Shown: positions 1 to 42,980 of the stretch, piece by piece | Numbering within the stretch: the first letter of the stretch is position 1 | How the letters are laid out: each line of letters begins with the position of its first letter | Virus record (IMG/VR): IMGVR_UViG_2923355181_000001 | DNA: 42,980 nt | Origin: a virus | Taxonomy: Duplodnaviria; Heunggongvirae; Uroviricota; Caudoviricetes | Direction: 5' to 3' (one strand) | Notes under the pieces: generated by a model | What the model saw: the letters and a program-made list of their open reading frames with translations, nothing else | Told to the model about the DNA's origin: nothing | Databases searched by the model: none | Translations under genes and position numbers: made by a program

Positions 1-50
1 TCGTTTCGGCGCAATTTTCAGCAAACGATCAAAAGTGGTGAAAAATATCG

Positions 51-78
51 TTGACTCATCGCGCCAGGTAAGTAGAAT
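51..78 (+). promoter_or_regulatory. candidate sigma70 promoter of the tRNA operon
   Basis: TTGACT (51-56), 16-nt spacer, TAGAAT (73-78), GC-rich discriminator; about 70 nt upstream of tRNA-Gly. Confidence 0.45.
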
Positions 79-151
79 GCAACGCATCGAACGGCGGCAC
101 TGATTGCCAGACGATAATAAAATCAAGTGATTAACTGATTGCTTGATGAAT

Positions 152-227
<76 letters not shown>

Positions 228-280
228 GTTTAAAAGGCATCGGCGTCAGCGGATGTCTGGCTGAAAGGCCTGAAGAATTT

Positions 281-354
281 GGCGCGTTAACAAAGCGGTT
301 ATGTAGCGGATTGCAAATCCGTCTAGTCCGGTTCGACTCCGGAACGCGCCTCCA
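281..354 (+). tRNA. cysT: tRNA-Cys (GCA)
   Basis: GGCGCGTTAACAAAGCGGTTATGTAGCGGATTGCAAATCC...GCGCCTCCA; GCA anticodon in loop, CCA end. Confidence 0.93.
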
Positions 355-366
355 CTTTTTTCCCGA

Positions 367-453
367 GCCCGGATGGTGGAATCGGTAGACACAAGGGATT
401 TAAAATCCCTCGGCGTTCGCGCTGTGCGGGTTCAAGTCCCGCTCCGGGTACCA
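367..453 (+). tRNA. leuZ: tRNA-Leu (UAA), class II with long variable arm
   Basis: GCCCGGATGGTGGAATCGGTAGACACAAGGGATTTAAAATCCC...GGGTACCA; 87 nt, UAA anticodon; immediately precedes the prophage integrase. Confidence 0.92.
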
Positions 454-496
454 TGGGAAAGATAAGAATAAAATCAAAGCAATAAGCAGTGTCGTG

Positions 497-522
497 AAAC
501 CACCTTCGGGTGGTTTTTTTGT
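497..522 (+). terminator. Rho-independent terminator of the tRNA operon
   Basis: Hairpin AACCACC-ttcg-GGTGGTT followed by a T7 run. Confidence 0.8.
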
Positions 523-583
523 ATCTTCTTTCTCATTTCCGAAGATGCGTCCGAAGATGATTTTTCTCTGGACGCATCATCAT

Positions 584-1630
584 TCATTTTCTCTGGCCAC
601 CAACTACGGGCACTACTTTAACTTTCCGGTCATATGCTGCTGTCTGTCGCGGGTTCTTATGCCCGGAAATTGCTTGCTTCTCTTCCAGGCTGCCTTCCAG
701 ATCAGAGATACCTTTTGCTTTCAGATCATGAAATGTGAAGTCTATTTGCAGATGAGGATATTTTTCCTGTGCTGCCGCTTTGACATCACGCCAACGAGAG
801 TTAAAACCATCACGGGTATACTTGCCACCGGTAGTTTGATGAATCACAAACAGGCTACTGATTCCCGTTTTTAATGGCAGAGAACGAGCCAGAGCTATCG
901 CTTTCTGCAGACGAGGCGACCAGGCTTTGATTTGCTTAACGCCGGTTTTTCCCTGACGAATGTAGATCCCGGAATCGAACAGCTGGTCTTTCTGCAATGA
1001 AAGTACATCACTCTGTCTGGCCACGCATAAGTAGGCAATCTCCATTGCTACGCGAACAACATCAGGAGACACTTCATAAACGGCCTGATATTCTTCATCC
1101 GTAATATAACGTTCGCGAGCTTTCTCTTTAAACTGTTTAACTCCCTGACAAGGATTCCTCTGAACATAACCTCGTTCATAACCCCAACGGAATACCCGGG
1201 ACATAAAGCTTTTTTCCCTGTTTGCCTGAGTTCGGCTTGATAAACCGCGTTGATCCATATAGCGCCGAATATGTTCAGGTTTGATTTTATCCGGGTCGAT
1301 CTTCCCGAAGACAGGCAGAACTTTTCCGGAATATTTTGTGTAGTCTTTCCGGGTTTCGACTGCCAAATCCATAAAATCAGGGGAGGTCATGAATTGTTCC
1401 GTGAGCGCCTGAAAAGTATTTCTTTCTTTTTCGTCACCGACCGCTTTTTCATATGCCAGCCATACGGCTGATCGTGGTGCATCCAATGCGCACAGGCGTA
1501 TCGCTTTGTTATCTTTATTCCTGAATTCGTAGGCCGCTTTGCCCTGGTAAACACGAGGCGGCATCCAGTTATCTGCTGGGTTCTTTCTCTTTCCGGCCAT
1601 TAAATATTGCTCCAAAATCAGGTTCATCAT
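584..1630 (-). CDS. int: phage tyrosine integrase (site-specific recombinase)
   Basis: 348-aa ORF; C-terminal HDLKAKGIS...GHKNPRQTAAYDRK resembles the His/Arg/Tyr catalytic region of lambda-type integrases; 3' end abuts the tRNA-Leu 3' side. Confidence 0.9.
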   Translation of the reverse strand: MMNLILEQYLMAGKRKNPADNWMPPRVYQGKAAYEFRNKDNKAIRLCALDAPRSAVWLAYEKAVGDEKERNTFQALTEQFMTSPDFMDLAVETRKDYTKYSGKVLPVFGKIDPDKIKPEHIRRYMDQRGLSSRTQANREKSFMSRVFRWGYERGYVQRNPCQGVKQFKEKARERYITDEEYQAVYEVSPDVVRVAMEIAYLCVARQSDVLSLQKDQLFDSGIYIRQGKTGVKQIKAWSPRLQKAIALARSLPLKTGISSLFVIHQTTGGKYTRDGFNSRWRDVKAAAQEKYPHLQIDFTFHDLKAKGISDLEGSLEEKQAISGHKNPRQTAAYDRKVKVVPVVGGQRK

Positions 1631-1832
1631 CTTTTCGCGTCGTCACCTCCTGTAAATTGCGAAATTTTATTGGGTTCATGAAATGGCCCCAGGTTGTTTT
1701 TGGGTGTCCGTCAGCCCTTTCCATGAAGAAAATTCCAGCCCGGCGAAGAGCCTCACATTGCTTTGATTTAAGTGGGCTTCCCGTCAGCTCGACCATTTCT
1801 TCTCTGGTGATTATGTCGTGATCGCTTTTCAT
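1569..1832 (-). CDS. xis: excisionase-like small DNA-binding protein
   Basis: 87-aa ORF directly upstream of and overlapping int start (classical xis-int arrangement); start preceded by ATGAGGAAAGACC motif; family assignment by position and size. Confidence 0.5.
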   Translation of the reverse strand: MKSDHDIITREEMVELTGSPLKSKQCEALRRAGIFFMERADGHPKTTWGHFMNPIKFRNLQEVTTRKDDEPDFGAIFNGRKEKEPSR

Positions 1833-1992
1833 GGTCTTTCCTCATTATGTAGCTTATTGCGTCATCTGCCTTCTGGCAGGCACGGGCAATATCAGACTCG
1901 GTCAAAGTCTGTTTCCTGACGCTGGCCGACAGTCGACCAATTTTGATATCAAATGCGGAGAGCAGAGTTGCTCCCGGTTGCCATCGCAGCAT
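1768..1992 (-). CDS. hypothetical small protein
   Basis: Track ORF begins at TTG 2022; internal ATG at 1992 is preceded by GGAGG; overlaps xis start by about 65 nt so may not be real. Confidence 0.3.
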   Translation of the reverse strand: MLRWQPGATLLSAFDIKIGRLSASVRKQTLTESDIARACQKADDAISYIMRKDHEKRSRHNHQRRNGRADGKPT

Positions 1993-2041
1993 TGTGATCC
2001 TCCGGTGTCTGGTGAATCGCAATGCTAGCGATGGTGAGTTT

Positions 2042-2224
2042 TTATTTCTGATTAGGCGTAATCAGTTCTTGTGGGGTGAATGCCGATTTCTCCCGAGTGA
2101 CCTTAATGTTTTCTGGCAGGTGTAGCCCAAGTTCGCAGCGGCTCCGTGCTTCAATAATGCCATTGGTACCATCGGCAAGTACCAGGTGAACCGCGTCACC
2201 ACGCTTTAATGTGAGTTTAAGCAT
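2042..2224 (-). CDS. hypothetical small protein
   Basis: 60-aa ORF whose ATG overlaps the stop of the upstream gene (TAATG coupling). Confidence 0.4.
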   Translation of the reverse strand: MLKLTLKRGDAVHLVLADGTNGIIEARSRCELGLHLPENIKVTREKSAFTPQELITPNQK

Positions 2225-2793
2225 TAGCGTATCCTCAGTGACCGTTCGCCGCGTTCCAGATGTGCGCCTGGTACCGGGTTTAATAACTCGGCTGGTGGTG
2301 TTTCTCCACGCGCCAGTATTTCGGCGGCAACCGCCTCCGCAGATTCAATCACTTCTTTAATGGCTCGCTTGTTTGGTGTAATAACCGTTTCTACATCAAC
2401 AAGTGACACGCCCTCATACTCATCCGGGATCTTATCTTTGCTATCGATAATTACCCGGATAGCCCCCTGTGCATCAGTAAATGTGTTTTTTGCGGTTTTC
2501 AGTTTATCCAGGCCAGCAGCTTGCAGGCAGGTGAGCATATGCTTTCGAATTGCTTTTTCCTTGCCTTCAAAGGACGTCTTACGGGTTGCCAGGCGAGACA
2601 TTTCTTCAGCGCAGGTATTGGCATTGCCCTGTAAATTACGGCAGATGACCATCATGGCGTCCAGTTTGTCTCCCAGTTCTCCTTCCATGCCTTCAAGCGT
2701 GTCGGCGATCATCTCTGGCGTCAGTTCATCGGCGGTTTCTAACAGGTCAATCAGACTGGCATATTCTTTTGCAATAGCGATAGCAGTGCTCAT
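2224..2793 (-). CDS. hypothetical early-left protein (possibly Gp157-like)
   Basis: 189-aa ORF; ATGA overlap with stop of the annealase gene; no motif I can assign confidently. Confidence 0.55.
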   Translation of the reverse strand: MSTAIAIAKEYASLIDLLETADELTPEMIADTLEGMEGELGDKLDAMMVICRNLQGNANTCAEEMSRLATRKTSFEGKEKAIRKHMLTCLQAAGLDKLKTAKNTFTDAQGAIRVIIDSKDKIPDEYEGVSLVDVETVITPNKRAIKEVIESAEAVAAEILARGETPPAELLNPVPGAHLERGERSLRIR

Positions 2794-5006
2794 GCTGTTT
2801 GCTCCTGTGCAGCGGTAAGGGCGGCGAGGCGTTCAGTTTTAATGTCGGTGATACGGCGCAGACGTGATCCCAGATACGATGAATATTCTTTATCGCCTTT
2901 GGTTTCCGCTGCTTTCCTGTGTACATCCACTTCGCGGGCGATGAGGCCAAATACCTTGTTTACTTCGTTGGCGGTTACCGCGGCGGCCAGCGTATTGGCA
3001 ACGTTGATAAGCTTCTCATCCAGTTCCTTACGCAGACGGGTAGCATCTTCCGCATTCTCGCTGGCATTCTTGATATCAAACTCAGCTTTATTCCTCTGGC
3101 GGTATTCCGGATTGTCGTACAGGCCCATGAAAATATCGGCGCTGAATCCGAGAGGGGATAGCGCTTTCTTAACAGCATCCGTCCAGGATTTCTTCGGTGC
3201 TTCGCCGTCGCTTGTTGGTCCGTATTTAGTGTCGTAGATATAAGGTGTGCATCCGTAAGCCTCGGACTCACCGCGTACCCCATTCAATATGTACCAGACT
3301 CTCACTTTCATGGTGTGGTGCATTTCACATAGGTACCCGCCAACACCGTCTTGAATCAGATCCCATTCTATTTTTTCACCAACCTGTTTTTTGCGAACTA
3401 TTGGTGCGCCTTTATCAAAGCGCTCCTCCAGCACCTCTACCCCCCAGCCAATACCAAATGGCCCAAATTCGCGAGTCGCTTTCATCGCTATATAAGTGCC
3501 GTTGATGGATGTGCCGCCGCCATTCTGAGAGAAAGCACTGGTGAAGCGCTCATCGGTTTTGAATACGTTCTTCCACAATGCCAGGTTATCCGTGTCATCT
3601 GAGTCCTTTAACTCCGTTTCGATAGCTGAGATTGCATTCTGCCGCTTGTGCTCTTCGGCATGGATCCGCTCAACCAGCGCGTCAACGTTCTGCACCAGAT
3701 CCTTTACCTGCTCGCTAAGTTGTTCTTGTGGAGGAGTCTCTTCTGCCAGGGTAATAGCTGCAGGTTCCCTCTGTGATACGGCGTTATTTTCAGGTACGTC
3801 ATACACATGGCGAGGCGTGACAAACTGCTCACGCAACTGCTGCAAACTACGTTCTCCAGCATTTGCAGCTTCGCTTTTTTCGCCCTGATTTGAGGGTGTT
3901 TCTGACATCATCCCATCAATTGAGAATCGTCCGCCGCCGTGGTTGGTGACTTTTACATCATCCTTGGGTGCTGCTTCCTTTGGCTTCTCTTCAACAGCAT
4001 TTGCATCACGCTGCCCGTTAGCTTGCAGCCAGTTGTCGATGTGACTGCGCAGGGATTGTGGGAAGTGGTACGTGTCTTTTGCGGGGGCGCTCTGAATAAC
4101 ACCGAATACTGATGCGCGGTCATAGGCAAGGATCTGATCCGTTGTGCGCAAGGCCATTGACCAGCGTTTAAAATCTTCCCTGTCCTGACTGATTATTTCG
4201 TCTGCCGCTTTCAGGATGCTGGGGGTGATTTTTTCCGGGGCAACAGGTAACAGGGCGCAGGCAATTTCACGATCCAGAGTGGCGTGAGTCTGTTTGTAAG
4301 GACGTGCGGATGCTGTTTCTGGTTTTACCTCCGGCAGCATTTCATCTCGTTTACCGGGATTCTCTACCCATTTTTTTATAAATTTGGAGATAGTCCAACT
4401 GGTCGGGTTTTGTTCCTGGGTATCGCAACTTGCCAAAATTGCATGTACCAGATTATTCAATCCAGCAATATGCATGTACTCGATGGGCTTACACGCCACC
4501 ATGGCATCAAGAACGATGCGGTTAAACGCGTCAACCTCATCCTCACTGTCAGTATCACTGTTATCGAGCATCTCCAGGTATTCACGCGTCTGCACAAGCA
4601 ATTCACTGTCGACTTCGTTGGCGTCGTGGCTGAACAGCAGAACGGCGGCGAATCGTTCACGAGCCGGCAGTTTCATCAGGTCGCTAACCTGTGAGATATC
4701 TGCTGAACTGCAATCTGAATCAACAGGAGTGTTAACTACCCATTTTTCGCCATCAAAACTGTGTTCTGTGGCAAACGTCTCATCAAACTCACCGACGCCT
4801 GGGCGCGGTTGGCCCGGGGCATCTTCCCAGATTTTAGGTTTGAAATAGTTGTCGCCGTGGTCAGGGTAGGCTTCCCACAATTTGCCGATGATGATGTTCT
4901 CGGCAACTTTTTTGTTAGGGGCGGCGATGGCGATGGCCAGCGCCGGGATCGCGCCGTTTTTGAGCGCGCCTTTTTTCGCTTCTAACAAGCCGTTAAAAAT
5001 GGTCAT
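2790..5006 (-). CDS. large recombination protein with Rad52-like single-strand annealing domain plus about 470-aa N-terminal region of unknown function
   Basis: 738-aa uninterrupted ORF; residues about 470-620 (...SQNGGGTSINGTYIAMKATREFGPFGIGWGVEV...KKSWTDAVKKALSPLGFSADIF) resemble the Rad52 N-terminal core; start has ATGAGGAAAGACCAATG context. Confidence 0.65.
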   Translation of the reverse strand: MTIFNGLLEAKKGALKNGAIPALAIAIAAPNKKVAENIIIGKLWEAYPDHGDNYFKPKIWEDAPGQPRPGVGEFDETFATEHSFDGEKWVVNTPVDSDCSSADISQVSDLMKLPARERFAAVLLFSHDANEVDSELLVQTREYLEMLDNSDTDSEDEVDAFNRIVLDAMVACKPIEYMHIAGLNNLVHAILASCDTQEQNPTSWTISKFIKKWVENPGKRDEMLPEVKPETASARPYKQTHATLDREIACALLPVAPEKITPSILKAADEIISQDREDFKRWSMALRTTDQILAYDRASVFGVIQSAPAKDTYHFPQSLRSHIDNWLQANGQRDANAVEEKPKEAAPKDDVKVTNHGGGRFSIDGMMSETPSNQGEKSEAANAGERSLQQLREQFVTPRHVYDVPENNAVSQREPAAITLAEETPPQEQLSEQVKDLVQNVDALVERIHAEEHKRQNAISAIETELKDSDDTDNLALWKNVFKTDERFTSAFSQNGGGTSINGTYIAMKATREFGPFGIGWGVEVLEERFDKGAPIVRKKQVGEKIEWDLIQDGVGGYLCEMHHTMKVRVWYILNGVRGESEAYGCTPYIYDTKYGPTSDGEAPKKSWTDAVKKALSPLGFSADIFMGLYDNPEYRQRNKAEFDIKNASENAEDATRLRKELDEKLINVANTLAAAVTANEVNKVFGLIAREVDVHRKAAETKGDKEYSSYLGSRLRRITDIKTERLAALTAAQEQTA

Positions 5007-5036
5007 TGGTCTTTCCTCATTACAGGTCAGTGGTTT

Positions 5037-5357
5037 TTAGTAGGGGAGCTCATCGGTATCTGGCGTGTATTCGATGCAAAGTAACTGCTGGATTTTGTCA
5101 TCGATAGCAGCAATACGCTGTTGGGCGTCGGCGACTGTTTTCTGTTTTTGTTCACGCAGTTGCTCGACCTGTAAACCGATGATGTCGATTGGCTCGGGCT
5201 GGTTAACGGTAATTTCAATTTCGCGGCTTTCCAGAAGGATGTACCTGTCTGGAAAATTTTTTGACATATCAACAGTCGCAACAAGCAGCTTTTCGTGGCT
5301 GAAAGTTGAAGTTGCATAATGAATAAAGAGTGTTACTGGGATGGTGCGCGCTTCCAT
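5037..5357 (-). CDS. hypothetical early-left protein
   Basis: 106-aa ORF, AGGAG 5 nt upstream of ATG; first gene after the long leader. Confidence 0.55.
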   Translation of the reverse strand: MEARTIPVTLFIHYATSTFSHEKLLVATVDMSKNFPDRYILLESREIEITVNQPEPIDIIGLQVEQLREQKQKTVADAQQRIAAIDDKIQQLLCIEYTPDTDELPY

Positions 5358-6222
5358 AGCGACTCCTTGGTAATGTATACTCAGAGCCGATCAGCGAATA
5401 TTGATCAGCTTCCATAGCGTCAGTGTCGTTGGTCTTTCCTCATCACAAGTTTGGTCACTTGTGATAAATCCGAATGGTTTGGTCGCCGTTCGGGGTAACT
5501 GGCCCGCCTTGTGCGGGTCTTTTGCTATCTAAAGGGTGCCGGTTACGTTTCCGGCGTCGTTATGTTTCCATTACGACCGTACAGGGCTGGTCAGGCCCGG
5601 GCTGGTCTTTCCTGTTTTGAGCTGGTCAGGCTCATGGTCAACGCTGGTCAGGCGTGGTACTTCCTCCGGTCTTTCCCTGGTGTCACGCTGCGGGTTTGGC
5701 CTCTCCTGTTGGGGACTCAGGCACAGCGATAAAACCTGGCTGTGTGAAAAAATGGCCCATCGTGCGGACTGGGCAAAGACTAAACACAGCAAATTGATGA
5801 TGGGCGCCCGGAATCGAACCGGGTAACGGGCAGGGAGTTCCCGTTAAACACCTGTTCACCACAACCGGGAGCGCACTCCGCCATTTCAAAATTTAACGAC
5901 AAAGCTCAAAGTTGAGTCGATGAAGTGCGCTCTCGTGTTGTAGCCAGGACTCTTCCCTGGTGGTCACACCGTATCGCCTTGATGGTGAATCAATCGCTCA
6001 TACCTGGCTGTGGCTTGCACATTCCGGCTACCTGCTATGGAGACAACGCGTTAAGGCTCCGCTTCCATCCAGACCGCTTCGACACATGTGCCATATGCCG
6101 GTGAAGTCTTTCCCTCTGTCACCGTGTTGGCGCCGACGCGCAAAATTTGGTGCCGTCTTTCCGGCTGTCAGAACGTGTTTCTGAACAACTGCCGCTGGGT
6201 AAGCGTTGTTGATGAAAGTGAC

Positions 6223-6280
6223 TTTACAATTTGTATTTGTAATGGTCAATGTGTTTTTAAAAAATAATTTGTAGTGAGGG
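6223..6280. promoter_or_regulatory. candidate left operator/promoter (OL/pL-like)
   Basis: Repeated AATTTGTA cores (TACAATTTGTA, TTTGTAATGG, AATTTGTAGTG) just beyond the repressor 3' end; same core as in the repressor/cro intergenic region. Confidence 0.4.
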
Positions 6281-6367
6281 GCAAAAAAATATTCACTGTG
6301 TAAAGGTGTTTTTGTGTTAGGGGAAAGTTGCATGCCAGCAGCGGCTGGCCTGGAAATTTGAACTGAA

Positions 6368-6781
6368 CTATTTTGTCTGGTTTTTGGCTTCAAGTAGTTC
6401 TTTTAGCAGTAGATCGAAGTGCTCTCTTTTTTCTTTTAGCTCATTGATTAATTTATTTTTTTCGCTCTCAGGCAGTCCTCTGAATAGTTGCAGTAGAGCC
6501 TGTTCTTGCGGGGTTAGTTCTTGATTGTAATTACCCGGGTGTAGTGTGGATTCATCCAAATATTCCCCTTCATTCATGAAGAAAAAATGAACAGGGTATC
6601 CGGTCACTTTTGCTAGCTTGTCTAATTTATCTTTTCTTGGAGTTACCCCATTACACCATGCCTGAACTGATTGAGCCGTAACCCCAATATGGCGAGCTAA
6701 CTCAGATTGAGACCAGCCTAAGTCTTTTAGAATCCGTTGTAGTCGGCTAGCAAAAGCCATGTTTTTCGTTTTTGTGTTCAT
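6368..6781 (-). CDS. prophage repressor, HTH (XRE-type) without peptidase S24 domain
   Basis: HTH-like segment FASRLQRILKDLGWSQSELARHIGVTAQSVQAWCNG; divergent from a Cro-like gene; track ORF begins at TTG 6796, ATG 6781 or 6760 more likely (possibly leaderless). Confidence 0.7.
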   Translation of the reverse strand: MNTKTKNMAFASRLQRILKDLGWSQSELARHIGVTAQSVQAWCNGVTPRKDKLDKLAKVTGYPVHFFFMNEGEYLDESTLHPGNYNQELTPQEQALLQLFRGLPESEKNKLINELKEKREHFDLLLKELLEAKNQTK

Positions 6782-6798
6782 ACCGTAAGGATACAAGG

Positions 6799-6860
6799 TT
6801 TAATTGTAGGGAGCATTGCAAATATAATTTGTAATTACAGTTATTGTTTGTAATGATGAC
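6799..6860. promoter_or_regulatory. candidate right operator/promoter region (OR-like)
   Basis: Three spaced sites with TTGTA(A/G) core, including perfect palindrome TGTAATTACA (6830-6839); lies between divergent repressor and cro-like genes. Confidence 0.5.
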
Positions 6861-6879
6861 GCGGACACAAGGAGTCCAT

Positions 6880-7110
6880 ATGGATAAACAACTGCAAGAC
6901 AAAATTCTTTCCGTAATGAGTCAATCCGAGTTAGGGCGGCGATTAGGGAAAAAACCACAAACGGTAAGCCTCTGGTTCAAAGGACGGGTTCCCGGTGAAG
7001 AGGTTTTGCGCACATCTGAAGCTCTTGAATGGCGCGTGACCCCTCATGATCTTAGACCGGATCTTTACCCAAACCCAGATGACAGCTTGCCTAAAACGGA
7101 AGCAGCTTAA
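6880..7110 (+). CDS. Cro/YdaS-like small DNA-binding protein
   Basis: 76 aa from ATG 6880 with AAGGAG 6 nt upstream; HTH-like LGRRLGKKPQTVSLWFKGR; divergent from repressor. Confidence 0.6.
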   Translation: MDKQLQDKILSVMSQSELGRRLGKKPQTVSLWFKGRVPGEEVLRTSEALEWRVTPHDLRPDLYPNPDDSLPKTEAA

Positions 7111-7168
7111 CTGTTGGTGAGCCCCAAATCTGATTAAGCGTAATCAATTTTTAGCGACAGGAGACGCT

Positions 7169-7645
7169 ATGGAAAACCAAGAGGAATTACAAAAAGAGAT
7201 TTTGACCTGGGCGGCAAGGGCAGGGCAGGAACTCGTCACGATTGAAATCTGCCGGGCCTGGTTCAGTCAGGGACGCAATGATGAGTTGAGACTACATGAA
7301 TTTGAGGACGCGGACGGCAACGTGGACTGGAGAGCCATCAACAACAATCGGCAGAAAATCTTTCGCTGGTTACGTGGCGAGACAACGGCGGCGCGCCGAA
7401 AAACTCAGGTGCTGGCCAGTGTGATGAAAGCCGTGCTACCCGCAGAACGGCGGGCACGTCTGGAGTCGCCGGGCGATCCCGTTTTGCTGGCAACGCTGGC
7501 GGCAAAAGAAGGGGTGGAAGCGATTAACGCTGTACATCTCCACTTCGCGCCAGAGTTAACTATTCAGGAAATTGACGAAGCAATAGCGGCGCTGGTAGCG
7601 ACGCGAGGAGCAGTGATACGCACTGCGCAAGACCACCATGCATGA
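7169..7645 (+). CDS. YdaT-like / CII-position regulatory protein
   Basis: 158-aa ORF immediately after the cro-like gene, AGGAG RBS; family assignment is by position and size. Confidence 0.4.
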   Translation: MENQEELQKEILTWAARAGQELVTIEICRAWFSQGRNDELRLHEFEDADGNVDWRAINNNRQKIFRWLRGETTAARRKTQVLASVMKAVLPAERRARLESPGDPVLLATLAAKEGVEAINAVHLHFAPELTIQEIDEAIAALVATRGAVIRTAQDHHA

Positions 7646-7684
7646 GCGCCTGACCAGCGTTTAACTTATACCGAGGAAAGACCG

Positions 7685-7909
7685 ATGTTAAGACATATTG
7701 ACCGCATTACCTGGCGTAACGGCTGGCACCTGAATGGACGCCCGGCACATGTTGCAGAGATCCGCCCCATATTCGATGGCCGCGTCGCAGCTGCACGTTC
7801 TGTATGGGAAAAGTACGAAGAAGAAAAAGCGAAACTGCGTGAGCAAAATCTCTCTGGCGCTGCCTATGAGGCTGGCTGTCGCGTTCTCTCAGAGGCTTTG
7901 GGCATATGA
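7685..7909 (+). CDS. hypothetical protein
   Basis: 74-aa ORF preceded by conserved cassette GCCTGACCAGCGT...CCGAGGAAAGACCG-ATG. Confidence 0.45.
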   Translation: MLRHIDRITWRNGWHLNGRPAHVAEIRPIFDGRVAAARSVWEKYEEEKAKLREQNLSGAAYEAGCRVLSEALGI

Positions 7910-8661
7910 ACATCCTCCCGTTACTTGATAGACCCATAGCCTTCCAGAGAAGTTTTATCCGTCTTGAAATGGGCGTGACTGCCGCATTGTTTCTGTCGCA
8001 GTTGACGTACTGGACAAACAGAACAACTGACGACGGCTGGGTATATAAAACCCAGGATGAGTGGGAAGAGGAAACAGGGCTTTCACGATACGAGCAGGAG
8101 GGCGCGCGCAAAAAACTACGTGGTCTCGGCGTCTTGCTGGAACGTAAACAGGGCTTGCCTGCCAGGCTGTACTACAAAATCGATAATGATGTGTTGTGCC
8201 AGCTACTTACGTCCGCATACAAGGATGCGGAAAAACCACATACAGGTGAGGGGAAAACCACCAGGCCTGTACGTGGAAAACCAACAAACATTCTTACAGA
8301 GAATACTACAGAGATTATTACTGATGGTGAATCGGCTGACGCCGACACCCAACAACCTGCCGACCAGAGAATAAATTATCAGGTGATACTCGATACCTAT
8401 CACGAGATTTTGCCAGAGATGCCACCAGTGAAAATCCTCACTGACGGCAGAAAAAAACACCTTCGCACTTTCTGGAAAAAATTCAATTTCAATGAGTCCC
8501 GTTGGCGGGCCTATCTGGAATTTATCGGTGGCAATTGTCGCTGGATGCTGGAGGACAGGCCAAATGGCAGGGGAGGATTCTGGCGGCGTAAAAATCTTGA
8601 TTATCTGATTACCGAACGCTGCTATGTTTCGGTCAAGGAAGAACGCGCAAATGATAAATAA
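7906..8661 (+). CDS. phage replication initiation / replisome-organiser protein
   Basis: 251-aa ORF directly upstream of and overlapping a DnaB-type helicase gene; ATGA coupling with upstream ORF. Confidence 0.55.
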   Translation: MNILPLLDRPIAFQRSFIRLEMGVTAALFLSQLTYWTNRTTDDGWVYKTQDEWEEETGLSRYEQEGARKKLRGLGVLLERKQGLPARLYYKIDNDVLCQLLTSAYKDAEKPHTGEGKTTRPVRGKPTNILTENTTEIITDGESADADTQQPADQRINYQVILDTYHEILPEMPPVKILTDGRKKHLRTFWKKFNFNESRWRAYLEFIGGNCRWMLEDRPNGRGGFWRRKNLDYLITERCYVSVKEERANDK

Positions 8662-10066
8662 CGCGATTGCACTGTACAGCGTTGACGCAGAACAGGCTGT
8701 TCTGGGCTGTCTGATGCTGAATACCGACCACGACAGAACCAATGCGGTATTTGCGTTACTGAAACCGGAAACGTTTTATATCAATGCGCATCAGGTTATC
8801 TACCGGGAGATCAAAGGATTATTTCAAGCTGATAAACCAACTGACCTGATAACACTGACCGAACTGATGGAATCGAAGGGGCTGTATGAGCGCGTGGGGG
8901 GATTCGCATACCTGGCTGAAATGAGTAAGGCGGCGATTCCGGCCTCAATGGTCAACTACGCGAAAATTGTACGTGAAAAAGCCATTCTTCGTTATGCCGT
9001 GGAAAAGTTGAATTCTTGTCTGGAGATTATGATCCAGCCTGCAGATATGACTGCTACTGACAGGATCACCGCCGTTCAGCAAGTGATTGGGCAGGTGGCC
9101 GAACATTCCCGTACCGGGCATAAGGGCGGTTTGCGTCCGGCAAGTGAAGTCGTCGATGACTGGATAGATGACCTTGAGCGCCGTTTCAATGATCCAGCAC
9201 ATGCAGCCGGACTAACGCTCGGAATCGAAAGCCTTGATCGCTTAATGGCACCAAAGCAGGCGTTAAGAGGTTCATTGGTCGTTATTGGTGCCCGGCCAAA
9301 AATGGGCAAGACAGCCGCGTTTAATAAAATTGCGGTGCATTTTGCTCTGAATCATCGTTTGCCGACGCTGGTATTTAGCCTGGAAATGACTGACAGAAGT
9401 CTCATTGAACGCATGGTTGCGCAGGAAGCAAAGGTCAATTCGGAGATTTTTTATCTTGGCCCTAACGATGAATCTGAATTGAGTCTCGCAATAGCAAAGG
9501 CGGGGGAGATTGCCGAATCCAACATGATGATTGACAGCACGGCAGGTGTAACCCTTGCGCATATTGTCGCTGAATGTCGAAAAGTTAAACGGATGCGTGG
9601 CTCGGTTGGCCTGGTGGCAATTGACTATTTGACGCTGATGAAGACCGAATCGGCAGAGCGTAGGGATATTGCGTATGGCGATATCACAACCGGTTTGAAG
9701 AACCTGGCAAAAGAGCTGGATTGTGTTGTGGTCCTGCTGACGCAACTCAACCGAAAGCTTGAAGAACGTGCCGATAAGCGGCCTAACCCGAGCGACAGTA
9801 AAGATACCGGGCAGATCGAACAAGATTGCGATGTCTGGATTGGCCTCTATCGTGATGCTGTTTATAACGAAAATGCCGACCCAAATCTCATGGAAATGTT
9901 GCTACGTCTGAACCGCGAAGGACCATCGGGAACAGCCTATGCCCTGATGAAAAATGGCTCAGTTATTGATATCAGCGATGAGGAGGTTTATCGCCTTACC
10001 AACGACCGCTCAGAAAAAAATAAACGTTATTCCCGTAGCGATAATTCTCGCACAAATGAATTTTAA
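8651..10066 (+). CDS. replicative DNA helicase, DnaB family
   Basis: Walker A GARPKMGKTA; N-terminal DAEQAVLGCLMLN typical of DnaB; ATG 8651 overlaps upstream stop (track ORF starts 8624). Confidence 0.88.
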   Translation: MINNAIALYSVDAEQAVLGCLMLNTDHDRTNAVFALLKPETFYINAHQVIYREIKGLFQADKPTDLITLTELMESKGLYERVGGFAYLAEMSKAAIPASMVNYAKIVREKAILRYAVEKLNSCLEIMIQPADMTATDRITAVQQVIGQVAEHSRTGHKGGLRPASEVVDDWIDDLERRFNDPAHAAGLTLGIESLDRLMAPKQALRGSLVVIGARPKMGKTAAFNKIAVHFALNHRLPTLVFSLEMTDRSLIERMVAQEAKVNSEIFYLGPNDESELSLAIAKAGEIAESNMMIDSTAGVTLAHIVAECRKVKRMRGSVGLVAIDYLTLMKTESAERRDIAYGDITTGLKNLAKELDCVVVLLTQLNRKLEERADKRPNPSDSKDTGQIEQDCDVWIGLYRDAVYNENADPNLMEMLLRLNREGPSGTAYALMKNGSVIDISDEEVYRLTNDRSEKNKRYSRSDNSRTNEF

Positions 10067-10104
10067 CCACGCCTGACCAGCGTGAAATAACCGAGGAAAG
10101 ACCA

Positions 10105-10515
10105 ATGACCACCACTCCAGGCAAATTAGAGTACCCGTCGGACAAAGGACACATAGACGACGGTAAAAACTATCTCGACGTCATTTTGTGGAATATGAAC
10201 GTCGGGCCACGTGCGCGCACTCGCGCGGTTTTTGTGCCAAGACCTAAAGCAGGCAATTTTTCAACCCCTGCTAAGCCTGCCCGTCAGGCATCCGTAGCCG
10301 CAGCGCCAGCAGTGAAACGTAAGGGCAAAACGCACACCGGGATCGCGATTCGCAGAAATGGTGAGCGGCAAGTGAAACTCCACGAAACAGCGACAACCTG
10401 GTGTGCCTCACCGCATGAAACTTACGACAAGATAACCGGGCAGCGCATTGGCGCGCCTGGTCGCTGCCGCCTGCTGCTGAGTTCCATCACTCCGATAGCA
10501 AAGAAAGGGGCGTGA
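10105..10515 (+). CDS. hypothetical protein
   Basis: 136-aa ORF preceded by second copy of the CACGCCTGACCAGCGT...CCGAGGAAAGACCA-ATG cassette. Confidence 0.5.
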   Translation: MTTTPGKLEYPSDKGHIDDGKNYLDVILWNMNVGPRARTRAVFVPRPKAGNFSTPAKPARQASVAAAPAVKRKGKTHTGIAIRRNGERQVKLHETATTWCASPHETYDKITGQRIGAPGRCRLLLSSITPIAKKGA

Positions 10516-10516
10516 T

Positions 10517-10753
10517 ATGGCCGGGCAATCAGATTACCTGCCGCCCGGCTTACCACACAACCGCGCCAAATGGCCCCAGGAATACCAGCTTAAAGAGCAC
10601 TACGACATGCGAGCGGCGGCGCTGATCCGCCAACTCTTTGAGAAACGTATTCCGAGGGGAAGCGTGATTGAGCAAATCGGAATGACGCCAGATACGTACC
10701 GGGAATTTTTCAGAGAGCGTCTGAACTACTGGAGAGGGGTGATGGAACAATGA
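10517..10753 (+). CDS. hypothetical protein
   Basis: 78-aa ORF, start 2 nt after upstream stop. Confidence 0.45.
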   Translation: MAGQSDYLPPGLPHNRAKWPQEYQLKEHYDMRAAALIRQLFEKRIPRGSVIEQIGMTPDTYREFFRERLNYWRGVMEQ

Positions 10754-11061
10754 AATACAAACGGTGGGTGCGTGCGGAAGTCGTAATCATCAAACAATGT
10801 GCGGGCAGCATGACAGTTGAACGTATAGGGCAGCTTATTGGCAGAACCGGTGCAGCGGTACGCACAAAAGCGCGCGAGCTGAAAATCTGTATGTATCTGC
10901 GGGGTAATTATCACCAGTCAGTGAAATACCTCCAGGAAGATATCGAGCTGGCAAGGGAATTACATCAGTCGGGTATTAATCGCCAGGATATCGCAGAAAA
11001 ACTCGAAATGCCGATCGGAGCGGTGAATCAGTTTGTTTATTTTGAGCGGAGAATTTCATGA
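10750..11061 (+). CDS. hypothetical protein, possible DNA-binding
   Basis: 103-aa ORF with ATGA overlap to upstream gene. Confidence 0.45.
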   Translation: MKYKRWVRAEVVIIKQCAGSMTVERIGQLIGRTGAAVRTKARELKICMYLRGNYHQSVKYLQEDIELARELHQSGINRQDIAEKLEMPIGAVNQFVYFERRIS

Positions 11062-11282
11062 AAGAACTTTTTCTTGCATTTGTGCCCCGGTTTATTAATG
11101 ACCAGATCGCACTGACTGATAATGGTGAACAATATGAAATTGCCTGCAGCATGGTGGATGTGAATCCTGGCGAACGGTATGACGCGATGTGTGACCTGAA
11201 AATATTTACCTGGCTGGGTTGGGCTATTCCGTGTGGAGAACCAACCAATATTCGTCCGTTTGAGAGCAGGGAGGCTGTATGA
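11058..11282 (+). CDS. hypothetical protein
   Basis: 74-aa ORF with ATGA overlap. Confidence 0.4.
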   Translation: MKELFLAFVPRFINDQIALTDNGEQYEIACSMVDVNPGERYDAMCDLKIFTWLGWAIPCGEPTNIRPFESREAV

Positions 11283-11395
11283 GTGAATTGAAAATACGTC
11301 GCAAGGCAATAGCACGCGTTAAAAATCTATTACCAGTGCCTGTCAAATATCGTTTTTGTGGTGGGAATGTACGGATTGGTACGGATGTATGGTGA
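11279..11395 (+). CDS. possible small ORF (38 aa)
   Basis: ATG overlaps upstream stop (ATGA); below the 60-aa track cutoff. Confidence 0.2.
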   Translation: MSELKIRRKAIARVKNLLPVPVKYRFCGGNVRIGTDVW

Positions 11396-11469
11396 TTGCG
11401 GAGTGACGTAAAACGAATCGTTGTGGGTGTAATATCGTCAATATCATTGGTTTCCCGGAGGGAAAGGAC

Positions 11470-11691
11470 ATGTTTGGCGATAAACTGGAGTTACCACGGA
11501 ACGGGCGGATAGTGCTCTATATTTCAGATTACAAAGTAACCCGGGCTGAGGTGTTGGAACCGGAAAAACATCTGGTCACGTTACCGGACATTATTGAGTT
11601 GTATAAGCGGGTCGGATATGTGGACTTGCATCGCGATGATGTTCCCGTTGAGTGTATGGAATGTGAACACCGGAGGTTTGAAGTTGATTGA
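11470..11691 (+). CDS. hypothetical protein
   Basis: 73-aa ORF with strong RBS GGAGGGAAAGG. Confidence 0.5.
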   Translation: MFGDKLELPRNGRIVLYISDYKVTRAEVLEPEKHLVTLPDIIELYKRVGYVDLHRDDVPVECMECEHRRFEVD

Positions 11692-11963
11692 ATTGACTTA
11701 GAAAAAGTCCGGGGCTATAGTTTCCGCGCAGCCGCAAAATCGGTTGCCGGGATTGGCGTCCCGGATATCTAAGTGACGCATAGCCGCGTTAGCGGTTTTT
11801 TTATGTGTTAGGCACGGCCACATTCGCATTATGGTGGGCTGTGTGGGGGCTTCTGTGGAAGCGCCGGGTTCACTTAGCCGGTTACGCCAACCCTGCACAG
11901 CTCACCACCAGATGATTGGCGTCGCTGGTGGTGATGAAAAAAACACTAAGTGAGGCCACTGCG

Positions 11964-12752
11964 ATGACAGTCCAAATATCTGCGGAATCCCTTTCTCCGC
12001 TACATCATAACCAACTTCCCGTCATCACTACTGAATTGCTTGCCAGTTTGTATGGCACGGAAGTAAATGGTATCCAGCAAAACTTCAAGCGCAACATCGC
12101 CAGATTTGTCGTAGGAAAGCATTTTTTTAAGCTGGAAGGTAATGAATTACGCGACTTCAAAAACAGACTGACAGATAGTCAGTCAGTTGCTAAACATACC
12201 CGATCCCTCATTCTCTGGACAGAACGCGGCGCAGCTCGCCATGCCAAAATGCTGGAAACAGAACAGGCCTGGGAAGTTTTCGAAAAGCTGGAAGATTGTT
12301 ATTTTAGCCAGCGTCCAGAGAGGCGGAGTACAACTACCGATGACCGTACTCCCTTGCGTGATGCCGTTAATATACTGGTCGGCAAGAAAGGCATGATGTA
12401 TCCCGATGCCTACACCATGATTCATCAACGCTTCGCCGTCTCTCACATAGAACAACTGTCACAGACGCAAATGTTAGAGGCGATTGAATACATCCACTGC
12501 CTGCTACTCGATGAAAATCACCCAACCATTCCAGATTTTTCTTTTATCACCACTATCAAAAATGGAAAAGTGACCGGGATGCGCCATGTTGCCAAAGGCG
12601 AACATCTGATGACCTTTGACGCTTTCAAAGAGATCGCTGAGCGGGCAGGGTATCTGGTGATCCACAGCGACAATCTGCGAAGTATGACACTGGATAAATT
12701 GATGGTAATGGGGAAAAAGTCGGCTATATCCGTTGCTAATTCAGCATTTTGA
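11964..12752 (+). CDS. phage antirepressor-like protein (ORF6N/KilA-type)
   Basis: Track ORF starts TTG 11916; ATG 11964 preceded by GAGG; N-terminal region resembles antirepressor N-domains. Confidence 0.55.
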   Translation: MTVQISAESLSPLHHNQLPVITTELLASLYGTEVNGIQQNFKRNIARFVVGKHFFKLEGNELRDFKNRLTDSQSVAKHTRSLILWTERGAARHAKMLETEQAWEVFEKLEDCYFSQRPERRSTTTDDRTPLRDAVNILVGKKGMMYPDAYTMIHQRFAVSHIEQLSQTQMLEAIEYIHCLLLDENHPTIPDFSFITTIKNGKVTGMRHVAKGEHLMTFDAFKEIAERAGYLVIHSDNLRSMTLDKLMVMGKKSAISVANSAF

Positions 12753-12776
12753 CAGGTTGTTTGGGGCGGAAATACT

Positions 12777-12848
12777 CTATTTGCGCTTAAAAAGGTATTT
12801 GACCACGACCAGCACGAGACCGAATACCTCTGTCAAAGTACCGCCCAT
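12777..12848 (-). pseudogene. orphan 3'-terminal fragment (23 codons + stop) of the membrane-protein gene at 16200-16805
   Basis: Minus strand encodes MGGTLTEVFGLVLVVVKYLFKRK*, one conservative change from the C-terminus of the 201-aa protein; about 90% nt identity over about 72 bp to 16200-16271. Confidence 0.75.
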
Positions 12849-12926
12849 ATAAAACAGTTACATATGCACTTGATGACTAAGCTGGCACCAGGTTAACACC
12901 TGGCGCCAGCTTGAAGGAGACTTCAG

Positions 12927-13850
12927 TTATTGGTTTCTGAGGAAAGCGATTCTTGAAAGGGTCATTTGCGTCTGGCAGTCGACCATTTTCTTGACTTCAG
13001 CATCTGTTCCCTGCATTGAAACTTTACCGCACATAGCATCCTTAGTTTTGATCCACTGACGCTGAGAAGGCAGCAAATCTTTTTTCTTCGCCGGGGTTAA
13101 CTTGCTCCAGACGGTACTCAAATCAGAGTCGGCATTCGCAAATGCCATTCGGGACTGATCAAGGTTGTCAGCTTTTTGCGGCTGAAGTTGTGCCTGTCTC
13201 TCTATTTGCTTCTCCGCCTCATACTTAGCCTGTTCTTGCGCCCTGAGTTGCACCTGTTGTTCCGCTTCAATTTGACTCTGTTGGGCATCCTTAGCCTGCT
13301 GGATTTTCTGCTGCTCAACGATCGGGGTGATAATGGAAAGCGATGTCAGTAAAGCGGCGCCCACTGATATCGGATTATCAGTAGAGGTTTTTACAAAAAC
13401 GTTTTTCTGATCGTCGGTCGCCTGCACGGTGTAGGTGATACGTTTTGAAAAGGCGTTTGCGTTGTTCTCCAAAAACAGGCTTTCCATTTGCTTATCGAGA
13501 TTACGATTAAAATTCTTTCTGTAAGCATCTGAAAGCTGGACGTACTCGTTCGCAGATAGAGTCATCGTCACGGTCCCTTCACAAGTTTTCATTGTGCTGC
13601 CCGTGTCACTTGATGTTGTGGAGATCTCAGAGATGGCTAGTTTGATCTTGTCCAGTGTGCTTCGTTTGGTCTGATTAGTGACATCAGGGTATTTATCGAC
13701 CTGTTCAGAGAGTCCTTCATAAGCAGATTTTTTTAATAAATCCATGAGAGCTGACTGGGTTATTTCCGAAGAACAACCGATCTCATCTTTTTTGTTATCA
13801 CAGCCTGTAAGGGCAATGGCGAGTAAGAGTACTGAGTATTTTAATCTCAT
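12927..13850 (-). CDS. lipoprotein with possible C-terminal DUF1311 (LprI-like) domain
   Basis: Signal peptide and lipobox MRLKYSVLLLAIALTGC; coiled-coil Q/E-rich middle; C-terminal QRQWIKTKDAMCG...VDCQ...TLSRIAFL pattern. Confidence 0.55.
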   Translation of the reverse strand: MRLKYSVLLLAIALTGCDNKKDEIGCSSEITQSALMDLLKKSAYEGLSEQVDKYPDVTNQTKRSTLDKIKLAISEISTTSSDTGSTMKTCEGTVTMTLSANEYVQLSDAYRKNFNRNLDKQMESLFLENNANAFSKRITYTVQATDDQKNVFVKTSTDNPISVGAALLTSLSIITPIVEQQKIQQAKDAQQSQIEAEQQVQLRAQEQAKYEAEKQIERQAQLQPQKADNLDQSRMAFANADSDLSTVWSKLTPAKKKDLLPSQRQWIKTKDAMCGKVSMQGTDAEVKKMVDCQTQMTLSRIAFLRNQ

Positions 13851-15038
13851 GAATTCCCTTTAGAGTAAGGATTGGTTTTTAAGACGCGGTCTGTAATCAG
13901 TCCCGAGAGCTACAGTAAACAACGCTGAGCACTGAACGCATCACAGGTAAGGTAAAAGGTGATATCGGCAAAGGCTGTGAAACCTTTAATTCAACAGATG
14001 GGAACGGTATGCGCAGGATCCTGTAACGACGCTCCCAAAACCGGAAACCTGTAAGGCATGTTTTCGCTGCTGAACTTAATATACGAACCTGCACTATCAT
14101 GAACATATTTTATATCGTTATACCCCGAGTGATTGTGCCCGGCAATGGATAGTGTCCTGGAGGAACTATTTCTACTGTAAAAGGTAGATATTTAATTTCA
14201 GTTTTGAATTATTCCCTGCTGTTAATAACAATGGCTGTATATGGCACCGAGTAGGCATTTTTTCGCTTACTGAAGGGCAGCTGTGAGCGAGGAACAGACT
14301 TTCCCTACTTCGTTGAGAGTACACCTAGTACAATCAAGGCTAAATGATAAAAATATACAAAATATCATATTTATGATATATATAATGGCATTAATCTTAT
14401 TCTTGGATTACGTTGAAAGGGTAATATTATATTTGTGTAACATAGTTTAGATAACAATGCCGTTATGGGGGGGGGAAAGACATTTCAACATATTAGCTTT
14501 GTATCTAACGCTCATGTAGATCTCGATTTTGAACTTAAAGAACAATTATTTTTTAGAGAGCAAGGTATTTTTGGGGAACAAAAACATAAAGTAATGGAGA
14601 GAGGAGAATGTATCAAAAAATCATCGATTTAATTTAGATTGTCCGTATAGTTGGGGGTAAGTCGAATCGCTGGGCTACATGGAATATTGTGTCAAGTAAA
14701 AATATATTTCAATCTTGCAATAACCGATTGTTGAAAATAATGTCAAATCTTAATGGTGAATGGGGAGAATATAATAAACATGAGTCGATATTATGCAAAT
14801 GGATTTAAATATTTTATACCCGAAGACATAGGGTTTCGAGAGTTCGATGAGACTACTTTGAATGCTTTCGAATTTGCTGGCTAAAACATATAGGTTATAT
14901 CTTACATCTGTTTGTAATGGAGCGTAGATGCGACAAGCTACACCATAATAATCATATTATGATATATTGTTAAGTTGTTATGGCATTAAATAAAATTATG
15001 TCATTTTGTTAACCAAGCAAGAATCAAAGGACTTTTAG

Positions 15039-15737
15039 ATGGGTACGGCATTAATTTCAAGCTTTATTAGTGGTGCAATAGCTATAATCTCTATTGCTAT
15101 ATCTACTTATAATCAGAATAGAATAAACAAGCTCAATGAATCACTGGATGTAAGGAGAAAACATCAGTACTATATTGAACCGTTAATTCGCTCAGCTTCA
15201 GACTTACAAAGCCGTATTTATAATATATTAGAATTGGGGTTCATTGAAGAGTTTTATCATAATGGGAATAAGCGCCAACAAGATTATGTTATCAACAATA
15301 CTGTTTTTCTTTTTTCCCAGTTTTTTGCATGGACAGAAGCTGCCCGCATAGACATTCAATACCTTAGCCTAGAAAAAAATAAAAAAATGAGGGAGTTTAT
15401 TAGATTACAGAACAATATTAACTCATTAATCCAAACAGACGTCTTTGGTCAGTATTTTATGTTTTTCATAGGAGAGCAGAGAGCTATTGCAGAAAAGATG
15501 CTGATATCAACAGATACTGGATTTGATTGCATAGGTTACGGCAGTTTCACAAAGGAAAATTGCTTTATCAATGAGCCATTTTTTTTAGATTTAAACAATG
15601 AAGTGATAAATATGACAAGAGATATCGGAATTTATAAAGAAAGGCTAATCAGAATACAGCACGCGTTAATCGATTTAATTAATTTTCTTGATCCTGGCAT
15701 GATTCGATTTGACGGAAAAAAATATGGAAAAATATAA
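15039..15737 (+). CDS. hypothetical membrane-anchored protein in strongly AT-rich cargo
   Basis: 232-aa ORF, AAAGGA RBS, N-terminal hydrophobic helix ALISSFISGAIAIISIAISTY; codon usage and GC far below flanking phage genes. Confidence 0.6.
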   Translation: MGTALISSFISGAIAIISIAISTYNQNRINKLNESLDVRRKHQYYIEPLIRSASDLQSRIYNILELGFIEEFYHNGNKRQQDYVINNTVFLFSQFFAWTEAARIDIQYLSLEKNKKMREFIRLQNNINSLIQTDVFGQYFMFFIGEQRAIAEKMLISTDTGFDCIGYGSFTKENCFINEPFFLDLNNEVINMTRDIGIYKERLIRIQHALIDLINFLDPGMIRFDGKKYGKI

Positions 15738-15921
15738 CCCAGATGATTCGTATCAAGGTAAGTTGCTATATGTATCAATTTAATTATGGTTGGGTGAAAT
15801 TTATGTTAATAGTAGCGGAGGGTTAGTTAAAATATGCTCTCAGTGATTTTTGGATAGTTCTTTTATTTATCATTGAAAGTAAATATGTATAGCTTCAAGA
15901 TTTACAAGTGAATCTGTTTAT

Positions 15922-15955
15922 TGACAGTCCGCTTATGGCACAGAGCGGACTGTCA
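15922..15955 (+). terminator. 12-bp perfect inverted repeat, candidate terminator or protein site
   Basis: TGACAGTCCGCT-N10-AGCGGACTGTCA followed by A/T-rich sequence. Confidence 0.3.
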
Positions 15956-16199
15956 TATTAAATTTGGCTCCACGCCATAGATGTGTCAGCTCATATCTTA
16001 TCTAATACACACAATAACTTTCTCATTCTTGGAGAATTATTTTTTTAAGGGTAGGTGTTGACGTTAGAGCAAAAGAATGGTGATTTTTTTGATGTGTATT
16101 ACGTTGGAACTGATGGGAATAACTATCTGTTTTCAACGCACTGCTAATTTATCAAGGCCCTTTGATCAGGGCCTTCGAAAGACTGTTGGACCGAGAGAG

Positions 16200-16805
16200 T
16201 TACTTGCGTTTAAAAAGGTATTTTGTCACGACCAGCACGAGGCCGAATACCTCTGTCAAAGTACCGCCCATGTACAACTGTAGTGTTAAATCCTCAAATT
16301 CCAGCTTACCTGCGCCGTCGGCAATAAATACACCATTCATTATCAGAAGTTGGAAAGCAAGGATAATCAGGAACCATTTCCCGTATCGTTTTTTTAGAGC
16401 GATTTCTGCTTCAAAATCTTTGTTGTTGAGTTGTTTGCGCTCATGCTCGGTATCAAGTGAATTCACCTGTTTCACAGATGTGAACTCGGTCAAGATTTTA
16501 CTCTCAGTACGGGTGACTTGTTGAGAGGGTGTAGCAGTTGGAATTCTTTTGCTAGACGCAGCTACAGCCATTTTGCGAGCTTCGGCAGCTCTTTTTCTGG
16601 CTATTCCGCGAATACGGACAGCCGTTTTTTTGGGGGCGTGCGAAACCTTTGGCTGAGGTGAAGCTTCGTCAGGAGACTGAACCGGAGTTTCATCGTCCTC
16701 CGGCTCAACCTCTTCTGCTAACTGACGGTGTAGGTTGAGGGAATCCTTCAGTCTGCGTGCTACTTCCTGTTTGAAACGGCTGTTAAAATCGTCATCCGAT
16801 GGCAT
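16200..16805 (-). CDS. hypothetical membrane protein with charged N-terminal region and C-terminal hydrophobic hairpin
   Basis: 201-aa ORF immediately downstream of the ImmA-like gene on the same strand; C-terminal WFLIILAFQLLIMNGVFIA...VFGLVLVVTKYLF hydrophobic. Confidence 0.6.
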   Translation of the reverse strand: MPSDDDFNSRFKQEVARRLKDSLNLHRQLAEEVEPEDDETPVQSPDEASPQPKVSHAPKKTAVRIRGIARKRAAEARKMAVAASSKRIPTATPSQQVTRTESKILTEFTSVKQVNSLDTEHERKQLNNKDFEAEIALKKRYGKWFLIILAFQLLIMNGVFIADGAGKLEFEDLTLQLYMGGTLTEVFGLVLVVTKYLFKRK

Positions 16806-16814
16806 TTTAAAGCG

Positions 16815-17303
16815 TTACCCCAACCTCAAGTTCTTTAAACGATAAGTCATCGCATCGTCAGATACGCCAAAATAATGCGCCATTATATAACTTGGTTGAC
16901 CGTCAGCGTGCAGTTTTCTGACCTCATCTACCGGCATCAGAAGTTCTGCTGCGAACTTGTTTGCAAAAATTTCATCAGGATGCGTTCCGGCGCTTGCGGT
17001 TTCGCCACGTAAATCAACGTACTCATATTCATCGCTATGCGATGCTTGCCGGGCGATGTAATGCCCCAACTCATGCCCACATGAAAAACGTTGACGAACT
17101 TTGTTGTCATCACTGTTTAGAAAGATCGCTGGATCTTGATCTTTTTGTTTAATCAGTGCGCCAGAAACTTTCCCAGGAAGATCGGTAATAAAAACATCTA
17201 ATCCCATGTCGTGAGCAATTTTCGCTGGATCAACAGGGAAACCACGCCCGCACCAGAACGTGTCCAGCACTCGCCGGGCGTGCTCTCTTGGGTTGGTAGC
17301 CAT
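16815..17303 (-). CDS. ImmA/IrrE-family (COG2856-like) zinc metallopeptidase
   Basis: 162-aa ORF with HEXXH motif (SCGHELGHYIA); strong RBS GGAGGAG. Confidence 0.65.
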   Translation of the reverse strand: MATNPREHARRVLDTFWCGRGFPVDPAKIAHDMGLDVFITDLPGKVSGALIKQKDQDPAIFLNSDDNKVRQRFSCGHELGHYIARQASHSDEYEYVDLRGETASAGTHPDEIFANKFAAELLMPVDEVRKLHADGQPSYIMAHYFGVSDDAMTYRLKNLRLG

Positions 17304-17679
17304 AGCTCCTCCAGTTACTGCATTACGATTATTGGTTGAAATATAGACAGCATGTTCCGTACCACATTCCTGTAAAAGTGCAAATTCTGCACTTCTGGTA
17401 CGATATTAACTGTTAGTAGTAAAGTCTTCCAGATAAATCACTTTAAAATCTTGTGAATTGCTTGCTTTTTACGCTGTATTGTGGATGGTTCAATGTTTCC
17501 AGTAAAAACATACATGATAATCATGAGTTTAGTGTTTTTTTAGGCGTCTATATGTTTCTGGAAAATACAGGTCTAACCTGATCTTATCGTTGAGATTTTT
17601 TGTACTCAGTATGCGTGAACGATTCGACCAGGTGACTGTGTACGTGAAGAAGACCGCCCTTAATATTTTAAATGTGCAA

Positions 17680-17700
17680 CCCCTCAGAAGAGGGGCTACT
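17680..17700 (-). terminator. hairpin terminator after the 77-aa gene
   Basis: CCCCTC-agaa-GAGGGG directly 3' of the gene stop, followed on the minus strand by a U-containing tract. Confidence 0.4.
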
Positions 17701-17701
17701 C

Positions 17702-17935
17702 TCACTTCTGCAGTATCTCGCCAATACCTGCCAGATTCTCGTCCATCTTGTCACCGTTTTCGATAAGGATGGAGTTGAGCCGATTCAGTTGCATAGCAAT
17801 TTCAAGTTTGATTAAGGTATCCACCGATACACCAGTTTCTTTTGCTAACTTAGTAAGAGCCGCAGCTCGATTGGCTAAATTAAAATCATCGAACTCATAA
17901 CGACTTCTGCACGGCTGGTTGCCTAACGTACCCAT
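17702..17935 (-). CDS. hypothetical small protein (possible DNA-binding)
   Basis: 77-aa ORF with RBS ATGAGGAA; own terminator. Confidence 0.45.
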   Translation of the reverse strand: MGTLGNQPCRSRYEFDDFNLANRAAALTKLAKETGVSVDTLIKLEIAMQLNRLNSILIENGDKMDENLAGIGEILQK

Positions 17936-18178
17936 AGTGATTCCTCATGATATAAAGACCCAACAATATAAATTACCAGGCACATCATAAGATAGGGTTC
18001 CAGCCCATATTTTCAAATATTTGCAAGTATCACCGTTCAGTCTAAAAAGTTGGATGATGATTTAACGAGCCATAACAAAACCCTGCCTCGGAGGTTTTTT
18101 CTTTTTTATAGAACTCAGCGGCGTGAAAACGAATAATAAATTGTGCAAATAGTGCAGTTTTTATTATTCGAGGTAATT

Positions 18179-18820
18179 ATGAAAACCTTCTATGAGGACT
18201 GGCCTGAAACTTTCGTTAGCCGGTTAGATATGTTACGGGCGTTGGATGATCGCGGTTCGACCCGGAGGCTCTATCTTGAACGGACCGGGGCAATATTTGA
18301 CGCTCTGGCAGAAGAGATACGTACAGTCGTTGCCGGGCATCCTGAAATCGACGTGAGTGAACTTGATATCGGGCCGCTGTATCGCTATTACAAACGTGGA
18401 GAAAAGGGGAATCCGCTGGCTGACTTACTTATTGAGTTGGCTCCACCAACTTGTGAACGGGTTCGTATATCTCCTGAAGTGTACATAATCCCGTATCTGT
18501 TTTTTGCACTGTTGATAGCGCAAGGCGCTGACAACGATGCCCGCGATTTTTTCAATATGATGATGCGACCGTTAATCATCGCCTACCGTTTCAAACAACT
18601 GGCGCGATACCTGGGAACAAAGGGCGGAGGACGACCACAGCACAGATTAAAAAGCGAAGCCATTGAACTGGCTGATCGTTTTTTTACTGAAAACCCGACA
18701 GCGCCATTATCGCGTGGCGTGCAATACATATCCGGTATTTTTGTGGCGAAATACTCTGACCCACCTGCAGCGTCGACGATTAGAAAATGGTTAATTCCAA
18801 TTTACAGGAGTGATAAATAA
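18179..18820 (+). CDS. hypothetical protein
   Basis: Track ORF begins GTG 18143; ATG 18179 has GAGGT RBS; 213 aa, no recognisable motif. Confidence 0.5.
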   Translation: MKTFYEDWPETFVSRLDMLRALDDRGSTRRLYLERTGAIFDALAEEIRTVVAGHPEIDVSELDIGPLYRYYKRGEKGNPLADLLIELAPPTCERVRISPEVYIIPYLFFALLIAQGADNDARDFFNMMMRPLIIAYRFKQLARYLGTKGGGRPQHRLKSEAIELADRFFTENPTAPLSRGVQYISGIFVAKYSDPPAASTIRKWLIPIYRSDK

Positions 18821-18931
18821 TGACCATAAACGGTTTAATCCCCTATAAAACCGTTTAATAAAATTCACGACGTGAATATAATTGTTCATTATTCCCTCAT
18901 TGTATTTGGCGTTATGACAAATGCCATAAAA

Positions 18932-18951
18932 TACTGTATAAATATACAGGT
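18932..18951 (+). promoter_or_regulatory. LexA (SOS) box
   Basis: ATACTGTATAAATATACAGG: CTGT-N8-ACAG with A/T-rich spacer, near-perfect match to TACTGTATATATATACAGTA; about 20 nt upstream of ORF start 18972. Confidence 0.7.
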
Positions 18952-18971
18952 TGTGGCATTGGGGGGAAGAC

Positions 18972-19151
18972 ATGAATATTCAAGAATCTATAGGCGAACT
19001 ACCGGAAACATGCCGGGCTGTTATCAAGCGTAAGGACGGACACATCGTTGGTGTGCGTGTTCTGACCGATGATGAGCGGATTGCCAGCCTGATGGCGTTT
19101 CTCGAGTTGGCAGAAATAGCTGGATATACTATTACACCCCCTGACGCGTAA
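18972..19151 (+). CDS. small LexA-controlled protein, candidate antirepressor
   Basis: 59 aa from ATG 18972 with G-rich RBS (track ORF from TTG 18951); LexA box overlaps its promoter region. Confidence 0.5.
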   Translation: MNIQESIGELPETCRAVIKRKDGHIVGVRVLTDDERIASLMAFLELAEIAGYTITPPDA

Positions 19152-19228
19152 AACACGGTATAATATCGGTGCTGGATTGAACACCCGGCACCATTTTCTG
19201 AACACTGCCGCGCCACCTGGAGTTAACC

Positions 19229-19825
19229 ATGGCGCAGCATTCATTTATCAGGGTATCCGGCGGTTCGCTAATACCCGCGACACCAGACACGCAACGCTGG
19301 TTGACTGAACGAGTCAAACCAGGTGCTGTTGTGTATGCAGATTTCAAACAGGCGCGTAATCCCGCGTTTCATCGTAAATTTTTCTCACTTCTCAACCTGG
19401 GCTTTGATTACTGGCATCCGTCCGGAGGGGCTATTTCTCCTGCGGAGCGCGAACTGGTTCACGGCTACGTTAAGTTACTGGCGTATTACGGTGGACACGG
19501 TGATGTCATGGCAGAGCTGGCTGATCAGTATCTTCTCGATGAGTCGGAAAAGCGCGCGGGGAGTATCAGTGCGGTGAAGTCGTTCGAGGCGTTTCGCGCA
19601 TGGGCGATTATGGAAGCTGGGTTTTATGACGTTCATCAGATGCCAGACGGCAGTTTGATGCGCGTACCTCGTTCAATCTCGTTTGCAGCGATGGACGATC
19701 TTGAGTTCGGTCAACTGTATTCAGCCGTTTTAGATGTGCTGTGGAATTATATTTTGTTCCGCACATTTGCCTCTCAGGAGGCCGCTGAAAATGCCGCCGC
19801 GCAGCTGCTGGATTACACATCATGA
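19229..19825 (+). CDS. DUF1367-family phage protein (YbcN-like)
   Basis: 198-aa ORF with FFSLLNLGFDYWHPSGGAISPAERELV segment resembling YbcN-type nin-region proteins. Confidence 0.6.
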   Translation: MAQHSFIRVSGGSLIPATPDTQRWLTERVKPGAVVYADFKQARNPAFHRKFFSLLNLGFDYWHPSGGAISPAERELVHGYVKLLAYYGGHGDVMAELADQYLLDESEKRAGSISAVKSFEAFRAWAIMEAGFYDVHQMPDGSLMRVPRSISFAAMDDLEFGQLYSAVLDVLWNYILFRTFASQEAAENAAAQLLDYTS

Positions 19826-20115
19826 AAAAAATCGACCTGAGAAAAGCTGCACGCAGTCGCGCTTGTACTGTGCGTATCCCCGGTGTGTGCAATCACAATC
19901 CTGAAACCAGCGTACTGGCTCATTATCGTCTCGCCGGAACGTGCGGCACAGCCATCAAACCTCACGATATGCAGGGCGCTATCGCCTGCAGTGCGTGTCA
20001 CGATGCCATCGACGGACGTACAAAAACGGATTACGAGCACGACTCATTGTTGTTGATGCACGCTGAGGGAGTTTTCAGAACACTGGCTATCTGGCGCGAT
20101 GAGGAGTTTATCTGA
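19822..20115 (+). CDS. DUF1364-family Cys-rich protein (YbcO-like)
   Basis: 97-aa ORF with CTVRIPGVCNHNPETSVLAHYR and CSACHDAIDGRT cysteine clusters; ATGA coupling. Confidence 0.55.
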   Translation: MKKIDLRKAARSRACTVRIPGVCNHNPETSVLAHYRLAGTCGTAIKPHDMQGAIACSACHDAIDGRTKTDYEHDSLLLMHAEGVFRTLAIWRDEEFI

Positions 20116-20786
20116 TGAGTAACGAGTATTTATTGGAATATACCCGCATAAAACTGCGCGCTGCATTGCGGGATTTGTCTGGTGGTTCTAAGGGGCAACT
20201 GGAAGCATTGTGTGAGCACCCACCGGCAGACAAAAACGCATACCCACGCAAACATATTCACCGTGTGCAGCTGGAGGACCGGACCGTTGATGCTCTGGTT
20301 ACGCCAGTTTACGCTCTGGAAAGTTTCAGCAGACGTCGCCCCGCGCCGCCGATGAGTGATTTTGAATTTGCTGATTCATCCTGGCGGCGTTCTGTGAACT
20401 CGCTGGATGCAAGTCAGCAAGCGTGGTTGCGTTATTGCTACGGTGGTAACCTGGCATTCAAACACCAAACAGCTATTTGTGAGGCTGTCTGGAGTCGCTA
20501 TAAAGGAAACATCCCCGCGTCAACTCAGAGAAAAGTAGTTAAGCGCCTGCTTTCGTTGGTGTGGTTGTCCGTGCAGGCGGTCGCAGCAGCAAATAAACGC
20601 GAGGATTTTAAGGAGATGGCCGGATCTACCCTAGCAGGAATGCTGTCGGTTTCTCGTTCCACCTGGTGCGAAACATACTCCCTGCACTGGGTAGGAATGA
20701 AAGAGGCGGTGAGAGCACTTGATGAAGTGGCACTTCTTGCAACTTTGCATCATTATCAGAACCATTTAGACGACGTTTGCGTATAA
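20115..20786 (+). CDS. late-gene antiterminator Q-like protein
   Basis: 223-aa ORF directly upstream of a promoter/terminator pair and the lysis cassette; assignment mainly positional. Confidence 0.5.
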   Translation: MSNEYLLEYTRIKLRAALRDLSGGSKGQLEALCEHPPADKNAYPRKHIHRVQLEDRTVDALVTPVYALESFSRRRPAPPMSDFEFADSSWRRSVNSLDASQQAWLRYCYGGNLAFKHQTAICEAVWSRYKGNIPASTQRKVVKRLLSLVWLSVQAVAAANKREDFKEMAGSTLAGMLSVSRSTWCETYSLHWVGMKEAVRALDEVALLATLHHYQNHLDDVCV

Positions 20787-20854
20787 TGCTTGCAAAAACG
20801 AACAAAATAGGCCATATTTGACGCTAATTTGGTATGTTGCCAAATTTCTAAGAA

Positions 20855-20883
20855 CCTCGCCACGGCGGGGTTTTGTCGTTTCT
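20855..20883 (+). terminator. intrinsic terminator downstream of candidate late promoter (tR'-like)
   Basis: CCTCGC-caCG-GCGGGG hairpin followed by TTTTGTCGTTTCT; TTGACG -35-like element about 35 nt upstream. Confidence 0.55.
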
Positions 20884-20898
20884 GAATCAGGAAAAATC

Positions 20899-21282
20899 AT
20901 GTCTGAACCTCTAACCGCTGGCGTTGCTGCTGGCTCGGCGGGGGTGACGTTTGCTGCGTTATTTCCTGAGGCAACACCTGCAGTGATGATCTGTGCGCTG
21001 GCAGGCGCAGCTCTCTATGTGTTGTCGTCCGGGCAGCATCGATTCTGGAAGCAGGTTATTTTCGCACTCATTTCGTTTGTTGGCGGTGTGTATTGCGCTG
21101 AGACAGCGTCAGCCATCATTACCGGTATTCTGAACGCGGTGCTGAGTCACCTGAACCCTCCCGTAACAGTAAAAGTCTCTCCCGCCATTGGTGCACTGGT
21201 TGCATCAGTAATCAGCGTTACATCACTGTTGCGGATCATGTCACAAGCTCGTTTATGGAAATCAGATAAGGGGATGAAATAA
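20899..21282 (+). CDS. holin-like membrane protein
   Basis: 127 aa from ATG 20899 (track ORF from TTG 20818); multiple hydrophobic segments; first gene of lysis cassette. Confidence 0.55.
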   Translation: MSEPLTAGVAAGSAGVTFAALFPEATPAVMICALAGAALYVLSSGQHRFWKQVIFALISFVGGVYCAETASAIITGILNAVLSHLNPPVTVKVSPAIGALVASVISVTSLLRIMSQARLWKSDKGMK

Positions 21283-21554
21283 TGACCCTGCACTCTGTCC
21301 TCATCAATGCCAATGCAATTATTTGTCTGATGTTGGCACTACGGTTGATGTTTTTTCAAAAAACAGGCCGCTATCGTTTTTTCATCTCACTAACTGCTTA
21401 CCTCGCGATTCTGTCTGCTGCGTGGATAGCCCTACGAATTTTTTACGGGAAATATACGCAGGTTGATCCCGCAGAGTTCTTTCTCAACCTCACCATCTGT
21501 ATTGCTGTCTGGCGGGCACGAGGGAATATTTCAAAAATAACAGGAGACAGGTAA
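21282..21554 (+). CDS. second holin-like small membrane protein
   Basis: 90 aa with about three hydrophobic helices; TAATG coupling; AAGGGG RBS. Confidence 0.5.
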   Translation: MTLHSVLINANAIICLMLALRLMFFQKTGRYRFFISLTAYLAILSAAWIALRIFYGKYTQVDPAEFFLNLTICIAVWRARGNISKITGDR

Positions 21555-22033
21555 TGACGGATCCTAAATGGCTAATCGAGGCTCGAAAAAACCTCGGCAT
21601 TCGGGAAATGAAAGGGAAGCAACATGCTGCAGAAATTGTGCAGTACTGGAAAGATATCAAACGCGGCGGCATTAAGGATGACGAAACACCGTGGTGCGCT
21701 GCTTTCACCGGGGCAATGCTGGAACGTGCGGGTATTCGCTCAACGCGTTTTGAGTCTGCGAATTCTTATCTCGATTGGGGTAATGAACTGAAGGAACCCG
21801 CCTATGGATGCATTGCTATTCTGTCTCGGTCTGGCGGTGGTCACGTCGGCTTTGTTGTCGGGAAAAATGCCGCCGGGGATTTAATGATTTTGGGGGGCAA
21901 CCAGGCAGATGAAGTAAATATCAAAGCTTTTCCTCGTTCCCGCGTAACAGGCTACCGCTGGCCAGCAGGTCAAACGGATGTTCCACAATCACTTCCATTG
22001 GTGAATGCTGAGAAATCTATCTCAGAAGCGTAG
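21554..22033 (+). CDS. endolysin, cysteine-peptidase type (CHAP/NlpC-P60-like)
   Basis: 159 aa; candidate catalytic Cys in ETPWCAAFTGA and His in GGGHVGFVVG; position after holins. Confidence 0.6.
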   Translation: MTDPKWLIEARKNLGIREMKGKQHAAEIVQYWKDIKRGGIKDDETPWCAAFTGAMLERAGIRSTRFESANSYLDWGNELKEPAYGCIAILSRSGGGHVGFVVGKNAAGDLMILGGNQADEVNIKAFPRSRVTGYRWPAGQTDVPQSLPLVNAEKSISEA

Positions 22034-22040
22034 GTAAAAC

Positions 22041-22235
22041 GTGAAAAAACTTCTCTTAGCTGTCGCGTTCTTCACGCTGGCAGGCTGCACACATTCGACA
22101 TACACCGAAGCGACTCGCGCTGACGGCAGCAGTATTAAACACGTGATGATCGCGCCGGGTACGAAGATTACTACTGCGAACGGTGGTTGTATTGATTCAA
22201 CCGGGGCAGAGGCTTCATGCCTTGGTGGAAAATAG
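22041..22235 (+). CDS. small lipoprotein (possible o-spanin-like lysis accessory)
   Basis: GTG start; MKKLLLAVAFFTLAGC signal peptide and lipobox; follows endolysin. Confidence 0.45.
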   Translation: MKKLLLAVAFFTLAGCTHSTYTEATRADGSSIKHVMIAPGTKITTANGGCIDSTGAEASCLGGK

Positions 22236-22294
22236 GGTAATTTACTTTAACGAGAGGCCGCCTTTTTGTTTTAAGGCGGCACACATTCAACAGA

Positions 22295-22555
22295 TTAAGG
22301 TAACTGATTTGACCATTTTGTTGCGCGCCAGTTGTTCTGAACCATAATCTTCTGAAGTATCTCATCTGAAGGCTCTGCTTCGCCGCTTAGCCATTCTCTT
22401 AAAGTTGAACAATTTAGATAAGAGGAGTTCGCACGATAAAAAGATACGATGGCGTCCTCTGATAACTTCTCAGGAAACTTTTTTGGGTCAGCTTCTTTTA
22501 ATATTACGCTCATTAAGGCTTCAATTTTTTCTCTGTTCATTTTTTGCGTTCTCAT
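22295..22555 (-). CDS. hypothetical protein, opposite-strand moron between lysis and packaging modules
   Basis: 86-aa ORF antisense to all flanking genes; occupies the position where lambda carries bor. Confidence 0.4.
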   Translation of the reverse strand: MRTQKMNREKIEALMSVILKEADPKKFPEKLSEDAIVSFYRANSSYLNCSTLREWLSGEAEPSDEILQKIMVQNNWRATKWSNQLP

Positions 22556-22908
22556 GGTTGTTGTTTTTCTGTAATGATATCAATAAGTTCAAGATATATA
22601 CATATATGGAAAACTTGTTCGGTAGTCTATCGATACAGCACAAAAGGATGGCTCGCTGCCAAAGTGAAAGCTTACGCTGATAATCAGATACACAAAGCTG
22701 ATGTATGCAAACAAGTACGCCGCGAGGCTACAGTTGAGTTTGATGAACCTGATGCGAGCCCCTAATTCCTGTCCTGAAAGGGAGATAGCCCCCTGGTCGC
22801 GGGTCCTTTCCGAAATCCAAAACACCGAGGGTCGGTAGACGCGCAAAAACTCGCTCGTTTTTAGTATTTTTTCATTTTGGGTATTTCCGGTTCCGGTGAG
22901 GATTTTTA

Positions 22909-23475
22909 ATGGCAAGTCAGGCTGAGGTTGCAGCACATTTACTGCTATCTGATCGTCGTCTGCGCGATCTCGCAAAACTTCCGGGAGCACCAGTCCCACA
23001 AGGACGTGGTGATTGGGAGCTAGACGCATGGCGCCATTTTTATATTCGTTATCTCCGGAGCAATAGACGCGACACAACTAGTAATGACGAACCGGAAGCG
23101 GGGGACAATTCTCCCGAAAAAAATCGCGAGCAGTGGCTGAAAAATGAGGAACGACAGGAGCGAATCCTGATGGCACGAGTAAAACGCCGCATTCTCGCTA
23201 AACGCTACGCGCCAATTGAATTAATTAGCGTCGCTGTATCTCGCGTCGCCGTTGAATTACGTACCCGCGTCGAGTCGTGGCCACCACGCCTGAAAAAGGT
23301 CTGGCCGGAGATGCCGCAAGAGGCGAGCAGTGTATTACGAGAGGAGCTGGCGATAGCCTTAAATGAGTTGTCAGACATACGAATCGACTTCAGCGATTAC
23401 GATGTCAGCGATATCGAACGCGATCTCGACAGGGTTGAATCCCTTGCGCGTGACGATACCGATGACGGGTGTTGA
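22909..23475 (+). CDS. terminase small subunit
   Basis: 188-aa ORF immediately upstream of and overlapping the gpA-like large terminase; GAGGA RBS. Confidence 0.6.
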   Translation: MASQAEVAAHLLLSDRRLRDLAKLPGAPVPQGRGDWELDAWRHFYIRYLRSNRRDTTSNDEPEAGDNSPEKNREQWLKNEERQERILMARVKRRILAKRYAPIELISVAVSRVAVELRTRVESWPPRLKKVWPEMPQEASSVLREELAIALNELSDIRIDFSDYDVSDIERDLDRVESLARDDTDDGC

Positions 23476-25324
23476 GTGGGCTGATAAATATTTTTATCTC
23501 CCTGAGGGCTCCAGCCACATCGCTGGGCACTGGACGACTCAGCCGGTCCAGGTAGTGATGCTCAATATGATGACGAACGACGCGATAAAAATCGTGTCTG
23601 TTCGCAAATCAGCTCGTCTCGGTTATACAAAAATACTCGTCGCGGCGCTGCTCTATTTCGCTGAGCACAAAAAACGTAGTGCCGTGGTCTATCAGCCTAT
23701 CGATGACGAATCGGATGGATTTGTCGCCGACGAGGTTGACCCCGCTATCGCCGAAATGCCAGTGATTCAGAAAATTTTCCCCGACTGGGATAAAAGCAAC
23801 GAGCGTAACAATCTCCAGCGTAAAGAAATGAGCGGCGCGATTCTTGATTTTCGCGGCGCGAGTGCACCAGGAAATTTCCGGCGACTAACGAAACAGGTTG
23901 TCGAGGGTGACGAAGTTGACGGCTGGCCGCTGGAAGTTGCCAAAAAAGGCAAAGGCGAGGGCTCGCCCATCGAACTGGCGCTCGTTCGAATTAAAGGGGC
24001 AGCGTACCCGAAGGCGATTTTTGGTTCGACGCCGACCGTTACCGGCAAAAGTCATATCGAAATGCTCGAAGACGCTGCCGATCTGACGTTTCGTTTTTAC
24101 CTGACATGTCCGCATTGTGGCGAGGAGCAGGTCCTGGTATTTGGTTTCGACGGTATCGAATACGGCCTCAAATGGGATAACAGCCTGCAGACCAATGAGG
24201 CGAAATCGTCGTCCGCGTATTACCAGTGCTGCCACTGCCCGGAACATTTTTACTATCGCGATCTCGAAAAAATGGAGTTCGGGGGGCGCTGGATAGCCGA
24301 GGACTGCACCTGGACCCGAGACGGCATTCATTTTTTTGATCATGACGGTGGCGTCGTTCGCGCGCCGAAACACGCTGCGATCGTGATAAACGCCCTGTAT
24401 TCACTAAACCTCGATGGATGGGGCGAGATTGTCAGCGAGTGGCTGAAAGCGAAAGGCGACCCGCTCAAGGAAAAGACGTTTCATAACACGACGCTCGGCG
24501 AACTCTGGAGCGACGTGGCCAGCGAGCAGCTGGAGCACGATATTCTGGTTAATCGCCGGGAAAAATACGCCAGCCAGGTTCCTGACGGTGTTGTTTATAT
24601 AACCGGCGGCATCGACTCTCAGACGTCCGGGCGCTACGAGTGTTATGTGTGGGGCTGGGGAGCCGAGGAGGAGTGCTGGCTGATTGATAAAACAATCGTC
24701 CTCGGTCGCTACGACGAGGAGGACACGCTGCAGCGCGTCGACGGAGTGATTCGCAAACAATACCGGCGCAGCGACGGGACCACAATCGGCGTCAGTCGCT
24801 GGGCGTGGGATACCGGTGGTATAGATGCGCAGGTCGTTTATAACCGCTCGCTGAAACTCGGTCCGCTGTGGGTCATTCCAATCAAGGGCGCGAGCTCATA
24901 CGGCCAGCCGGTCGTAAATATGCCTCGTACCCGTAACGCGAATAAAGTGTATTTGTCGTTGATTGGGACAGATACAGCGAAAGACCTGCTCGCAATGCGC
25001 CTGCAGCTGGAACCCGACTCCAAATCGGCGACACCAGGTGCGATTCATTTTCCCAACGACGACGAAATATTCAGCACGACAGAGGCAAAACAGCTCGTCT
25101 CCGAGGTTCTGATCCCGAAACTCATTAACGGTCGCGTCGTTTATCGTTGGGACAACCAGGGCCGGCGAAATGAGGCGCTCGACTGCTGGGTGTACGGACT
25201 GGCAGCGCTGCGTATCAGTAAAATTCGTTTCCAGCTCAATCTCGAGACGCTCGCTGAGCAACGGAAAAAATCACAAAACAAACTGTCTCTCGAGGAGATG
25301 GCCAGAATGCTCGGAGGGAGCTAA
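23363..25324 (+). CDS. terminase large subunit, lambda gpA family
   Basis: Extensive resemblance to lambda gpA (TGVEWADKYFYLP, CPHCGEEQ, KTFHNTTLGE, WGWG..E.WLID, IPIKGAS.YG.PV, GTDTAK, RNEALDC.VY.LAALRIS); start uncertain (23363, 23402 or 23462). Confidence 0.93.
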   Translation: MSCQTYESTSAITMSAISNAISTGLNPLRVTIPMTGVEWADKYFYLPEGSSHIAGHWTTQPVQVVMLNMMTNDAIKIVSVRKSARLGYTKILVAALLYFAEHKKRSAVVYQPIDDESDGFVADEVDPAIAEMPVIQKIFPDWDKSNERNNLQRKEMSGAILDFRGASAPGNFRRLTKQVVEGDEVDGWPLEVAKKGKGEGSPIELALVRIKGAAYPKAIFGSTPTVTGKSHIEMLEDAADLTFRFYLTCPHCGEEQVLVFGFDGIEYGLKWDNSLQTNEAKSSSAYYQCCHCPEHFYYRDLEKMEFGGRWIAEDCTWTRDGIHFFDHDGGVVRAPKHAAIVINALYSLNLDGWGEIVSEWLKAKGDPLKEKTFHNTTLGELWSDVASEQLEHDILVNRREKYASQVPDGVVYITGGIDSQTSGRYECYVWGWGAEEECWLIDKTIVLGRYDEEDTLQRVDGVIRKQYRRSDGTTIGVSRWAWDTGGIDAQVVYNRSLKLGPLWVIPIKGASSYGQPVVNMPRTRNANKVYLSLIGTDTAKDLLAMRLQLEPDSKSATPGAIHFPNDDEIFSTTEAKQLVSEVLIPKLINGRVVYRWDNQGRRNEALDCWVYGLAALRISKIRFQLNLETLAEQRKKSQNKLSLEEMARMLGGS

Positions 25325-25557
25325 TGACGTCGCGCGAGGTTTTAACAGAACGACTGCTGGAAGCGGAAATCGCTCTGCACAAATTATTAACGGGTAAATC
25401 GACCGTGTCGCTGTCTCACGGCGATTCAGCAGGAAATAACCGGAGCTATCAATACTCGCAGGCGAGTATTGAGCAGCTCCGAACGTACATTATCGAGCTG
25501 AAATCACAGCTCGGTCTGAGTACGGGACGCCGTCGGCCCGTGGGAGTTCGATTATGA
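25324..25557 (+). CDS. head-tail connector protein, lambda gpW-like
   Basis: 77 aa; LLEAEIALHKLLTGK...QLRTYIIELKSQLG resembles lambda W. Confidence 0.8.
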   Translation: MTSREVLTERLLEAEIALHKLLTGKSTVSLSHGDSAGNNRSYQYSQASIEQLRTYIIELKSQLGLSTGRRRPVGVRL

Positions 25558-27128
25558 CTGCTCCGCAGCAGCTGCTCGGGCCTGACGGTAAAACGCCACT
25601 ACGCCGTTACGCGGGGTATAACGGCGGCGGTCCCGGTTTCGGTGGCCAGCTGATTGACTGGAACGCACCACAGCAGAGCGCCGACGCAGCACTGTTGCCG
25701 AATTTTTATCGCGGTAACGCGCGAGCAGACGATCTCGTTCGCAATAACGGCGTCGCGTCGAACGCCGTGCAGCTGCACCAGGATCATATCGTCGGCAATC
25801 TGTTTAAGTTGAGTTATCGCCCTAACTGGCGTTACCTCGGCATATCTCGCGAGGACGCCAGGGCGCTGGCGCGTGACGTCGAGGTAGCGTGGACTGAATA
25901 CGCCGAGGACCCTCACTGCACGATTGATATCGAGCGGAAACGGACGTTCACAATGATGATCCGCGAGGGCGTGGCTACTCACGCTTTCAACGGTGAAACC
26001 TGCGTACAACCAGTCTGGGAGAGTAGTGCCGGCAGCGTTTTTCGGACGCGATTCAAAATGGTCTCACCGAAACGGATTCGAAATCCGGGTTACGCAGCTG
26101 ACACTCAATTTCGCCGCGCCGGTGTTGATATCGATAAAAACGGGGCCGCGGTCGGGTACTGGATAGCCGAGGATACTTACCCTCTCGGCGGAGTCGGTAA
26201 ATGCCGGCGTATCCCAGCACAGCTCAGCAGCGGCAGACACGCATTCATCCACATATTCGAGCCGCTCGAGGACGGACAGACCCGCGGGGACAATATTTTT
26301 TACAGCGTCATGGAGCGCCTGAAAATGCTCGACACACTGCAGCAAACACAACTGCAGAGCGCCATTGTGAAGGCGATGTATGCCGCGACAATCGAATCAG
26401 AGCTCGACAGCCAGCAGGCGTTTGAATATATCGCCGGCGCGGGTACTGATATCGACTCGAACCCGCTGAATTCGTTTATTCAGAGTTACGTGACGTACTA
26501 CAACGGCGCAAATATCAAGCTCGGTGGTGTGAAAGTTCCCCACCTGCATCCCGGCGACAAACTCAGTTTACAGACCGCTCAGAATGCTGATGCTGGTTTT
26601 AGTTCACTGGAAAAATCACTCCTGCGTTACGTTGCAGCTGGCGTTGGCGCGTCATACGAAGAACTTAGCCGGGACTACAGCCAGGTCAGTTACTCCAGCG
26701 CCCGGGCCAGTGCTAACGTCAGCTGGCGATTTTTCATGGGGCGTCGACGTTTTATCGCCGCGCGACAGGCGTCGCTGATGTTCTGCTGCTGGTTTGAAGA
26801 GGCGCTGGCACGCGGAATTATCACCCTGCCACGCTCAGCTGTCCGGTCGTTTTATGAGGCGCGGAACTCCTGGACGAACGCGCTCTGGATCGGCGCTGGT
26901 CGCATGGCGATTGATGGGCTGAAAGAGGTTCAGGAGAGCGCCATGCGCATCACAACTGGCCTCAGCACGTATCAGAACGAACTGGCGCTGCAGGGACAGG
27001 ATTACGAGGAGGTTATGGAGCAGCAGGAATACGAAATTCAGCGCCGGCGTGAAATGGGGCTGAGCGAACCGTCATGGTCTGTATCTCACCCCTCAAATAC
27101 CAACGATAACGGCTGGGGAGGTAACTGA
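25554..27128 (+). CDS. portal protein, lambda gpB-like
   Basis: 524 aa; LLGPDGKTPLRRYAGYNGGGPGFGGQL, KRTFTMMIREGVA, QLQSAIVKAMYAATIESELD closely resemble lambda B. Confidence 0.92.
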   Translation: MTAPQQLLGPDGKTPLRRYAGYNGGGPGFGGQLIDWNAPQQSADAALLPNFYRGNARADDLVRNNGVASNAVQLHQDHIVGNLFKLSYRPNWRYLGISREDARALARDVEVAWTEYAEDPHCTIDIERKRTFTMMIREGVATHAFNGETCVQPVWESSAGSVFRTRFKMVSPKRIRNPGYAADTQFRRAGVDIDKNGAAVGYWIAEDTYPLGGVGKCRRIPAQLSSGRHAFIHIFEPLEDGQTRGDNIFYSVMERLKMLDTLQQTQLQSAIVKAMYAATIESELDSQQAFEYIAGAGTDIDSNPLNSFIQSYVTYYNGANIKLGGVKVPHLHPGDKLSLQTAQNADAGFSSLEKSLLRYVAAGVGASYEELSRDYSQVSYSSARASANVSWRFFMGRRRFIAARQASLMFCCWFEEALARGIITLPRSAVRSFYEARNSWTNALWIGAGRMAIDGLKEVQESAMRITTGLSTYQNELALQGQDYEEVMEQQEYEIQRRREMGLSEPSWSVSHPSNTNDNGWGGN

Positions 27129-28435
27129 TGCCGTGGAACAATTTTCCGCACCTCGCCGCCAGGGCGTTCAATCAACCGCTTTTGCTGGAGCCCACCTACG
27201 CGCGGGTATTTTTTTCGGCGCTGAGCGACCGGTTCGGTACCGGGCGACTGATTGATACAGCGTCTGGAGAGGTAATGAACAGCGACGAAATGAACGCGCT
27301 CGCGATGGGGTGGGACAGCAGCGAGCGAACACGCCAGAAATCGTATCGCGTGGAGCGTGGTATAGCCGTTCTGCCGGTTACCGGGACGCTGGTTCATAAA
27401 TTGGGTTATATCAACCCAGTTAGCGGGATGAGCGGTTACAACGGAATCGCAAAACGCCTGCAGCAGGCGATTTCTGATCCCGATGTAAGAGGGGTCCTGC
27501 TTGATATTGACTCCCCTGGCGGTGAAGTCGCCGGCGCGTTTGATACTGCTGATTTAATCGCCCGGGCGCGAGAGCAAAAACCTGTGTGGGCGCTGGCCAG
27601 CGATACGGCCTGCAGCGCTGCCTATTTGCTGGCGTCAGCGTGTTCGCGCCGGCTGATAACGCAGACAGGCACAGTTGGTTCAATCGGTGTCCTGATGGCT
27701 CACCGCTGCGTCGAAAAAGCGCTGGAGATTGCTGGCGTCGACGTGACGCTGATTTACGCCGGCGCGCACAAAGTTGACGGGAACCCGTATTCCCAGCTGC
27801 CAGGCGACGTTCGCGACGAATTCCAGCTGAGTATTAACAGCACGCGCGAGCAGTTCGCGCAAAAAGTCTCGGATTATACCGGGCTGAAAAAATCCAGGGT
27901 GCTGGCCACGGAAGCTGCAGTATTTATCGGCGCGGACGCGATTAAATCTGGTCTCGCTGATCAACTCGTTAATTACGCGGACGCTATCGCAGTGATGGCC
28001 GACGCACTGAAACCAAAAATGGAGCGCTTTATGTCTGGTACAGAAACCACGGCGGAGACCACGACCACAGAACAAACCGCGACCACGACTACTGTCGCGC
28101 AGGTTGAGTTTAACACGGAGCAGATTCGCGCGGACGCCGCATCAAGCGAACTGGCGCGTGTGATGGCCATCATCAATTGTCCCGAAGCTGTTGGGCGCGA
28201 GGCGCAGGCAAAAGCGCTCGCTGGCGTCCCCGGGATGACGGTCGGGCAGGCGCAGGTAGTCCTCGCTGCAGCACCTAAAACGGCGCAGGCGCGGACAGAA
28301 ACGGCGCTCGATACACTAATGAGCACTGAATCACCAGCGACTATTCAGGATGCTGGCAGTACTACGGCAACAGGAACAACCGCAAACGTCTCGATGCTGG
28401 TTGCTGCAGGGCGTTCAATTTTAGGGGATGAATAA
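27128..28435 (+). CDS. head maturation protease / scaffold, lambda gpC-like (S49 peptidase)
   Basis: 435 aa; GIAVLPVTGTLV, VLLDIDSPGGEVAGAFD, KPVWALASD resemble lambda C. Confidence 0.9.
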   Translation: MPWNNFPHLAARAFNQPLLLEPTYARVFFSALSDRFGTGRLIDTASGEVMNSDEMNALAMGWDSSERTRQKSYRVERGIAVLPVTGTLVHKLGYINPVSGMSGYNGIAKRLQQAISDPDVRGVLLDIDSPGGEVAGAFDTADLIARAREQKPVWALASDTACSAAYLLASACSRRLITQTGTVGSIGVLMAHRCVEKALEIAGVDVTLIYAGAHKVDGNPYSQLPGDVRDEFQLSINSTREQFAQKVSDYTGLKKSRVLATEAAVFIGADAIKSGLADQLVNYADAIAVMADALKPKMERFMSGTETTAETTTTEQTATTTTVAQVEFNTEQIRADAASSELARVMAIINCPEAVGREAQAKALAGVPGMTVGQAQVVLAAAPKTAQARTETALDTLMSTESPATIQDAGSTTATGTTANVSMLVAAGRSILGDE

Positions 28436-28764
28436 TGACTACAGAAACGTATAGCCCGGACGATTTTATTCTTGGGCCTGACCTTGTTGTCACGACCGTC
28501 GGTCATTTTCAGGGCGGGATCAACGTACCCCGGCTGACACCGATTATGCTCGACGCTACTGTCGGGACGTTTAAGGTTTGGGACGGCTCAGTCGGTAAAG
28601 CTATTGGCCTCACTGCCACCGCAGTTAATACTGGCTCCAGTTCTGCAGACTGCTCGTACTATAAATCAGGCTCGTTCCGTTACACGGCGATTAACTGGGG
28701 TACGGTTACCGACGTAGCTAAACGCAAATCAGCATTTGCGGGTACGCCGATCAGCGTCGGCTGA
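28435..28764 (+). CDS. head decoration protein, lambda gpD-like
   Basis: 109 aa; YYKSGSFRYTAINW and KRKSAFAGTPISVG resemble lambda D. Confidence 0.8.
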   Translation: MTTETYSPDDFILGPDLVVTTVGHFQGGINVPRLTPIMLDATVGTFKVWDGSVGKAIGLTATAVNTGSSSADCSYYKSGSFRYTAINWGTVTDVAKRKSAFAGTPISVG

Positions 28765-28783
28765 TAGCAAAAAACTCAAAACA

Positions 28784-28808
28784 AGCCGCCTCCGGGCGGT
28801 TTTTTTAT
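28784..28808 (+). terminator. Rho-independent terminator or attenuator before capsid gene
   Basis: CCGCC-tccg-GGCGG hairpin followed by T7. Confidence 0.6.
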
Positions 28809-28822
28809 AACAGGATATATAA

Positions 28823-29857
28823 ATGAGCGATTCGTTTACTACGTCAGAACTGATTACCGCGACACAGCAGGTATTTAAGTTCAATCCGTTGTTTTTAAAG
28901 CTGTTTTTCCGTGAGACCTACACGTTTACGAGCGAAGAGGTTTTTCTGGATAAAATCCCGGGAAAAGTGAACATGGCCGTGTACTGCGCGCCGATGATCA
29001 CCGGCAAAGTTGACCGCACTCGCGGCTATTCAACGAACCATTTCAAACCGGGTTACACGAAACCCAAGCACACGATCAATCCGAATATGAGCATCAAGCG
29101 CGCAGCCGGTGAGCAGATTGGCCAGCCGGAAACGCCGGTCGAACGTCGTGCAAAAATCATCATGCAGAACCTGCTTGATGAGGAACTGAGCATCAGCCAG
29201 CTCGAAGAGTTCCAGGCGGTACAGGCTGTTCTGTACGGTAAATACACTGTTTCCGGCAGCAATATCGAGACCTATGAGATCGACATGAGCCGCAGCGCGA
29301 CGAATAACGTCACTCAGTCCGGTTCGACAGCCTGGTCGACTCAGGACGCGGAAACGTATGACCCGAGCGACGATATTGAATCCTACGCGGACCTCGCCTC
29401 CGGTGCGGTTAACGTGATCATCATGGATGGTAAAGCCTGGAAGCAGTTGAAGCGTTTTAAAAAATTCTGGACGGCACTGGATACGCGCCGTGGCTCAAAC
29501 AGCCAGCTCGAGGTCGCGCTGAAAAACCTGGGCGACGTTGTCAGCTTTAAAGGCTACTACGGCGACACTGCGCTGTTTGTCTACAAAGGGCAATACCTCG
29601 ACCCGGTAACAGACACTGAAACGCGTTATATGCCGGATAACACGATGATCCTTGGCAACACAAAAAACCGCGGGCTCCGCACTTATGGCGCAATTCAGGA
29701 CGAAGACGCGCTGAAAGAGGGTATTTCCGAAGCGACGCGCTATCCAAAAGTCTGGACCACTACCGGTGATCCGGCAGTGACGCAAACAATGACGCAATCC
29801 GCGCCAGCAATGGTCCTCACGGACGCCGACGCGTTCGTTGTCGTAAAAATCGCGTAA
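28823..29857 (+). CDS. major capsid protein, lambda gpE-like
   Basis: 344 aa; FKFNPLFLKLFFRETYTFT, DTRRGSNSQLE, LPDNTMILGNTKNRGLRTYG, VWTTTGDPA closely resemble lambda E. Confidence 0.93.
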   Translation: MSDSFTTSELITATQQVFKFNPLFLKLFFRETYTFTSEEVFLDKIPGKVNMAVYCAPMITGKVDRTRGYSTNHFKPGYTKPKHTINPNMSIKRAAGEQIGQPETPVERRAKIIMQNLLDEELSISQLEEFQAVQAVLYGKYTVSGSNIETYEIDMSRSATNNVTQSGSTAWSTQDAETYDPSDDIESYADLASGAVNVIIMDGKAWKQLKRFKKFWTALDTRRGSNSQLEVALKNLGDVVSFKGYYGDTALFVYKGQYLDPVTDTETRYMPDNTMILGNTKNRGLRTYGAIQDEDALKEGISEATRYPKVWTTTGDPAVTQTMTQSAPAMVLTDADAFVVVKIA

Positions 29858-29891
29858 GAGTCGAAAGGCTCTTTTTTGTTAAGGAATCAAC

Positions 29892-30311
29892 ATGAGCACA
29901 AAAACAGAATTGCTGGCGCGTATTGACGATCTGAGCGCTCAGCTCGGTCGCGAATTACCGCGCAGCGGGACTATTGCGGAACTGGAATCAATCGTTGCCG
30001 GCGCTGAGTCAGAGCTCGATATTCTGAACGAGCAATCCGGTGACGCGGGAGGCATCGAGATTACAGTGAATACTGCGTCCGGGACCGATAATGAACTCGC
30101 TCAATCAATCGCGAGCGCTATCGTTTCACAGTCACAAGAGCAGGAGCTCGCACCGGCTACGCGCCGCGTCAAGTTGCGTAACACGCTGGACGTTTATCAC
30201 TACGTGAACGGGCGTCGCGTTCGCGAGATTGTTGCCGCAGGCCGTGAAATTGTTGTTGATTCACCGGAGGTCGCAGACCTTATCGCAGCTGATCACGTTT
30301 ACGCTCTATGA
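29892..30311 (+). CDS. DNA-packaging protein, lambda FI-like
   Basis: 139 aa; N-terminus MSTKTELLARIDDLSAQLGRELPRSGTIAELE resembles lambda FI. Confidence 0.65.
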   Translation: MSTKTELLARIDDLSAQLGRELPRSGTIAELESIVAGAESELDILNEQSGDAGGIEITVNTASGTDNELAQSIASAIVSQSQEQELAPATRRVKLRNTLDVYHYVNGRRVREIVAAGREIVVDSPEVADLIAADHVYAL

Positions 30312-30688
30312 GCTACTACGATGACCTCCGGGCCGGCGACGAGGAGATGATCCGTGAGTGGGGACGGCCCGTTAAATTACGCGGTAAAACCGACCCCATT
30401 ATCGCTATTTTCAACGAGCCTTACGCGCGCGTTGACGTTCCTCACGCTGGTTTTATTACCGGTACAGTAACGAGCCTGACGGCGCTCTCGGACGACGTCG
30501 CTGGCGTTGTTGCGCGTGACGTCGTCCAGGTTCCAAAGCAGCGCAGCATCGAACCTGACGGCTCTGTTACCTGGTCTGGCTGGACCGATTACGTGGTTAA
30601 AGAGCCTCAACCTGATGGCACAGGGCTCACGAATATTTTTTTAGAGCCTCACACGTCCAGCGAAAACAGCGAGTATTCAAAATACTAA
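30308..30688 (+). CDS. head completion / head-tail joining protein (FII position)
   Basis: 126-aa ORF coupled to FI-like gene; positional. Confidence 0.45.
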   Translation: MSYYDDLRAGDEEMIREWGRPVKLRGKTDPIIAIFNEPYARVDVPHAGFITGTVTSLTALSDDVAGVVARDVVQVPKQRSIEPDGSVTWSGWTDYVVKEPQPDGTGLTNIFLEPHTSSENSEYSKY

Positions 30689-30719
30689 GTGGGACCTCGG
30701 TCCCACTTAAGGGGGAACC

Positions 30720-31400
30720 GTGGCCGATTTACGTAGTAACGCGCAGATGTTCGATATCGATGTTTCGGCGCTGGAGCAGCTCAGAGTCGAAATCAGCGCG
30801 ACGCAACATCAAATGTTAATGGTATACAACAGGGCGCTGAACCGAACTGCAAAACATATGCACCGAATTTCAGCAGGAATGATTTTGACTGCACTGGCAG
30901 CTAAAAATCATAAGGCCGTAGATAAACGAATCAAGCCGTTCATTAAGCGCCGTAATTTTACAAAAGAAGGGGCAGGAGACCTGAGCAGCGCCAAGCTCTG
31001 GTACGGTCTGAATGATTTCCGGGTATCTGAGCTAAAGGGGCGATTACAAAATCCACGGAGGCAAAAACAGCCTCGCGATCTTGAGACCGGCCTGTTTTTG
31101 AAAACCAAAAAAGGCGCTAGAGGGGCAACTTTTACACCCAAAAGTGCAGGGCTGGCGATGATGAGTTGGCCCGATTCATTCGTAGCGAAACGCTACGGTG
31201 CGAAAAGTGTCTGGATTCGACTGGATCGCGGAGGAATCGAAGAGGCTCGCGTACCTGTGCACGACGCGCTGGAGGATGCTATCGATGATTATATTTTTGA
31301 AAACATTGGCCCTGTTTTTATGGGCTTTTTTGAGAAAGATTTGCGCGGTCGCGTGAAAGGTAATGTCCACGTAGACCCAAAAACAGGTAAACGATTATGA
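30720..31400 (+). CDS. hypothetical virion protein (possible tail completion)
   Basis: 226-aa ORF, GTG start with AGGGGGA RBS; between head and baseplate genes. Confidence 0.4.
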   Translation: MADLRSNAQMFDIDVSALEQLRVEISATQHQMLMVYNRALNRTAKHMHRISAGMILTALAAKNHKAVDKRIKPFIKRRNFTKEGAGDLSSAKLWYGLNDFRVSELKGRLQNPRRQKQPRDLETGLFLKTKKGARGATFTPKSAGLAMMSWPDSFVAKRYGAKSVWIRLDRGGIEEARVPVHDALEDAIDDYIFENIGPVFMGFFEKDLRGRVKGNVHVDPKTGKRL

Positions 31401-31933
31401 GCGGACTGGATGCATTTGACGAATATCTTGATCGCGTTAAAGGCGCGGTTTTACAAATACCGTTCATCAAAACATTCGGAATTTATCCGGAAATTCCGGC
31501 TGGATTTGAAACGCCAGCTCTGTTCCTGGAAATCAGCAACTGGTCACAGAGTGACGAATCGGTTCCAGGCTCAATTCAGTCAGTCGAGCTGTCGTGTAAT
31601 TTGTATTTGCTGCGTGAATTTGCAGCTGATCAGTACGGACTGAAATCGCAGAATGCAGCGCTCTATATGACGAGCTGGATCAATGGGCGAATGTTCGGTC
31701 CCGGAACTAAACCGGCAAAATTCAGCGACGCGGAACCGTGCGACTGGATTAAAAACGGGCAGTCAGTCGGTTCGCATTCAGTTCAGTGCGTGTCGTTCAC
31801 GCAGGTTGTAGGCGTTGGTCCAGATATTTTCGATTATCCCTCACAGGGGACCCTGAAAAATATATACGTCGGAATAGCACCAGATATCGGCGCAGAACAT
31901 GAGGGCGACTATTATGGCCCAATCGGACGATGA
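31397..31933 (+). CDS. hypothetical virion protein (possible tail completion)
   Basis: 178-aa ORF, ATGA coupling. Confidence 0.4.
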   Translation: MSGLDAFDEYLDRVKGAVLQIPFIKTFGIYPEIPAGFETPALFLEISNWSQSDESVPGSIQSVELSCNLYLLREFAADQYGLKSQNAALYMTSWINGRMFGPGTKPAKFSDAEPCDWIKNGQSVGSHSVQCVSFTQVVGVGPDIFDYPSQGTLKNIYVGIAPDIGAEHEGDYYGPIGR

Positions 31934-32513
31934 ATATGCTGCAGCGGAGAACGCGCGCAGGCTGCGTGACGCAGTTAAACGCGGCACGATAGCTGCAGTT
32001 AAAATGAATCCTCCACGCTGCCGAGTCTCATTTGGTGGCGAACACCAGTCAGGCTGGCTGCAGTGGTTTACTCACGCCACCTCAGAACGCGTCGACTGGA
32101 GCGCACCATCAGTGGGCGATCCCGTTACTGTTGTTTCTGAGGGTGGGGATACGCGGAACGGTGTAGTTATGCTCGGGCTGCACATTGACGACAAAGCTCC
32201 GCCAAGCAATGACCCCCATGATCATGTCACTGCATACTGTGACGGGGCTACGATGACGTATAACACAAAAAATCACACTCTGACATGGCAGGGCGTACCG
32301 GACGGCGTGGTAAAAATACTCGGTGAGTCTGAAATAGAAATATTTGGACGCGCAGATGTTACTATTAATAGCGAAAATGTAGTTAATATCCATGGTGGGA
32401 AATTAATTAACGCAGACGCTGATATTATTAATGTCACAGCGACAGATACAATTAACGCACATGCTGATTTAGTGAACGTTATAGCAACGAGTTCTGTTAG
32501 TGTTACTGCTGCG
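31914..32513 (+). pseudogene. baseplate spike/assembly protein gpV-like, 5' part (interrupted by IS1)
   Basis: PPRCRVSFGGEHQSGWLQWFTHA resembles P2 gpV RCRVQTGG...WLQWLTH; reading frame runs into the IS1 left end and terminates inside it. Confidence 0.8.
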
Positions 32514-32568
32514 GGTGATGCTGCCAACTTACTGATTTAGTGTATGATGGTGTTTTTGAGGTGCTCCA

Positions 32569-32844
32569 GTGGCTTCTGTTTCTATCAGCTGTCCCTCCTG
32601 TTCAGCTACTGACGGGGTGGTGCGTAACGGCAAAAGCACCGCCGGACATCAGCGCTATCTCTGCTCTCACTGCCGTAAAACATGGCAACTGCAGTTCACT
32701 TACACCGCTTCTCAACCCGGTACGCACCAGAAAATCATTGATATGGCCATGAATGGCGTTGGATGCCGGGCAACCGCCCGCATTATGGGCGTTGGCCTCA
32801 ACACGATTTTCCGCCATTTAAAAAACTCAGGCCGCAGTCGGTAA
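32569..32844 (+). CDS. insA: IS1 InsA
   Basis: [43 protein letters not shown] matches IS1 InsA as I remember it. Confidence 0.93.
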
Positions 32845-33266
32845 CCTCGCGCATACAGCCGGGCAGTGACGTCATCGTCTGCGCGGAAATGGACGAACAG
32901 TGGGGATACGTCGGGGCTAAATCGCGCCAGCGCTGGCTGTTTTACGCGTATGACAGGCTCCGGAAGACGGTTGTTGCGCACGTATTCGGTGAACGCACTC
33001 TGGCCACACTGGAGCGTCTTCTAAGCCTGCTGTCGGCCTTTGAGGTCGTGGTATGGATGACGGATGGCTGGCCGCTGTATGAATCCCGCCTGAAGGGAAA
33101 GCTGCACGTAATCAGCAAGCGTTACACTCAGCGAATTGAGCGGCATAACCTGAATCTGAGACAACATCTGGCAAGGCTGGGACGGAAGTCACTGTCGTTC
33201 TCAAAATCGGTGGAGCTGCATGACAAGGTCATCGGGCATTATCTGAACATAAAACACTATCAGTAA
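32763..33266 (+). CDS. insB: IS1 InsB (transposase C-part, expressed as InsAB' by -1 frameshift)
   Basis: Matches IS1 InsB (…[54 protein letters not shown]...). Confidence 0.9.
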
Positions 33267-33290
33267 GTTGGAGTCATTACCACTGCTGCG

Positions 33291-33593
33291 AACAGAATAT
33301 CGCTGACAGCTCAAACAATCAGCGCGTGGGCTCCGGGTGGTATAACACTAGCTGGTCCAACGCATATTACCGAGACATTAGTAGTAGATAAATTAGCGAC
33401 ATTCCGTAACGATATTTCTGTCACTGGAGATAACGGTGGAACAGGTAATATCACAACTCGCGGTAGTGTGTTAGCAGGGCAAGAGGTGCAGGACCGACAA
33501 GGCACAATAACTGAAGTCCGCACAACGTATAACGGACACACTCATATATGTCCGGACGGGGAAACTCAACAACCGAACCAACCAATGGCGTAA
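33291..33593 (+). pseudogene. gpV-like baseplate protein, 3' part
   Basis: Continues in frame from the 5' part once IS1 and one TSD copy are removed; C-terminal YNGHTHICPDGETQQP resembles P2 gpV LHTHKHPGDSGGTTGSP. Confidence 0.8.
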
Positions 33594-33595
33594 AG

Positions 33596-33937
33596 ATGCT
33601 TGGAATGGACCGTAACACCGGTAAACTTTTATCGGGGACTGATCACATTCGTCAGTCTATCGTTGATATTTTAACGACCCCGCTGGGGACGCGTGTAATG
33701 CTGCCGGAATATGGCAGCAAATTATTTGATCTTGTTGATAATCCCACAGATCCGTCGCTTGCTATGCGAATAATCATGGAAAGCGCTGGCGCAATAGCAC
33801 GATGGGAACCACGCGTCAGAATTGACAGAATAAATGTGTTAGCAGTGGATATCGGGAAAATAACAATATTAATTATCGCAACAGATATCGAAACACAACA
33901 GCGATTAGAGTTTAATAATATGGAGCTGATATTTTGA
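33596..33937 (+). CDS. baseplate protein gpW-like
   Basis: MLGMDRNTGKLLSGTDHIRQSIVDILTTPLGTRVMLPEYGS resembles P2 W; ATG 33596 (track ORF 33548 extends over the V tail). Confidence 0.85.
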   Translation: MLGMDRNTGKLLSGTDHIRQSIVDILTTPLGTRVMLPEYGSKLFDLVDNPTDPSLAMRIIMESAGAIARWEPRVRIDRINVLAVDIGKITILIIATDIETQQRLEFNNMELIF

Positions 33938-33978
33938 TAACATCAACAGTTCAGAATTCGATAGTGAAAACTATTGAT

Positions 33979-34854
33979 ATGAGTCTGCTGCCGCCGCCAG
34001 CATTCGTTAAAACCCCGTTATTTTCAGATGTTAAATCTAATCTACTGTCAGAGCTGCAGATATTATATCCACAATTTAACGCACTCCTGGAGTCAGACCC
34101 GGCCGTTAAACTGCTGGAAATAGTTGCATACAGAGAAATCATTATTACAGCTCGGGTAAATCAGGGGATGCTCGCTGTATTGCTCGCGTTTGCAAAGGGG
34201 AGTGACCTCGACCAGATTGGCGCTAATTTTGACTGCCTGCGGCTGTTGATAACGCCAGCTAATCCCGATGTAATTCCCCCGACTGAGGCTGTTTACGAGA
34301 GTGACGACGAGTATCGACACCGAATACAGCTATCATGGTATGCGCGGAATACTGCCGGCAGTACGAACGCCTATAACTATTTCGCGCTGTCGAGTGATCC
34401 CGACGTTCTGTCAGCTCAGGCGTACGGCCCGCCGGTGACCCAGCCTGGATACGTCGATATGTATGTCTTGTCGCGAACCGGCGACGGCACTCCGCCTCAA
34501 TCACTACTGAATACAGTGAATGCGGCCCTGTCTCCTGACGATACTCGACCGCTGACTGATTTCGTGACTGTAAAACCTGCGTCGAACCTGAATTACCGGG
34601 TTGAGGCCGTTATCGTAGCCGGGCTCGGACCCGACCAGAACGTTTTGCTTAACGGTGCTCAGAGCGATTTGGCGATATATGTGGATACGCAACATAAAAT
34701 CGGAGCGACGGCAGCTCTGTCAGGAATTTACGACGCGATACATCGTGACGGCACTGAACGTGTGATTCTGATATCGCCAACAGAGGATGTGATCGCTGGC
34801 GTCGGGCAGGCTCCGTACTGCACAGAAATCAAACTCAGCGTGCAAATGGGGTAG
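33979..34854 (+). CDS. baseplate protein gpJ-like
   Basis: PAVKLLEIVAYREII, IGANFDCLRLLITPA, RHRIQLSWYA, VTVKPAS resemble P2 J; track ORF starts TTG 33934. Confidence 0.88.
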   Translation: MSLLPPPAFVKTPLFSDVKSNLLSELQILYPQFNALLESDPAVKLLEIVAYREIIITARVNQGMLAVLLAFAKGSDLDQIGANFDCLRLLITPANPDVIPPTEAVYESDDEYRHRIQLSWYARNTAGSTNAYNYFALSSDPDVLSAQAYGPPVTQPGYVDMYVLSRTGDGTPPQSLLNTVNAALSPDDTRPLTDFVTVKPASNLNYRVEAVIVAGLGPDQNVLLNGAQSDLAIYVDTQHKIGATAALSGIYDAIHRDGTERVILISPTEDVIAGVGQAPYCTEIKLSVQMG

Positions 34855-34856
34855 CC

Positions 34857-35483
34857 ATGACAAGTCAAAGCGTACTGCCTCCGAACGCAATAACCCCTGA
34901 GAGGGCGCTTGAGGTTGTTTTATCTCACGTCGGCGATCTGCCTGGCGATATTCGAATTATTAAAAATCCCGATTTGTGCCCTGCAAATCTGTTGCCGTGG
35001 CTGGCGTGGGAGTACGCGGTCACCTACTGGAACCCCGACTGGAGTGAGCAGCAAAAACGCGAAATTATTAAAGCAGCTGCGTGGCAGAATAAGCACCGCG
35101 GAACGCGTGGAGCTGTTGAACGAGCGTTATTAACTGTTGGCTTTGAGAGCAAAATGAGAGAGTGGTTTGAAGCCACGCCCAGGGACGACCCGTATACATT
35201 CGCAATTAAAATATATCTGCTAAAAAGCATGGGGTTAGATTTAGAACTATTGAATACATTTATTGCACAAATATTTGATGCAAAAAATTGTCGTTCCTTA
35301 TTAAAAGAAATAAATTTCGAAACGGGTGTCGATGGTGAGTTTTTTATAGCCGGTACACCTTACGCGAAAATAGGCGTAAACGTCCCAGCAGACGGCGACG
35401 GCGGTGTAAAAATTAACGGCGGGCTATATATATCGGGCTCACCAATTGTTAGTTTAAATGTGGAGATAGGGCCAAATGGCTGA
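34857..35483 (+). CDS. baseplate/tail protein gpI-like
   Basis: LLPWLAWEYAVTYWNPDWSEQQKREIIKAAAWQNKHRGTRGAVERAL fits the P2 gpI family pattern. Confidence 0.8.
   Translation: MTSQSVLPPNAITPERALEVVLSHVGDLPGDIRIIKNPDLCPANLLPWLAWEYAVTYWNPDWSEQQKREIIKAAAWQNKHRGTRGAVERALLTVGFESKMREWFEATPRDDPYTFAIKIYLLKSMGLDLELLNTFIAQIFDAKNCRSLLKEINFETGVDGEFFIAGTPYAKIGVNVPADGDGGVKINGGLYISGSPIVSLNVEIGPNG

Positions 35484-42980: not shown

Follow-up and report, generated by a model that had tools for sequence, protein, structure and literature searches.

A non-coding early-left leader built from RNA modules in an Escherichia coli ST131 prophage

Locus, promoter and coding content

The window, i.e. the whole stretch of DNA analysed (42,980 nt), is an ST131-type E. 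coli prophage inserted beside the glyW-cysT-leuZ tRNA genes (leuZ). Positions 5300–6420 are 100% identical to many ST131-type chromosomes and are present in 474 of 5426 complete E. coli genomes. The region studied here, 5358–6367, lies between the repressor gene and the first early-left gene.

6368–6796, minus strand: HTH repressor gene (RefSeq/PGAP)
5037–5357, minus strand: first early-left gene, 106 aa, hypothetical (PGAP; PHROG 2479, an entry with no assigned function)
5355–5368, minus strand: translation start of the first early-left gene, AAGGAG-N5-AUG (ATG at 5357), start region conserved

Leftward of the 106-aa gene lie an exonuclease gene, a Gp157-family gene and the excision and integration genes; the rightward side carries cro-like, CII-like, O-like and DnaB-like genes. 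A true C4/isrK pair is located elsewhere in the window (11715–11912). Because of this layout of repressor, 106-aa gene and early genes, the relevant strand is the minus strand, read leftward from the immunity region. The start region of the first early-left gene was kept in 20 of 20 distinct 3′ leader variants.

The region 5358–6367 is a non-coding early-left (PL) RNA leader on the minus strand, composed as a mosaic of RNA modules. There is no RefSeq/PGAP feature between the repressor gene and the 106-aa gene. The ORFs of the leader are all short and none is conserved among relatives, which bears out a preliminary description of this DNA that saw no convincing ORF in the gap of ~1 kb. Short upstream ORFs begin at Shine-Dalgarno (SD)-like motifs, and their start codon, frame and length vary between leader classes. 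PHROGs and Pfam revealed no antiterminator among ten early proteins, and neither an N-like gene nor a candidate for an arginine-rich or known RNA-binding protein was seen among the early genes.

The promoter and the first part of the leader are made up as follows.

6221–6249, minus strand: PL promoter TTGACC-17-TAAAGT, the sole sigma-70-like site in 4900–7200
6224–6243: operator palindrome TTACAAN8TTGTAA, overlapping the PL promoter
6103–6214, minus strand: conserved 5′ leader with the putative transcript start CAUCAACAACGC (~6214) and hairpins H0, H1 and H2
6168–6185, minus strand: hairpin H0
6152–6165, minus strand: hairpin H1, GCCG-GAAAGA-CGGC
6103–6116, minus strand: hairpin H2, GAGG-GAAAGA-CUUC

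As the operator overlaps the promoter and recurs in two related palindrome copies between the repressor and cro genes (6816–6854), PL is repressor-controlled. An OL-like operator cluster had been proposed before at about 6223–6280. Relatives have an equivalent promoter, and sequence conservation starts just 3′ of it. The 5′ leader was found in almost all of 14 distinct 5′ leader variants. Two of its hairpins covary: the H1 stem is GCCG/CGGC, GCCCG/CGGGC or GUCUG/CAGAC, and the H2 stem is GAGG/CUUC, GCGG/CUGC or GCGG/CCGC. When folded in two halves, the leader was moderately better than its shuffles (z = −2.4 and −2.1).

Structured RNA element, tRNA-like remnant and RprA-like unit

The 5′ leader is followed by a structured RNA.

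5859–6100, minus strand: structured RNA of ~240 nt with helices P1–P7 (covariation and covariance model)
6080–6100, minus strand: helix P1
6014–6032, minus strand: invariant 19-mer GGUAGCCGGAAUGUGCAAG (also written GGTAGCCGGAATGTGCAAG)
5979–5993, minus strand: helix P5, loop UUCACCA
5967–5970, minus strand: GGUG, candidate pseudoknot partner of the P5 loop
5944–5960, minus strand: helix P6, loop GAAGAGU
5922–5940 with 5859–5879, minus strand: closing helix P7, ending in GUUGUGG

The hallmarks of the family are GGUAGCCGGAAUGUGCAAG flanked by P1, P2, P5 (loop YUNACCA), P6 (loop GAAGAGA/U) and the closing helix P7. The copy in the window has all of them, and every helix is present. A covariance model made from our own alignment matched at 5928–6104 with 146.8 bits (E 2e-42), and this was the only copy in the window. 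The proposed P1, P2, P5, P5-loop pseudoknot and P6 were checked in 24 representatives at ≤93% identity: pairing was found in 97.8% of cells, compared with 28–54% when the partners were slid, and compensatory changes occurred at ten pairs. None of 500 shuffles reached the observed values. P7 forms in 38 distinct strand pairs, some of them with compensatory changes. Several invariant G-U pairs mean that the functional strand is the minus strand of the window. No reading frame was open in more than 8 of 30 element representatives, and the lengths of the element segments and of the variable hairpins fall in all three classes modulo 3.

Rfam 15 gave no match to the element at E≤10 in the window, nor at E≤0.05 in P1, mEp460, SPN1S and other loci. 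With no Rfam match on the element, the known families AgvB, AsxR, Esr41, STnc100, DicF and Y RNA were ruled out. In the literature searched, no description of the element or of a phage copy of RprA was found; the comparison was made outside the viral structured-RNA catalogues (PMC10690425). The element is an RNA family absent from Rfam and supported by covariation, and no known relative was found in Rfam or in the literature searched.

Three further candidates were rejected. The element shares GGAAAG(U/A)CC, CUGACCAG and GUGCAAC..GAGAGCA with RNase P (M1) RNA, and this was put down to chance: the matches of M1 to the leader (word-6 blastn) were no better than those of 30 shuffles and not collinear. 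The GGA triplets are not placed in loops as in CsrA sites (judged by eye), which argues against a CsrA sponge. The Pas sRNAs (2026 preprint) are late-region sRNAs and unrelated.

The element is widespread. In a distant search of a phage collection, 5929–6100 matched unannotated DNA at 72–77% identity in unrelated phages, namely the epsilon15-like SPN1S, Tyrion and PAT1, Klebsiella phages and the P1-like D6 and SJ46. The ‘Stenotrophomonas’ phages BUCT708/709 share the whole leader and have the same gene order. The exact 19-mer occurs in more than 120 IMG/VR contigs, representing 112 distinct variants, and, among species-representative genomes, in 24 loci, almost all of them from Enterobacteriaceae. 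Covariance-model matches of 114–170 bits were obtained in 24 further enterobacterial loci. The element core is present in 1833 of 5426 complete E. coli genomes, at 2467 places (554 on plasmids), and is unannotated among the matches listed.

Its surroundings recur. Phage P1 carries the element (71031–71194) within the ban operon, which C1 controls, between trnI and ban; mEp460, cdtI and Stx2c phages have it immediately behind the repressor gene, at the same position as in the window. A tRNA-Arg(UCU) gene follows 3′ on the same strand in 21 of 112 variants, its first bases overlapping the GUUGUGG end, and in many of these units a terminator comes soon after the tRNA. A tRNA-Ile2/Met(CAU) gene precedes the element in 15 of 112 variants. 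A promoter-like site was found ≤200 nt upstream in 48 of 123 distinct contexts (39%) versus 41 of 615 random windows (6.7%). A simple scan for terminators 3′ of the element gave as many sites in controls. This context would fit a discrete RNA at the head of a transcription unit, probably matured by tRNA-type processing. For the function of the folded RNA, our best guess is that it exists as a discrete, stable species and acts on some conserved component of the host, and is not a cis antiterminator.

Two smaller units follow downstream.

5801–5858, minus strand: tRNA-like remnant with a T-arm-like hairpin
5807–5823, minus strand: T-arm-like hairpin CCCGG-UUCGAUU-CCGGG, then GCGCCCA
5747–5792, minus strand: RprA-like sRNA 3′ domain, with seed UUGCUGUGUUUAGUCUUUGCC (also AUUGCUGUGUGUAGUCUUGGC), terminator hairpin and U6
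5755–5774 and 5747–5752, minus strand: intrinsic terminator hairpin and U6 run (terminator scan)

The tRNA-like remnant occupies the position at which the real tRNA-Arg(UCU) stands in the 21 variants. ARAGORN made no tRNA call in the leader, and the Rfam tRNA-Sec match to this piece (19.3 bits, E 1.2) did not amount to a cloverleaf. The T-arm aligned to cysT with a score of 33 versus a shuffle maximum of 28, the shuffles having been scored against the phage tRNA-Arg, so that the control is an unmatched one. The similarity of the tRNA-like piece to the phage tRNA-Arg was at chance level, and homology between the two was discarded.

The RprA-like unit aligns from 5792 to 5747 with nt 61–105 of E. 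coli RprA, 40 of 44 positions being identical, the terminator loop included. The RprA reference has 105 nt and is 100% identical to the annotated rprA. The aligned part covers the conserved single-stranded UUGCUGUGU(G/U)UAGUCUUUGCC and the terminator hairpin. In a permissive Rfam scan, RprA (RF00034) was placed at 5745–5855 with 37.4 bits (E 0.02), which falls short of the gathering score of 70. The 5′ stem-loops of RprA and its rpoS-pairing region are absent from the unit, as the local alignment ends at RprA nt 61; the sequence upstream of the matching part is the tRNA-like remnant. The last 47 nt of RprA are a processed form that coexists with full-length RprA and has its own regulatory activity (PMC9262595). 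Judged by its sequence, 5747–5792 is essentially this processed form. In relatives, the seed is unchanged and is joined to three unrelated terminator hairpins. Since the seed is retained while the terminator hairpins differ, selection acts on the seed.

The terminator, whose efficiency is made uncertain by a 2-nt spacer before the U run, was the sole minus-strand terminator-like site between PL and the first gene in the scan. The default PL product should therefore be ~470 nt long (6214 to 5747) and wholly non-coding. A Rut-like C-rich composition was not seen 3′ of the terminator, where the RNA is rich in A and has similar amounts of C and G.

Conserved leader frame and fixed-loop hairpins

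Ahead of the first gene lies the conserved 3′ leader.

5427–5555, minus strand: conserved 3′ leader, hairpins and an SD-like motif
5538–5555, minus strand: H3-like hairpin
5470–5538, minus strand: conserved block with a hairpin (5501–5519) and hpE (5470–5493)
5442–5465, minus strand: hairpin hpF, loop GACCAA
5427–5441, minus strand: SD-like GAGGAAAGACCAACG (also GAGGAAAGACCAA)

The stem of hpE changes from CCGAA/UUCGG to CCGGG/CCCGG, and the hpF loop is constant on five different stems. Both hairpins that had been noted here previously are present: the one with a 9-bp stem at 5442–5465, and the plus-strand GC hairpin with a T-run, which lies at 5501–5519. A 22-mer of the most conserved block (5498–5519) is identical in 40 viral contigs, and the leaders sharing it were compared to define leader classes. 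The class of the window has the element, the tRNA-like piece and the RprA-like unit. The BUCT708 type has the element and the RprA-like unit without the T-arm. In a further class, the element is absent and the RprA-like unit comes directly after H2; another has the element without RprA-like unit or terminator; and one has neither element nor RprA-like unit. Nearly all leaders keep, on the 5′ side, the transcript start with H0, H1 and H2 and, on the 3′ side, the block with hpE and hpF, the SD-like GAGGAAAGACCAA and the genuine start of the first gene. The folded RNA and the RprA-like unit can be missing from close relatives, singly or together, and so amount to optional cargo within a conserved leader frame. 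The preliminary description had seen an early-left leader where lambda has N; what occupies the N/nutL position is a conserved, structured and non-coding leader at the RNA level.

This architecture bears on antitermination. Up to 1–2 mismatches were allowed for boxA (CGCUCUUUA-like) in 5358–6220, and none was found, as had been stated earlier. Against HK022 putL/putR, blastn-short gave no meaningful match in the put regions, and the covariance model found nothing in the HK022 locus. The only significant match in the HK022 comparison was a 16-mer inside HK022 cII. Identity with HK022 put was rejected: there is no similarity, and the window has one copy, not one downstream of both PL and PR. Antitermination is not supported, since boxA and an N-like gene are both lacking and there is nothing that resembles HK022 put. 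Of the earlier proposal of an RNA-based regulatory or antitermination leader, the RNA leader holds and the antitermination does not.

It could still be argued that the folded RNA or the H1/H2 hairpins form a put-like processive antiterminator, which acts in cis and without N protein to read through the RprA-like terminator and downstream Rho-dependent sites. An intrinsic terminator does separate PL from every early-left gene, and an N-like gene is missing. Moreover, the element stands near the promoter in several unrelated promoter contexts, the invariance of its single-stranded segments suggests that a conserved host machine is contacted, and mEp460-type leaders also place it before terminator-like hairpins. 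However, class D relatives with the same PL, terminator and first gene have no element, while class E has the element without the terminator. In the epsilon15-like unit, the order is element, tRNA, terminator, and therefore nothing is left to read through. There is also a single copy per phage and none in the PR operon, the element (~240 nt) is far above the ~70 nt of put, and neither sequence nor model shows similarity to putL/putR. The element is dispensable to the operon layout, since it is missing from relatives that share this promoter, terminator and first gene, and its nature as optional cargo argues against an antiterminator on which the operon depends. We consider a put-like function unlikely; H1 and H2 are candidates for it.

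The repeated motifs of the leader belong mostly to two hairpin types. Exact copies of CCTGACCAG occur on the minus strand at 5587–5595, 5622–5630 and 5644–5652, matching the three copies of a GC-rich motif reported before, and on the plus strand at 7649–7657 and 10072–10080. The 16-mer CACGCCTGACCAGCGT was correctly said to recur on the other strand; its second copy lies at 10069–10084, one base off the position given earlier, and the shared stretch is 18 nt. Each copy has the same orientation relative to the transcript that contains it. GGAAAGAC is found 5 times in the leader and 11 times in the window (1.39 expected; 0 of 100 shuffles reached 11), all 11 in the sense of transcription. Three of the five leader copies are GGAAAGACC, the second motif for which three copies had been counted. 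Relative to the mean of dinucleotide shuffles, the leader RNA contains 5 GGAAAGAC (0.03), 3 CTGACCAG (0.03), 6 AAAGAC (0.38) and 9 GACCA (1.7), and 0 of 300 shuffles reached these counts.

GGAAAGAC appears in two roles. At a minimum of four places it is the Shine-Dalgarno sequence and spacer of real genes, in the form GAGGAAAGACC(A)AUG, examples being the 738-aa exonuclease gene (5006) and the genes starting at 7685 and 10105. In the leader, it additionally supplies the loop and the closing base pair of short hairpins (G-GAAAGA-C) with covarying stems. Over all loci, GAAAGA lies between stems of ≥4 bp in 76 of 1118 occurrences (31 distinct stems) versus 0.6–1.8% for permuted loops, a 5–10-fold enrichment. 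Pairing of the RprA-like seed with GGAAAGAC translation starts was considered and dropped as a weak idea: it comprises 6–7 nt only and is not among the best duplexes of the window.

CCTGACCAG is the loop with the closing pairs of hairpins in which the 7-nt loop, CUGACCA, is fixed while the stem sequence varies and remains complementary. Across loci, [CA]UGACCA loops were found on 23 distinct stems. These hairpins occur in the leader and at rightward gene junctions.

5584–5680, minus strand: array of three CUGACCA-loop hairpins and SD-like GGAAAGACC motifs, stems different but complementary
5639–5656, 5618–5634 and 5584–5598, minus strand: CUGACCA hairpins of the array
5666–5680 and 5602–5614, minus strand: SD-like GGAAAGACC motifs interleaved in the array
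7646–7684, plus strand: rightward gene junction with stop codon, CUGACCA-loop hairpin, GAGGAAAGACC and AUG
10067–10104, plus strand: second rightward gene junction with the same modules, holding the 18-nt repeat of the leader hairpin

The stems of the array are ACGC/GCGU, UGAGC/GCUCA and GGGC/GCCC, and the number of units varies between relatives. At the rightward junctions, the hairpin comes directly after the stop codon and 8–12 nt before GAGGAAAGACC-AUG. The 16-mer repeat of the preliminary description is one of these junction hairpins. The P5 (YUNACCA) and P6 (GAAGAGA) loops of the element resemble the CUGACCA and GAAAGA loop types.

Covariance analysis across homologues, proposed in the same description, brought out compensatory stem changes in the folded RNA and in the leader hairpins. 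Fixed loops on covarying stems are what would be expected of boxB-like sites, bound in both early operons by a putative RNA-binding protein (an antiterminator, translational regulator or processing factor) as N is at nutL/nutR. CUGACCA hairpins are found in the PL leader and at two places in the PR operon, in every case in the RNA sense and immediately behind a stop codon, and the P5 and P6 loops of the element look like members of the same two types. But a boxA is missing, the early genes offer no arginine-rich or known RNA-binding protein candidate, the loops have 6–7 nt and are not GNRA-like pentaloops, and GGAAAGACC is also simply the Shine-Dalgarno sequence and spacer of several real genes. 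Recognition of this kind seems improbable to us.

The same modules can be read as decay: the motifs would be leftover intercistronic junctions (hairpin and SD) of small genes whose ORFs were deleted by recombination between repeats, with no present function. The hairpin and GAGGAAAGACC-AUG module stands at the real junctions 7646–7684 and 10067–10104 and before the 738-aa gene at 5006, unit number varies, and some relatives have short non-conserved ORFs starting from these SDs. A start-like ACG after the SD at 5427–5441 and a 12-nt duplicate of the gene start point the same way. However, this accounts for at most 5584–5680 and 5427–5441; elsewhere there are compensatory stems, invariant loops, the 22-mer in 40 contigs and the 19-mer in more than 120, and no frame conservation. 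Coding is rejected for the region as a whole because it has no conserved frame, its indels are not multiples of three and its stems change in a compensatory manner. The decayed small genes suggested earlier thus fail for the region as a whole and may apply in a narrow sense to 5584–5680 only, where hairpin and SD modules are arranged as at real junctions and vary in number. As an explanation of the leader, decay is very unlikely.

Proposed mechanism, known systems and meaning

We think it reasonably likely that the region acts as a repressor-controlled non-coding PL leader of RNA modules. This explanation starts from the promoter with its operator, the fold family, the RprA homology, the terminator and the lack of a conserved ORF, which are established or read directly from the sequence. 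On loss of the repressor, leftward transcription would start near 6214. The RNA would first fold the GAAAGA-loop hairpins and then the ~240-nt multi-helix RNA; the tRNA-like remnant and the RprA-like copy (~45 nt) would come next, with termination at 5747. The default product would be the non-coding RNA of ~470 nt. Processing, probably of the tRNA type and by RNase P and RNase E, would cut it at the tRNA-like junction and set free the folded RNA together with an RprA mimic of ~50 nt, and the mimic may act in trans with Hfq on targets of processed RprA. Read-through of the terminator would cross a further 390 nt of structured untranslated RNA and then express the recombination and excision genes. 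Since PL is under repression in a lysogen, effects in trans would be confined to induction or infection.

A wider reading, to which we give somewhat less than even chances, is that the element represents a new class of functional tertiary-structured phage RNA, matured in the tRNA manner and acting on a conserved host machine, with the fixed-loop hairpins of the early operons in the same recognition system. It could then be, for example, a decoy for a tRNA- or RNA-targeting factor, a modifier of polymerase or ribosome, or a ribozyme.

Like HK022 put, which is protein-free, the element is an RNA in the early leader of an N-less lambdoid phage and lies upstream of terminators; it differs in size (~240 nt versus ~70 nt), in being single copy and in being dispensable in close relatives. 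With the nut sites of lambda and P22 (boxA and boxB with N), the leader has in common short hairpins with fixed purine-rich or UGAC-containing loops in both early transcripts. It differs in that boxA and an N gene are missing and that the hairpins are present in many copies and at gene junctions. The fixed-loop hairpins of both early operons have loops of GAAAGA (6 nt) or CUGACCA (7 nt), versus the GNRA-like pentaloop of boxB.

The RprA-like unit resembles RprA (RF00034) in its 40/44 identity to nt 61–105 and in the combination of single-stranded segment and terminator. In contrast to RprA, it has no 5′ hairpins and no rpoS-pairing region, and it lies inside the PL transcript instead of behind an Rcs-controlled promoter; phage relatives swap the terminator and retain the seed. 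It belongs to a known kind, the sRNAs of phage early operons. DicF (Qin dicB operon), the dicF-like region of P1 ban and StxS (early termination at PR′) are likewise small RNAs within, or from early termination of, a repressor-controlled phage transcript, and the P1 ban operon holds a dicF-like region and the structured element together. Unlike these, the leader has a seed of the RprA type, and its sRNA comes after a large folded RNA and a tRNA-like piece, to which it is fused. P1/P7 C4 and P4 CI are phage regulatory RNAs cut from leader transcripts by RNase P. This is the type of maturation that we propose at the tRNA or tRNA-like junction, although neither has a sequence relation to the element.

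A covariation-supported RNA that is present in a third of complete E. coli genomes and absent from Rfam and RefSeq annotation would be a real gap in knowledge, because P1 and the lambdoid E. coli phages are among the best-studied genetic systems. In the RprA-like unit, a phage has copied the active end of a host envelope-stress sRNA and placed it under the control of the lytic switch. Through such a copy, induction of the prophage would become linked to post-transcriptional networks of the host in the pandemic ST131 lineage. The leader also shows that N-less lambdoid phages can use the N position as an insertion platform for non-coding RNA cargo.

The two ends of the leader

At the start of the early-left (PL) transcript, the first ~25 nt (window 6189-6214, TCATCAAC-AACGCTTACCCAGCG) match the cII coding sequence of HK022 (5622-5653 of the HK022 locus). 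The alignment contains one 5-nt indel and an exact 16-mer (E 0.001). In the window, this cII-like stretch lacks a start codon and is not in frame, and it may be a recombination relic.

Towards the 3' end of the leader, a 12-nt repeat (CGCTATGGAAGC) occurs at 5408-5419 and at 5350-5361, meaning that the leader holds a second copy of the sequence around the first gene's start codon. The upstream copy is absent from the BUCT708-type relatives. Where the leader is best conserved (5501-5519), its plus strand encodes a terminator-like hairpin followed by TCTTTTGC. This hairpin could be the 3' end of an antisense RNA over the start region of the first gene. A consensus scan identified no plus-strand promoter for this putative RNA.

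tRNA-like folds and module junctions

Within the tRNA-like remnant of the leader, the T-arm-like hairpin at 5807-5823 is similar to part of the window's own cysT gene, namely its T-arm plus 3' acceptor strand. The score was 33, compared with a shuffle maximum of 28, where the shuffles were scored against a phage tRNA-Arg and are thus an unmatched control.

A tRNA-like fold was also found after the GUUGUGG end of the structured RNA element in L016 and mEp460 (L131 about 3170-3330), here with an insertion of ~75 nt. Its acceptor is GUGGUGA/UCACCAC and its D-arm GCGC-AGGCUGAU-GCGC; ARAGORN made no tRNA call for this fold. Two terminator-like hairpins lie between the fold and the first gene.

In two IMG/VR contigs (L087 and L120), GATGTGGTGAAAAGACAGGCA stands before the element and again before a separate RprA-like seed ~900 nt further on, which has its own terminator. 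A gene in reverse orientation lies between element and seed. The element and RprA-like modules seem to be mobile along with GATGTGGTGAAAAGACAGGCA, a junction sequence common to both.

Relatives carrying the leader or the element

BUCT708 (OM816834) and BUCT709, named as 'Stenotrophomonas' phages, share the leader with the window (72% identity across 79% of the query), and their immunity region is of the enterobacterial type. Stenotrophomonas as their host looks doubtful. In phage P1, the ban operon is a replication gene preceded by an array of RNA genes, and the short upstream ORF overlaps the ban start.

Order of features in the P1 ban operon
P1 68791-71295 (L130): dicF-like region, tRNA-Asn, tRNA-Thr, tciABC, tRNA-Ile2, structured element (71031-71194), short upstream ORF

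Antirepressor control and integration site

Features elsewhere in the window
11715-11912: c4-a1b1, isrK and C4 antisense RNA, Rfam matches above the gathering score
11916-12752: ORF6N antirepressor-like gene, just after these matches
152-453 and 584-1600: glyW-cysT-leuZ tRNA genes, with the integrase gene directly after them

The region 11715-12752 is an antirepressor control of the P1 ImmI type within a lambdoid prophage. The same c4/isrK pair is present in mEp460 (L131 698-886).

In E. coli K-12, the native 3' external spacer of leuZ is the 3'ETS-leuZ sponge RNA. Prophage insertion beside leuZ could have parted the tRNA from this spacer.

Follow-up and report, generated by a model that had tools for sequence, protein, structure and literature searches.

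Recurrent start-codon cassettes in enterobacterial prophages as candidate target sites of a predicted phage-encoded small RNA

The window analysed here is the whole 42,980 nt stretch of a Caudoviricetes virus record (IMG/VR IMGVR_UViG_2923355181_000001), in which four gene starts share a conserved sequence element (Table 1). The stop codon of a YdaT-like gene (TGA, 7643-7645) lies directly 5' of the hairpin of cassette 1, and the 74-aa gene behind this cassette is the first of an overlapping block with an O-like gene and DnaB. The DnaB stop (TAA, 10064-10066) precedes the hairpin of cassette 2, which fronts the post-helicase gene at the head of the block 10105-11282. On the minus strand the element stands before the first gene of the recE/Gp157/60-aa block and before a DUF4224 excisionase-like gene that overlaps the integrase gene. 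The sequences in front of 7685 and 10105, and ATGAGGAAAGACC ahead of the minus-strand starts at 1832 and 5006, are present as the first-pass annotation had described them; the gene at 5006, named there as an annealase, is instead a RecE-like exonuclease (PHROG 2489).

Table 1 Coordinates of the cassettes, the leftward leader elements and the predicted small RNA gene within the window
Feature	Position	Strand	Description
xis box	1830-1845	-	SD box AUGAGGAAAGACC and AUG of the DUF4224 excisionase-like gene
recE box	5004-5020	-	SD box AUGAGGAAAGACC, A and AUG of the RecE-like exonuclease gene (738 aa)
Predicted sRNA gene	5376-5527	+	Strand opposite the leftward operon
Predicted sRNA -10	5376-5381	+	TATACT, predicted start ~5388
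Predicted sRNA seed	5430-5441	+	UGGUCUUUCCUC, complement of the 'orphan' cassette, single-stranded
Predicted sRNA hairpin 1	5442-5465	+	Hexaloop UUGGUC
Predicted sRNA hairpin 2	5470-5493	+	Hexaloop UUGGUC
Predicted sRNA intrinsic terminator	5501-5525	+	With U tail
Target-like array in leftward leader	5584-5676	-	Boxes and hairpins; equivalent arrays in other genera
Leader hairpin GGGC/GCCC	5584-5598	-	Loop CUGACCA
Leader hairpin GAGC/GCUC	5619-5633	-	Loop CUGACCA
Leader hairpin ACGC/GCGU	5641-5655	-	Loop CUGACCA
Leader boxes	5604-5612, 5668-5676	-	GGAAAGACC
Degenerate leader box	5656-5667	-	GGAGGAAGUACC
One-mismatch boxes	6105-6162	-	GGAAAGACU (6105-6113) and GGAAAGACG (6154-6162), early leftward leader, membership uncertain
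pL-like promoter	6221-6249	-	TTGACC-17-TAAAGT; would drive leftward leader and operon; context only
Repressor gene	6368-6760		Reference for placing the pL-like promoter
Cassette 1	7646-7687	+	SD box GAGGAAAGACC (7673-7683), G, ATG at 7685 (74-aa gene)
Cassette 1 hairpin	7646-7660	+	GCGC[CUGACCA]GCGU, 12 nt on to the SD box
Cassette 2	10068-10107	+	SD box GAGGAAAGACC (10093-10103), A, ATG at 10105 (post-helicase gene)
Cassette 2 hairpin	10068-10084	+	CACGC[CUGACCA]GCGUG, 8 nt on to the SD box

The SD box occurs in the window far above chance. GAGGAAAGACC is found in five exact copies and the shorter GGAAAGACC in seven; allowing at most one mismatch there are six matches to GAGGAAAGACC against 0.54 expected, a count reached in 0/100 shuffles. 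CTGACCAG has six matches against 0.67 expected. All seven exact copies of GGAAAGACC lie on the early-transcription strand, that is minus to the left of the repressor and plus to its right. The upstream box of the cassette is a hairpin of the form NNGC[CUGACCA]GCNN, in which the loop is fixed and the stem of 4-7 bp covaries, with G·U pairs used on the mRNA strand (for example AGCGC...GCGUU). Several other readings of these repeats were considered and set aside. The CCTGACCAGC repeats (spacings of 22 and 35 bp) could have been replication-origin iterons, a view against which their covarying palindromic flanks argue, since these point to a strand that folds and not to a protein site in repeated copies. 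A CsrA-type GGA sponge for the GGA-rich leader was dropped as the conserved 9-mer extends far past the GGA motif. Nothing ties the 7-nt loop (CU-GAC-CA) to tRNA enzymes as a mimic of an anticodon arm, and its shape was retained only as the idea of a U-turn. We know of no convincing complement to the box in 16S rRNA beyond the anti-SD.

A cluster of further elements in the leftward leader, with three more hairpins and two more boxes, had been overlooked in the first pass. We found no plausible ORF in 5358-6215 of the minus strand, nor any arginine-rich or otherwise conserved ORF in the leader. The 106-aa product of the first annotated gene after pL is not rich in arginine, and PHROG 2479 is its only family assignment.

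Four gene families have these cassettes at their starts: the excisionase, the RecE-like exonuclease, the 74-aa gene at the head of the replication genes, and the post-helicase gene. The same four are preceded by them in Escherichia, Serratia, Enterobacter, Raoultella and Citrobacter prophages as well as in Pectobacterium phage ZF40. The box is present at every homologous start inspected (excisionase 51/51, RecE-like 87/87, 74-aa gene 105/105, post-helicase gene 33/33), against ordinary and variable SDs at neighbouring genes of the same genomes. The hairpin is absent from the RecE-like start in this window and present at 29 of 74 homologous sites elsewhere. Loci from Serratia, Enterobacter, Raoultella and Citrobacter, fetched through the 74-aa protein (47-62% identity) so as to avoid ascertainment bias, each carry 7-9 exact copies of GGAAAGACC together with hairpins. 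The system is present in approximately 9% of complete E. coli genomes (477/5426).

One copy had been recorded as an orphan with ACG in place of ATG, and it is indeed found at 5431-5443 on the minus strand, followed by A-ACG. We read this copy differently, as the regulator's own gene lying on the opposite strand, where an unannotated RNA of ~135 nt (~5388-5527, plus strand) is predicted. A type I toxin-antitoxin interpretation was rejected, as the short ORFs after the orphan copy are not conserved and the codon in this window is ACG. Homologs of 5340-5545 (plus strand) were recovered from 89 loci, 68 of them distinct, and in all of these, including ZF40-type genomes, a -10 hexamer (TATACT, TATAAT or TAAAAT, often with an upstream TG) occupies the same place and a terminator stem with a U-run is found on the plus strand only. 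Read from the sequence, the -35 region is poor; judged by its -10 and terminator, both correctly oriented, the locus appears to form a transcription unit of its own. A covarying hairpin immediately follows the -10, and with a start 7 nt further on part of it would not be included in the sRNA, so either the true start lies further upstream or this hairpin belongs to the opposite leftward transcript.

Secondary structure is conserved at this locus with covariation on the proposed strand. The window RNA has an MFE of -57.9 kcal/mol (z = -6.4), with CUUUCCUC unpaired in the MFE structure. As the raw MAFFT alignment misaligned the terminators of two subfamilies and left the RNAalifold consensus partly wrong, a hand-specified structure and a covariance model were used; the model matched 76 of 92 sources with exactly one match per locus. 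On the alignment fitted to this model, from which the covariation counts were taken, 92.5% of cells are paired, double changes occur in 21 of 24 pairs, and the covariation score is 0.530 compared with 0.189 for shuffles (0/500 reach 0.530) and at most 0.074 for slid controls. Both hairpins covary around hexaloops of the form NUGGUN, UGGU being invariant, and the stems of the second loop hairpin contain 106 G·U against 4 A·C on the plus strand, which identifies the folded molecule as the plus-strand RNA. None of the Rfam 15 covariance models, C4 (RF01695) included, gave a gathering-level match at 5376-5527, where only sub-threshold matches at chance level were seen on the plus strand (Trp_leader at 19 bits and isrK at 14 bits), and no description of the small RNA (sRNA) and cassette system was found in Rfam 15 or in the literature searched by sequence string and topic. 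A separate C4/isrK module is located at 11715-11912.

The predicted sRNA has a seed that can pair with both the SD box and the start codon, and its loops are complementary to GACCA of the cassette loop, with their invariant UGGU facing ACCA. Duplex energies were calculated with the seed alone, full-length RNA duplex folding having given meaningless long-range pairings, and reached -32.8 kcal/mol at the 5006 start, -31.3 at 10105, -26.9 at 7685 and -26.4 at 1832, compared with -20.5 for the next best of 41 genes and a median of about -14.5 kcal/mol. A shortened form of the motif claimed earlier before the gene at 17935 proved to be an ordinary SD, and its seed duplex of -18.0 lies within the background of the other genes.

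This complementarity to the SD and AUG of the targets is kept by compensatory change. A-type genomes combine the seed GGUCUUUCC with GGAAAGACC boxes, while in C-type genomes, comprising ZF40 and at least eight IMG/VR contigs, the seed GGUCUUGCC is paired with the box class GGCAAGACC and the gene-start cassettes read GAGGCAAGACC, so that the A-to-C switch is common to the sRNA seed and to unlinked boxes in both arms. A search for further specificity classes returned these two only; G or T at box position 3 gave chance single matches barring one C-type wobble variant, and a search for A/C at the seed position gave no match. Single-site deviants at true target starts (C9>U at three sites, C8>U, A7>G and, in a C-type genome, C3>U) are all G·U-compatible transitions, an argument that rests on about six events and is weaker if transitions dominate mutation. 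The exception to seed and box matching is the lineage of L149, L417, L434 and L456, in which the cassettes on either side of the replication genes have GAGGCAAAGACC and the additional A would bulge against the GGUCUUGCC seed of the same genome; a search for an sRNA with a seed matching this box found none.

Taken together we consider it probable, at roughly 0.6, that the cassettes are bipartite target sites of a phage-encoded sRNA that would act on them in trans. The first-pass annotation had offered a common translational control site as one of two interpretations, and it is this one that is strengthened, since a conserved structured RNA gene opposite the orphan copy has a complement that the cassettes match, and seed and cassettes switch together. 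The sRNA would be transcribed from the -10-type promoter facing the leftward early operon and end at the intrinsic terminator. Its proposed target mRNAs have the SD box directly 5' of the AUG, most of them with the CUGACCA-loop hairpin 7-20 nt upstream. The loop begins with a YUNR sequence (CUGA) and is complementary to the NUGGUN hexaloops, and CUGA may form a U-turn that presents GACCA for fast contact with a UUGGUC loop, a kissing interaction with a predicted contact of only 5-6 bp. The seed would then pair over 14-19 bp of the SD and start codon and block ribosome entry, preventing translation of excision, recombination and replication genes. Since each of the four targets is the first of a run of overlapping or abutting cistrons (xis-int, recE-gp157-60aa, 74aa-O-dnaB and 10105-11282), control at four sites could be enough to shut down most early lytic functions. 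The leftward leader is fully complementary to the sRNA, and its extra boxes and hairpins may serve as capture or decoy sites.

A more speculative extension, which we regard as possible but doubtful, is that the sRNA provides an RNA-based second layer of immunity whose specificity classes are the A-type GGUCUUUCC/GGAAAGACC and the C-type GGUCUUGCC/GGCAAGACC. The sRNA of a resident prophage would silence excision, recombination and replication genes, both in its own leaky transcripts and in a superinfecting phage of the same class. Escape might occur by a class switch or through altered boxes, as in the replication module with the additional A, and on induction the decoy boxes and hairpins of the leader would sponge the sRNA and thereby release the early genes.

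The same cassettes could be operators of an RNA-binding protein, such as a RegA-like translational repressor or an N/boxB-like factor, with the leader array titrating the protein and the opposite-strand RNA an unrelated cis-antisense. A stem that covaries beneath an unchanging loop is classically the mark of a protein-bound hairpin, the array of three hairpins and 2-3 boxes resembles a sponge, a co-evolving protein that reads the cassette equally predicts concerted A and C classes, and the hairpin GCGCCUGACCAGCGC resembles the boxB of P22, GCGCUGACAAAGCGC. We nevertheless judge this unlikely. No candidate protein was found, the leader having no conserved ORF and the early proteins no matches to RNA-binding families, and the single-site deviants are predicted by base pairing and not by protein recognition. 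A protein also gives no account of a conserved, terminator-ended structured RNA with complementary seed and loops opposite one of the copies. The nut/boxB version in particular was rejected as an N-like ORF is absent, the cassettes sit at RBSs far from promoters rather than at nut positions, and boxA-like sequences (YGCTCTTWA, at most one mismatch) are at chance level in the window (34 matches against 34.9 expected) with none near a hairpin.

It is less probable again that the sRNA is real but confined to cis action on the leftward leader, in the manner of OOP and sar, and that the boxes of the other genes are no more than a strong RBS context which this phage lineage has favoured and spread by descent or copying. 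The perfect complementarity of sRNA and leader over the whole length fits such a role, GAGG placed 8-10 nt before the AUG makes a good SD by itself, and the box is limited to four gene families, so that much of its distribution among genomes follows from common descent. However, an SD needs GAGG only, whereas the next seven bases are exact in 46 copies from six genomes, and the box has stayed exact while the flanking proteins diverged to 47-62% identity and neighbouring genes use varied SDs. The switch from A to C shared by the seed and unlinked boxes also speaks against it, and repeats of 11 nt would be short for homogenization by gene conversion. The other interpretation offered in the first pass, conserved boundary linkers whose short stretches of homology would let lambdoid phages recombine, we hold to be very improbable. 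Mosaic junctions do fall at the cassettes: among locus pairs with one flank at least 95% identical, a rough sample given that pairs are not phylogenetically independent, the other flank was below 80% in 40/120 (33%) at cassette 1 and 15/87 (17%) at cassette 2 against none inside genes, and import of the replication module as a unit would fit the private additional A in both cassettes of the L149 lineage. However, the cassette-less boundary between the 74-aa gene and the O-like gene is as mosaic (18/68, 26%), so that junctions are not concentrated at the element above other gene boundaries and the module-exchange reading has no specific support. Homology patches need no covarying stem, invariant loop, fixed distance to the AUG or fixed orientation, would leave the concerted A-to-C switch unexplained, and no match to a structured RNA on the opposite strand is expected of them.

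If trans-acting sRNA control is confirmed, one small RNA would use dedicated bipartite sites to control where translation of several early blocks begins in the two divergent operons, which is more than the one-target antisense RNAs of lambda, P22 and P1 do. As about 9% of all complete E. coli genomes and prophages of several further Enterobacterales carry the system, its effects could extend to the stability and induction of prophages and to superinfection in clinical lineages. Swaps of seed and box between the A and C classes offer a testable prediction.

Phage antisense 'immunity' RNAs, of which P4 CI is one, are the closest parallels. Others are sar of P22, c4 of P1/P7 and OOP of lambda (PMC12197685). 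In common with all four, the predicted sRNA is a short phage RNA that would pair with the RBS region of early or regulatory mRNAs and is encoded beside or opposite a target in the immunity and early region. However, sar and OOP each act on one overlapping mRNA and c4 on one operon, whereas at least four trans sites in both divergent early operons and a leader array are proposed here. c4 is processed from a precursor, in contrast to the promoter and terminator predicted for the sRNA, which has no match to the Rfam C4 model. T4 RegA, a protein with loose sequence recognition, represses many early mRNAs at their translation initiation regions, and likewise one phage factor would shut off many early mRNAs by occupying initiation regions; the factor proposed here is instead an RNA and its sites are nearly invariant 11-mers. 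The nut sites of lambda and P22 share with the cassettes a small invariant-loop hairpin in early transcripts of lambdoid phages and, for P22 boxB, a similar 15-nt sequence, but their loop is a GNRA-like pentaloop compared with 7 nt in the cassettes, which are placed at RBSs 0.8-3.9 kb from promoters with one array downstream of a terminator.

The passage on YUNR in PMC4485353, citing Franch et al. 1999, presents it as the U-turn recognition loop of antisense RNA systems. CopA/CopT and hok/sok (PMC4485353) resemble the proposed mechanism in using a YUNR-first recognition loop, in proceeding from loop-loop contact to single-stranded pairing and in having a hairpin part and a linear part in both target and regulator. 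These systems are strictly cis-encoded and fully complementary, whereas here short loop and box motifs recur at several unrelated genes and kissing is suggested by 5-6 nt of complementarity only. In Cluster K mycobacteriophages the SAS, with a consensus of 13 bp, is a conserved RBS-containing sequence of unknown function directly before many start codons, and about half of the sites have an upstream inverted repeat (ESAS) at a variable spacer with 17-bp arms conserved in sequence (PMC3203893). Judged from that description the likeness is architectural only, with one orientation and conservation per gene family (PMC3203893). Sequence and host are unrelated, no cognate RNA has been proposed for the SAS, and the stems here are of 4-7 bp and covary; if confirmed, the present system would suggest a specific hypothesis for comparable 'start-associated sequences' that lack an explanation in other phage groups.

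The early region of this lambdoid E. coli prophage carries a repeated gene-start cassette made up of an upstream box, a Shine-Dalgarno (SD) box and the start codon, and the cassette sequences described in the first-pass annotation were all found where it placed them. There are five exact copies of GAGGAAAGACC in the window and six matches when up to one mismatch is allowed, compared with 0.54 expected and with none of 100 shuffles reaching six. The core GGAAAGACC occurs in seven exact copies, all running in the direction of early transcription, on the minus strand left of the repressor gene and on the plus strand right of it. CTGACCAG is found six times where 0.67 would be expected, and five of these copies fall in the early region. 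In addition a cluster in the leftward leader that had been missed contains three further upstream and two further downstream boxes. By their coordinates, the boxed genes are each the first in a series of overlapping or abutting cistrons.

The prophage lies beside a tRNA-Gly/Cys/Leu cluster downstream of pgsA. The 6 kb compared (window 5000-11000) is 100% identical to NZ_AP018784.2 and was found in 477 of 5426 complete E. coli genomes. The prophage also has a P1 c4-type antisense module ahead of an ORF6N antirepressor-like gene; the Rfam models c4-a1b1, isrK and C4 all match it above gathering, and it makes up a second RNA-based control system, independent of the cassette.

Features of the prophage; gene order is the RefSeq annotation converted to window coordinates
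Feature	Coordinates	Strand	Source or remark
int	584-1600	-	RefSeq
DUF4224 excisionase	1569-1832	-	RefSeq
60-aa gene	2042-2224	-	RefSeq
Gp157	2224-2793	-	RefSeq
RecE-like exonuclease, 738 aa	2790-5006	-	RefSeq; PHROG 2489
106-aa gene	5037-5357	-	RefSeq
Gene-free stretch, ~1 kb	between 106-aa gene and cI-like repressor gene		RefSeq
Hairpin after sRNA -10	5376-5420	+/-	
GATC (Dam) sites	5389-5392, 5403-5406	+	
Leader box cluster	5584-5676	-	
RprA-like module	5745-5855	-	
tRNA-like fragment	~5800-5825	-	
pL-like promoter	6249-6221	-	
cI-like repressor	6368-6760	-	RefSeq
cro-like	6880-7110	+	RefSeq
YdaT/CII-like	7169-7645	+	RefSeq
Stop codon of preceding gene and hairpin, first cassette	7643-7660	+	
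74-aa gene	7685-7909	+	RefSeq
O-like	7906-8661	+	RefSeq
DnaB	8651-10066	+	RefSeq
Stop codon of preceding gene and hairpin, second cassette	10064-10084	+	
136-aa gene (post-helicase)	10105-10515	+	RefSeq
Three small, tightly packed genes	after 10515, to 11282		RefSeq
c4-type module	11715-11912	+	
ORF6N antirepressor-like gene	11964-12752		

One box copy had been listed as an orphan with ACG in place of ATG. Its sequence is present, and we reinterpret it as a probable small RNA (sRNA) gene read on the opposite strand (+), on the basis of a conserved -10, seed, hairpins and terminator. Homologues of 5340-5545(+) came from 89 loci, 68 of them distinct. Their plus strand alignment starts with the 106-aa gene's ATG and SD in reverse complement, followed by a -10 hexamer at a fixed position (TATACT, TATAAT or TAAAAT, frequently as TGnTATAAT), a 5' part that varies, UGGUCUUUCCUC without variation, two hairpins in succession, each with a covarying stem and the hexaloop UUGGUC (or GUGGUU), and a 3' end of GGUAA, a GC-rich stem and 4-7 U, predicted to be a functional terminator on the plus strand only. 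The window RNA 5390-5527 folds at -57.9 kcal/mol compared with -35.3 ± 3.5 for shuffles (z = -6.4), with CUUUCCUC unpaired in the MFE structure. A covariance model of the seed, two hairpins and terminator matched exactly once per locus in 76 of 92 sources; 92.5% of cells in its alignment are paired, 21 of 24 pairs change on both sides, and the covariation score is 0.530, against 0.189 for shuffles (0 of 500 reach 0.530) and no more than 0.074 for slid partners. These values come from an alignment fitted to the model, which favours the structure. Counted independently of that model, the second loop hairpin has 106 G·U and 4 A·C pairs on the plus strand, and as G·U pairs would mismatch on the other strand the plus strand RNA is the folded molecule. 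Rfam 15 has no family for the sRNA, whose predicted gene is well supported by these comparisons.

Several further features surround this gene. A hairpin with a covarying stem (e.g. CAGAGCC...GGCUCUG) directly follows the -10; it is interrupted in the window by a 17-nt insertion, a start site 7 nt past the -10 would fall within it, and it could belong to a transcript of either strand. Two GATC sites lie right at the predicted sRNA start, and 51 of the 56 distinct sRNA genes have a GATC no more than 24 nt downstream of the -10, so expression may be methylation-sensitive. In Pectobacterium phage ZF40 (NC_019522.1) the annotated gp08 (4919-5407(-), with its GTG start at 5407) covers both the predicted sRNA gene and the terminator. 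As the 106-aa gene's homologue begins there at an ATG near 5212, gp08 is probably over-extended.

The seed is exactly complementary to the SD box, and the complementarity continues across the start codon. Calculated duplexes reach -32.8 kcal/mol at the RecE-like start, -31.3 at the 10105 gene, -26.9 at the 7685 gene and -26.4 at the excisionase, compared with a best value of -20.5 among the other 37 annotated starts and a median of about -14.5 over all 41. The gene at 17935, previously taken to carry a shortened cassette, gives -18.0 and is a non-member. Both sRNA hexaloops contain an invariant UGGU (usually UUGGUC) complementary to GACCA(G/A) of the cassette loop, which starts with CUGA, an example of the YUNR motif that forms a U-turn recognition loop and speeds antisense RNA pairing (PMC4485353).

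That cassette loop belongs to a hairpin formed by the upstream box. In the five copies the 5' arms ACGC-, GAGC-, GGGC-, GCGC- and CACGC- are each followed by CUGACCA and a matching 3' arm, the loop and two closing pairs being invariant while the outer stem varies by compensatory substitutions. A set of 121 loci from viral contigs contains 489 CTGACCA sites; 268 of them are flanked by stems of 4 bp or more, which come in many variants (e.g. GCGC/GCGC, ACGC/GCGU, GGGC/GCCC, GAGC/GCUC, CGGCGC/GCGCCG). The varying stem, the fixed loop and the G·U pairs seen on the mRNA strand point to a single strand folded in the mRNA sense. The hairpins of the cassettes before the genes at 7685 and 10105 begin 0-1 nt past the stop codon of the preceding gene; a terminating ribosome would cover and melt them and access to the docking loop may therefore be tied to upstream translation.

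The cassettes recur in other genomes. At least 120 viral contig stretches match CCTGACCAGC-N6-20-GGAAAGACC, usually with two to three sites per locus in the same divergent layout among the matches listed. In order to avoid ascertainment bias, loci were also fetched through homologues of the 74-aa protein, which is 100% identical in Escherichia whittamii and 47-62% identical in Serratia grimesii, S. aquatilis, Enterobacter sichuanensis, Raoultella lignicola and Citrobacter murliniae. All five of these distant genomes keep the hairpin and box before the 74-aa and post-helicase genes, and each has 7-9 exact GGAAAGACC copies with one-mismatch variants almost absent. With starts assigned to families through the protein that follows, by its homology, the box stands ahead of 51/51 excisionase, 87/87 RecE-like, 105/105 74-aa and 33/33 post-helicase starts; the neighbouring 106-aa, Gp157, O-like and 60-aa genes have ordinary, variable SDs. 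A complete system with the window's (A-type) box is also present in OM816834.1 ('Stenotrophomonas phage vB_SmeS_BUCT708'), whose early region is syntenic with this prophage family and whose sRNA region is 73% identical to the window; the deposited host looks odd.

Seed and box also change together between genomes. ZF40, found via the 74-aa protein, has the same gene layout with GAGGCAAGACC before gp03, gp05, gp13, gp16 and gp18 and GAGGCAAGAUC before gp07, and the RNA predicted on its opposite strand carries the seed GGUCUUGCC and comes with a TATAAT -10 and a terminator. At least eight other viral contigs fall into the same C-type class, and all sRNA-bearing A-type loci examined have GGUCUUUCC in the sRNA and GGAAAGACC at the gene-start boxes. 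A single leader copy departs from its class: a GGAAAGACC embedded in a stem, in a C-type locus and away from any RBS. Single-site departures at true target starts are rare and all keep pairing through G·U (C9>U at three sites, C8>U at ZF40 gp07, A7>G, and C3>U in a C-type genome); only 6 of 27 possible single substitutions would do so, a statistic weakened by transition bias. The exception is a C-type lineage of four IMG/VR contigs (L149, L417, L434, L456) in which the two cassettes around the replication genes read GAGGCAAAGACC, whose extra A would bulge against the same genome's seed; the remaining boxes and the seed are standard, and a search for a sRNA seed matching GAGGCAAAGACC found none. 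These cassettes could represent tuning, escape or import of a replication module from an unsampled class.

Two readings of the cassette had been proposed in the first-pass annotation, a common translational control site and a boundary mediating module exchange. Comparative sequence evidence supports the former, with the sRNA as a concrete candidate effector. For the latter we compared 200-nt flanks pairwise in 58 distinct loci, took the pairs with at least 95% identity in one flank and scored as discordant those whose other flank was below 80% identical, a rough measure because locus pairs are non-independent. Discordance was seen in 40/120 pairs at the first cassette and 15/87 at the second compared with 18/68 at the cassette-less boundary of the 74-aa and O-like genes and 0 at six intragenic controls, which places junctions at gene boundaries generally and gives cassettes no specific support as exchange sites. 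Reading the hairpin as nut/boxB fails on boxA, N gene and position.

Under translational control, the sRNA would dock on the U-turn hairpin by loop-loop contact and then pair across the SD and AUG of the first cistron in each of four early blocks, blocking initiation. If translational coupling ties the overlapping cistrons downstream to the first one, most early lytic functions would be blocked as well. Expression of the sRNA, its action in trans and the kissing step are what we infer. It could be expressed in the lysogen, silencing leaky transcripts, or late in infection for early-gene shutoff. The sRNA is fully antisense to the leftward leader, and the extra leader boxes and hairpins, conserved in other genera, could be capture or decoy sites.

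The leader also holds an RprA-like sRNA module oriented with the leftward promoter (37.4 bits against Rfam RprA, gathering 70, E = 0.011). Its 3' part, CUGUGUUUAGUCUUUGCCC plus hairpin and U6, is close to identical with the 3' end of RprA. Among the fetched loci this motif, whose terminator stems covary, turns up 69 times, and ZF40 has a related copy. With this terminator between pL and the leftward genes, the latter need read-through or another promoter. Just upstream of the module is GGTTCGATTCCGGGCGCCCA, a fragment resembling a tRNA T-arm and acceptor; it is found in 12 of the 69 motif-bearing loci. It received no ARAGORN call and only 19 bits from the tRNA-Sec model, and may be a relic of an att site or a signal for processing.

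By sequence or topic, no description of the sRNA or boxes was found in Rfam or the literature searched, an absence that is no proof of novelty. Cluster K mycobacteriophage SAS/ESAS sequences, of unknown function, are a formal look-alike of the cassettes (PMC3203893) and T4 RegA is a protein counterpart in function. The docking architecture, with kissing inferred here, is similar to the U-turn kissing systems of plasmids and toxin-antitoxin loci (PMC4485353). The nearest kinds are the RBS-occluding phage antisense RNAs P22 sar, P1 c4 and lambda OOP; the RNAs tabulated with them (PMC12197685) all lack what is proposed for this sRNA, several dedicated trans sites spread over the two early operons.

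Follow-up and report, generated by a model that had tools for sequence, protein, structure and literature searches.

The question raised by this locus is why the 3' end of a gene for a 201-amino acid (aa) membrane protein occurs a second time, as an orphan, within the same prophage, and what is represented by the DNA held between the two copies. The window, here meaning the whole stretch of 42,980 nucleotides that was analysed (IMGVR_UViG_2923355181_000001), is an ST131 (JJ1886-type) lambdoid prophage adjoining glyW-cysT-leuZ; the same arrangement is present in 403 of 5,426 complete Escherichia coli genomes, which excludes an assembly artefact. The original prediction placed the island where lambdoid phages carry morons, in agreement with the position of the slot, which lies between the replication genes and the Q antiterminator.

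The duplicated gene tail and its anchors

Positions 12777-12848 and 16200-16271 align without gaps at 65 of 72 nucleotides (90.3%), and thus the 72-bp duplication of about 90% identity that had been reported earlier holds on exact alignment. A repeat search stretched the match to 81 nt at 89% identity (12778-12858 and 16201-16281; spacing, 3,423 bp) and found no second repeat comparable to this pair in the region. When the window was shuffled locally 20 times, seeded direct matches of 72 nt had at best 34-43 identities; the 81-nt repeat was shown to be real and non-random. The orphan copy (12777-12858, minus strand) comprises 23 codons and a stop codon, with approximately 9 nt of further similarity. 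As was also noted originally, it is still readable on the minus strand, translating as MGGTLTEVFGLVLVVVKYLFKRK* with a single residue change, V for T, relative to the tail of the 201-aa gene; a stop codon is located three codons upstream of its M. Alignments define a spacer of 24 bp (12753-12776) between the stop codon of the orphan and that of the neighboring ORF6N gene, and it is conserved in the window and in the related loci L002, L003, L011, L013, L014, and L042.

The left anchor of the slot is the gene encoding an ORF6N-domain (antirepressor-like) protein (11964-12752, plus strand; Pfam ORF6N, 1e-21, and RefSeq annotation); L004 and L008 depart from the window at 12693 onward into an alternative 3' end of this gene. 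The right anchor is the 201-aa gene itself (16200-16805, minus strand), the last 81 nt of which (16201-16281) constitute the full-gene copy of the repeat. Its product is charged and variable towards the N-terminus and conserved over the C-terminal ~90 aa, which contain one strong transmembrane (TM) segment at residues 142-165 together with a second hydrophobic tail that is encoded by the repeat; neither a Pfam/NCBIfam domain nor a helix-turn-helix (HTH) was detected. Next to it lies a gene for an ImmA/IrrE (Peptidase_M78) metallopeptidase (16815-17303, minus strand; PF06114, 7.7e-18; HELGH motif), for which the best PADLOC match is capP (2e-25). ImmA always precedes a gene of the 201-aa type, and other prophages carry the pair at three different positions; an HTH repressor substrate adjoining ImmA was absent, the partner being a 201-aa-type membrane protein in every context examined. 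Beyond the pair, comparison with relatives revealed a second, smaller variable segment (17566-18078), where L003, L004, L008, and L013 have, in place of the 77-aa gene of the window (17702-17935, minus strand), a small gene that is unrelated to it and lies on the opposite strand. The segment is followed by a 213-aa gene (phrog_5215; 18179-18820, plus strand) that is conserved backbone in relatives and not variable cargo. The island, first drawn as 12753-18950, is thus narrowed: the repeats do bound 12777-16281, but the rest falls outside them, with the ImmA-201aa pair and the 213-aa gene belonging to the conserved backbone.

Slot occupants and the two modules of the window

Among a small sample of variant loci, amounting to approximately ten independent configurations, the same anchors (ORF6N and ImmA-201aa) hold at least six configurations. 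These include a GIY-YIG/T5orf172 module with the LprI module and the orphan (L003 and L013), PDC-M25A/B with the orphan absent (L004; E-values of 3e-157 and 5e-96), a composite of these two types in E. whittamii (L008), PD-T4-3 together with DUF6650 and TM proteins (L011; 2e-137 for PD-T4-3), a SMEK/methyltransferase set (L014 and L042), and the LprI module coupled to a P2-type AT-rich module in the window. That the content between the anchors would vary among relatives had been anticipated, and quite different genes were found there. The breakpoints recur at window positions 12693, 12789, 12858, 14251, 15927/8 (a hairpin), and 16178. Recognised defence genes are among the occupants of sister prophages, namely PD-T4-3 and PDC-M25A/B, the latter a PADLOC candidate that is also present in the slot of L008. 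These observations support the slot between the ORF6N gene and the ImmA/IrrE-201aa pair as a cargo hotspot.

The three elements originally listed between the repeat copies, viz. a DUF1311-like lipoprotein, approximately 1.2 kb of AT-rich non-coding DNA, and a 232-aa membrane-anchored protein, were all confirmed. The first belongs to an LprI-like module (12881-14079, minus strand; CDS 12927-13850) encoding a protein of 307 aa. Its LprI/DUF1311 domain is C-terminal (PF07007, 30.8 bits against a cut-off of 22), and a lipoprotein signal is predicted from sequence reading (MRLKYSVLLLAIALTGC-D, with the lipobox LTGC and Asp at +2). The protein begins with an alpha/beta domain, continues as a helix of 60 residues, and ends in the DUF1311 domain, which has three helices; this fold agrees with the LprI/DUF1311 family, the top structural match being a DUF1311 protein, with a further match to a solved 'immunity protein'. 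The block shares 88% DNA identity with a fixed chromosomal locus of Citrobacter and is ~86% identical to Enterobacter lambdoid prophages. Upstream of the gene is a linker (14080-14279) common to L003, L008, and L013 up to 14251, where their cargo parts from that of the window.

The second module (14280-15993, plus strand; GC 0.32) is composed of a non-coding leader (14280-15038) and the 232-aa CDS (15039-15737). Windowed values of 0.30-0.36 over ~14100-16050, compared to 0.48 for the whole window, bear out the AT-richness of this stretch. No conserved ORF was found in the ~1.2 kb between the cargo genes, and the small ORFs upstream of the 232-aa ORF are broken in P2 copies. The module is 86.6% identical over 1,731 aligned columns to the Z region of P2-EC58, where the cassette of ORF1, a 'putative lysogenic protein' (AJ512683), is alike over 1.7 kb in its AT-rich leader, 232-aa ORF, and downstream hairpin. 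Judged by its sequence, therefore, the module is the P2 Z/fun cassette in another host element. In P2-like phages, this cassette sits between the tail sheath (FI) and tail-fibre assembly (G) genes, whereas the copy in the window occupies a lambdoid nin-type region between the ORF6N and ImmA-201aa genes, is linked to the LprI module, and is flanked by the duplicated gene tail. [quoted passage not shown]

The downstream hairpin (15922-15955) has a 13-bp stem and a calculated RNA dG of approximately -24 kcal/mol, and it is terminator-like on the plus strand. Common to the window, P2-EC58/L006/L017, L004, and L008, it is a recurrent cargo breakpoint, lying at the breakpoint in both L011 and L014. 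It overlaps a spacer of 272 bp (15928-16199) downstream of the 201-aa gene, which contains a second hairpin (16155-16174) and is also conserved where relatives carry different cargo (L004, L011, and L014); in L008, the spacer is placed after the second (orphan) copy instead. Given the resemblance of the LprI block to the Citrobacter locus and of the AT-rich block to the P2-EC58 Z region, the cargo is shown, at the level of sequence relationships, to consist of two independent modules with separate histories. The early view of a single swapped cassette of 3.4 kb thus stands with respect to exchange by recombination but not with respect to unity, at least two modules (12881-14079 and 14280-15993) being present.

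Candidate functions of the cargo

The 232-aa protein (plus strand) is predicted to have a single N-terminal TM helix followed by a cytoplasmic helical domain, and it belongs to a widespread family of ~240 aa. Substitutions in its ORF fall 16/6/20 by codon position, a distribution that shows purifying selection. All 48 family members tested matched the PADLOC RTasTM model PDLC03799 (best E-value, 1e-10) and 36 of the 48 matched a second RTasTM model, PDLC03013; the protein of the window itself scored 1.8e-5 (22 bits), with its residues 71-204 collinear with model positions 86-212 of 229. The protein is a stand-alone remote homologue of the reverse transcriptase (RT)-associated TM proteins of DRT systems. 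Like Drt1b/'RTasTM' (DRT1/UG5-type partners), whose own role is unsettled (PMC13275509), it is ~230 aa in length with an N-terminal TM segment preceding a helical domain, but the similarity is remote and no RT adjoined the 232-aa-type gene in the island, the P2-type copies, or distant contexts (nine contexts examined). Assignment of the locus as a DRT system was rejected, as it holds a solo relative of one component. The original prediction assigned none of these genes to a described defence system; while no complete DRT system is present, remote links to defence families do exist, from the 232-aa protein to RTasTM and from ImmA to capP.

Location, remote homology, and neighbours make the cargo a candidate for an anti-phage role, with the 232-aa protein as the best candidate within it. 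The lipoprotein of the LprI-like module, which is of the inner-membrane type, is a candidate for binding or inhibiting peptidoglycan hydrolases. As a tentative combined reading, the 232-aa protein might be a self-sufficient single-gene anti-phage system, carried on a portable hairpin-ended cassette and accompanied by a protease-gated ImmA module. The 232-aa system would then possibly act by abortive infection or exclusion, as a membrane effector that descends from the DRT partners but has become independent of any RT. Just as speculatively, the cassette would shuttle between P2-like and lambdoid phages with its hairpin-bearing ends as portable recombination adapters, and ImmA with its 2-TM partner may form a hitherto undescribed type of protease-gated membrane effector module.

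It is conceivable, though we consider it doubtful, that the cargo instead serves ordinary lysogenic conversion or host fitness, such as envelope protection or virulence, and plays no part against phages, the defence genes of sister prophages simply sharing a permissive site. The presence of a stable chromosomal orthologue in Citrobacter suggests that the LprI-like gene may serve envelope physiology rather than defence, and the structural matches of its product, given above, are in keeping with this reading. One distant member of the 232-aa family (L047) is found in a sugar-transport/oxidoreductase operon, and the filled form, being near-fixed in ST131, may hitch-hike with the clone. Nevertheless, PD-T4-3 and PDC-M25A/B occupy the same slot, the 232-aa cassette occupies the Z/fun hotspot of P2-like phages, and the 232-aa protein is homologous to the membrane partners of DRT systems and has distant relatives that adjoin SIR2-HerA and toxin-antitoxin genes.

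Origin of the slot and comparison with known systems

An empty configuration, where the 201-aa gene comes straight after the ORF6N/antirepressor gene, had been predicted to exist, and it was found in GPEC172, the sole case among 456 E. coli genomes. This strain lacks exactly 3,423 bp of an otherwise identical prophage, with differences from the window over 9 kb confined to eight diagnostic positions of the repeat. In the remaining repeat, orphan alleles give way to gene alleles across an identical core of 29 nt, in which the crossover is placed. The identity of the 9-kb flanks to the filled ST131 prophage, coupled with the single occurrence, fits a recent loss, and the empty site is hence a secondary deletion between the repeats and not a surviving ancestor. 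Three alleles of the orphan are known, with chimeric alleles in L002, L008, and L013: in L008, the LprI flank is joined to gene-type alleles that continue into the spacer, while the copy of L013 is L008-type in its left part and window-type in its right. Of the orphan-type end, L014 and L042 retain just the final 13 nt, together with the 24-bp spacer. In view of the deletion, the chimeric alleles, and the 13-nt stub, the orphan is both a recombination scar and still a substrate for recombination.

Overall, the best explanation, and one we hold to be very probable, is a nin-type cargo hotspot created by an illegitimate joint and homologous exchange, with a cargo of two modules in the window. 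The 201-aa gene would first have abutted the ORF6N gene, as suggested by the stub of L014/L042. New DNA would then have come in through a homologous crossover, placed within the conserved ImmA-201aa pair or upstream of it, and an illegitimate joint inside the 3' end of the resident 201-aa gene; the incoming DNA would have brought a complete 201-aa gene, leaving the tail of the resident one as the orphan. Such entry presumably occurred at least twice, with joints 81 nt (LprI-linked, window) and 13 nt (L014/L042) before the stop codon. Subsequent exchange of modules, as shown by the breakpoints and chimeric alleles, has proceeded by homologous recombination at short shared sequences, viz. the 81-nt gene tail, the 272-bp spacer with the strong hairpin at its end, and the linker upstream of LprI. 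The repeat copies remain active, a crossover between them having removed exactly the cargo of 3,423 bp in one strain. No phage-encoded recombinase was recognised among the ten early-region and nin-region ORFs scanned, and the enzyme responsible could be host RecA.

We infer the order of the ancestral events, with an illegitimate joint rather than a Campbell-type insertion, from present-day structures only. In the latter, a circular DNA bearing the cargo and a diverged tail of 72-81 nt would have integrated by a single homologous crossover, with GPEC172 as a surviving ancestor. One such crossover gives exactly these flanking direct repeats, the chimeric alleles expected of such an ancestor do not differ from those left by a deletion, and the L014/L042 stub attests to a former state in which the gene abutted ORF6N. 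This course is nonetheless improbable given the flanks and rarity of GPEC172, an LprI-to-orphan joint that is identical in five different configurations, and a second copy in L008 that runs 355 bp into the spacer, which homology of 72 nt borne on a circle does not predict. Less probable still is site-specific or transposon-like insertion, with the gene tail as an attachment or target site duplicated on entry: integrating elements often restore the 3' end of their target gene to leave a partial duplicate, and in the P2-EC58 record this cassette is bracketed by annotated inverted repeats, but no integrase or transposase lies in or beside the cargo of any variant, breakpoints vary among variants with crossovers at different positions inside the repeat, the P2-type inverted repeat is absent as such from the window (best local score, 15), and P2-EC58 itself scores only 29 (match of 22 nt). 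An att-type integrating cassette was rejected, as neither a linked recombinase nor a fixed crossover point was found.

The preferred history, involving an illegitimate joint followed by homologous exchange, has close precedents. In the model of Hendrix, Juhala, and Clark, module boundaries in lambdoid mosaics are said to arise as illegitimate joints that are then exchanged homologously at short conserved sequences. The likeness resides in a single novel joint inherited by many descendants and shuffled via flanking shared sequence; there is no essential difference, the window being a well-documented instance at a defence-rich site. The anchor pair resembles ImmA/IrrE-ImmR and CapP-CapH in the Peptidase_M78 domain with its HEXXH motif and the capP match, but the constant partner of its ImmA is a small protein that is conserved in a C-terminal membrane region and lacks a detectable HTH and, unlike those pairs, the anchor pair travels as a unit between prophage positions.

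With the P2 old/tin and P4 psu-int hotspots (Rousset et al., 2022, PMC9122126; Vassallo et al., 2022, PMC9519451), the slot has in common its conserved flanking genes, a content that varies greatly and combines known defence genes with uncharacterised ones, and exchange between related elements. It differs from them in phage family and site, and here the junctions are resolved as an 81-nt gene tail, a 272-bp spacer, a hairpin, chimeric alleles, and a deletion caught in one strain. Swapping of defence genes between phages through flanking homology has been discussed previously (PMC13586616; PMC9122126), and this kind of hotspot is already known; what is new is a well-resolved site with a candidate defence gene in a prophage of E. 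coli ST131, where an orphan gene tail marks a slot of repeated swapping of accessory and anti-phage cassettes by recombination.

Location of the island and the duplicated gene tail

Three tRNA genes (Gly-GCC, Cys-GCA and Leu-TAA) occupy positions 152-453 and are followed by the integrase gene. With 100% identity, the same island lies in a chromosomal prophage of hundreds of E. coli genomes, among them JJ1886 and further ST131 strains, and at least 80% of the segment 12500-19000 is present in 403 of 5,426 complete E. coli genomes; the carriers of the prophage (about 400 of the 5,426) are essentially the pandemic ST131 lineage. The RefSeq gene order runs from a replicative helicase through small genes, an ORF6N-domain protein, an LprI-family protein (reverse) and a 232-aa hypothetical protein to a 201-aa hypothetical protein and an ImmA/IrrE peptidase (both reverse), a 77-aa gene, a 213-aa gene, DUF1367, DUF1364, antiterminator Q and holins. 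The island is therefore flanked by the replication genes on one side and Q on the other, the part of the genome in which lambdoid phages classically carry morons, where the original prediction had placed it.

A second copy of the 3' end of the 201-aa gene (16200-16805, minus strand) had been noted; it lies beside the ORF6N gene (11964-12752, plus strand), and the duplication was confirmed: positions 12777-12848 and 16200-16271 are identical at 65 of 72 nucleotides over an ungapped alignment, far above the 34-43 of 72 obtained as the best seeded 72-nt direct match in each of 20 locally shuffled versions of the window. The repeat extends to 81 nt at 89% identity (12778-12858 and 16201-16281) with a spacing of 3,423 bp, and the repeat search found no second repeat of comparable size in the region. 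As had also been claimed, the orphan copy (12777-12858) is still readable on the minus strand, where its translation, MGGTLTEVFGLVLVVVKYLFKRK followed by a stop, differs from the tail of the 201-aa protein by one residue; a stop codon lies three codons upstream. Read on the minus strand, the order is ImmA/IrrE gene (16815-17303), 201-aa gene, a 272-bp spacer (15928-16199), a hairpin (15922-15955), the module carrying the 232-aa gene, a linker, the LprI-like gene, 68 bp, the orphan, 24 bp and ORF6N.

Exchange of cargo between conserved anchors

The right-hand anchor is formed by two genes, and an ImmA/IrrE gene was followed by a 201-aa-type gene in every context examined. The ImmA/IrrE peptidase (162 aa, HELGH motif) matches Pfam (8e-18) and the PADLOC capP model (2e-25); with NCBIfam, a sub-threshold ImmA match was the sole return. 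Only the C-terminal 90 or so residues of the 201-aa-type proteins are conserved (70-80% identity across Enterobacterales), and this region comprises one strong transmembrane (TM) segment and a hydrophobic tail, the latter encoded by the repeat. Because it is strongly conserved across otherwise different phages, the 3' coding region is a natural substrate for homologous recombination. In K. oxytoca, as in Rac-like prophages of E. coli, the pair adjoins the integrase at an end of the prophage, and in a Serratia prophage it follows an antiterminator (L023-L032, L027); it behaves as a mobile two-gene unit. The 201-aa protein had no homologue in the phage collection, and a scan of genome contigs returned one locus only, its reach being limited by patterns from close relatives. 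Searches of PDB sequences gave nothing meaningful for this protein, the LprI-like protein or the 213-aa protein. In several ST131 isolates (locus L044 of AR_451; also H147-H151), IS1 truncates the 3' end of the 201-aa gene at approximately 16200-16300, and the gene is therefore dispensable in the lysogen. An exact 32-nt match to a type I-E CRISPR spacer of strain JX21CE8 lies within the ImmA/IrrE gene (17064-17095).

In related prophages, the anchors are kept and the content between them differs; the slot is a cargo hotspot. Loci L003 (E. coli MEI3O-23) and L013 (IMG/VR) carry a 134-aa gene and a GIY-YIG/T5orf172 nuclease, then LprI and the orphan. With L004 (E. coli GF131), the 201-aa gene, the 272-bp spacer and the hairpin are followed by the PADLOC candidate pair PDC-M25A/B (E values of 3e-157 and 5e-96), a zinc-ribbon pseudogene and an ORF6N gene with a different 3' end, without the orphan. 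The L003/L013-type and L004-type contents are found in series in L008 (E. whittamii). L011 (IMG/VR) holds a 4-kb cargo that includes PD-T4-3, a DUF6650 protein and TM proteins, then a 126-bp fragment of the LprI 3' end and the orphan, while L014 (IMG/VR) and L042 (E. coli YZMc3-1) share a 5-kb AT-rich set encoding a SMEK-domain protein, a SAM methyltransferase and proteins of 450 and 235 aa. The PD-T4-3 assignment in L011 (E value of 2e-137) is that of the PADLOC model only. PD-T4-3 is reportedly a GIY-YIG defence gene, validated experimentally by Vassallo and colleagues in 2022. The main text of PMC9519451 does not use the name "PD-T4-3" as such. Breakpoints recur at window positions 15927/8, 16178, 14251, 12693, 12789 and 12858. 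The L004 pseudogene, a fragment annotated as a zinc ribbon domain (L004 positions 3238-3417), stands where other relatives hold the orphan gene tail and is another remnant of an earlier occupant.

The joint of LprI, 68 bp and orphan is identical in the window, L003, L008, L011 and L013, and hence arose once. The second copy itself occurs in three forms, those of the window, L008 and L013. With L008, it carries gene-type alleles and a 1-nt deletion and runs 355 bp into the spacer and hairpin, a continuation that matches the sequence downstream of the intact gene in L004 exactly; with L013, its left part is of the L008 type and its right part of the window type. Such chimeras show that homologous crossovers have taken place repeatedly within the 81 nt. 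All that is left of the orphan-type end in L014 and L042 is its final 13 nt, beside the 24-bp spacer, and this stub is a second, independent joint inside the tail of the resident gene. Together, the shared LprI joint, the forms of the second copy and the 13-nt stub imply that the 201-aa gene abutted ORF6N in an ancestral state. Cargo would have entered by one homologous crossover in the conserved ImmA-201-aa region and one illegitimate joint in the 3' end of the resident gene. After this single old joint came repeated homologous crossovers in the 81-nt gene tail and at the hairpin. No phage recombinase able to explain exchange over short homology was recognized among 10 ORFs scanned. A 738-aa early-region ORF (2790-5006, minus strand) is unassigned and has no Pfam match; at a comparable position (after Sipho_Gp157), K. 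oxytoca prophages have a gene annotated as YdfE_N/YdfE_C.

The empty configuration that had been predicted was found in E. coli GPEC172, where the 201-aa gene lies 24 bp from ORF6N. Its single copy carries orphan alleles toward ORF6N and gene alleles on the other side, the crossover falling in a 29-nt identical core. Apart from the 8 diagnostic positions in the repeat, GPEC172 and the window do not differ over 9 kb. This is most simply read as a recent loss of exactly 3,423 bp, caused by recombination of one copy with the other; on that reading, the prophage can be maintained without the cargo, and the repeat can still recombine. The empty site was present in one of 456 genomes carrying the anchors. 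Overall, we regard the evolutionary anatomy of the locus as very probably sound.

Other variation was observed nearby. A second, smaller variable segment spans 17566-18078; its 77-aa gene (17702-17935, minus strand; phrog_5550, without Pfam match) is swapped in L003, L004, L008 and L013 for an unrelated gene of about 79 aa on the opposite strand. At approximately 18830-18950, several ST131 genomes (locus L043 of AVS0947) carry the ISL3-like element ISEc53 between the 213-aa gene and the small gene that follows, and a ClbS/DfsB-family (colibactin self-protection-like) gene is annotated directly beside the L043 transposase.

Two modules of separate relatives

The proposal of an accessory cassette was upheld with refinements, and that of a single 3.4-kb cassette was not: the cargo consists of two modules with separate relatives. 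The LprI module (12881-14079) encodes a 307-aa DUF1311 lipoprotein (12927-13850, minus strand); the collection lists this protein cluster in 1,006 blocks. In Enterobacter lambdoid prophages, the corresponding nin-type slot holds a sequence approximately 86% identical to the module. A fixed, non-prophage chromosomal locus of Citrobacter freundii (L035-L038), flanked by an iron-type ABC transporter and MFS/amn genes, is 88% identical to it in DNA, which suggests a recent common origin of the phage module and the host gene. The 32 nt with which the LprI-like gene begins (13819-13850) match exactly a spacer found in native type I-E CRISPR arrays of E. coli (e.g., strain 222, beside cas2e), a match obtained in about 120 complete genomes. 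The ATG that precedes it (13816-13818) is a PAM accepted by type I-E systems. In L005 (FXCREC048), an IS1 copy directly after the LprI-like gene forms the junction of the prophage with baseplate and tail genes of P2-like type; through this IS-mediated rearrangement or deletion, the rest of the island has been lost.

The AT-rich module (14280-15993) lies where the GC content falls to 0.30-0.36 (approximately 14100-16050), compared with 0.48 for the whole window. The insert in the Z region of P2-EC58 (ORF1, "putative lysogenic protein") shares 86.6% identity with the module, which also matches P2-like prophages; there, the genes for the tail sheath and for tail-fibre assembly flank it. Among the P2 tail genes, the Z/fun locus is a recognized hotspot for accessory and defence genes (PMC13586616). 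The ends of the module are 91% conserved and the interior leader 71-85%. Its right end forms the hairpin at 15922-15955 (13-bp stem, dG of about -24 kcal/mol), which is a cargo breakpoint in L004, L008, L011 and L014. The inverted repeat annotated around the module in P2-EC58 is absent from the window, and weak (22 nt) in P2-EC58 itself. Small ORFs in 14280-15038 were rejected as genes, being broken by stops or indels in the P2-type copies with substitutions even across codon phases, and an Rfam scan of 12600-19000 (E of at most 1) found no known RNA in the leader, returning two chance-level eukaryotic matches only; the 760-bp leader is truly non-coding. With the 232-aa ORF (15039-15737, plus strand), substitutions number 16/6/20 by codon position, and the ORF is under purifying selection.

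The 232-aa protein has 290 homologues (E of at most 0.001) in Proteobacteria and beyond; the family members are about 240 aa long, and no Pfam or NCBIfam model was found for them. A single TM segment lies at the N terminus of the protein, and a helical domain is predicted with confidence (pLDDT 87). Invariant polar residues cluster at D55, Q57, S58, R59, N62, R79, E100, R103 and E146-R148; fold searches returned generic helical bundles only. All 48 diverse family members tested matched the PADLOC RTasTM model (best E value of 1e-10), 36 of the 48 a second RTasTM model and one Drt1b, the role of which is itself unsettled (PMC13275509). The family is thus remotely related to the membrane partner found in nitrilase-type RT defence systems. 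In the window, the P2 copies and six distant contexts examined, the homologues have no adjoining RT gene, which rules out a DRT system in these contexts and leaves a stand-alone relative of one DRT component. Neighbours in the distant contexts include SIR2-HerA and PIN/MqsA-type modules, and one metabolic operon. The functions of the window's own cargo are hypothetical; for the 232-aa protein, we tentatively favour a membrane-acting anti-phage effector or exclusion protein, the likeliest function and a possibility somewhat short of even odds.

Comparison with known hotspots

The cargo may shape phage range on ST131 strains, with a bearing on phage therapy. The locus offers three inexpensive experimental targets: the solo 232-aa protein of RTasTM-like type, the DUF1311 lipoprotein and the pair of ImmA and membrane protein. 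A literature search, which was not exhaustive, found no description of this particular site. The locus fits the classical mosaic model of lambdoid phage evolution, and it also behaves like the defence hotspots of prophages and satellites (PMC9122126, PMC9519451, PMC13586616). Specific to this locus are its base-resolved junctions, chimeric alleles and caught deletion, which give an unusually clean view of defence-cargo exchange; an uncharacterized solo RTasTM-like protein that is near-fixed in ST131; and one cassette common to P2-like and lambdoid phages, two unrelated families of temperate phage.

What the first reader, a model, noticed from the sequence alone, without database searches (positions are those of the whole stretch)
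15039..15737. Strongly AT-rich membrane-anchored orphan protein inside the island
A 232-aa ORF with one N-terminal transmembrane helix and a roughly 200-aa soluble domain rich in Ile/Asn/Phe/Tyr lies in DNA far more AT-rich than the rest of the prophage, flanked by long AT-rich non-coding stretches with palindromes. That composition indicates recent acquisition from a low-GC donor. Single-gene membrane-anchored proteins of this kind in prophage moron positions are frequently abortive-infection or superinfection-exclusion factors. I recognise no family.
Basis: partly seen in the sequence, partly recalled or inferred. Interest (0 to 1): 0.6.

Follow-up and report, generated by a model that had tools for sequence, protein, structure and literature searches.

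The report
Standalone relative of a defence membrane protein
The AT-rich gene is real but not an orphan: it belongs to a large uncharacterised family of membrane-anchored proteins distantly related to the membrane partner of a validated reverse-transcriptase anti-phage system, and it travels between prophages as a small cargo cassette, which makes it a good but untested candidate single-gene phage-defence factor.

Summary
The ORF (15039-15737, +, 232 aa) exists. It has one N-terminal TM helix and a cytoplasmic all-helical domain, and lies in a 32% GC trough inside a lambdoid prophage. It is not an orphan. It matches phrog_5606 full-length and is 91% identical to "ORF1, putative lysogenic protein" of phage P2-EC58. 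Its family has about 1,900 clusters at 50% identity across many phyla. All 47 aligned members match PADLOC's RTasTM model, which I showed is the 1TM partner of the experimentally validated "RT-nitrilase + 1TM" system (hhalign 95.7%, E=1e-8). No RT lies nearby here or in 80 other loci, so the gene is standalone. It sits in a ~1.7-kb cassette found in three contexts, including the P2 Z/fun "phage exclusion" slot. Related lambdoid prophages carry GIY-YIG or DUF262 cargo in the same slot. The "non-coding" upstream DNA is a decayed PD-(D/E)XK nuclease gene. The CDS is under purifying selection (dN/dS 0.10-0.25). The most likely role is a prophage-borne membrane anti-phage effector acting alone. This is inferred, not shown. 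A crude defence-neighbourhood test was inconclusive, and many soil-bacterial members sit among housekeeping genes.

The parts
14280..16009 (+). Mobile AT-rich cargo cassette: decayed nuclease gene, intact 1TM gene and terminator hairpin.
   Evidence: It is 86% identical over 1,741 nt to the P2-EC58 Z-region (L001 227-1956). It is 75% identical to island copy L096 over 14473-15950. Homology with sister prophages that carry other cargo stops at 14251-14286 and resumes at 15999-16178.
14465..14884 (+). Pseudogene of a ~150-aa PD-(D/E)XK (restriction-endonuclease-fold) nuclease family.
14967..14996 (+). Promoter-like site (TTGTTA-18-TAAAAT) 43 nt upstream of the ATG; unverified.
   Evidence: The consensus scan gives 9 of 12 matches, but the region has no more such sites than shuffles do. 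L096 has TTGACT-17-TATATT at about the aligned position. The promoter annotated in P2-EC58 maps to ~14803-14837 and its -10 is not conserved here.
15027..15031 (+). Shine-Dalgarno AAGGA, 7 nt before the ATG.
   Evidence: Read directly from the sequence. It corresponds to the RBS annotated in the P2-EC58 record and is conserved in three copies.
15039..15737 (+). CDS of the 232-aa membrane-anchored protein (phrog_5606, the 'lysogenic protein' family), a standalone remote homolog of the RT-nitrilase 1TM partner.
   Evidence: Supported. dN/dS is 0.10-0.25 between five copies.
15045..15110 (+). Codons for the single N-terminal transmembrane helix (residues ~3-24).
   Evidence: Hydropathy and positive-inside statistics over 47 family members. 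AF2 shows a continuous helix 3-65.
15922..15955 (+). Terminator-like hairpin (13-bp stem, 7 G-C pairs) closing the cassette; the U-tract is weak.
   Evidence: Found by the terminator scan. The palindrome is conserved in P2-EC58 (L001 1869-1902).
12778..12858 (.). Left copy of an 81-nt direct repeat bracketing the 3.4-kb LprI-plus-cassette segment.
   Evidence: It is 89% identical to 16201-16281. The same sequences flank the variable segment in L014 and L015.
16201..16281 (.). Right copy of the 81-nt direct repeat; it coincides with the 3' end of the minus-strand gene 16200..16805.

Best explanation
The ORF encodes a standalone member of a large, uncharacterised family of inner-membrane proteins. 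Each has a single N-terminal anchor (N-out/C-in) holding a ~200-residue all-helical cytoplasmic domain. That domain carries a dense set of invariant polar residues: DLQSR.YN, R..Y...NT.F...Q.F.W.E..R, GEQRA, C.GY and LDP. The family is a remote homolog of the 1TM protein encoded downstream of RT(UG5)-nitrilase in a validated anti-phage system, but here and in its close relatives it has no RT partner. It is carried as a self-contained promoter-gene-terminator cargo cassette that has moved between a lambdoid prophage slot, the Z/fun 'phage exclusion' slot of P2-like phages, and a genomic island. I infer that the lysogen expresses it as an anti-phage factor. The cytoplasmic domain would sense an infection cue, and the membrane-anchored protein would then compromise the membrane or block the infection. 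That would be abortive infection or exclusion, as proposed for the TM partners of DRT systems. Shown: gene, topology, fold class, family, homology to RTasTM, standalone status, mobility, purifying selection. Inferred: expression from the prophage, a defence role, and the membrane-effector mechanism.
For: Homology: the window protein matches PADLOC RTasTM at E=1.8e-5. All 47 family members match, best E=9.8e-11. RTasTM is the pFR76 1TM protein at E=5e-164. hhalign of the family against that protein gives 95.7% probability, E=1e-8, over 115 columns with shared Y-x3-(N/S)T-x-F-x3-Q-[FY]-F-x-W, EQ.xIGE and C..Y motifs. Both proteins are ~230 aa with one N-terminal TM.

Published phenotype of the relative: the RT-nitrilase+1TM system protects E. 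coli (PMC9122126). TM deletion compromises UG1/DRT1 (PMC13436386).

Location: the P2-type copy lies between the tail-fibre assembly and tail sheath genes. In P2 that is where Fun(Z), which blocks T5, lies (PMC3091744). Sister lambdoid prophages carry GIY-YIG or DUF262 cassettes in the same slot. Other members lie next to SIR2-HerA, toxin-antitoxin genes, a Mokosh-like helicase-REase, CHAT-NACHT, or DUF4238.

Standalone status: no neighbour family occurs in more than 7 of 80 loci, and no RT-like large ORF lies within 5 kb.

Functional constraint: dN/dS is 0.10-0.25 while the adjacent nuclease gene decayed. The cassette is present in 452 of 5,426 complete E. coli genomes.
Against: No phenotype exists for this family. 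The homology to RTasTM is remote: 25% identity over 97 residues, pairwise E=0.001. The mechanism of that partner is itself unknown, and it is dispensable in at least one UG5-large and many DRT1 systems. PADLOC hits among the 144 nearest neighbours were no more frequent than among 106 ORFs 6-8 kb away. Many members in Acidobacteria, cyanobacteria and Streptomyces have host-like GC and sit among housekeeping genes, with clade-level synteny. Only 7 of 2.9 million viral contigs carry the family. Promoter signals are no better than chance. Fold searches gave only generic helical bundles. The dense invariant polar motifs would fit an enzyme or ligand-binding site as well as a pore-former.
Confidence: 0.5

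Rival explanations
1. The protein has a non-defence function. It would be a membrane-tethered cytoplasmic enzyme, ligand sensor or regulator with a housekeeping or stress role, and its carriage on prophages would be incidental cargo or lysogenic conversion of some other trait.
For: Many members lie among housekeeping genes with conserved clade synteny, for example between acyl-CoA carboxylase subunits, next to ALAD, or near histidine kinases and LysR. GC equals host GC outside Enterobacterales. There are about 20 invariant polar or aromatic residues, typical of an active or binding site. One member is fused to a GerE/LuxR HTH. The neighbourhood test showed no enrichment over the local control. 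The family is rare in viral contigs.
Against: It is homologous to a defence-system component. It occupies phage accessory slots that otherwise hold exclusion or nuclease genes. Its distribution is patchy, at about 268 of 185,579 species genomes, and it is persistently AT-rich and mobile in enterobacteria.
Confidence: 0.25
2. The protein is a classical superinfection-exclusion protein. It would act at the inner membrane to block DNA entry of incoming phages without killing the cell, in the manner of Sie or Imm proteins.
For: It is a small inner-membrane protein in a prophage. Its P2-type copy replaces Fun(Z), the P2 exclusion gene, in the same slot.
Against: Almost the whole protein is predicted to be cytoplasmic, with only 2-4 residues outside. 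It is unrelated to Fun(Z): hhalign probability 0.08%. Most family members are not in prophages. Its only characterised relative belongs to an intracellular RT-nitrilase system.
Confidence: 0.12
3. The protein is an orphaned accessory module that only works together with an RT-nitrilase (UG5/UG1) encoded elsewhere in the genome, or it is a leftover of a lost RT system.
For: Its nearest characterised relative is an RT partner. P2-EC58 also carries an Abi-P2 RT at its other variable locus (PMC9508834).
Against: No RT is present in the window or within 5 kb in 80 loci. The standalone clade is far larger and more diverse than expected for remnants and is under purifying selection. Abi-P2 is a different RT class without a nitrilase.
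Confidence: 0.06
4. The ORF is a chance or decaying reading frame in AT-rich junk DNA.
For: The neighbouring gene in the same cassette is a pseudogene.
Against: The ORF is intact at exactly 232 codons in five diverged copies, with dN/dS 0.10-0.25. It has thousands of homologs with invariant motifs and a confident AF2 fold.
Confidence: 0.02

Closest known systems
P2-EC58 Z-region ORF1, 'putative lysogenic protein' (AJ512683 / CAD54907; phrog_5606)
   Same: It belongs to the same family and the same cassette. Protein identity is 91% (full length; 92.9% over residues 23-232 by tblastn), and DNA identity is 86% over 1.7 kb including the decayed upstream gene and the terminator hairpin. The PHROG match is full-length at E=7e-163.
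   Different: The host element and slot differ: the P2 Z-region between G and FI, against the region between the replication module and Q in a lambdoid prophage. The name is a guess from position and no function was ever shown.
1TM partner of the 'RT-nitrilase + 1TM' system (pFR76, E. coli E101, P4 hotspot; PADLOC RTasTM; Mestre clusters 85/1858 of UG5-large)
   Same: It has the same size (~230 aa), a single N-terminal TM helix, and a helical C-terminal domain. It shares core motifs, with hhalign 95.7% and E=1e-8. Both are carried by mobile-element cargo hotspots in E. coli.
   Different: Identity is only ~21-25% over the central 115 columns. The N-proximal DLQSR.YN motif and the C-terminal LQHALIDL..FLDP motif of this family are not evident in the RT partner. 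That protein is always encoded directly after an RT-nitrilase, whereas this one never is.
Drt1b, the TM protein next to ~18% of DRT type 1 (UG1) genes
   Same: It is a small TM protein accessory to an RT-nitrilase. One family member gave a weak PADLOC Drt1b hit at E=0.005. Its function is equally unknown (PMC13275509).
   Different: No significant similarity was shown for the window protein. Drt1b is RT-linked.
P2 Fun(Z) (NP_046777), lysogenic-conversion protein that blocks T5
   Same: It occupies the same slot of P2-like genomes as the P2-EC58 copy of this gene.
   Different: It is 528 aa and has no sequence relationship: hhalign probability 0.08%.
Membrane effectors of abortive-infection systems (SLATT proteins of UG17/DRT10 and CBASS, HalA of Hailong, RexB)
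   Same: The proposed logic is the same: a membrane protein that is the killing or arrest arm of a defence system.
   Different: SLATT proteins have 2-3 TM helices, and no SLATT or other Pfam model matches. No PDB sequence relative exists. This protein has one TM helix and a large cytoplasmic domain, and no partner that could gate it.

Membership tests
phrog_5606 / 'lysogenic protein' family (P2-EC58 ORF1) | Full-length sequence match to the family profile or founding member. | tested here: met
   phrog_5606 matches at E=7.1e-163 over 1-232 of 232. Protein identity to P2-EC58 ORF1 is 91-93%.
phrog_5606 / 'lysogenic protein' family (P2-EC58 ORF1) | A role in lysogenic conversion, as the name implies. 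| not testable with these tools
   The name derives from the position in the P2 Z-region. I found no experiment.
RTasTM (1TM partner of RT-nitrilase / UG5-large systems) | Significant similarity to the RTasTM profile or the validated 1TM protein. | tested here: met
   E=1.8e-5 for the window protein and 47 of 47 members match, best E=9.8e-11. hhalign gives 95.7% and E=1e-8. The relationship is remote, at superfamily level: pairwise BLASTP E=0.001.
RTasTM (1TM partner of RT-nitrilase / UG5-large systems) | About 230 aa with a single N-terminal TM helix. | tested here: met
   The comment '1 TM in protein 2' appears in Table S2A of PMC9122126.
RTasTM (1TM partner of RT-nitrilase / UG5-large systems) | Encoded immediately downstream of an RT-nitrilase gene. 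| tested here: not met
   No RT is annotated in the prophage. No conserved neighbour and no RT-like large ORF lies within 5 kb in 80 loci. It is also standalone in L003, L005, L008, L009, L011, L012, L013, L096 and L098.
RTasTM (1TM partner of RT-nitrilase / UG5-large systems) | Contributes to anti-phage protection. | not testable with these tools
   This needs plaque assays.
SLATT pore-forming effectors | Two or three TM helices and a match to SLATT profiles. | tested here: not met
   Only one hydrophobic segment is present. Pfam gives only a sub-threshold CNNM hit over the TM.
P2 Fun(Z) exclusion protein | Sequence similarity to Fun(Z). | tested here: not met
   hhalign probability 0.08%.
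Phage 'moron' (autonomous cargo cassette) | Nonessential gene with deviant base composition, its own promoter and terminator, present or absent between otherwise similar phages. | tested here: inconclusive
   Composition, presence or absence with alternative cargo, and the terminator hairpin are met. The promoter is only consensus-level and not above chance.
Defence-island gene (guilt by association) | Neighbours enriched for known defence genes relative to background. | tested here: inconclusive
   About 8-9 of 144 nearest neighbours are strong PADLOC hits, but a similar rate is seen in 106 ORFs 6-8 kb away. No genome-wide background was available.

The most novel reading that the evidence does not exclude
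The family may be an autonomous single-gene immune module and the evolutionary source of the 1TM accessory of RT-nitrilase (UG5/UG1) systems. A membrane-tethered cytoplasmic sensor with a conserved polar pocket would, on its own, detect an infection-derived cue such as a nucleic acid, a nucleotide or a phage protein, and convert it into membrane damage or growth arrest. That would be a new, widespread one-gene defence system present in about 8% of complete E. coli genomes. It would also offer a handle on what the unexplained TM partners of DRT systems do.
Probability: 0.3. Interest if true: 0.65.

Novelty: new variant of a known kind. Interest (0 to 1): 0.45.

Why it matters
The TM partners of RT-nitrilase defence systems (Drt1b and the UG5 1TM) are required in some systems and absent in others, and have no known mechanism. 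A much larger standalone branch of the same superfamily suggests the module can work without an RT. It also offers a simpler one-gene system in which to study it. The gene is common, in 452 of 5,426 complete E. coli genomes on one prophage lineage, so a defence phenotype would bear on phage susceptibility of many clinical isolates. The cassette also documents how the same cargo moves between unrelated temperate-phage hotspots.

Tried and rejected
- **Rfam** scan of 13700-16400 at permissive E found only chance-level sRNA hits. The idea that the conserved upstream DNA is an ncRNA was dropped once it proved to be a pseudogene.
- **Flanking inverted repeats**, as annotated in P2-EC58, are not supported in the window and are weak in L001.
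- **Conserved partner gene.** All-vs-all clustering of neighbours found none. The decayed nuclease is not an obligate partner, because intact copies are standalone.
- **Fusion partners** of long family members showed only a GerE HTH and weak NAL1_N-like hits, which are not informative.
- **PADLOC neighbourhood enrichment** with a local control was inconclusive.
- **Literature.** Full-text searches for 'RTasTM' returned irrelevant papers. The 2026 P2/P4 hotspot paper does not mention this family.
- **Pfam and NCBIfam** gave no family.

Full report
**1. Observation**

It lies in the deepest GC trough of the window. GC is 0.32-0.33 in 500-nt windows from 14501 to 16000, against about 0.45-0.57 elsewhere. 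The CDS is 0.32 and the rest of the window 0.49. Ile, Asn, Phe and Tyr together make up 35% of residues. Across 47 family members there is one strongly hydrophobic 19-mer starting near residue 5 (mean Kyte-Doolittle 2.4) and no second one (maximum 1.48). K+R average 0.3 before it and 2.6 in the 15 residues after it, which predicts N-out/C-in with the ~200-residue domain in the cytoplasm. AlphaFold2 on a 47-sequence alignment gave pLDDT 87 and pTM 0.79. The model is a continuous helix 3-65 (TM plus stalk) followed by a helical bundle with one small hairpin. An AAGGA Shine-Dalgarno lies 7 nt before the ATG. A 13-bp-stem hairpin follows at 15922-15955.

**2. Setting**

The window is a lambdoid prophage integrated beside tRNA-Leu, downstream of uvrC and pgsA. 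The gene lies between the replication module and the Q antiterminator, after a minus-strand LprI-family gene and before a minus-strand pair (a hypothetical membrane protein and ImmA/IrrE). The 2.2-kb region is present in 452 of 5,426 complete E. coli genomes, always chromosomal, and at 99% identity or more in 413 of them.

**3. The cassette**

Window 14280-16009 is 86% identical to the 1,988-bp GenBank record 'Bacteriophage P2-EC58 proviral Z-region, ORF1', whose CDS is called 'putative lysogenic protein'. In four complete genomes that P2-type copy lies between the tail-fibre assembly gene and the tail sheath gene. In P2 this is the Z-region, which holds fun(Z): 'cloned gene blocks growth of T5; lysogenic conversion'. 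The Z-region is one of three slots where P2-like phages carry horizontally acquired genes (PMC3091744). A third copy (75% DNA identity over 14473-15950) sits in a genomic island with AlpA and a DUF4238 gene.

Sister lambdoid prophages share the window's flanks but carry other AT-rich cargo in this slot. D217-5 has a GIY-YIG nuclease cassette, and HCP5S3_I2 has a hypothetical gene plus a DUF262 gene. Homology breaks at 14251-14286 and resumes at 15999-16178, the same borders as the P2-EC58 homology. An 81-nt direct repeat (89% identical) at 12778-12858 and 16201-16281 brackets the LprI-plus-cassette segment. The right copy is the 3' end of the neighbouring gene, which suggests a recombination scar. 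The long inverted repeats annotated in the P2-EC58 record are not supported.

**4. The 'non-coding' upstream DNA is a dead gene**

I aligned the three cassette copies. The small ORFs at 14465-14632 and 14753-14884 are protein-similar to two adjacent ORFs in L096, but are interrupted by different indels and stops. Two deletions are shared by the window and P2-EC58. Joining the two L096 frames at an A-run gives a 150-aa protein. That protein has more than 1,551 intact full-length homologs at 58-87% identity. It matches window 14474-14869 at 38% identity, E=6e-18.

**5. Family**

The protein is not an orphan.

- phrog_5606 (unknown function) matches end to end at E=7e-163.
- The word-indexed search found 290 relatives of 232-270 aa, none with a Pfam domain.
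- An exhaustive profile search found 1,908 clusters at 50% identity at E of 1e-3 or better, and 418 at 1e-30 or better.
- A scan of one genome per species found 268 relatives among 185,579 species. They come from Enterobacterales, Burkholderiales, Acidobacteriota, cyanobacteria, Actinomycetota, Bacteroidota and others.
- Two further hits are on Streptomyces linear plasmids.
- Only 7 of 2.9 million viral contigs carry it.

**6. Link to a known defence system**

PADLOC gave one weak hit, RTasTM ('DRT'), at E=1.8e-5. All 47 aligned members hit it, the best at E=9.8e-11. To find out what RTasTM is, I took the second protein of the experimentally validated 'RT-nitrilase + 1TM' system from Table S2A of Rousset et al. 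2022 (pFR76, E. coli E101, P4 hotspot). It matches the two RTasTM models at E=5e-164 and E=1e-122 over their full length.

Profile-sequence comparison of my family with that protein gives 95.7% probability and E=1e-8 over 115 columns. The alignment pairs YYIDSTRFYLCQYFCW with Y.I.NT.FL.AQ.FAW, LEQKYIGE with GEQRAIGE, and ECMSY with .C.GY. Pairwise BLASTP gives E=0.001 and 25% identity. Both proteins are ~230 aa with one N-terminal TM helix. The relationship is therefore real but remote, at superfamily level.

Published knowledge of the RT partner is thin.

- Rousset et al. call it a 'transmembrane effector'.
- TM deletion is said to compromise UG1/DRT1, but a UG5-large system works without any TM gene (PMC13436386).
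- The DRT1 structure paper notes that only ~18% of drt1 genes have drt1b, and merely speculates about a Hailong-like channel (PMC13275509).

**7. Standalone status and neighbourhoods**

In 80 loci from different species, all-vs-all clustering of ORFs within 5 kb found no neighbour family in more than 7 loci. The recurrent ones are housekeeping genes (acyl-CoA carboxylase subunits, ALAD, LysR, histidine kinase), which reflects clade synteny. No large ORF carried an RT YxDD motif.

Individual contexts include SIR2-HerA, PIN/MqsA/nucleotidyltransferase toxin-antitoxin genes, an ORC/CDC6-like ATPase, an AAA_11/12 helicase-REase and a CHAT-NACHT-TPR protein, and a degraded P2 prophage with DUF2971 and an AAA_15 pair.

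I made a crude systematic test. The 144 nearest-neighbour ORFs gave about 8-9 strong PADLOC hits: type I REase, HerA, JukB, Mokosh, PDC-S14, PDC-S37, PDC-M37B and mad2. The 106 ORFs 6-8 kb away in the same loci gave a similar rate. Without a genome-wide background this test is inconclusive.

**8. Base composition**

All enterobacterial copies have 31-35% GC, which is 7-22 points below their surroundings. These are from E. coli, Providencia, Pantoea, Citrobacter, Rahnella and Serratia, and go down to 59% protein identity. Copies in Acidobacteria, Streptomyces, cyanobacteria and others match host GC. AT-richness is thus a stable property of the mobile enterobacterial clade and does not date the acquisition.

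**9. Mechanism: what is shown and what is inferred**

Shown:
- an intact, selected gene for an N-anchored cytoplasmic helical protein;
- membership of a large family;
- remote homology to a defence-system component;
- no partner gene;
- carriage in a mobile cassette that occupies phage accessory slots otherwise filled by exclusion or nuclease genes.

Inferred, at about 0.5 confidence: the lysogen expresses it as an anti-phage factor that senses an intracellular cue through its conserved cytoplasmic domain and acts at the membrane.

The main rival, at about 0.25, is a non-defence membrane-associated enzyme or sensor. The reasons are the many housekeeping-like contexts and the enzyme-like density of invariant polar residues. 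Classical injection-blocking exclusion (about 0.12) fits the predicted cytoplasmic topology poorly. Dependence on a distant RT (about 0.06) is unsupported. A decaying ORF is excluded.

**10. Novelty and verdict**

The gene itself has been in GenBank since the P2-EC58 Z-region record. Its function is unknown, and its name is a positional guess. I found no paper that links this family to the RT-nitrilase 1TM partner or tests it. I file it as a new, standalone variant of a known kind of component (the TM partner of DRT systems), not as a member of that system, because the defining RT adjacency was tested and not met. Interest is moderate. It is a well-defined, common and easily testable single-gene defence candidate that could also shed light on the unexplained TM partners of DRT1/UG5 systems, but nothing about it is yet surprising.

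Noticed in passing
[not shown]
   Followed up: yes
window 13819-13850, 16218-16249, 17064-17095: Three perfect 32-nt E. coli type I-E CRISPR spacers match this prophage with interference-proficient PAMs. The first has PAM ATG, lies at the 5' end of the LprI gene, and is present in many strains, for example WCHEC005784 (L107). The other two have PAMs AAG and ATG, lie on the same strand, and are adjacent in the array of strain JX21CE8 (L108), which looks like primed adaptation.
   Followed up: partly
window 12778-12858 and 16201-16281: An 81-nt direct repeat (89% identical) brackets the LprI gene plus the cassette. The right copy is the 3' end of the minus-strand gene 16200..16805, and the left copy is a stranded fragment. 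The same sequences flank the variable segment in sister prophages L014 and L015. It is probably a scar or substrate of the recombination that swaps cargo.
   Followed up: partly
L014 3950-6477; L015 6307-8800 (same slot as window 14251-16178): Sister lambdoid prophages carry different AT-rich cargo (34-38% GC) in this slot. One has a small hypothetical gene, a GIY-YIG nuclease and another hypothetical gene. The other has a hypothetical gene plus a DUF262 (GmrSD-like) gene. This may be an undescribed defence hotspot of this prophage lineage.
   Followed up: partly
window 14000-16200, in other genomes (hits H2-H6, H41-H52): Some genomes have an IS1 inserted within the cassette region. About a dozen have a ~120-bp extra insertion in 12900-17300. 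I did not map the positions, so I do not know whether the ORF is disrupted.
   Followed up: no
window 16200-17303 (-): Immediately downstream, on the opposite strand, lies a conserved pair. One gene encodes a 201-aa protein with a charged N-terminal half and a C-terminal hydrophobic tail (16200..16805). The other is an ImmA/IrrE metallopeptidase (16815..17303). The pair is retained in sister prophages whatever the cargo and may be a regulatory or defence module.
   Followed up: no
window 14951-14963: A palindrome ATCATA-N-TATGAT lies just upstream of the promoter-like site. Its arms are identical in the window and in L096 (75% DNA identity overall) but degenerate in P2-EC58 (ATCATA-T-CATGGT). 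It could be an operator.
   Followed up: no
proteins P0206, P0128, P0130 (family members): A few family members are longer. P0206 (328 aa) has a C-terminal GerE/LuxR HTH domain. P0128 (557 aa) and P0130 (622 aa) have C-terminal extensions with weak NAL1_N-like hits. The HTH fusion hints that the helical domain may be a sensor in some lineages.
   Followed up: partly
L003 1303-7823 (Providencia rettgeri): The Providencia copy sits in a degraded P2-like prophage next to a DUF2971 gene. An AAA_15 ATPase plus a 375-aa partner (OLD/PARIS-like) lies after ogr, so there are two accessory slots of one remnant, both with defence-like cargo.
   Followed up: no
P2-EC58 (literature): P2-EC58 is reported to carry an Abi-P2 reverse transcriptase (orf544) at its other variable locus, while its Z-region carries the homolog of this RT-partner-like 1TM protein (PMC9508834). 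This is probably coincidence, but I did not examine it.
   Followed up: no

Follow-up and report, generated by a model that had tools for sequence, protein, structure and literature searches.

Positions 17303..16200 on the minus strand of the window, which is the whole 42,980-nt stretch of DNA analysed here, probably constitute a self-contained RosmerTA-like toxin–antitoxin or abortive-infection moron of a lambdoid E. coli prophage. The assignment is based on the homology of both encoded proteins to the RosmerTA pair of Gordonia phage Kita, on gene order, strict co-occurrence and module boundaries, and on an intact catalytic site and membrane topology features. An earlier note on this DNA had regarded a protease next to a membrane-anchored putative substrate as an unusual architecture. 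Such an architecture was already known, however: the pair is distantly related to the Kita RosmerTA, which was published with functional tests in 2023 (Ernits et al. 2023 PNAS, PMC10440598). RosmerTA itself was first defined by Millman et al. [quoted passage not shown] In an ORF check of the window, all three ORFs of the region were present on the minus strand. The features of the locus are as follows.

17935..17702, minus strand: 77-aa gene, ORF upstream of the peptidase gene
17304..17600, minus strand: leader/promoter region, accompanies the pair in close relatives
17306..17312, minus strand: Shine-Dalgarno sequence GGAGGAG of the peptidase gene, conserved across enterobacterial loci
17303..16815, minus strand: rmrA-like gene (ORF, 162 aa), stand-alone M78 (ImmA/IrrE-type) zinc metallopeptidase, predicted antitoxin
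17061..17075, minus strand: HELGH zinc-binding/catalytic motif (H77, E78, H81), read from the sequence
16971..16973, minus strand: codon of E111, probable third zinc ligand (E-x-x-A-N-x-F-A motif), by homology
16805..16200, minus strand: rmrT_D5-like gene (ORF, 201 aa), membrane protein, predicted pore-forming, depolarising toxin
16710..16796, minus strand: N-terminal helix, aa 4-32 (alignment; AlphaFold pLDDT 66-86)
16452..16709, minus strand: disordered charged Pro/Ser/Thr/Ala-rich linker, aa 33-118 (alignment, composition, pLDDT)
16314..16451, minus strand: juxtamembrane amphipathic helix (D..LKK.Y) running into TM1, aa 119-164, core 144-162 (Kyte-Doolittle, AlphaFold)
16209..16292, minus strand: TM2, aa 172-199, signature GT(L/M)TEVFGLVLV(V/I)TKYLF (alignment, AlphaFold helix)

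The 162-aa protein, named 'ImmA/IrrE family metallo-endopeptidase' in RefSeq, matches Pfam Peptidase_M78 (PF06114, E 7.7e-18) over residues 32-157. Together with HELGH and E111, this bears out the earlier reading of 16815-17303 as an HEXXH peptidase of the ImmA/IrrE type. H77, E78, H81 and E111 are invariant in 14/14 partner peptidases from diverse phyla. E111 is aligned to the Glu of the CapP structure 7t5t, where zinc is bound by His96, His100 and Glu129, and is the probable third zinc ligand. CapP 7t5t is also the sole PDB sequence match of the peptidase (E 1.7e-4). Similarly, CapP is its top match in PADLOC (E 2.4e-25), covering positions 3-151 of the 242 in the model. The CapP-model match thus stops well within the model, and the protein has no more than 162 residues; neither a GAF nor an HTH domain is present in the peptidase. 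The PADLOC RmrA models match the peptidase part only, with E-values down to 5.8e-12. The best of these matches spans model positions 166-266 of 363, and only ~100-150 positions of the RmrA models are covered.

BLASTP aligned the peptidase end to end with the Kita protease RmrA_D25 (YP_009301393.1) at 43% identity over 157 aa (E 1e-41). In a comparison with 50,697 phage records, its closest relatives were the Kita-cluster proteases, besides one E. coli phage record with an identical peptidase. The latter record stops 3 nt past the peptidase match, and tblastn yielded no match of the 201-aa protein in the phage records.

The 201-aa protein belongs to no family in Pfam, NCBIfam or PADLOC, and PHROGs assigns it to the unnamed family phrog_5346. 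Its hydrophobic segments are strong at residues 144-162 (Kyte-Doolittle maximum 2.26) and weaker at ~176-196. The AlphaFold model consists of a helix at 4-32, disorder at 34-118, and helices at 119-164 and 172-199; it is of low confidence outside the helices (pTM 0.28), with pLDDT <50 at residues 34-67 and 90-118, and Foldseek found no fold match for it in the PDB. Hydropathy and model agree with the earlier description of a co-directional protein with a charged N-terminal region and a C-terminal hydrophobic hairpin. The N-terminal helix is kept among Enterobacterales, where L19, L23 and R27 are invariant. The linker, by comparison, is highly variable in length, and the alignment attributes the size difference among homologues of 130-239 aa almost only to it. 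Further invariant residues run from L117 to F160, and the D..LKK.Y motif is recognisable in distant members. Within TM2, the intramembrane Glu E185 is invariant; a basic C-terminus (KRK) comes after the helix, and the T..E..G....T.YLF signature of TM2 is also seen in Rhodococcus and Gordonia-phage proteins. The family falls into 659 clusters at 50% identity (E<=1e-3), and many members have very short N-terminal regions, with 100-120 aa in total. Sub-threshold matches of one distant homologue to S_4TM, the CBASS 4TM effector, were judged to be TM-composition noise.

The C-terminal domain of the 201-aa protein is related to the Kita toxin RmrT_D5 (YP_009301394.1), with 32% identity over residues 144-199 in BLASTP (E 1e-6) and an hhalign probability of 97.9% (E 4e-13), which is 96.2% when the bridging sequence is left out; the identity is low and the similarity confined to the hydrophobic region, which can inflate profile scores. 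The two groups are bridged by a Rhodococcus homologue: a search with the E. coli profile retrieves it, and it matches Kita gp33 directly. Both Kita accessions were confirmed as the tested proteins.

The association of the two genes was assessed across homologous loci. In all 18 independent lineages examined (18/18), which range from Enterobacterales to Actinobacteria, an M78 gene is encoded directly upstream of the membrane-protein homologue, on the same strand and abutting or overlapping it. As the M78 gene is immediately upstream in every homologue locus examined, the peptidase/membrane-protein pairing is far beyond chance. No HTH gene was found among the genes called or annotated on either side of the pair in these lineages, in line with the earlier statement that the partner is not an HTH repressor, and raw ORF maps of the loci L002-L011, which were not domain-scanned, contain no conserved upstream ORF. 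In the window, the gene of the 201-aa protein starts 9 nt past the peptidase stop on the same strand; the close spacing, which becomes an overlap in many relatives, suggests that both genes are expressed in a coupled manner.

The two-gene module moves as a unit. In this lambdoid E. coli prophage it is located in the nin region, while other enterobacterial prophages have it beside the integrase/tRNA attachment site and one Mu-like prophage before the lysis genes, just upstream of an amidase gene. Non-phage chromosomal sites are found after pheT-ihfA and after sucCD. The module is present in 452 of 5,426 complete E. coli genomes (~8%).

Its extent is ~16178-17600. A prophage of E. whittamii shares a 95%-identical block with the window (16178-17565) that continues weakly to 17600 and then breaks off. 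In more distant loci the conservation of the leader 17304..17600 is lost, and the Shine-Dalgarno sequence is the only upstream element kept across genera; no further operator or promoter upstream of the peptidase gene is common to the genera among the enterobacterial loci compared. A promoter scan of the minus strand of 17304..17600 returned no consensus promoter for the peptidase gene. The possibility that the 400-bp gap 17304-17701 conceals a small gene or RNA was considered and dismissed, as the gap holds no credible ORF, no Rfam match and no notable repeats.

The 77-aa gene, which the earlier note had combined with the pair into a three-gene cassette, is not part of the module. It is not co-conserved with the pair: the E. 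whittamii locus that is 95% identical to that of the pair has unrelated DNA in its place, and the protein is confined to E. coli, with two diverged homologues that are located away from any M78 gene. It was also examined as a hidden HTH partner and rejected, with only a sub-threshold MerR match (E 0.13) and a model that is a two-helix hairpin; neither a sequence nor a fold match was found for it in the PDB. A terminator had been ascribed to this gene as well. There is indeed a hairpin behind it (-20.8 kcal/mol, z -3.7), but it has a poor U-tract and was not called in the terminator scan. The 77-aa gene is an unrelated E. coli orphan.

The function proposed for the pair draws on experiments with its Kita relative. 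The Kita toxin RmrT_D5 causes rapid membrane depolarisation and permeabilisation, the full-length protein is toxic alone, the protease neutralises it partly, and E. coli carrying the pair is protected against Bas54 and Bas59 (Ernits et al. 2023, PMC10440598). Toxicity, neutralisation and anti-phage activity are accordingly predicted for the E. coli pair by analogy. Its downstream gene would encode a toxin of the RmrT_D5 family, a helical hairpin with both ends in the cytoplasm; like its tested homologue, it would make the inner membrane permeable and depolarise it. A cytoplasmic, HTH-less 'mini' M78 zinc protease of the RmrA_D25 family, encoded by the gene upstream, would hold the toxin in check. 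Upon infection by certain phages, neutralisation would fail and the membrane potential collapse. The infected lysogen would then no longer support phage growth, so that the clonal population and its prophage are protected. A toxin-like or abortive-infection membrane effector with a protease had been suggested before, and the homology of both proteins to the Kita pair essentially backs this suggestion.

It is more speculative how the protease would act. Neutralisation may be catalytic, by cleavage of the cytoplasmic N-terminal tail of the toxin or of the juxtamembrane helix. Neutralisation by the Kita protease was incomplete and no toxin–protease complex could be modelled (PMC10440598), so the Kita pair could not settle the mode of control; no later mechanistic papers on RmrA/RmrT were found in the literature searched. 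Mini-M78 proteases combined with small membrane proteins of several unrelated kinds occur repeatedly in temperate phages of Actinobacteria, Proteobacteria and Campylobacterota. That an enzyme antitoxin continuously clips the cytoplasmic tail of a pore-former, and that mini-M78 proteases with varied membrane partners form a broad class of protease-guarded effectors, is a tentative idea that we consider possible but doubtful.

The opposite direction of control, in which the protease activates the effector, was implied by the earlier term 'protease-gated'. The N-terminal helix and the linker would hold the 201-aa precursor inactive, and the peptidase would be silent until a phage cue, as ssDNA is for CapP, causes it to cleave the linker and free the pore-former. 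The closest characterised M78 proteases (CapP, IrrE and ImmA) are indeed signal-activated, the catalytic site of the peptidase is invariant, and a conserved N-terminal helix followed by a disordered, length-variable linker before the membrane domain resembles a cleavable tether. However, toxicity of the full-length Kita protein on its own and its reduction by the protease speak against the gated direction, as do the missing GAF/sensor domain of CapP and IrrE in the 162-aa protein and the very short N-terminal regions of many family members. A protease-activated pro-toxin is thus rated as unlikely. Membership in M78 would also fit an ImmA-type anti-repressor that induces the prophage by cleaving an HTH repressor encoded elsewhere (e.g. 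at ~6368-6760), with the membrane protein as an unrelated neighbour. The prophage repressor is annotated as a short HTH protein, with no self-cleavage domain in the annotation, so that it depends on some external inducer. Yet the prophage already has a C4-RNA/ORF6N antirepressor cassette, the genes for peptidase and membrane protein abut or overlap, and in 18/18 lineages the peptidase is tied to the membrane protein and not to an HTH gene, including non-prophage chromosomal sites and phages with unrelated immunity regions. This role is highly improbable.

A membrane role without toxin–antitoxin behaviour, be it superinfection exclusion, lysis modulation in the manner of a holin or antiholin, or anchoring of the protease, would fit the frequency of exclusion factors among small membrane proteins at prophage moron positions. 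The amidase gene just downstream of the pair in the Mu-like prophage also points in this direction, and class II holins likewise have a two-TM hairpin topology with both termini inside. On the other hand, the prophage in the window has holin genes of its own in the late operon on the other strand, the pair occurs outside prophages too, and the homologous Kita protein depolarises and permeabilises cells and acts as a TA toxin. The probability of such a role is considered small. The RosmerTA-like toxin–antitoxin module remains the preferred reading.

The module is common in E. coli, yet in RefSeq it is labelled only as a metallo-endopeptidase and a hypothetical protein. PADLOC v2 would miss the system, as RmrA is matched in part only and the 201-aa protein has no RmrT model match at E<=1. 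The E. coli accessions WP_001138663 and WP_000224749 do not appear in the part of the NetFlax supplement that was searched. Recognition as a RosmerTA type would fill an annotation gap in the prophage-encoded defence of clinical E. coli lineages, for which PADLOC v2 has no toxin model. It would also provide a native E. coli model for the control of a membrane-depolarising toxin by a protease without a DNA-binding or sensor domain. If the wider idea of a protease-guarded class were true, the class would be broad and largely unannotated, with Kita RmrTA as its only tested example.

Pairs of a short M78 protease and a small TM protein are also found in Mycobacterium phage Che9c (metallo-protease Che9cp33 and gp33, locus tag Che9cp34), Burkholderia phage Carl1 (gp1/gp2), a Helicobacter prophage and a P2-like phage. 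Their proteases are 33-45% identical to the peptidase of the window and are followed on the same strand by a partner of 129-171 aa that has one or two TM helices and is hydrophilic at its N-terminus. For these partners, in contrast, hmmsearch detected no homology to the 201-aa family (E>0.08). CapP/CapH of CBASS, ImmA/ImmR of ICEBs1 and IrrE/DdrO of Deinococcus have the M78 catalytic domain in common with the E. coli pair, including HExxH and the distal Glu. The E. coli pair differs from them in that no XRE/HTH substrate gene is adjacent and the partner is a membrane protein; moreover, its peptidase lacks a central linker and a C-terminal GAF sensor domain such as that of CapP and IrrE (162 vs ~240-290 aa). 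PanT_D11, a Panacea-associated toxin used as a control by Ernits et al., resembles the 201-aa protein in being small and depolarising, with an unstructured N-terminus before the TM region, and in being neutralised by an adjacent cytoplasmic antitoxin. The antitoxin domain in that case is Panacea, which is unrelated to M78, and the likeness is one of description, with no sequence relationship claimed.

With RosmerTA as defined by Millman et al. and modelled in PADLOC, the pair shares the concept, and the RmrA models (357-400 positions) detect the E. coli peptidase domain. In the D25 (RmrA) node, an N-terminal HTH domain is frequent (PMC10440598), whereas the E. coli peptidase has none and no full-length RmrA match, and its partner is not recognised as RmrT. 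The closest counterpart is the Kita RosmerTA, in which the protease gene likewise precedes the toxin gene and both proteins are homologous to those of E. coli. Both proteases are short, HTH-less and carry PF06114 (162 aa in E. coli, 178 aa in Kita), the genes lie close together (9-nt gap vs 4-nt overlap), and both pairs occupy moron positions of temperate phages. They also behave alike in PADLOC, with CapP as the best match of the protease and a toxin without match (E<=0.1 for Kita RmrT_D5). The pairs differ in host phylum, Proteobacteria for the window and Actinobacteria for Kita, and in that the Kita pair was tested experimentally while the E. coli pair is known from sequence. The E. coli toxin is longer (201 vs 119 aa), and its conserved N-terminal helix and long disordered linker have no counterpart in Kita; these ~80-100 additional residues could change its regulation compared with that of the Kita toxin.

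The window is a lambdoid prophage of E. coli. ORF calling places three genes of interest on its minus strand:

17935..17702, minus strand: 77-aa ORF
17303..16815, minus strand: 162-aa ORF (peptidase)
16805..16200, minus strand: 201-aa ORF (membrane protein)

A 2.2-kb region around these genes is 100% identical in many E. coli chromosomes and is found in 452 of 5,426 complete genomes. In strain SK1144, it is flanked by the replication genes on one side and by the genes for DUF1367, DUF1364 and antiterminator Q on the other, and its genes run opposite to the early and late phage operons. A promoter of the pair was not found.

The 162-aa protein matches PF06114 over residues 32-157 (Pfam, E 7.7e-18) and, judged by its sequence, is a genuine peptidase of the M78 (ImmA/IrrE) type, in agreement with the HEXXH zinc-peptidase signature pointed out in the earlier note (HELGH, H77-H81). 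As 162 residues leave room for nothing else, it carries neither an HTH nor a C-terminal sensor domain. In PADLOC it matches CapP best, with only positions 3-151 of the 242-position model covered, and the RmrA models match on their peptidase part only. CapP 7t5t is the single sequence match in the PDB. The zinc site (H77, E78, H81, E111) is invariant across 14 partner proteases from four phyla, which speaks for a role of catalysis.

The 201-aa protein has no family in Pfam, NCBIfam or PADLOC. In a hydropathy scan, residues 144-162 are strongly hydrophobic (mean Kyte-Doolittle 2.26) and residues ~176-196 less so; an acidic loop lies between the two segments, and the C-terminus is basic (KRK). 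The AlphaFold model, based on an input alignment of 20 sequences, consists of a helix (4-32), a disordered stretch (34-118), a long helix (119-164), a short loop and a further helix (172-199). These results agree with the C-terminal hydrophobic hairpin previously read from the sequence. We infer an N-in/C-in hairpin, whose entire N-terminal part would be cytoplasmic and thus within reach of the signal-less protease. Homologues share a conserved N-terminal helix, a linker ranging from almost none to ~100 residues, and a C-terminal part of 90 residues that hardly varies and bears the signature GT(L/M)TEVFGLVLV(V/I)TKYLF, which includes an intramembrane Glu. The Desulfuromonas homologue (locus L010, 4355-4675) has sub-threshold matches to CBASS S_4TM (Pfam E 0.044, PADLOC E 0.011) that are probably TM-composition noise, but the best match of its partner protease is the CBASS-associated CapP.

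An exhaustive profile search for the 201-aa family yields 659 clusters (50% identity) at E<=1e-3 and 182 at E<=1e-10; the members listed are all small proteins. A locus scan with one genome per species gave 10 loci (Escherichia whittamii, Leclercia, Buttiauxella, Thalassotalea, Gallibacterium, Microbulbifer, Desulfuromonas, two uncultured bacteria and a Rhodococcus MAG). In all 10, the gene directly upstream on the same strand encodes a homologue of the 162-aa peptidase, with a spacing between a 23-nt overlap and a 9-nt gap (longest-ORF calls). An overlapping Peptidase_M78 gene also precedes three distant members picked from the profile-search list (3/3), and the same holds for two further enterobacterial variants, located at the very end of prophages beside the integrase and the tRNA attachment site. 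Including two Gordonia-phage lineages, the M78 gene lies directly upstream in 18/18 lineages sampled from the family. The surroundings are wholly different between lineages: the nin region, the integrase end, upstream of the lysis genes in a Mu-like prophage, or ordinary chromosomal sites after pheT-ihfA or sucCD. No conserved HTH gene adjoins the pair among the 18 lineages. The pairing of protease and membrane protein is real, and the earlier reading of the partner as a membrane protein and not an HTH repressor is borne out. In the E. coli and Klebsiella prophage loci L023 and L026 (~4180-4500), the pair lies between an apparent tRNA 3' end (judged by eye; the attachment site) and the integrase gene, in line with its placement near the integrase in Gordonia phage Kita.

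The grouping of the 77-aa gene with the pair, also suggested in the earlier note, does not hold. By phmmer, the 77-aa protein is absent from the other 10 loci and found only in the identical E. coli locus. Homology to a 95%-identical E. whittamii prophage extends from 16178 to ~17565-17600 and then breaks, with other DNA in place of the 77-aa region (17600-18079). The family is essentially confined to E. coli, and two diverged homologues (53-55% identity) stand alone at other prophage positions with no M78 gene nearby. This replacement and these homologues rule out the 77-aa gene as a member, so the module comprises two genes and a ~300-bp leader. The 77-aa protein has no family match, and its model, a hairpin of two helices (pLDDT 81), has no significant fold match. 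As to its presumed terminator, the hairpin behind the stop codon is genuine (-20.8 kcal/mol, z -3.7) but the U-tract is poor.

Further accessory elements are found in the window. Rfam matches to isrK (80 bits), C4 antisense RNA (75 bits) and c4 a1b1 target elements at 11715-11912 (+) are directly followed by an ORF6N-domain (antirepressor-like) gene (~11964-12752); this stretch looks like a P1/P7-style RNA-controlled antirepressor cassette within a lambdoid prophage. The prophage repressor is annotated as a short HTH protein without a self-cleavage domain. At 12927-13850 (-), the annotation of the matching E. coli locus L001 has an antisense gene for a lipoprotein of the LprI family (lysozyme inhibitor), another moron of this cargo-rich stretch. 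A 232-aa protein at 15039-15737 (+), with an N-terminal hydrophobic segment apparent by eye, corresponds to phrog_5606 and weakly matches RTasTM (DRT-associated TM protein; PADLOC, E 1.8e-5). No reverse transcriptase is found near this gene, which may be a further defence-type moron beside the pair. Three tRNA genes at the left end (152-450, +) may mark the chromosomal flank or attachment region.

Directly after the genes of other short HTH-less M78 proteases, 33-45% identical to that of the window, there is likewise a gene for a small membrane protein, in each case without homology to the 201-aa family:

L030 1417-2312: short M78 and small TM protein, Mycobacterium phage Che9c
L031 422-1449: short M78 and small TM protein, Burkholderia phage Carl1
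L032 1456-2413: short M78 and small TM protein, Helicobacter prophage
L029 1489-2665: short M78 and small TM protein, P2-like phage

This suggests that a mini-M78 plus a small membrane protein is a general, recurrent design with swapped partners.

The Rhodococcus homologue, which the E. coli profile retrieved, matches gene 33 of phage Kita (tblastn). Kita genes 32 and 33 encode a 178-aa metalloprotease and a 119-aa protein with a 4-nt overlap; according to the supplement, YP_009301393.1 and YP_009301394.1 are the proteins tested as protease RmrA_D25 and toxin RmrT_D5 (Ernits et al. 2023, PMC10440598). On expression of RmrT_D5, E. coli cells are rapidly depolarised and permeabilised, neutralisation by the protease is only partial, no toxin-protease complex could be modeled, and the pair protects E. 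coli from phages Bas54 and Bas59 (Ernits et al. 2023, PMC10440598). The window peptidase is 43% identical to RmrA_D25 over the whole length (E 1e-41). Among all phage records its nearest relatives are Kita-cluster proteases, barring one identical E. coli phage record that stops 3 nt past the match. The 201-aa protein shares 32% identity with RmrT_D5 over the TM hairpin (E 1e-6), and comparing the proteobacterial and actinobacterial toxin alignments profile to profile puts the probability at 97.9% (E 4e-13), or at 96.2% when the bridging sequence is left out. In PADLOC and Pfam, the Kita proteins behave like those of the window, with CapP as best match of the protease and the toxin unmatched. 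A match of the hydrophobic domain by itself would leave toxin homology open to doubt; since the partner is 43% identical and both gene order and spacing agree, homology is considered secure.

The pair is most likely a toxin-antitoxin or abortive-infection system. This reading draws on the homology, synteny, module boundaries and membrane features found here, with phenotypes inferred from Kita. The 201-aa protein would insert in the membrane as a hairpin and, if unchecked, form pores that dissipate the membrane potential, while the upstream protease would hold it harmless. Certain phages might break this control on infection, and the lysogen would die or stall before the phage cycle is complete. 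A cytoplasmic enzyme can reach no part of the toxin other than its N-terminal helix, disordered linker and juxtamembrane D..LKK.Y helix. These segments and the invariant zinc site make cleavage by the protease an attractive, if speculative, mechanism.

The main rival is the protease-gated version of the earlier note, in which the protease activates a pro-toxin upon a phage cue. This would fit how the linker is built and how CapP, IrrE and ImmA behave, but the Kita toxin is toxic alone, its toxicity is reduced by the protease, and the peptidase is devoid of any sensor domain. Homology to Kita speaks for a toxin-like or abortive-infection effector, and the Kita experiments speak against the activating direction. 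A classical anti-repressor role is unlikely, as the peptidase stays strictly linked to the membrane protein even where no phage immunity region is present.

On sequence evidence, the window pair agrees with Kita-type RosmerTA in every feature that can be read from sequence and is assigned to this family. It differs from Kita in that it comes from another phylum and its toxin has a long N-terminal extension. Millman-type Rosmer, as represented by the PADLOC models, does not apply, since RmrA is not matched over its full length and RmrT not at all; nor do protease-repressor switches, as the pair has no HTH partner and no GAF domain. The architecture, previously regarded as unusual, is itself not new: the pair, widespread in E. 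coli, is a predicted member of a kind already reported in 2023.

Follow-up and report, generated by a model that had tools for sequence, protein, structure and literature searches.

How does a prophage whose repressor shows no self-cleavage domain couple its induction to the SOS response of its host? The 42,980-nucleotide stretch analysed here (IMG/VR record IMGVR_UViG_2923355181_000001; hereafter the window) raises this question, as the initial annotation had noted a LexA box ahead of a small open reading frame (ORF) together with a short prophage repressor. Homology, synteny, and conservation point to a Gifsy-type SOS-wired induction switch, in which a 59-amino-acid (59-aa) antirepressor probably inactivates the non-cleavable repressor of the prophage.

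The window is an E. coli prophage of the ST131 type, and its integration site adjoins tRNA-Leu, pgsA, and uvrC. At the left end lie the integrase and a left operon, followed by the short helix-turn-helix (HTH) repressor gene on the minus strand. Next come a divergent YdaS-type Cro-like gene, a YdaT gene, the replication genes, and a variable accessory island. The order then runs from a gene for a 213-aa protein through the 59-aa ORF, DUF1367, and YbcO/DUF1364 to Q, after which come the lysis genes, lambda-like heads, and P2-like tails. Of 5426 complete E. coli genomes, 412, with many ST131 strains among them, carry the 408 bases surrounding the LexA box and the small ORF at 99% identity or more; the phage record vB_EcoM-705R4 contains this segment as well. 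A literature search for that phage returned a single citing paper, a CRISPR survey whose title and abstract do not deal with induction. The coordinates of the features are collected in Table 1.

Table 1. Features bearing on induction of the prophage, ordered by position in the window.
Feature	Position	Strand	Remarks
Prophage repressor, short HTH	6368..6760	-	GtgR/GfoR/DicA family; presumed antirepressor target
Cro-like YdaS-type HTH gene	6880-7110	+	Divergent early gene
YdaT-family protein gene	7169-7645	+	Divergent early gene
ORF73, second Rem-like small ORF	11470..11691	+	73 aa; phrog_340, E = 3.5e-21; six-frame HMM scan
ORF6N 'anti-repressor' protein	11964..12752	+	C-terminal ~aa 197-238 form a third Rem-like domain
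ImmA/IrrE M78 protease	16815-17303		CapP-like; PADLOC E = 2.8e-25
Inverted repeat AAACGGTTT-N11-AAACCGTTT	18828..18856	+	Immediately 3' of the stop codon of the 213-aa gene
Perfect palindrome ATTCACG-A-CGTGAAT	18863..18877	+
Putative sigma-70 promoter	18914..18942	+	-35 ATGACA (18914-18919), 17-bp spacer, -10 TATAAA (18937-18942); by eye
Predicted LexA (SOS) box TACTGTATAAATATACAGGT	18932..18951		Overlaps the -10 hexamer and the expected transcription start
59-aa Rem/GfoA/FsoA-family small protein	18972..19151	+	Predicted LexA-controlled antirepressor
Hairpin GGUGCUGG/CCCGGCACC, then AUUUU	19168..19198	+	Between the small ORF and DUF1367; centroid structure
DUF1367 gene, irsA/STM1020 homologue	19229..19825	+	Pfam PF07105, E = 6e-78; synteny
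YbcO/DUF1364 nuclease-like gene and antiterminator Q gene	19822..20786	+	Same orientation, downstream of DUF1367

The repressor carries an HTH as its only Pfam domain and no S24 peptidase, in agreement with the initial annotation. It aligns over its full length with GtgR of Gifsy-2 (33% identity, E = 5e-23) and with DicA (31% identity, E = 3e-15), and the alignment takes in the C-terminal motif L-x-P-x-E-x2-LL-x-LF-x2-LPESE. Neither of these repressors is cleaved on induction; GtgR is inactivated by FsoA or GftA (PMC3121763), and DicA by Rem (PMC10448788). RefSeq begins the 130-aa protein at 6760; the start at 6781 given in the initial annotation is an alternative ATG, and the longest ORF extends to 6796. 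The layout of the immunity region is Rac/Qin-like.

The small ORF opens with an ATG at 18972 and closes with a stop codon at 19149-19151, and a G-rich Shine-Dalgarno sequence (18961-18969) lies 5 nt upstream. RefSeq calls the identical ORF as WP_001025459.1, a hypothetical protein, on which a literature search found no paper. The label 'hypothetical protein' is attached to the gene in at least 444 of the 5426 complete E. coli genomes, including many ST131, and among the matches listed the homologues bear no better name. A Pfam-A search with a set that did not include PF27490 gave no match for the 59-aa protein, FsoA, the GfoA-like proteins, or GftA; some relatives have precomputed 'faint' matches to PF27490, a Pfam family named Rem.

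Profile comparisons placed the protein more precisely. In PHROGs it was assigned to phrog_340, a family of unknown function (E = 1.6e-20), to which FsoA (1.1e-26), the GfoA-like protein, and K-12 Rem (about 5e-21 each) also belong. BLASTP aligned it with FsoA at 41% identity over 39 aa (E = 3e-8). We built a family HMM from 13 relatives of 59-66 aa collected by exhaustive search, leaving out the validated antirepressors. This model scored FsoA at 43.7 bits, the ORF6N protein of the window at 35.3 bits, GfoA-like proteins at about 30 bits, and Rem (K-12) at 26.7 bits, against 6.3 bits for the best of 3000 shuffled decoys. Alignment of the family with Rem by hhalign gave a probability of 80.5% (E = 1.3e-5). 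The conserved core reads LP-x2-GR-vvI-x3-nG-x-v-x2-R-x-L-x-DDEhI-x-L-x2-F-x-E-x-A-x2-AGY-x-v-x-PP, and all are small stand-alone proteins, of 59 aa here, 59-66 aa in the relatives, and 78-83 aa in the validated members. By homology, the 59-aa protein is a previously unannotated member of the Rem/GfoA/FsoA family of small antirepressors.

The comparison sequences were identified through published primers. A weak tblastn match of the 59-aa protein in Fels-1 falls on STM0898.2n. FsoA is an antirepressor from the Fels-1 left operon (PMC3121763), and primers le154 and le162 (Table S1, PMC3121763) match this ORF exactly, which identifies FsoA as STM0898.2n. Primer le154 encodes the N-terminus of FsoA (ATG-AAC-TCA-CAG-CAA-ATG-ATG), and le162 its C-terminus (...EAGIRFEEISNVG) joined to the FLAG tag. 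Primer le163, which was used to tag gfoA and encodes ...RLGYRVTPPSDI, led to GfoA-type genes in SEN34 and mEp237, which coincide with weak tblastn matches of the 59-aa protein.

The arrangement of the locus points in the same direction as the homology. The Gifsy-2 order is terminator-like palindromes, LexA box, dinI, gftA (STM1020.1n), STM1020 (DUF1367, the irsA homologue), and Q. SEN34 and mEp237 share this order, a GfoA-type gene standing in the place of gftA, and strong LexA boxes lie upstream of the Gifsy-type operons. The window shows palindromes, LexA box, 59-aa ORF, DUF1367, YbcO, and Q, which is the Gifsy layout without dinI, and the 59-aa gene lies, as in the Gifsy type, after the replication genes and before Q, with DUF1367 as its immediate downstream neighbor. 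No dinI was found in the window; the first gene after the LexA box is the 59-aa ORF. Since dinI is dispensable for antirepressor function (PMC3121763), its absence is a variant of the Gifsy operon layout and not a ground for exclusion.

We compared loci from E. coli, Serratia, and Edaphovirga whose homologues of the small protein are 34-76% identical. A short HTH repressor and a Cro-like gene are present in each, usually with a YdaT gene, and the small ORF lies directly before DUF1367 in all of them but locus L014. One strong LexA box (20.9-28.2 bits) precedes the small ORF per locus, the sole exception being L012. In the E. coli lineage its position is -38; in the other loci it ranges from -147 to -189, and there a GC-rich terminator precedes the box. 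Locus L019 encodes an identical repressor (WP_000853106.1) and retains the LexA-linked module, without the M78 protease, ORF73, or the ORF6N protein.

The proposed switch would operate as follows. In the lysogen, host LexA bound to the box at 18932-18951 would block the sigma-70 promoter. Upon DNA damage, active RecA would stimulate the self-cleavage of LexA, allowing the 59-aa protein to be made. The protein would then bind the short GtgR/DicA-type repressor and strip it from its operators. Inactivation of the repressor would be stoichiometric, and the derepressed early operons would open lytic development. We infer LexA occupancy, the promoter, the binding of the 59-aa protein to the repressor, and induction from homology, synteny, and conservation. 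Points that speak against the mechanism are the missing N-terminal extension of roughly 20 residues that the validated members have, the borderline similarity to GftA, the merely faint PF27490 matches of the relatives, and a -10 hexamer that ends in A.

Other possible induction routes in the window, namely the M78 protease and the two further Rem-like modules, count against this mechanism and favor a reading in which the 59-aa protein acts as an antirepressor mainly in trans, on other prophages, and the prophage's own induction proceeds via the M78 protease, ORF73, or ORF6N. There is a precedent in FsoA, which acts on Gifsy-2 and seems to take no part in the induction of the phage that encodes it (PMC3121763). 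With three other candidates from K-12, dicBp was not derepressed (PMC10448788), and such idiosyncratic specificity within the family implies that the target could be another prophage's repressor. The CapP-like M78 protease could in principle cleave the HTH repressor after DNA damage. However, its gene is part of the variable island, is separated from the repressor gene by about 10 kb, always occurs together with a gene for a 201-aa protein, and is missing from relatives with the identical repressor, such as L019. Because of their location in the early right region, ORF73 and ORF6N would be expressed only after derepression, and the matrix scan of the window found no LexA box for either gene. 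Moreover, this cassette is absent from L019, L011, L012, and all Serratia/Edaphovirga loci, whereas the LexA-linked copy is invariant there. We therefore consider action mainly in trans unlikely. The LexA-linked 59-aa gene, the one Rem-like copy retained in the loci that lack the ORF73/ORF6N cassette, is therefore the conserved candidate trigger.

By analogy with FsoA, the ORF73/ORF6N cassette may act in trans or after derepression. ORF73, an accessory paralogue, has a good Shine-Dalgarno sequence. The RefSeq record examined carries no annotation for it, but at least 1000 contigs elsewhere do, under the label hypothetical protein; a tblastn search of the phage collection with the C-terminal domain of the ORF6N protein gave nothing at E <= 1e-3. 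We tentatively raise the possibility, itself doubtful, that the Rem domain is a portable repressor-binding module used at three levels, as the 59-aa LexA-gated trigger and in ORF73 and the ORF6N-Rem protein of the early cassette. If this were true, the cassette could lock in the lytic decision, or it could act in trans on heteroimmune prophages and superinfecting phages by inducing or disarming them. The small Gifsy-type and the large Ant-type antirepressors would then share one interaction domain.

Small LexA-controlled ORFs that specify toxins or division inhibitors exist in E. coli, and the initial annotation had offered such a product as its alternative. Working in the manner of TisB, DinQ, SulA, or Kil, an SOS-induced protein of this kind would have no effect on the repressor. 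The protein itself lends this idea no support. It is acidic, with 10 D+E against 6 K+R, and its highest 19-aa Kyte-Doolittle mean of 1.36 indicates no transmembrane-like segment of the TisB/DinQ/Hok type. An AlphaFold2 model built on 40 sequences (pLDDT 88) confidently predicts a short helix, a β-hairpin at residues 15-31, and a helix at residues 40-49, consistent with a small soluble α/β fold. Neither a comparison by sequence with PDB entries nor a Foldseek comparison of the model with them gave a meaningful match, and no structure of a family member was found. Furthermore, the homology to validated antirepressors is clear, and the small ORF constantly co-occurs with short HTH repressors. Expression of Rem does cause filamentation, though via DicA derepression (PMC10448788). 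On balance, a toxin or division inhibitor is very unlikely, and an antirepressor remains the preferred assignment.

The regulatory element upstream was examined at the level of the motif and of the complete site. The pattern CTGT-N8-ACAG occurs once in the window, at 18934-18949. Alone, this bare 16-nt pattern is not significant, with 0.39 occurrences expected and at least one present in 34 of 100 shuffles. The complete 20-mer TACTGTATAAATATACAGGT has at most three mismatches from the palindromic consensus, a degree of agreement matched by none of the 100 shuffles. We derived an approximate LexA matrix from 20 E. coli SOS boxes; these training sites score 13.2-27.2 bits (median 20.8). Across the window this matrix returned one strong site, TACTGTATAAATATACAGGT at 25.0 bits, the runner-up reaching 10.3 bits. 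In 1000 first-order Markov random windows the maximum was 21.0 bits, so that none attained 25. The near-consensus LexA box claimed for the region upstream of the small ORF is accordingly borne out as a 25-bit site that is unique in the window. The string quoted for it (ATACTG...CAGG) belongs to 18931-18950, one base off the stated 18932-18951. The site shows the features of E. coli LexA regulon sites, i.e., CTGT-N8-ACAG, an AT-rich spacer, close similarity to TACTGTATATATATACAGTA, and a position over a putative promoter, and LexA binding is predicted. The box precedes the 59-aa ORF by about 20 nt and lies beyond the immunity region, at a distance of 12 kb from the repressor gene.

The promoter scan made no call at ATGACA-17-TATAAA because the -10 hexamer ends in A. 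Both GTTATGACA and TATAWA are present in all E. coli relatives, with a spacer that varies between them. Within the E. coli lineage no change is seen in the CTGT and ACAG half-sites or in GTTATGACA, whereas the neighboring bases, flanks, and spacer diverge. A fortuitous or non-functional LexA-like site, with the ORF transcribed within the early right or delayed-early operon, would suit the chance expectation of the bare pattern and the silent promoter scan, but it is extremely improbable in view of the score of the full 20-mer, the fixed half-sites amid diverged flanks and spacer, and the independent strong boxes upstream of orthologues in other genera and of Gifsy-type operons.

Two palindromes precede the LexA box, both present where the initial annotation had placed them. 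The second (18863-18877) sits between the hexamers of a promoter-like TTAATA-16-TATAAT sequence (18855-18882). Both are conserved in the E. coli relatives, the ATTCAC-N3-GTGAAT half-sites of the second being invariant there, and the region spanning the two folds better than shuffles (z = -4.5). In the relatives the first 9-mer is AAACCGTTT, so that a self-palindromic 9-mer occurs twice in direct orientation at a distance of 20 bp, which implies a C-C mismatch in an RNA stem. The terminator scan called neither palindrome; both are AT-rich and have no U-tract. We searched the window, including the immunity region, for further copies of either palindrome and found nothing convincing. We therefore rejected the palindromes as operators of the prophage repressor, similar sites being absent from the immunity region. 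They are located where terminator-like palindromes have been placed upstream of the Gifsy LexA boxes (PMC3121763), and they could represent either an insulating terminator or operators, that is, protein-binding sites, for another regulator. On the other side of the small ORF, the hairpin preceding DUF1367 is a possible partial terminator; the terminator scan made no call at it, and the region is no more stable than shuffles.

The LexA-controlled small-antirepressor system of Gifsy-type prophages is known, and the mechanism itself would not surprise a specialist; what is new is a minimal, so far unannotated example. Identification of the SOS trigger would explain how a lysogen with a non-cleavable repressor responds to fluoroquinolones or mitomycin C. 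The locus also suggests an annotation rule that looks for a LexA box and a phrog_340/Rem-like ORF ahead of DUF1367, in a prophage with a short GtgR/DicA-type repressor. In addition, the 59-aa minimal domain could be useful for structural work on the repressor-antirepressor contact, and the prophage offers a case in which one of three Rem-domain proteins is SOS-wired, by its LexA box.

Among known systems, the closest are FsoA, GfoA/GfhA of Gifsy-1/-3, and Rem of Qin, which relieves repression by DicA (PMC10448788). The 59-aa protein shares with them the homologous core, the small size, and a short GtgR/DicA-type repressor as partner. GfoA-type genes are LexA-controlled, as is predicted for the 59-aa gene, and like it are located immediately 5' of DUF1367/irsA. 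In contrast to FsoA, GfoA, and Rem, the 59-aa protein lacks the N-terminal ~20-25 residues, and its antirepressor activity is predicted, whereas theirs is experimentally validated. Control differs as well: fsoA is under the repressor of its own phage, and K-12 rem has no upstream LexA box, whereas the 59-aa gene has one.

GftA of Gifsy-2 occupies the same position, between LexA box/dinI and DUF1367, and has the same proposed role; its cognate repressor, GtgR, is the one with 33% identity to the repressor of the window. The similarity of the proteins themselves is borderline (hhalign E = 4.6e-5, probability 69%), with an HMM score at the decoy level and assignment to phrog_4847, and BLASTP aligned GftA with neither the 59-aa protein nor FsoA. 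This fits the description of GfoA and GftA as no more than distant relatives (PMC3121763).

The initial annotation had likened the predicted LexA-controlled small antirepressor to those of both the Gifsy prophages and coliphage 186. The Gifsy comparison holds through phrog_340, synteny, and the repressor family, whereas that with Tum of 186 extends to function only. As proposed for the window, the genes for Tum and for AntC of N15 are LexA-repressed antirepressor genes outside the immunity region, and the LexA box of 186 overlaps the -10 of p95 just as the present box overlaps its putative -10 hexamer. However, Tum is a 146-aa protein with a DinI-like half, acting on a different type of repressor in a P2-like phage. 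Comparison of Tum with the 59-aa protein by hhalign gave a probability of 0.1%, and phage 186 was absent from the tblastn matches of the 59-aa protein at E <= 10.

Two further classes are related by function. The large Ant-type antirepressors (P22 Ant; ORF6N/Bro-N/KilAC) belong to the same functional class, and a Rem-like domain forms the C-terminal part of the window's own ORF6N protein; these large proteins differ in being multidomain, and the example in the window lies in an early operon without LexA control. The ImmA/IrrE/CapP metalloproteases paired with HTH repressors, one of which the window encodes, provide an alternative DNA-damage response for non-S24 repressors. They act by proteolysis as opposed to the stoichiometric binding proposed here, and the protease of the window is accessory and not adjacent to the repressor.

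Besides the 59-aa ORF, two coding sequences in the window matched the small antirepressor family phrog_340. One was ORF73 (E = 3.5e-21), which scored 29.3 bits against the family HMM, a profile from 13 relatives of 59-66 aa. ORF73 is a second Rem/FsoA-like small protein of the window. No LexA box was found at ORF73, and a terminator-like CCGC-GTTA-GCGG followed by T7 lies 3' of it (~11783-11803). The other was the C-terminal domain of the ORF6N 'anti-repressor' (E = 4.2e-12), which shares 37% identity over 38 aa with the 59-aa protein. This domain is homologous to the small antirepressors. ORF73 and the ORF6N gene form one cassette, present in some relatives and absent from others with an identical repressor.

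Features located in the window
Feature	Coordinates	Strand	Remarks
ORF73, 73 aa	11470-11691	+	strong Shine-Dalgarno; left unannotated in the RefSeq record consulted
ORF6N 'anti-repressor' gene	11964-12752	+	Rem-like part ~12552-12677
M78 metallopeptidase (ImmA/IrrE, CapP-like) and 201-aa protein genes	16200-17303	-	CapP-like by PADLOC, E = 2.8e-25
GC-rich hairpin, 8 bp, then AUUUU	19168-19198	+	between 59-aa ORF and DUF1367

Comparison with six related loci (L007, L010-L012, L019, and L020) delimited a variable island that separates the ORF6N gene from the 213-aa gene (~12900-18100). In the window, the island encodes the M78 module and two further proteins, one LprI-like and the other of 232 aa with a weak match to the DRT 'RTasTM'; in the relatives, their place is taken by GmrSD/DUF262, SMEK_N, a methyltransferase, and IS elements. 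The 201-aa protein (phrog_5346) is constantly paired downstream of the M78 metallopeptidase, and the pair may represent a DNA-damage-responsive accessory or defence module. The record of phage vB_EcoM-705R4 (ON470624.1) is labelled "complete genome", yet comprises only 27 kb. Since the record stops within the M78 gene and includes neither the immunity nor the replication region, it seems to represent this prophage only in part.

In the relative from E. coli ETEC1738 (NZ_CP122768.1; L012:9960-9985), the spacer of the LexA box has lost 2 bp, which leaves CTGT-N6-ACAG and lowers the score from ~26 to 14 bits. This prophage also contains IS insertions and its terminase gene is split, so it is probably decaying, with its SOS switch disabled. 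In four Serratia loci (L013 and L015-L017), the LexA box is located 167-189 nt 5' of the small ORF, and the leader contains, between -140 and -95 from the ORF, GATC-rich palindromes (e.g., TCGATCGTTAAAACCGATCGA) together with a TTGAC-like element. This arrangement suggests a second, putative control layer.

In contrast to the LexA-wired relatives, the rem gene of E. coli K-12 Qin has no LexA box between the hokD terminator and rem (L021:8904-9130), which fits the published description of Rem's inducing signal as unknown. The hairpin following the 59-aa ORF may limit SOS-driven read-through towards Q, which would make it comparable to the partial terminator t95a, located after tum in phage 186.

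What the first reader, a model, noticed from the sequence alone, without database searches (positions are those of the whole stretch)
31914..33593. IS1 insertion with 9-bp target duplication splits baseplate gene V
A complete 768-bp IS1 (32514-33281, with InsA/InsB and the A6C frameshift motif) is flanked by direct repeats ACTGCTGCG (32505-32513 and 33282-33290). Removing IS1 and one repeat joins 31914-32513 to 33291-33593 in frame, giving a roughly 300-aa gpV-like baseplate spike protein. The prophage is therefore probably tail-defective unless V is complemented, i.e. a cryptic or domesticated element, and the insertion is recent because the target duplication is still perfect.
Basis: seen in the sequence. 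Interest (0 to 1): 0.5.

Follow-up and report, generated by a model that had tools for sequence, protein, structure and literature searches.

The report
IS1 insertion in prophage spike gene
A common jumping gene (IS1) has recently landed in the tail-spike gene V of an E. coli prophage that already carried an older frameshift in another essential tail gene, which is an ordinary step in prophage decay.

Summary
A 768-bp IS1 lies at 32514-33281, with 19/23-matching terminal inverted repeats, insA, insB', an A6C slippery site and an open 232-aa InsAB' fusion. It is flanked by the only two copies of ACTGCTGCG in the window. Removing IS1 and one repeat gives a 903-nt, 300-aa ORF. That ORF is 100% identical, as a single piece, to the intact 'baseplate assembly protein V' gene of more than 400 complete E. 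coli genomes. It is colinear with P2 gpV: OB-fold, beta-helix and a C-terminal HxH motif.

The insertion is rare and recent. None of 5,426 complete genomes carries this junction. It recurs only in one NCBI chromosome and in a short-read contig recorded for 4 samples.

First, the prophage (lambda-like head, P2-like tail, integrated at the tRNA-Leu gene, leuZ by its K-12 name) already has a +1 frameshift in essential hub gene D. That frameshift is shared by 363 of 432 genomes, so IS1 is probably not the first tail lesion. Second, other strains carry independent IS1 insertions within the same 142-nt AT-rich stretch of V. This fits IS1's AT-rich target preference, but enrichment was not tested.

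Nothing supports domestication. This is a known kind of event and of low interest.

The parts
367..522 (+). tRNA-Leu(taa) gene (367-453) and the 125-bp attL repeat (398-522), marking the left prophage boundary
   Evidence: ARAGORN. Window 398-522 is repeated 100% to the right of the prophage in strain S9 (L001 31873-31997). PGAP places an integrase next to tRNA-Leu.
31914..32513 (+). Gene V, codons 1-200: N-terminal OB-fold domain and the first part of the beta-helix
31914..32540 (+). The ORF actually present: V(1-200) plus 8 IS1-encoded residues (GDAANLLI), with stop TAG at 32538-32540. 208 aa, identical to WP_236922985.1.
32505..32513 (.). Left copy of the 9-bp target-site duplication ACTGCTGCG (V nt 592-600)
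32514..33281 (+). IS1, 768 bp, in the same orientation as the late operon. It is 100% identical to the IS1 copy in V of strain S9 and to full-length copies on the listed E. coli chromosomes and plasmids; best-place identity is at least 99% in 1,690 records.
32514..32536 (+). IRL (23 bp). The promoter-like site at 32521-32548 overlaps it.
32569..32844 (+). insA (91 aa; Zn ribbon plus HTH)
32820..32826 (+). A6C (AAAAAAC) -1 frameshift motif
32569..33266 (+). InsAB' transposase made by -1 frameshift (232 aa; Zn ribbon, HTH and DDE_Tnp_IS1)
   Evidence: PGAP annotates the identical copy in S9 as 'IS1 family transposase, programmed frameshift'.
33259..33281 (-). IRR (23 bp)
33282..33290 (.). Right copy of the 9-bp target-site duplication
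33291..33593 (+). Gene V, codons 201-300 plus stop: the distal beta-helix and the apex, with the HxH motif (H283-T-H285) at 33537-33545. It is now untranslated; the only in-frame start leaves 41 aa.
33596..33937 (+). Gene W (GPW_gp25 wedge protein). It starts 3 nt after the V stop, so it is likely coupled to V translation.
   Evidence: The coupling is inferred.
41936..42980 (+). Gene D (tail hub) with an extra A at 42703. The frameshift gives 257 aa instead of 347 aa. This is a pre-existing lesion of the prophage lineage.

Best explanation
This is a simple, recent, strain-specific transposition of a common, intact IS1 isoform into codon 200/201 of gene V. V is the central baseplate spike gene of a roughly 43-kb prophage with a lambda-type head, a Q antiterminator and a P2-type contractile tail. 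The prophage is integrated at the tRNA-Leu(taa) gene (leuZ by its K-12 name, in a Gly-Cys-Leu tRNA cluster) in an E. coli of the O25b:H4/ST131-associated prophage lineage.

Mechanism: the IS1 InsAB' DDE transposase made a staggered cut, and repair duplicated 9 bp (shown by the anatomy). V translation now runs 8 codons into the left IS1 end and stops. The result is a 208-aa stub that keeps the OB-fold and about 70 residues of beta-helix but lacks the distal helix and the HxH iron-cage apex (shown). The remaining 100 codons are not translated (shown).

Inferred steps: the spike is non-functional or badly impaired; translation of W, whose start is 3 nt after the V stop, loses coupling; and any transcriptional polarity may be blunted by Q antitermination.

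The prophage was most likely already unable to build tails. Essential hub gene D carries a +1 frameshift that removes its conserved C-terminal 90 residues, and most genomes with this prophage share that frameshift. The IS1 hit is therefore a second, neutral lesion in a decaying prophage. Its position in the AT-rich beta-helix segment fits IS1's known preference for AT-rich targets. Independent IS1 insertions in the same 142 nt in other strains fit this too.
For: IS1 anatomy and target duplication.

Exact reconstitution of the intact allele: 903/903 nt in a single piece in complete genomes (421 of 447 records at >=99%; every listed hit is 100% in one piece except S9) and in 4 predicted-prophage records.

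gpV membership and colinearity: PF04717 at 47 bits; TIGR01644 at 104 bits; 3QR8 at E=1e-17; pyocin spike 4S37 at E=1e-13; BLASTP HSPs 12-128 to 9-124 and 187-261 to 119-194; HxH near the C-terminus.

Gene order V-W-J-I-H-sheath-tube-...-U-X-D as in P2.

Rarity and recency: 0 of 5,426 complete genomes have the junction. The same junction is seen independently in a Logan contig of SRR8182925, recorded for 4 samples, and as WP_236922985.1 on a 4.98-Mb NCBI contig. Outside the IS1 copies, the window differs from strain S9's prophage at only 2 positions in about 42 kb. The IS1 is 100% identical to full-length copies on the listed chromosomes and plasmids.

D frameshift: there is an extra A at 42703 relative to SK1144. 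363 of 432 genomes share it and 69 have the 60-nt version, annotated as an intact D/VgrG-family protein. The repaired D aligns end to end with P2 gpD (E=2e-25), and the P2 record calls gpD an essential tail protein.

Independent IS1 hits in V: S9 (V nt 459-466, 8-bp duplication, inverted); L006 and L007 (V nt 575-583, 9-bp duplication, inverted, two different IS1 isoforms).

AT-richness: 34-40% GC against 48% overall, within the lowest ~2.5% of 150-nt windows in the late region.
Against: No functional data exist for this prophage in any allele state. The four 'phage' records are in-silico prophage predictions that include the host gene yecA.

In P2, deletion of the apex domain is tolerated for assembly and infection (bioRxiv 10.1101/2023.02.25.529910). 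A truncated spike is therefore not automatically null, although here a third of the protein is lost.

The consequence of the D truncation is inferred from homology only.

The target-preference explanation for the clustering is untested, because only V was examined (ascertainment bias). The 9-bp target itself is GC-rich (6 of 9).
Confidence: 0.9

Rival explanations
1. Assembly artefact: an IS1 copy was wrongly placed inside V during assembly of a repeat-rich genome.
For: IS1 is highly repetitive in E. coli, with a median of 11 places per genome, so misjoins at IS copies do occur.
Against: A perfect 9-bp target duplication flanks the element. The same V nt 600 | IRL junction is seen independently in a Logan short-read contig recorded for 4 samples, and the 208-aa fusion protein is on record at NCBI. 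A misjoin would not create a target duplication while leaving both flanks colinear.
Confidence: 0.02
2. IS1-mediated rearrangement rather than simple insertion: a deletion, an inversion, or one end of a composite transposon.
For: IS1 is known to promote adjacent deletions and to form composite transposons such as Tn9 (general knowledge).
Against: The flanks rejoin with no missing or extra base to give the intact allele, 903/903 nt. An identical 9-bp repeat sits on both sides. The window is colinear with the S9 and SK1144 prophages on both sides. There is no second IS1 in the window.
Confidence: 0.02
3. Selected inactivation or domestication: loss of the spike is advantageous (for example it avoids lysis or toxicity, or converts the element to another use), and this explains the repeated IS1 hits in V.
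For: At least three sites, and probably four events, of IS1 insertion lie within 142 nt of V in different assemblies. The prophage is retained at >=99% identity in more than 400 genomes.
Against: Hub gene D is already frameshifted in 84% of the genomes, so a further tail knock-out should be neutral. Interrupted V alleles are rare: tens of contigs against >=1000 (a capped count) for the intact protein. The lysis and head genes are untouched. Clustering in the AT-rich segment is what IS1 target preference predicts. Only V was surveyed.
Confidence: 0.05
4. The insertion is functionally silent for assembly: the 208-aa stub still trimerises and plugs the baseplate, as the apex-deleted gpV of P2 does.
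For: The P2 gpV apex deletion folds, assembles and infects like wild type, and the beta-helix folds independently of the apex. The stub keeps the OB-fold and about 70 beta-helix residues.
Against: Here 100 of 300 residues are lost, including about half of the helix and not just a 20-residue apex, and 8 foreign residues are added. W may also lose translational coupling. The question is moot if the D frameshift already blocks tail assembly.
Confidence: 0.08

Closest known systems
IS1 (IS1 family insertion sequences of Enterobacteriaceae, e.g. IS1A/IS1R)
   Same: 768 bp; about 23-bp imperfect terminal repeats; insA plus insB' with the A6C -1 frameshift giving InsAB'; a 9-bp target duplication (8 bp in the S9 event); insertion in or next to AT-rich DNA.
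   Different: The isoform is 96.4% identical (740/768) to the IS1A-type copy in strain S9. PGAP labels it only 'IS1 family transposase'. I did not assign an ISfinder isoform name.
Phage P2 gpV (PDB 3QR8) and the R-type pyocin spike PA0616 (PDB 4S37): central baseplate spikes
   Same: N-terminal OB-fold (35% identity to P2 gpV over 117 residues); a beta-helix; a C-terminal HxH motif; a position at the head of a V-W-J-I baseplate gene block.
   Different: 300 aa against 211 aa, with about 90 extra residues in the beta-helix. It is encoded in a hybrid prophage with lambda-type head genes and a Q antiterminator, not in a P2-type genome with Ogr-activated promoters.
IS-mediated prophage decay in E. 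coli and Shigella (a general, well-documented phenomenon; recalled from general knowledge, no specific paper verified here)
   Same: An IS element interrupts a structural gene of a resident prophage that also carries other small inactivating mutations.
   Different: Nothing differs in kind. The only particular feature is the clustering of independent IS1 hits in one 142-nt segment of V.

Membership tests
IS1 family insertion sequence | Length of about 768 bp bounded by imperfect terminal inverted repeats of about 23 bp | tested here: met
   768 bp; IRL and IRR match at 19 of 23 positions.
IS1 family insertion sequence | insA (Zn ribbon plus HTH) followed by insB' (the IS1 DDE domain) in the -1 frame | tested here: met
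   PF03811, PF12759 and PF03400 all score above their cut-offs. NF033558 scores 146.5 bits against a cut-off of 100.
IS1 family insertion sequence | A6C slippery motif allowing the InsAB' fusion | tested here: met
   AAAAAAC lies at 32820-32826. The conceptual -1 fusion is open for 232 aa. PGAP annotates the identical copy in S9 as a programmed frameshift.
IS1 family insertion sequence | 8-9-bp direct target-site duplication | tested here: met
   The 9-bp repeat ACTGCTGCG occurs only at the two junctions. The independent events have 8-bp and 9-bp duplications.
IS1 family insertion sequence | Transposition activity | not testable with these tools
   Activity is only inferred, from the identical copies at many loci and from independent insertions of the same isoform.
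P2 gpV-type central baseplate spike (Phage_base_V / TIGR01644) | N-terminal OB-fold 'Phage_base_V' domain above the curated thresholds | tested here: met
   PF04717 scores 47.1 bits against 23.8. TIGR01644 scores 104.2 bits against 46.75.
P2 gpV-type central baseplate spike (Phage_base_V / TIGR01644) | Colinear alignment of the reconstructed ORF with solved spikes | tested here: met
   3QR8 at E=1.2e-17 (12-133 to 9-129). 4S37 at E=1.2e-13. A second HSP, 187-261 to 119-194, falls in order.
P2 gpV-type central baseplate spike (Phage_base_V / TIGR01644) | HxH histidine-cage motif near the C-terminus (apex domain) | tested here: met
   H283-T-H285 lies 15 residues from the C-terminus, compared with P2 H197/H199 of 211. 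Iron binding is not testable here.
P2 gpV-type central baseplate spike (Phage_base_V / TIGR01644) | Trimeric intertwined beta-helix | not tested
   No structure was predicted. The only indications are the repetitive V/I-x-V/I sequence pattern and the weak HSP to the P2 helix.
P2 gpV-type central baseplate spike (Phage_base_V / TIGR01644) | Genomic context: followed by W (gp25-like), J and I baseplate genes and contractile sheath and tube genes | tested here: met
   PF04965 and PF04865 match the next two ORFs. PGAP annotation of the near-identical loci agrees. The order is as in P2.

The most novel reading that the evidence does not exclude
The 142-nt AT-rich beta-helix segment of V (window 32372-32513) may be a genuine IS1 insertion hot spot, or repeated knock-out of the spike may be selected in the ST131-type lineage. 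At least three sites were hit independently, and one of them carries two different IS1 isoforms.
Probability: 0.12. Interest if true: 0.4.

Novelty: already known. Interest (0 to 1): 0.13.

Why it matters
It matters little beyond annotation. The 208-aa 'baseplate assembly protein V' and the orphan 3' fragment should be annotated as one IS1-disrupted pseudogene. The prophage should be scored as defective, both for this insertion and for the older frameshift in gene D, when prophage content or inducibility of this lineage is assessed.

The insertion is a clean, rare, clone-specific marker that could be used for strain tracking. If a proper survey confirms the clustering of independent IS1 hits in one short AT-rich segment, it would be a modest natural data set on IS1 target choice.

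Tried and rejected
1. I searched the junction (80 nt of V plus 80 nt of IS1) against the complete E. coli genomes. No record covered >=80% of it, so the window's own genome is not in that collection. The top hits, at 71% coverage and 91% identity, are IS1A copies with a chance extension into the flank.

2. I first took the many truncated 'partial' V proteins in the protein cluster (131, 147, 166 and 175 aa) as further IS insertions. On inspection their contigs end flush inside V with no IS sequence. They are not evidence and were dropped. Only junctions with IS1 ends were counted.

3. I looked for an IHF consensus (WATCAANNNNTTR), a feature I recalled from general knowledge as reported at an IS1 hot spot. 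There are two matches in the whole window and none near V.

4. I checked whether the four 'phage' records with an intact V are evidence of viable virions. They are in-silico prophage predictions from clinical isolates and include host yecA.

5. Literature searches for this prophage at leuZ in ST131 and for IS1 in baseplate genes returned nothing specific.

6. I did not predict a structure. A single-chain model of a trimeric beta-helix would add little to the sequence-level colinearity.

Full report
OBSERVATION

The sequence is exactly as described. ACTGCTGCG occurs at 32505-32513 and 33282-33290 and nowhere else on either strand of the window. The 768 bp between the two copies (32514-33281) start with GGTGATGCTGCCAACTTACTGAT and end with the reverse complement of GGTAATGACTCCAACTTACTGAT, a 19/23 match.

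The element encodes insA at 32569-32844 (Pfam Zn_ribbon_InsA and HTH_Tnp_IS1). It also encodes an overlapping -1-frame insB' ending at 33266. insB' scores 251 bits on DDE_Tnp_IS1 and 146.5 bits on NCBIfam transpos_IS1, against a cut-off of 100. The AAAAAAC motif is at 32820-32826, and a conceptual -1 slip gives an open 232-aa InsAB' with all three domains. A promoter-like site overlaps the left end at 32521-32548.

Joining 31914-32513 to 33291-33593 gives 903 nt, in frame, encoding 300 aa.

WHAT THE SPLIT GENE IS

The joined ORF matches an uninterrupted, PGAP-annotated 'phage baseplate assembly protein V' gene. The match is 100% over 903/903 nt in a single piece. 447 of 5,426 complete E. coli genomes have a match, 421 of them at >=99%. 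The same match appears in four GenBank 'phage' records.

The protein passes Pfam Phage_base_V (47.1 bits against 23.8) and TIGR01644 phage_P2_V (104.2 bits against 46.75). It matches the solved spikes of P2 (3QR8, E=1.2e-17) and of the R-type pyocin (4S37, E=1.2e-13).

BLASTP against P2 gpV gives two HSPs in order: 12-128 to 9-124 (35% identity, the OB-fold) and 187-261 to 119-194 (the beta-helix). The single HxH motif (H283-T-H285) lies 15 residues from the C-terminus, where P2 has its H197/H199 iron cage. The domain description comes from bioRxiv 10.1101/2023.02.25.529910. The protein is about 90 residues longer than P2 gpV, all of it in the helix.

The next ORFs are a gp25/W-like wedge protein and a J-like protein. 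After them come I, a tail fibre, sheath, tube, chaperone, tape measure, U, X and D, which is the P2 order.

THE ELEMENT THAT CARRIES IT

The window starts in host tRNA genes: Gly, Cys and Leu(taa) at 152-453. Window 398-522 is repeated exactly on the far side of the prophage in strain S9, so this is attL at the tRNA-Leu(taa) gene (leuZ by its K-12 name).

PGAP annotation of the near-identical S9 and SK1144 loci shows the following:
- an integrase, repressor-like regulators and a DnaB-type helicase;
- a cargo region;
- Q antiterminator and lysis genes;
- a lambda-type head module (terminase, gpW, portal, S49 protease, decoration protein, gpE-like capsid protein, FI);
- the P2-type tail module.

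The window ends exactly at the stop codon of the intact D reading frame. The hits include strains named JJ1887 and O25b:H4, which I recognise as ST131. MLST was not run, so the lineage assignment is inferred.

HOW RECENT AND HOW COMMON

Apart from IS1 copies, the window differs from S9 at 2 positions in about 42 kb and from SK1144 at 5. A 160-nt query across the left junction found no complete genome covering >=80% of it.

The exact 208-aa fusion product, V(1-200) plus GDAANLLI, exists as WP_236922985.1 on a 4,978,342-bp NCBI contig, presumably the source genome. It also occurs on a Logan contig of SRR8182925 that ends 28 nt into the IS1 left end and is recorded for 4 samples.

The IS1 is 100% identical to full-length copies on the listed chromosomes and resistance plasmids, and best-place identity is >=99% in 1,690 records. 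It is 96.4% identical to an IS1A-type copy in S9.

The event is therefore real, clone-specific and recent.

CONSEQUENCES

Shown:
- Translation of V terminates at TAG 32538-32540, after 8 IS1-encoded residues.
- The distal 100 codons, including the HxH apex, have no usable start. The longest in-frame ORF is 41 aa.
- The insB' stop is in the same frame as the V 3' fragment and separates the two.

Inferred:
- The spike loses function.
- W loses translational coupling, because its ATG at 33596 is 3 nt after the V stop and has no obvious Shine-Dalgarno sequence.
- IS1 may exert transcriptional polarity, which a Q-modified polymerase might override. IS1 polarity and antitermination are general knowledge here and were not tested.

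One caveat applies. In P2, an amber mutation at codon 9 of V is lethal, but deletion of the 20-residue apex is tolerated. The stub here lacks a third of the protein, so it is probably defective but not provably so.

AN OLDER LESION

Relative to SK1144, the window has an extra A at 42703 in gene D. D then stops at 257 aa instead of 347 aa.

With that base removed, the protein aligns end to end with P2 gpD (14-347 to 15-373, E=2e-25), including the C-terminal block beyond the frameshift. The P2 record lists gpD as an essential tail protein.

A 61-nt probe across the site is 100% matched in 363 of 432 genomes. In the other 69 the match is a 60-nt version, and the two listed examples are annotated as full-length 'late control D' or 'VgrG/Pvc8 family' proteins. 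S9 and the in-silico phage records also carry the split D.

The lineage was therefore very probably tail-defective before IS1 arrived. The IS1 hit is best read as a further, neutral step in decay. Nothing suggests domestication: the head, lysis, integration and regulatory genes are all still present, and the tail is not an isolated tailocin-like module.

RECURRENT HITS IN V

Strain S9 carries the identical IS1 isoform (768/768) in the same gene. There it is inverted, 134 nt upstream, and flanked by an 8-bp duplication, CGAAAATG (V nt 459-466). Its 156-aa product is on 16 contigs.

Two further assemblies carry an inverted IS1 with a 9-bp duplication, CGAGTTCTG, at V nt 575-583:
- In L007 the IS1 end matches the window isoform at 125 of 126 nt.
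- In L006 the whole IS1 is only 91.7% identical to the window copy, with different terminal bases.

So either two isoforms hit the same site, or one replaced the other.

All three sites lie within 142 nt of the most AT-rich part of V. That segment is 34-40% GC against 48% for the prophage, and it falls in the lowest ~2.5% of 150-nt windows in the late region. This fits the long-known preference of IS1 for AT-rich DNA (general knowledge).

I looked only at V, however, so enrichment relative to the rest of the prophage is untested. Other truncated 'partial' V proteins in the cluster turned out to be flush contig ends without IS sequence and were discarded.

COMPARISON AND VERDICT

The element meets every testable defining feature of IS1, and the reconstructed gene meets those of the P2 gpV spike family. 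The event, an IS interrupting a structural gene of a resident and already damaged prophage, is a familiar kind. The product and the IS are already annotated in public records.

Its functional inference needs the D-frameshift correction. Interest is low. The only mildly unusual aspect is the clustering of independent IS1 insertions in one short segment.

Noticed in passing
window 41936-42980 (extra A at 42703): Tail hub gene D is frameshifted, giving 257 aa instead of 347 aa. 363 of 432 complete genomes with this prophage share the lesion and 69 have the intact allele. With the base removed, D aligns end to end with P2 gpD (E=2e-25). The window ends exactly on the stop codon of the intact D frame.
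   Followed up: yes
window 32372-32513; L001 20459-21242; L006 3075-3859; L007 3075-3209: Independent IS1 insertions lie in the same 142-nt AT-rich segment of V in other strains. S9 has an 8-bp duplication (CGAAAATG), an inverted IS1 and the identical isoform. L006 and L007 have a 9-bp duplication (CGAGTTCTG) at one site but two different IS1 isoforms (91.7% against about 99% identity to the window copy). This may be a hot spot; enrichment against the rest of the prophage was not tested.
   Followed up: partly
window 16153-16161; L001 3472-4239: Strain S9 has an additional IS1A-type copy (96.4% identical to the window's IS1) inserted in the intergenic or cargo region. The window has an empty site there, and the BLAST pieces overlap by 9 bp (16153-16161), consistent with a 9-bp duplication.
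   Followed up: partly
window 367-522: The prophage is integrated at the 3' part of tRNA-Leu(taa), downstream of tRNA-Gly and tRNA-Cys. A 125-bp att repeat (398-522) recurs to the right of the prophage, next to yecA, in S9.
   Followed up: partly
window ~11900-17300: A cargo region lies between the replication genes and Q. In the near-identical S9 and SK1144 loci, PGAP annotates it as an ORF6N-domain protein, an LprI-family lysozyme inhibitor, a 232-aa hypothetical protein, and an ImmA/IrrE metallopeptidase with a 201-aa partner on the opposite strand. These may be moron or defence-type genes.
   Followed up: no
window 2790-5006 (- strand): A large 738-aa ORF of unknown function lies in the early region, next to a 'siphovirus Gp157 family' gene (2224-2793). 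PGAP calls it a hypothetical protein.
   Followed up: no
L004 (ON470624.1) and the three sibling phage records: The GenBank 'complete genome' phage records vB_EcoM-569R10, -705R4, -783R5 and -720R5 are 20-27-kb in-silico prophage fragments. They include the host gene yecA and the split D gene. They should not be read as evidence of viable virions.
   Followed up: yes
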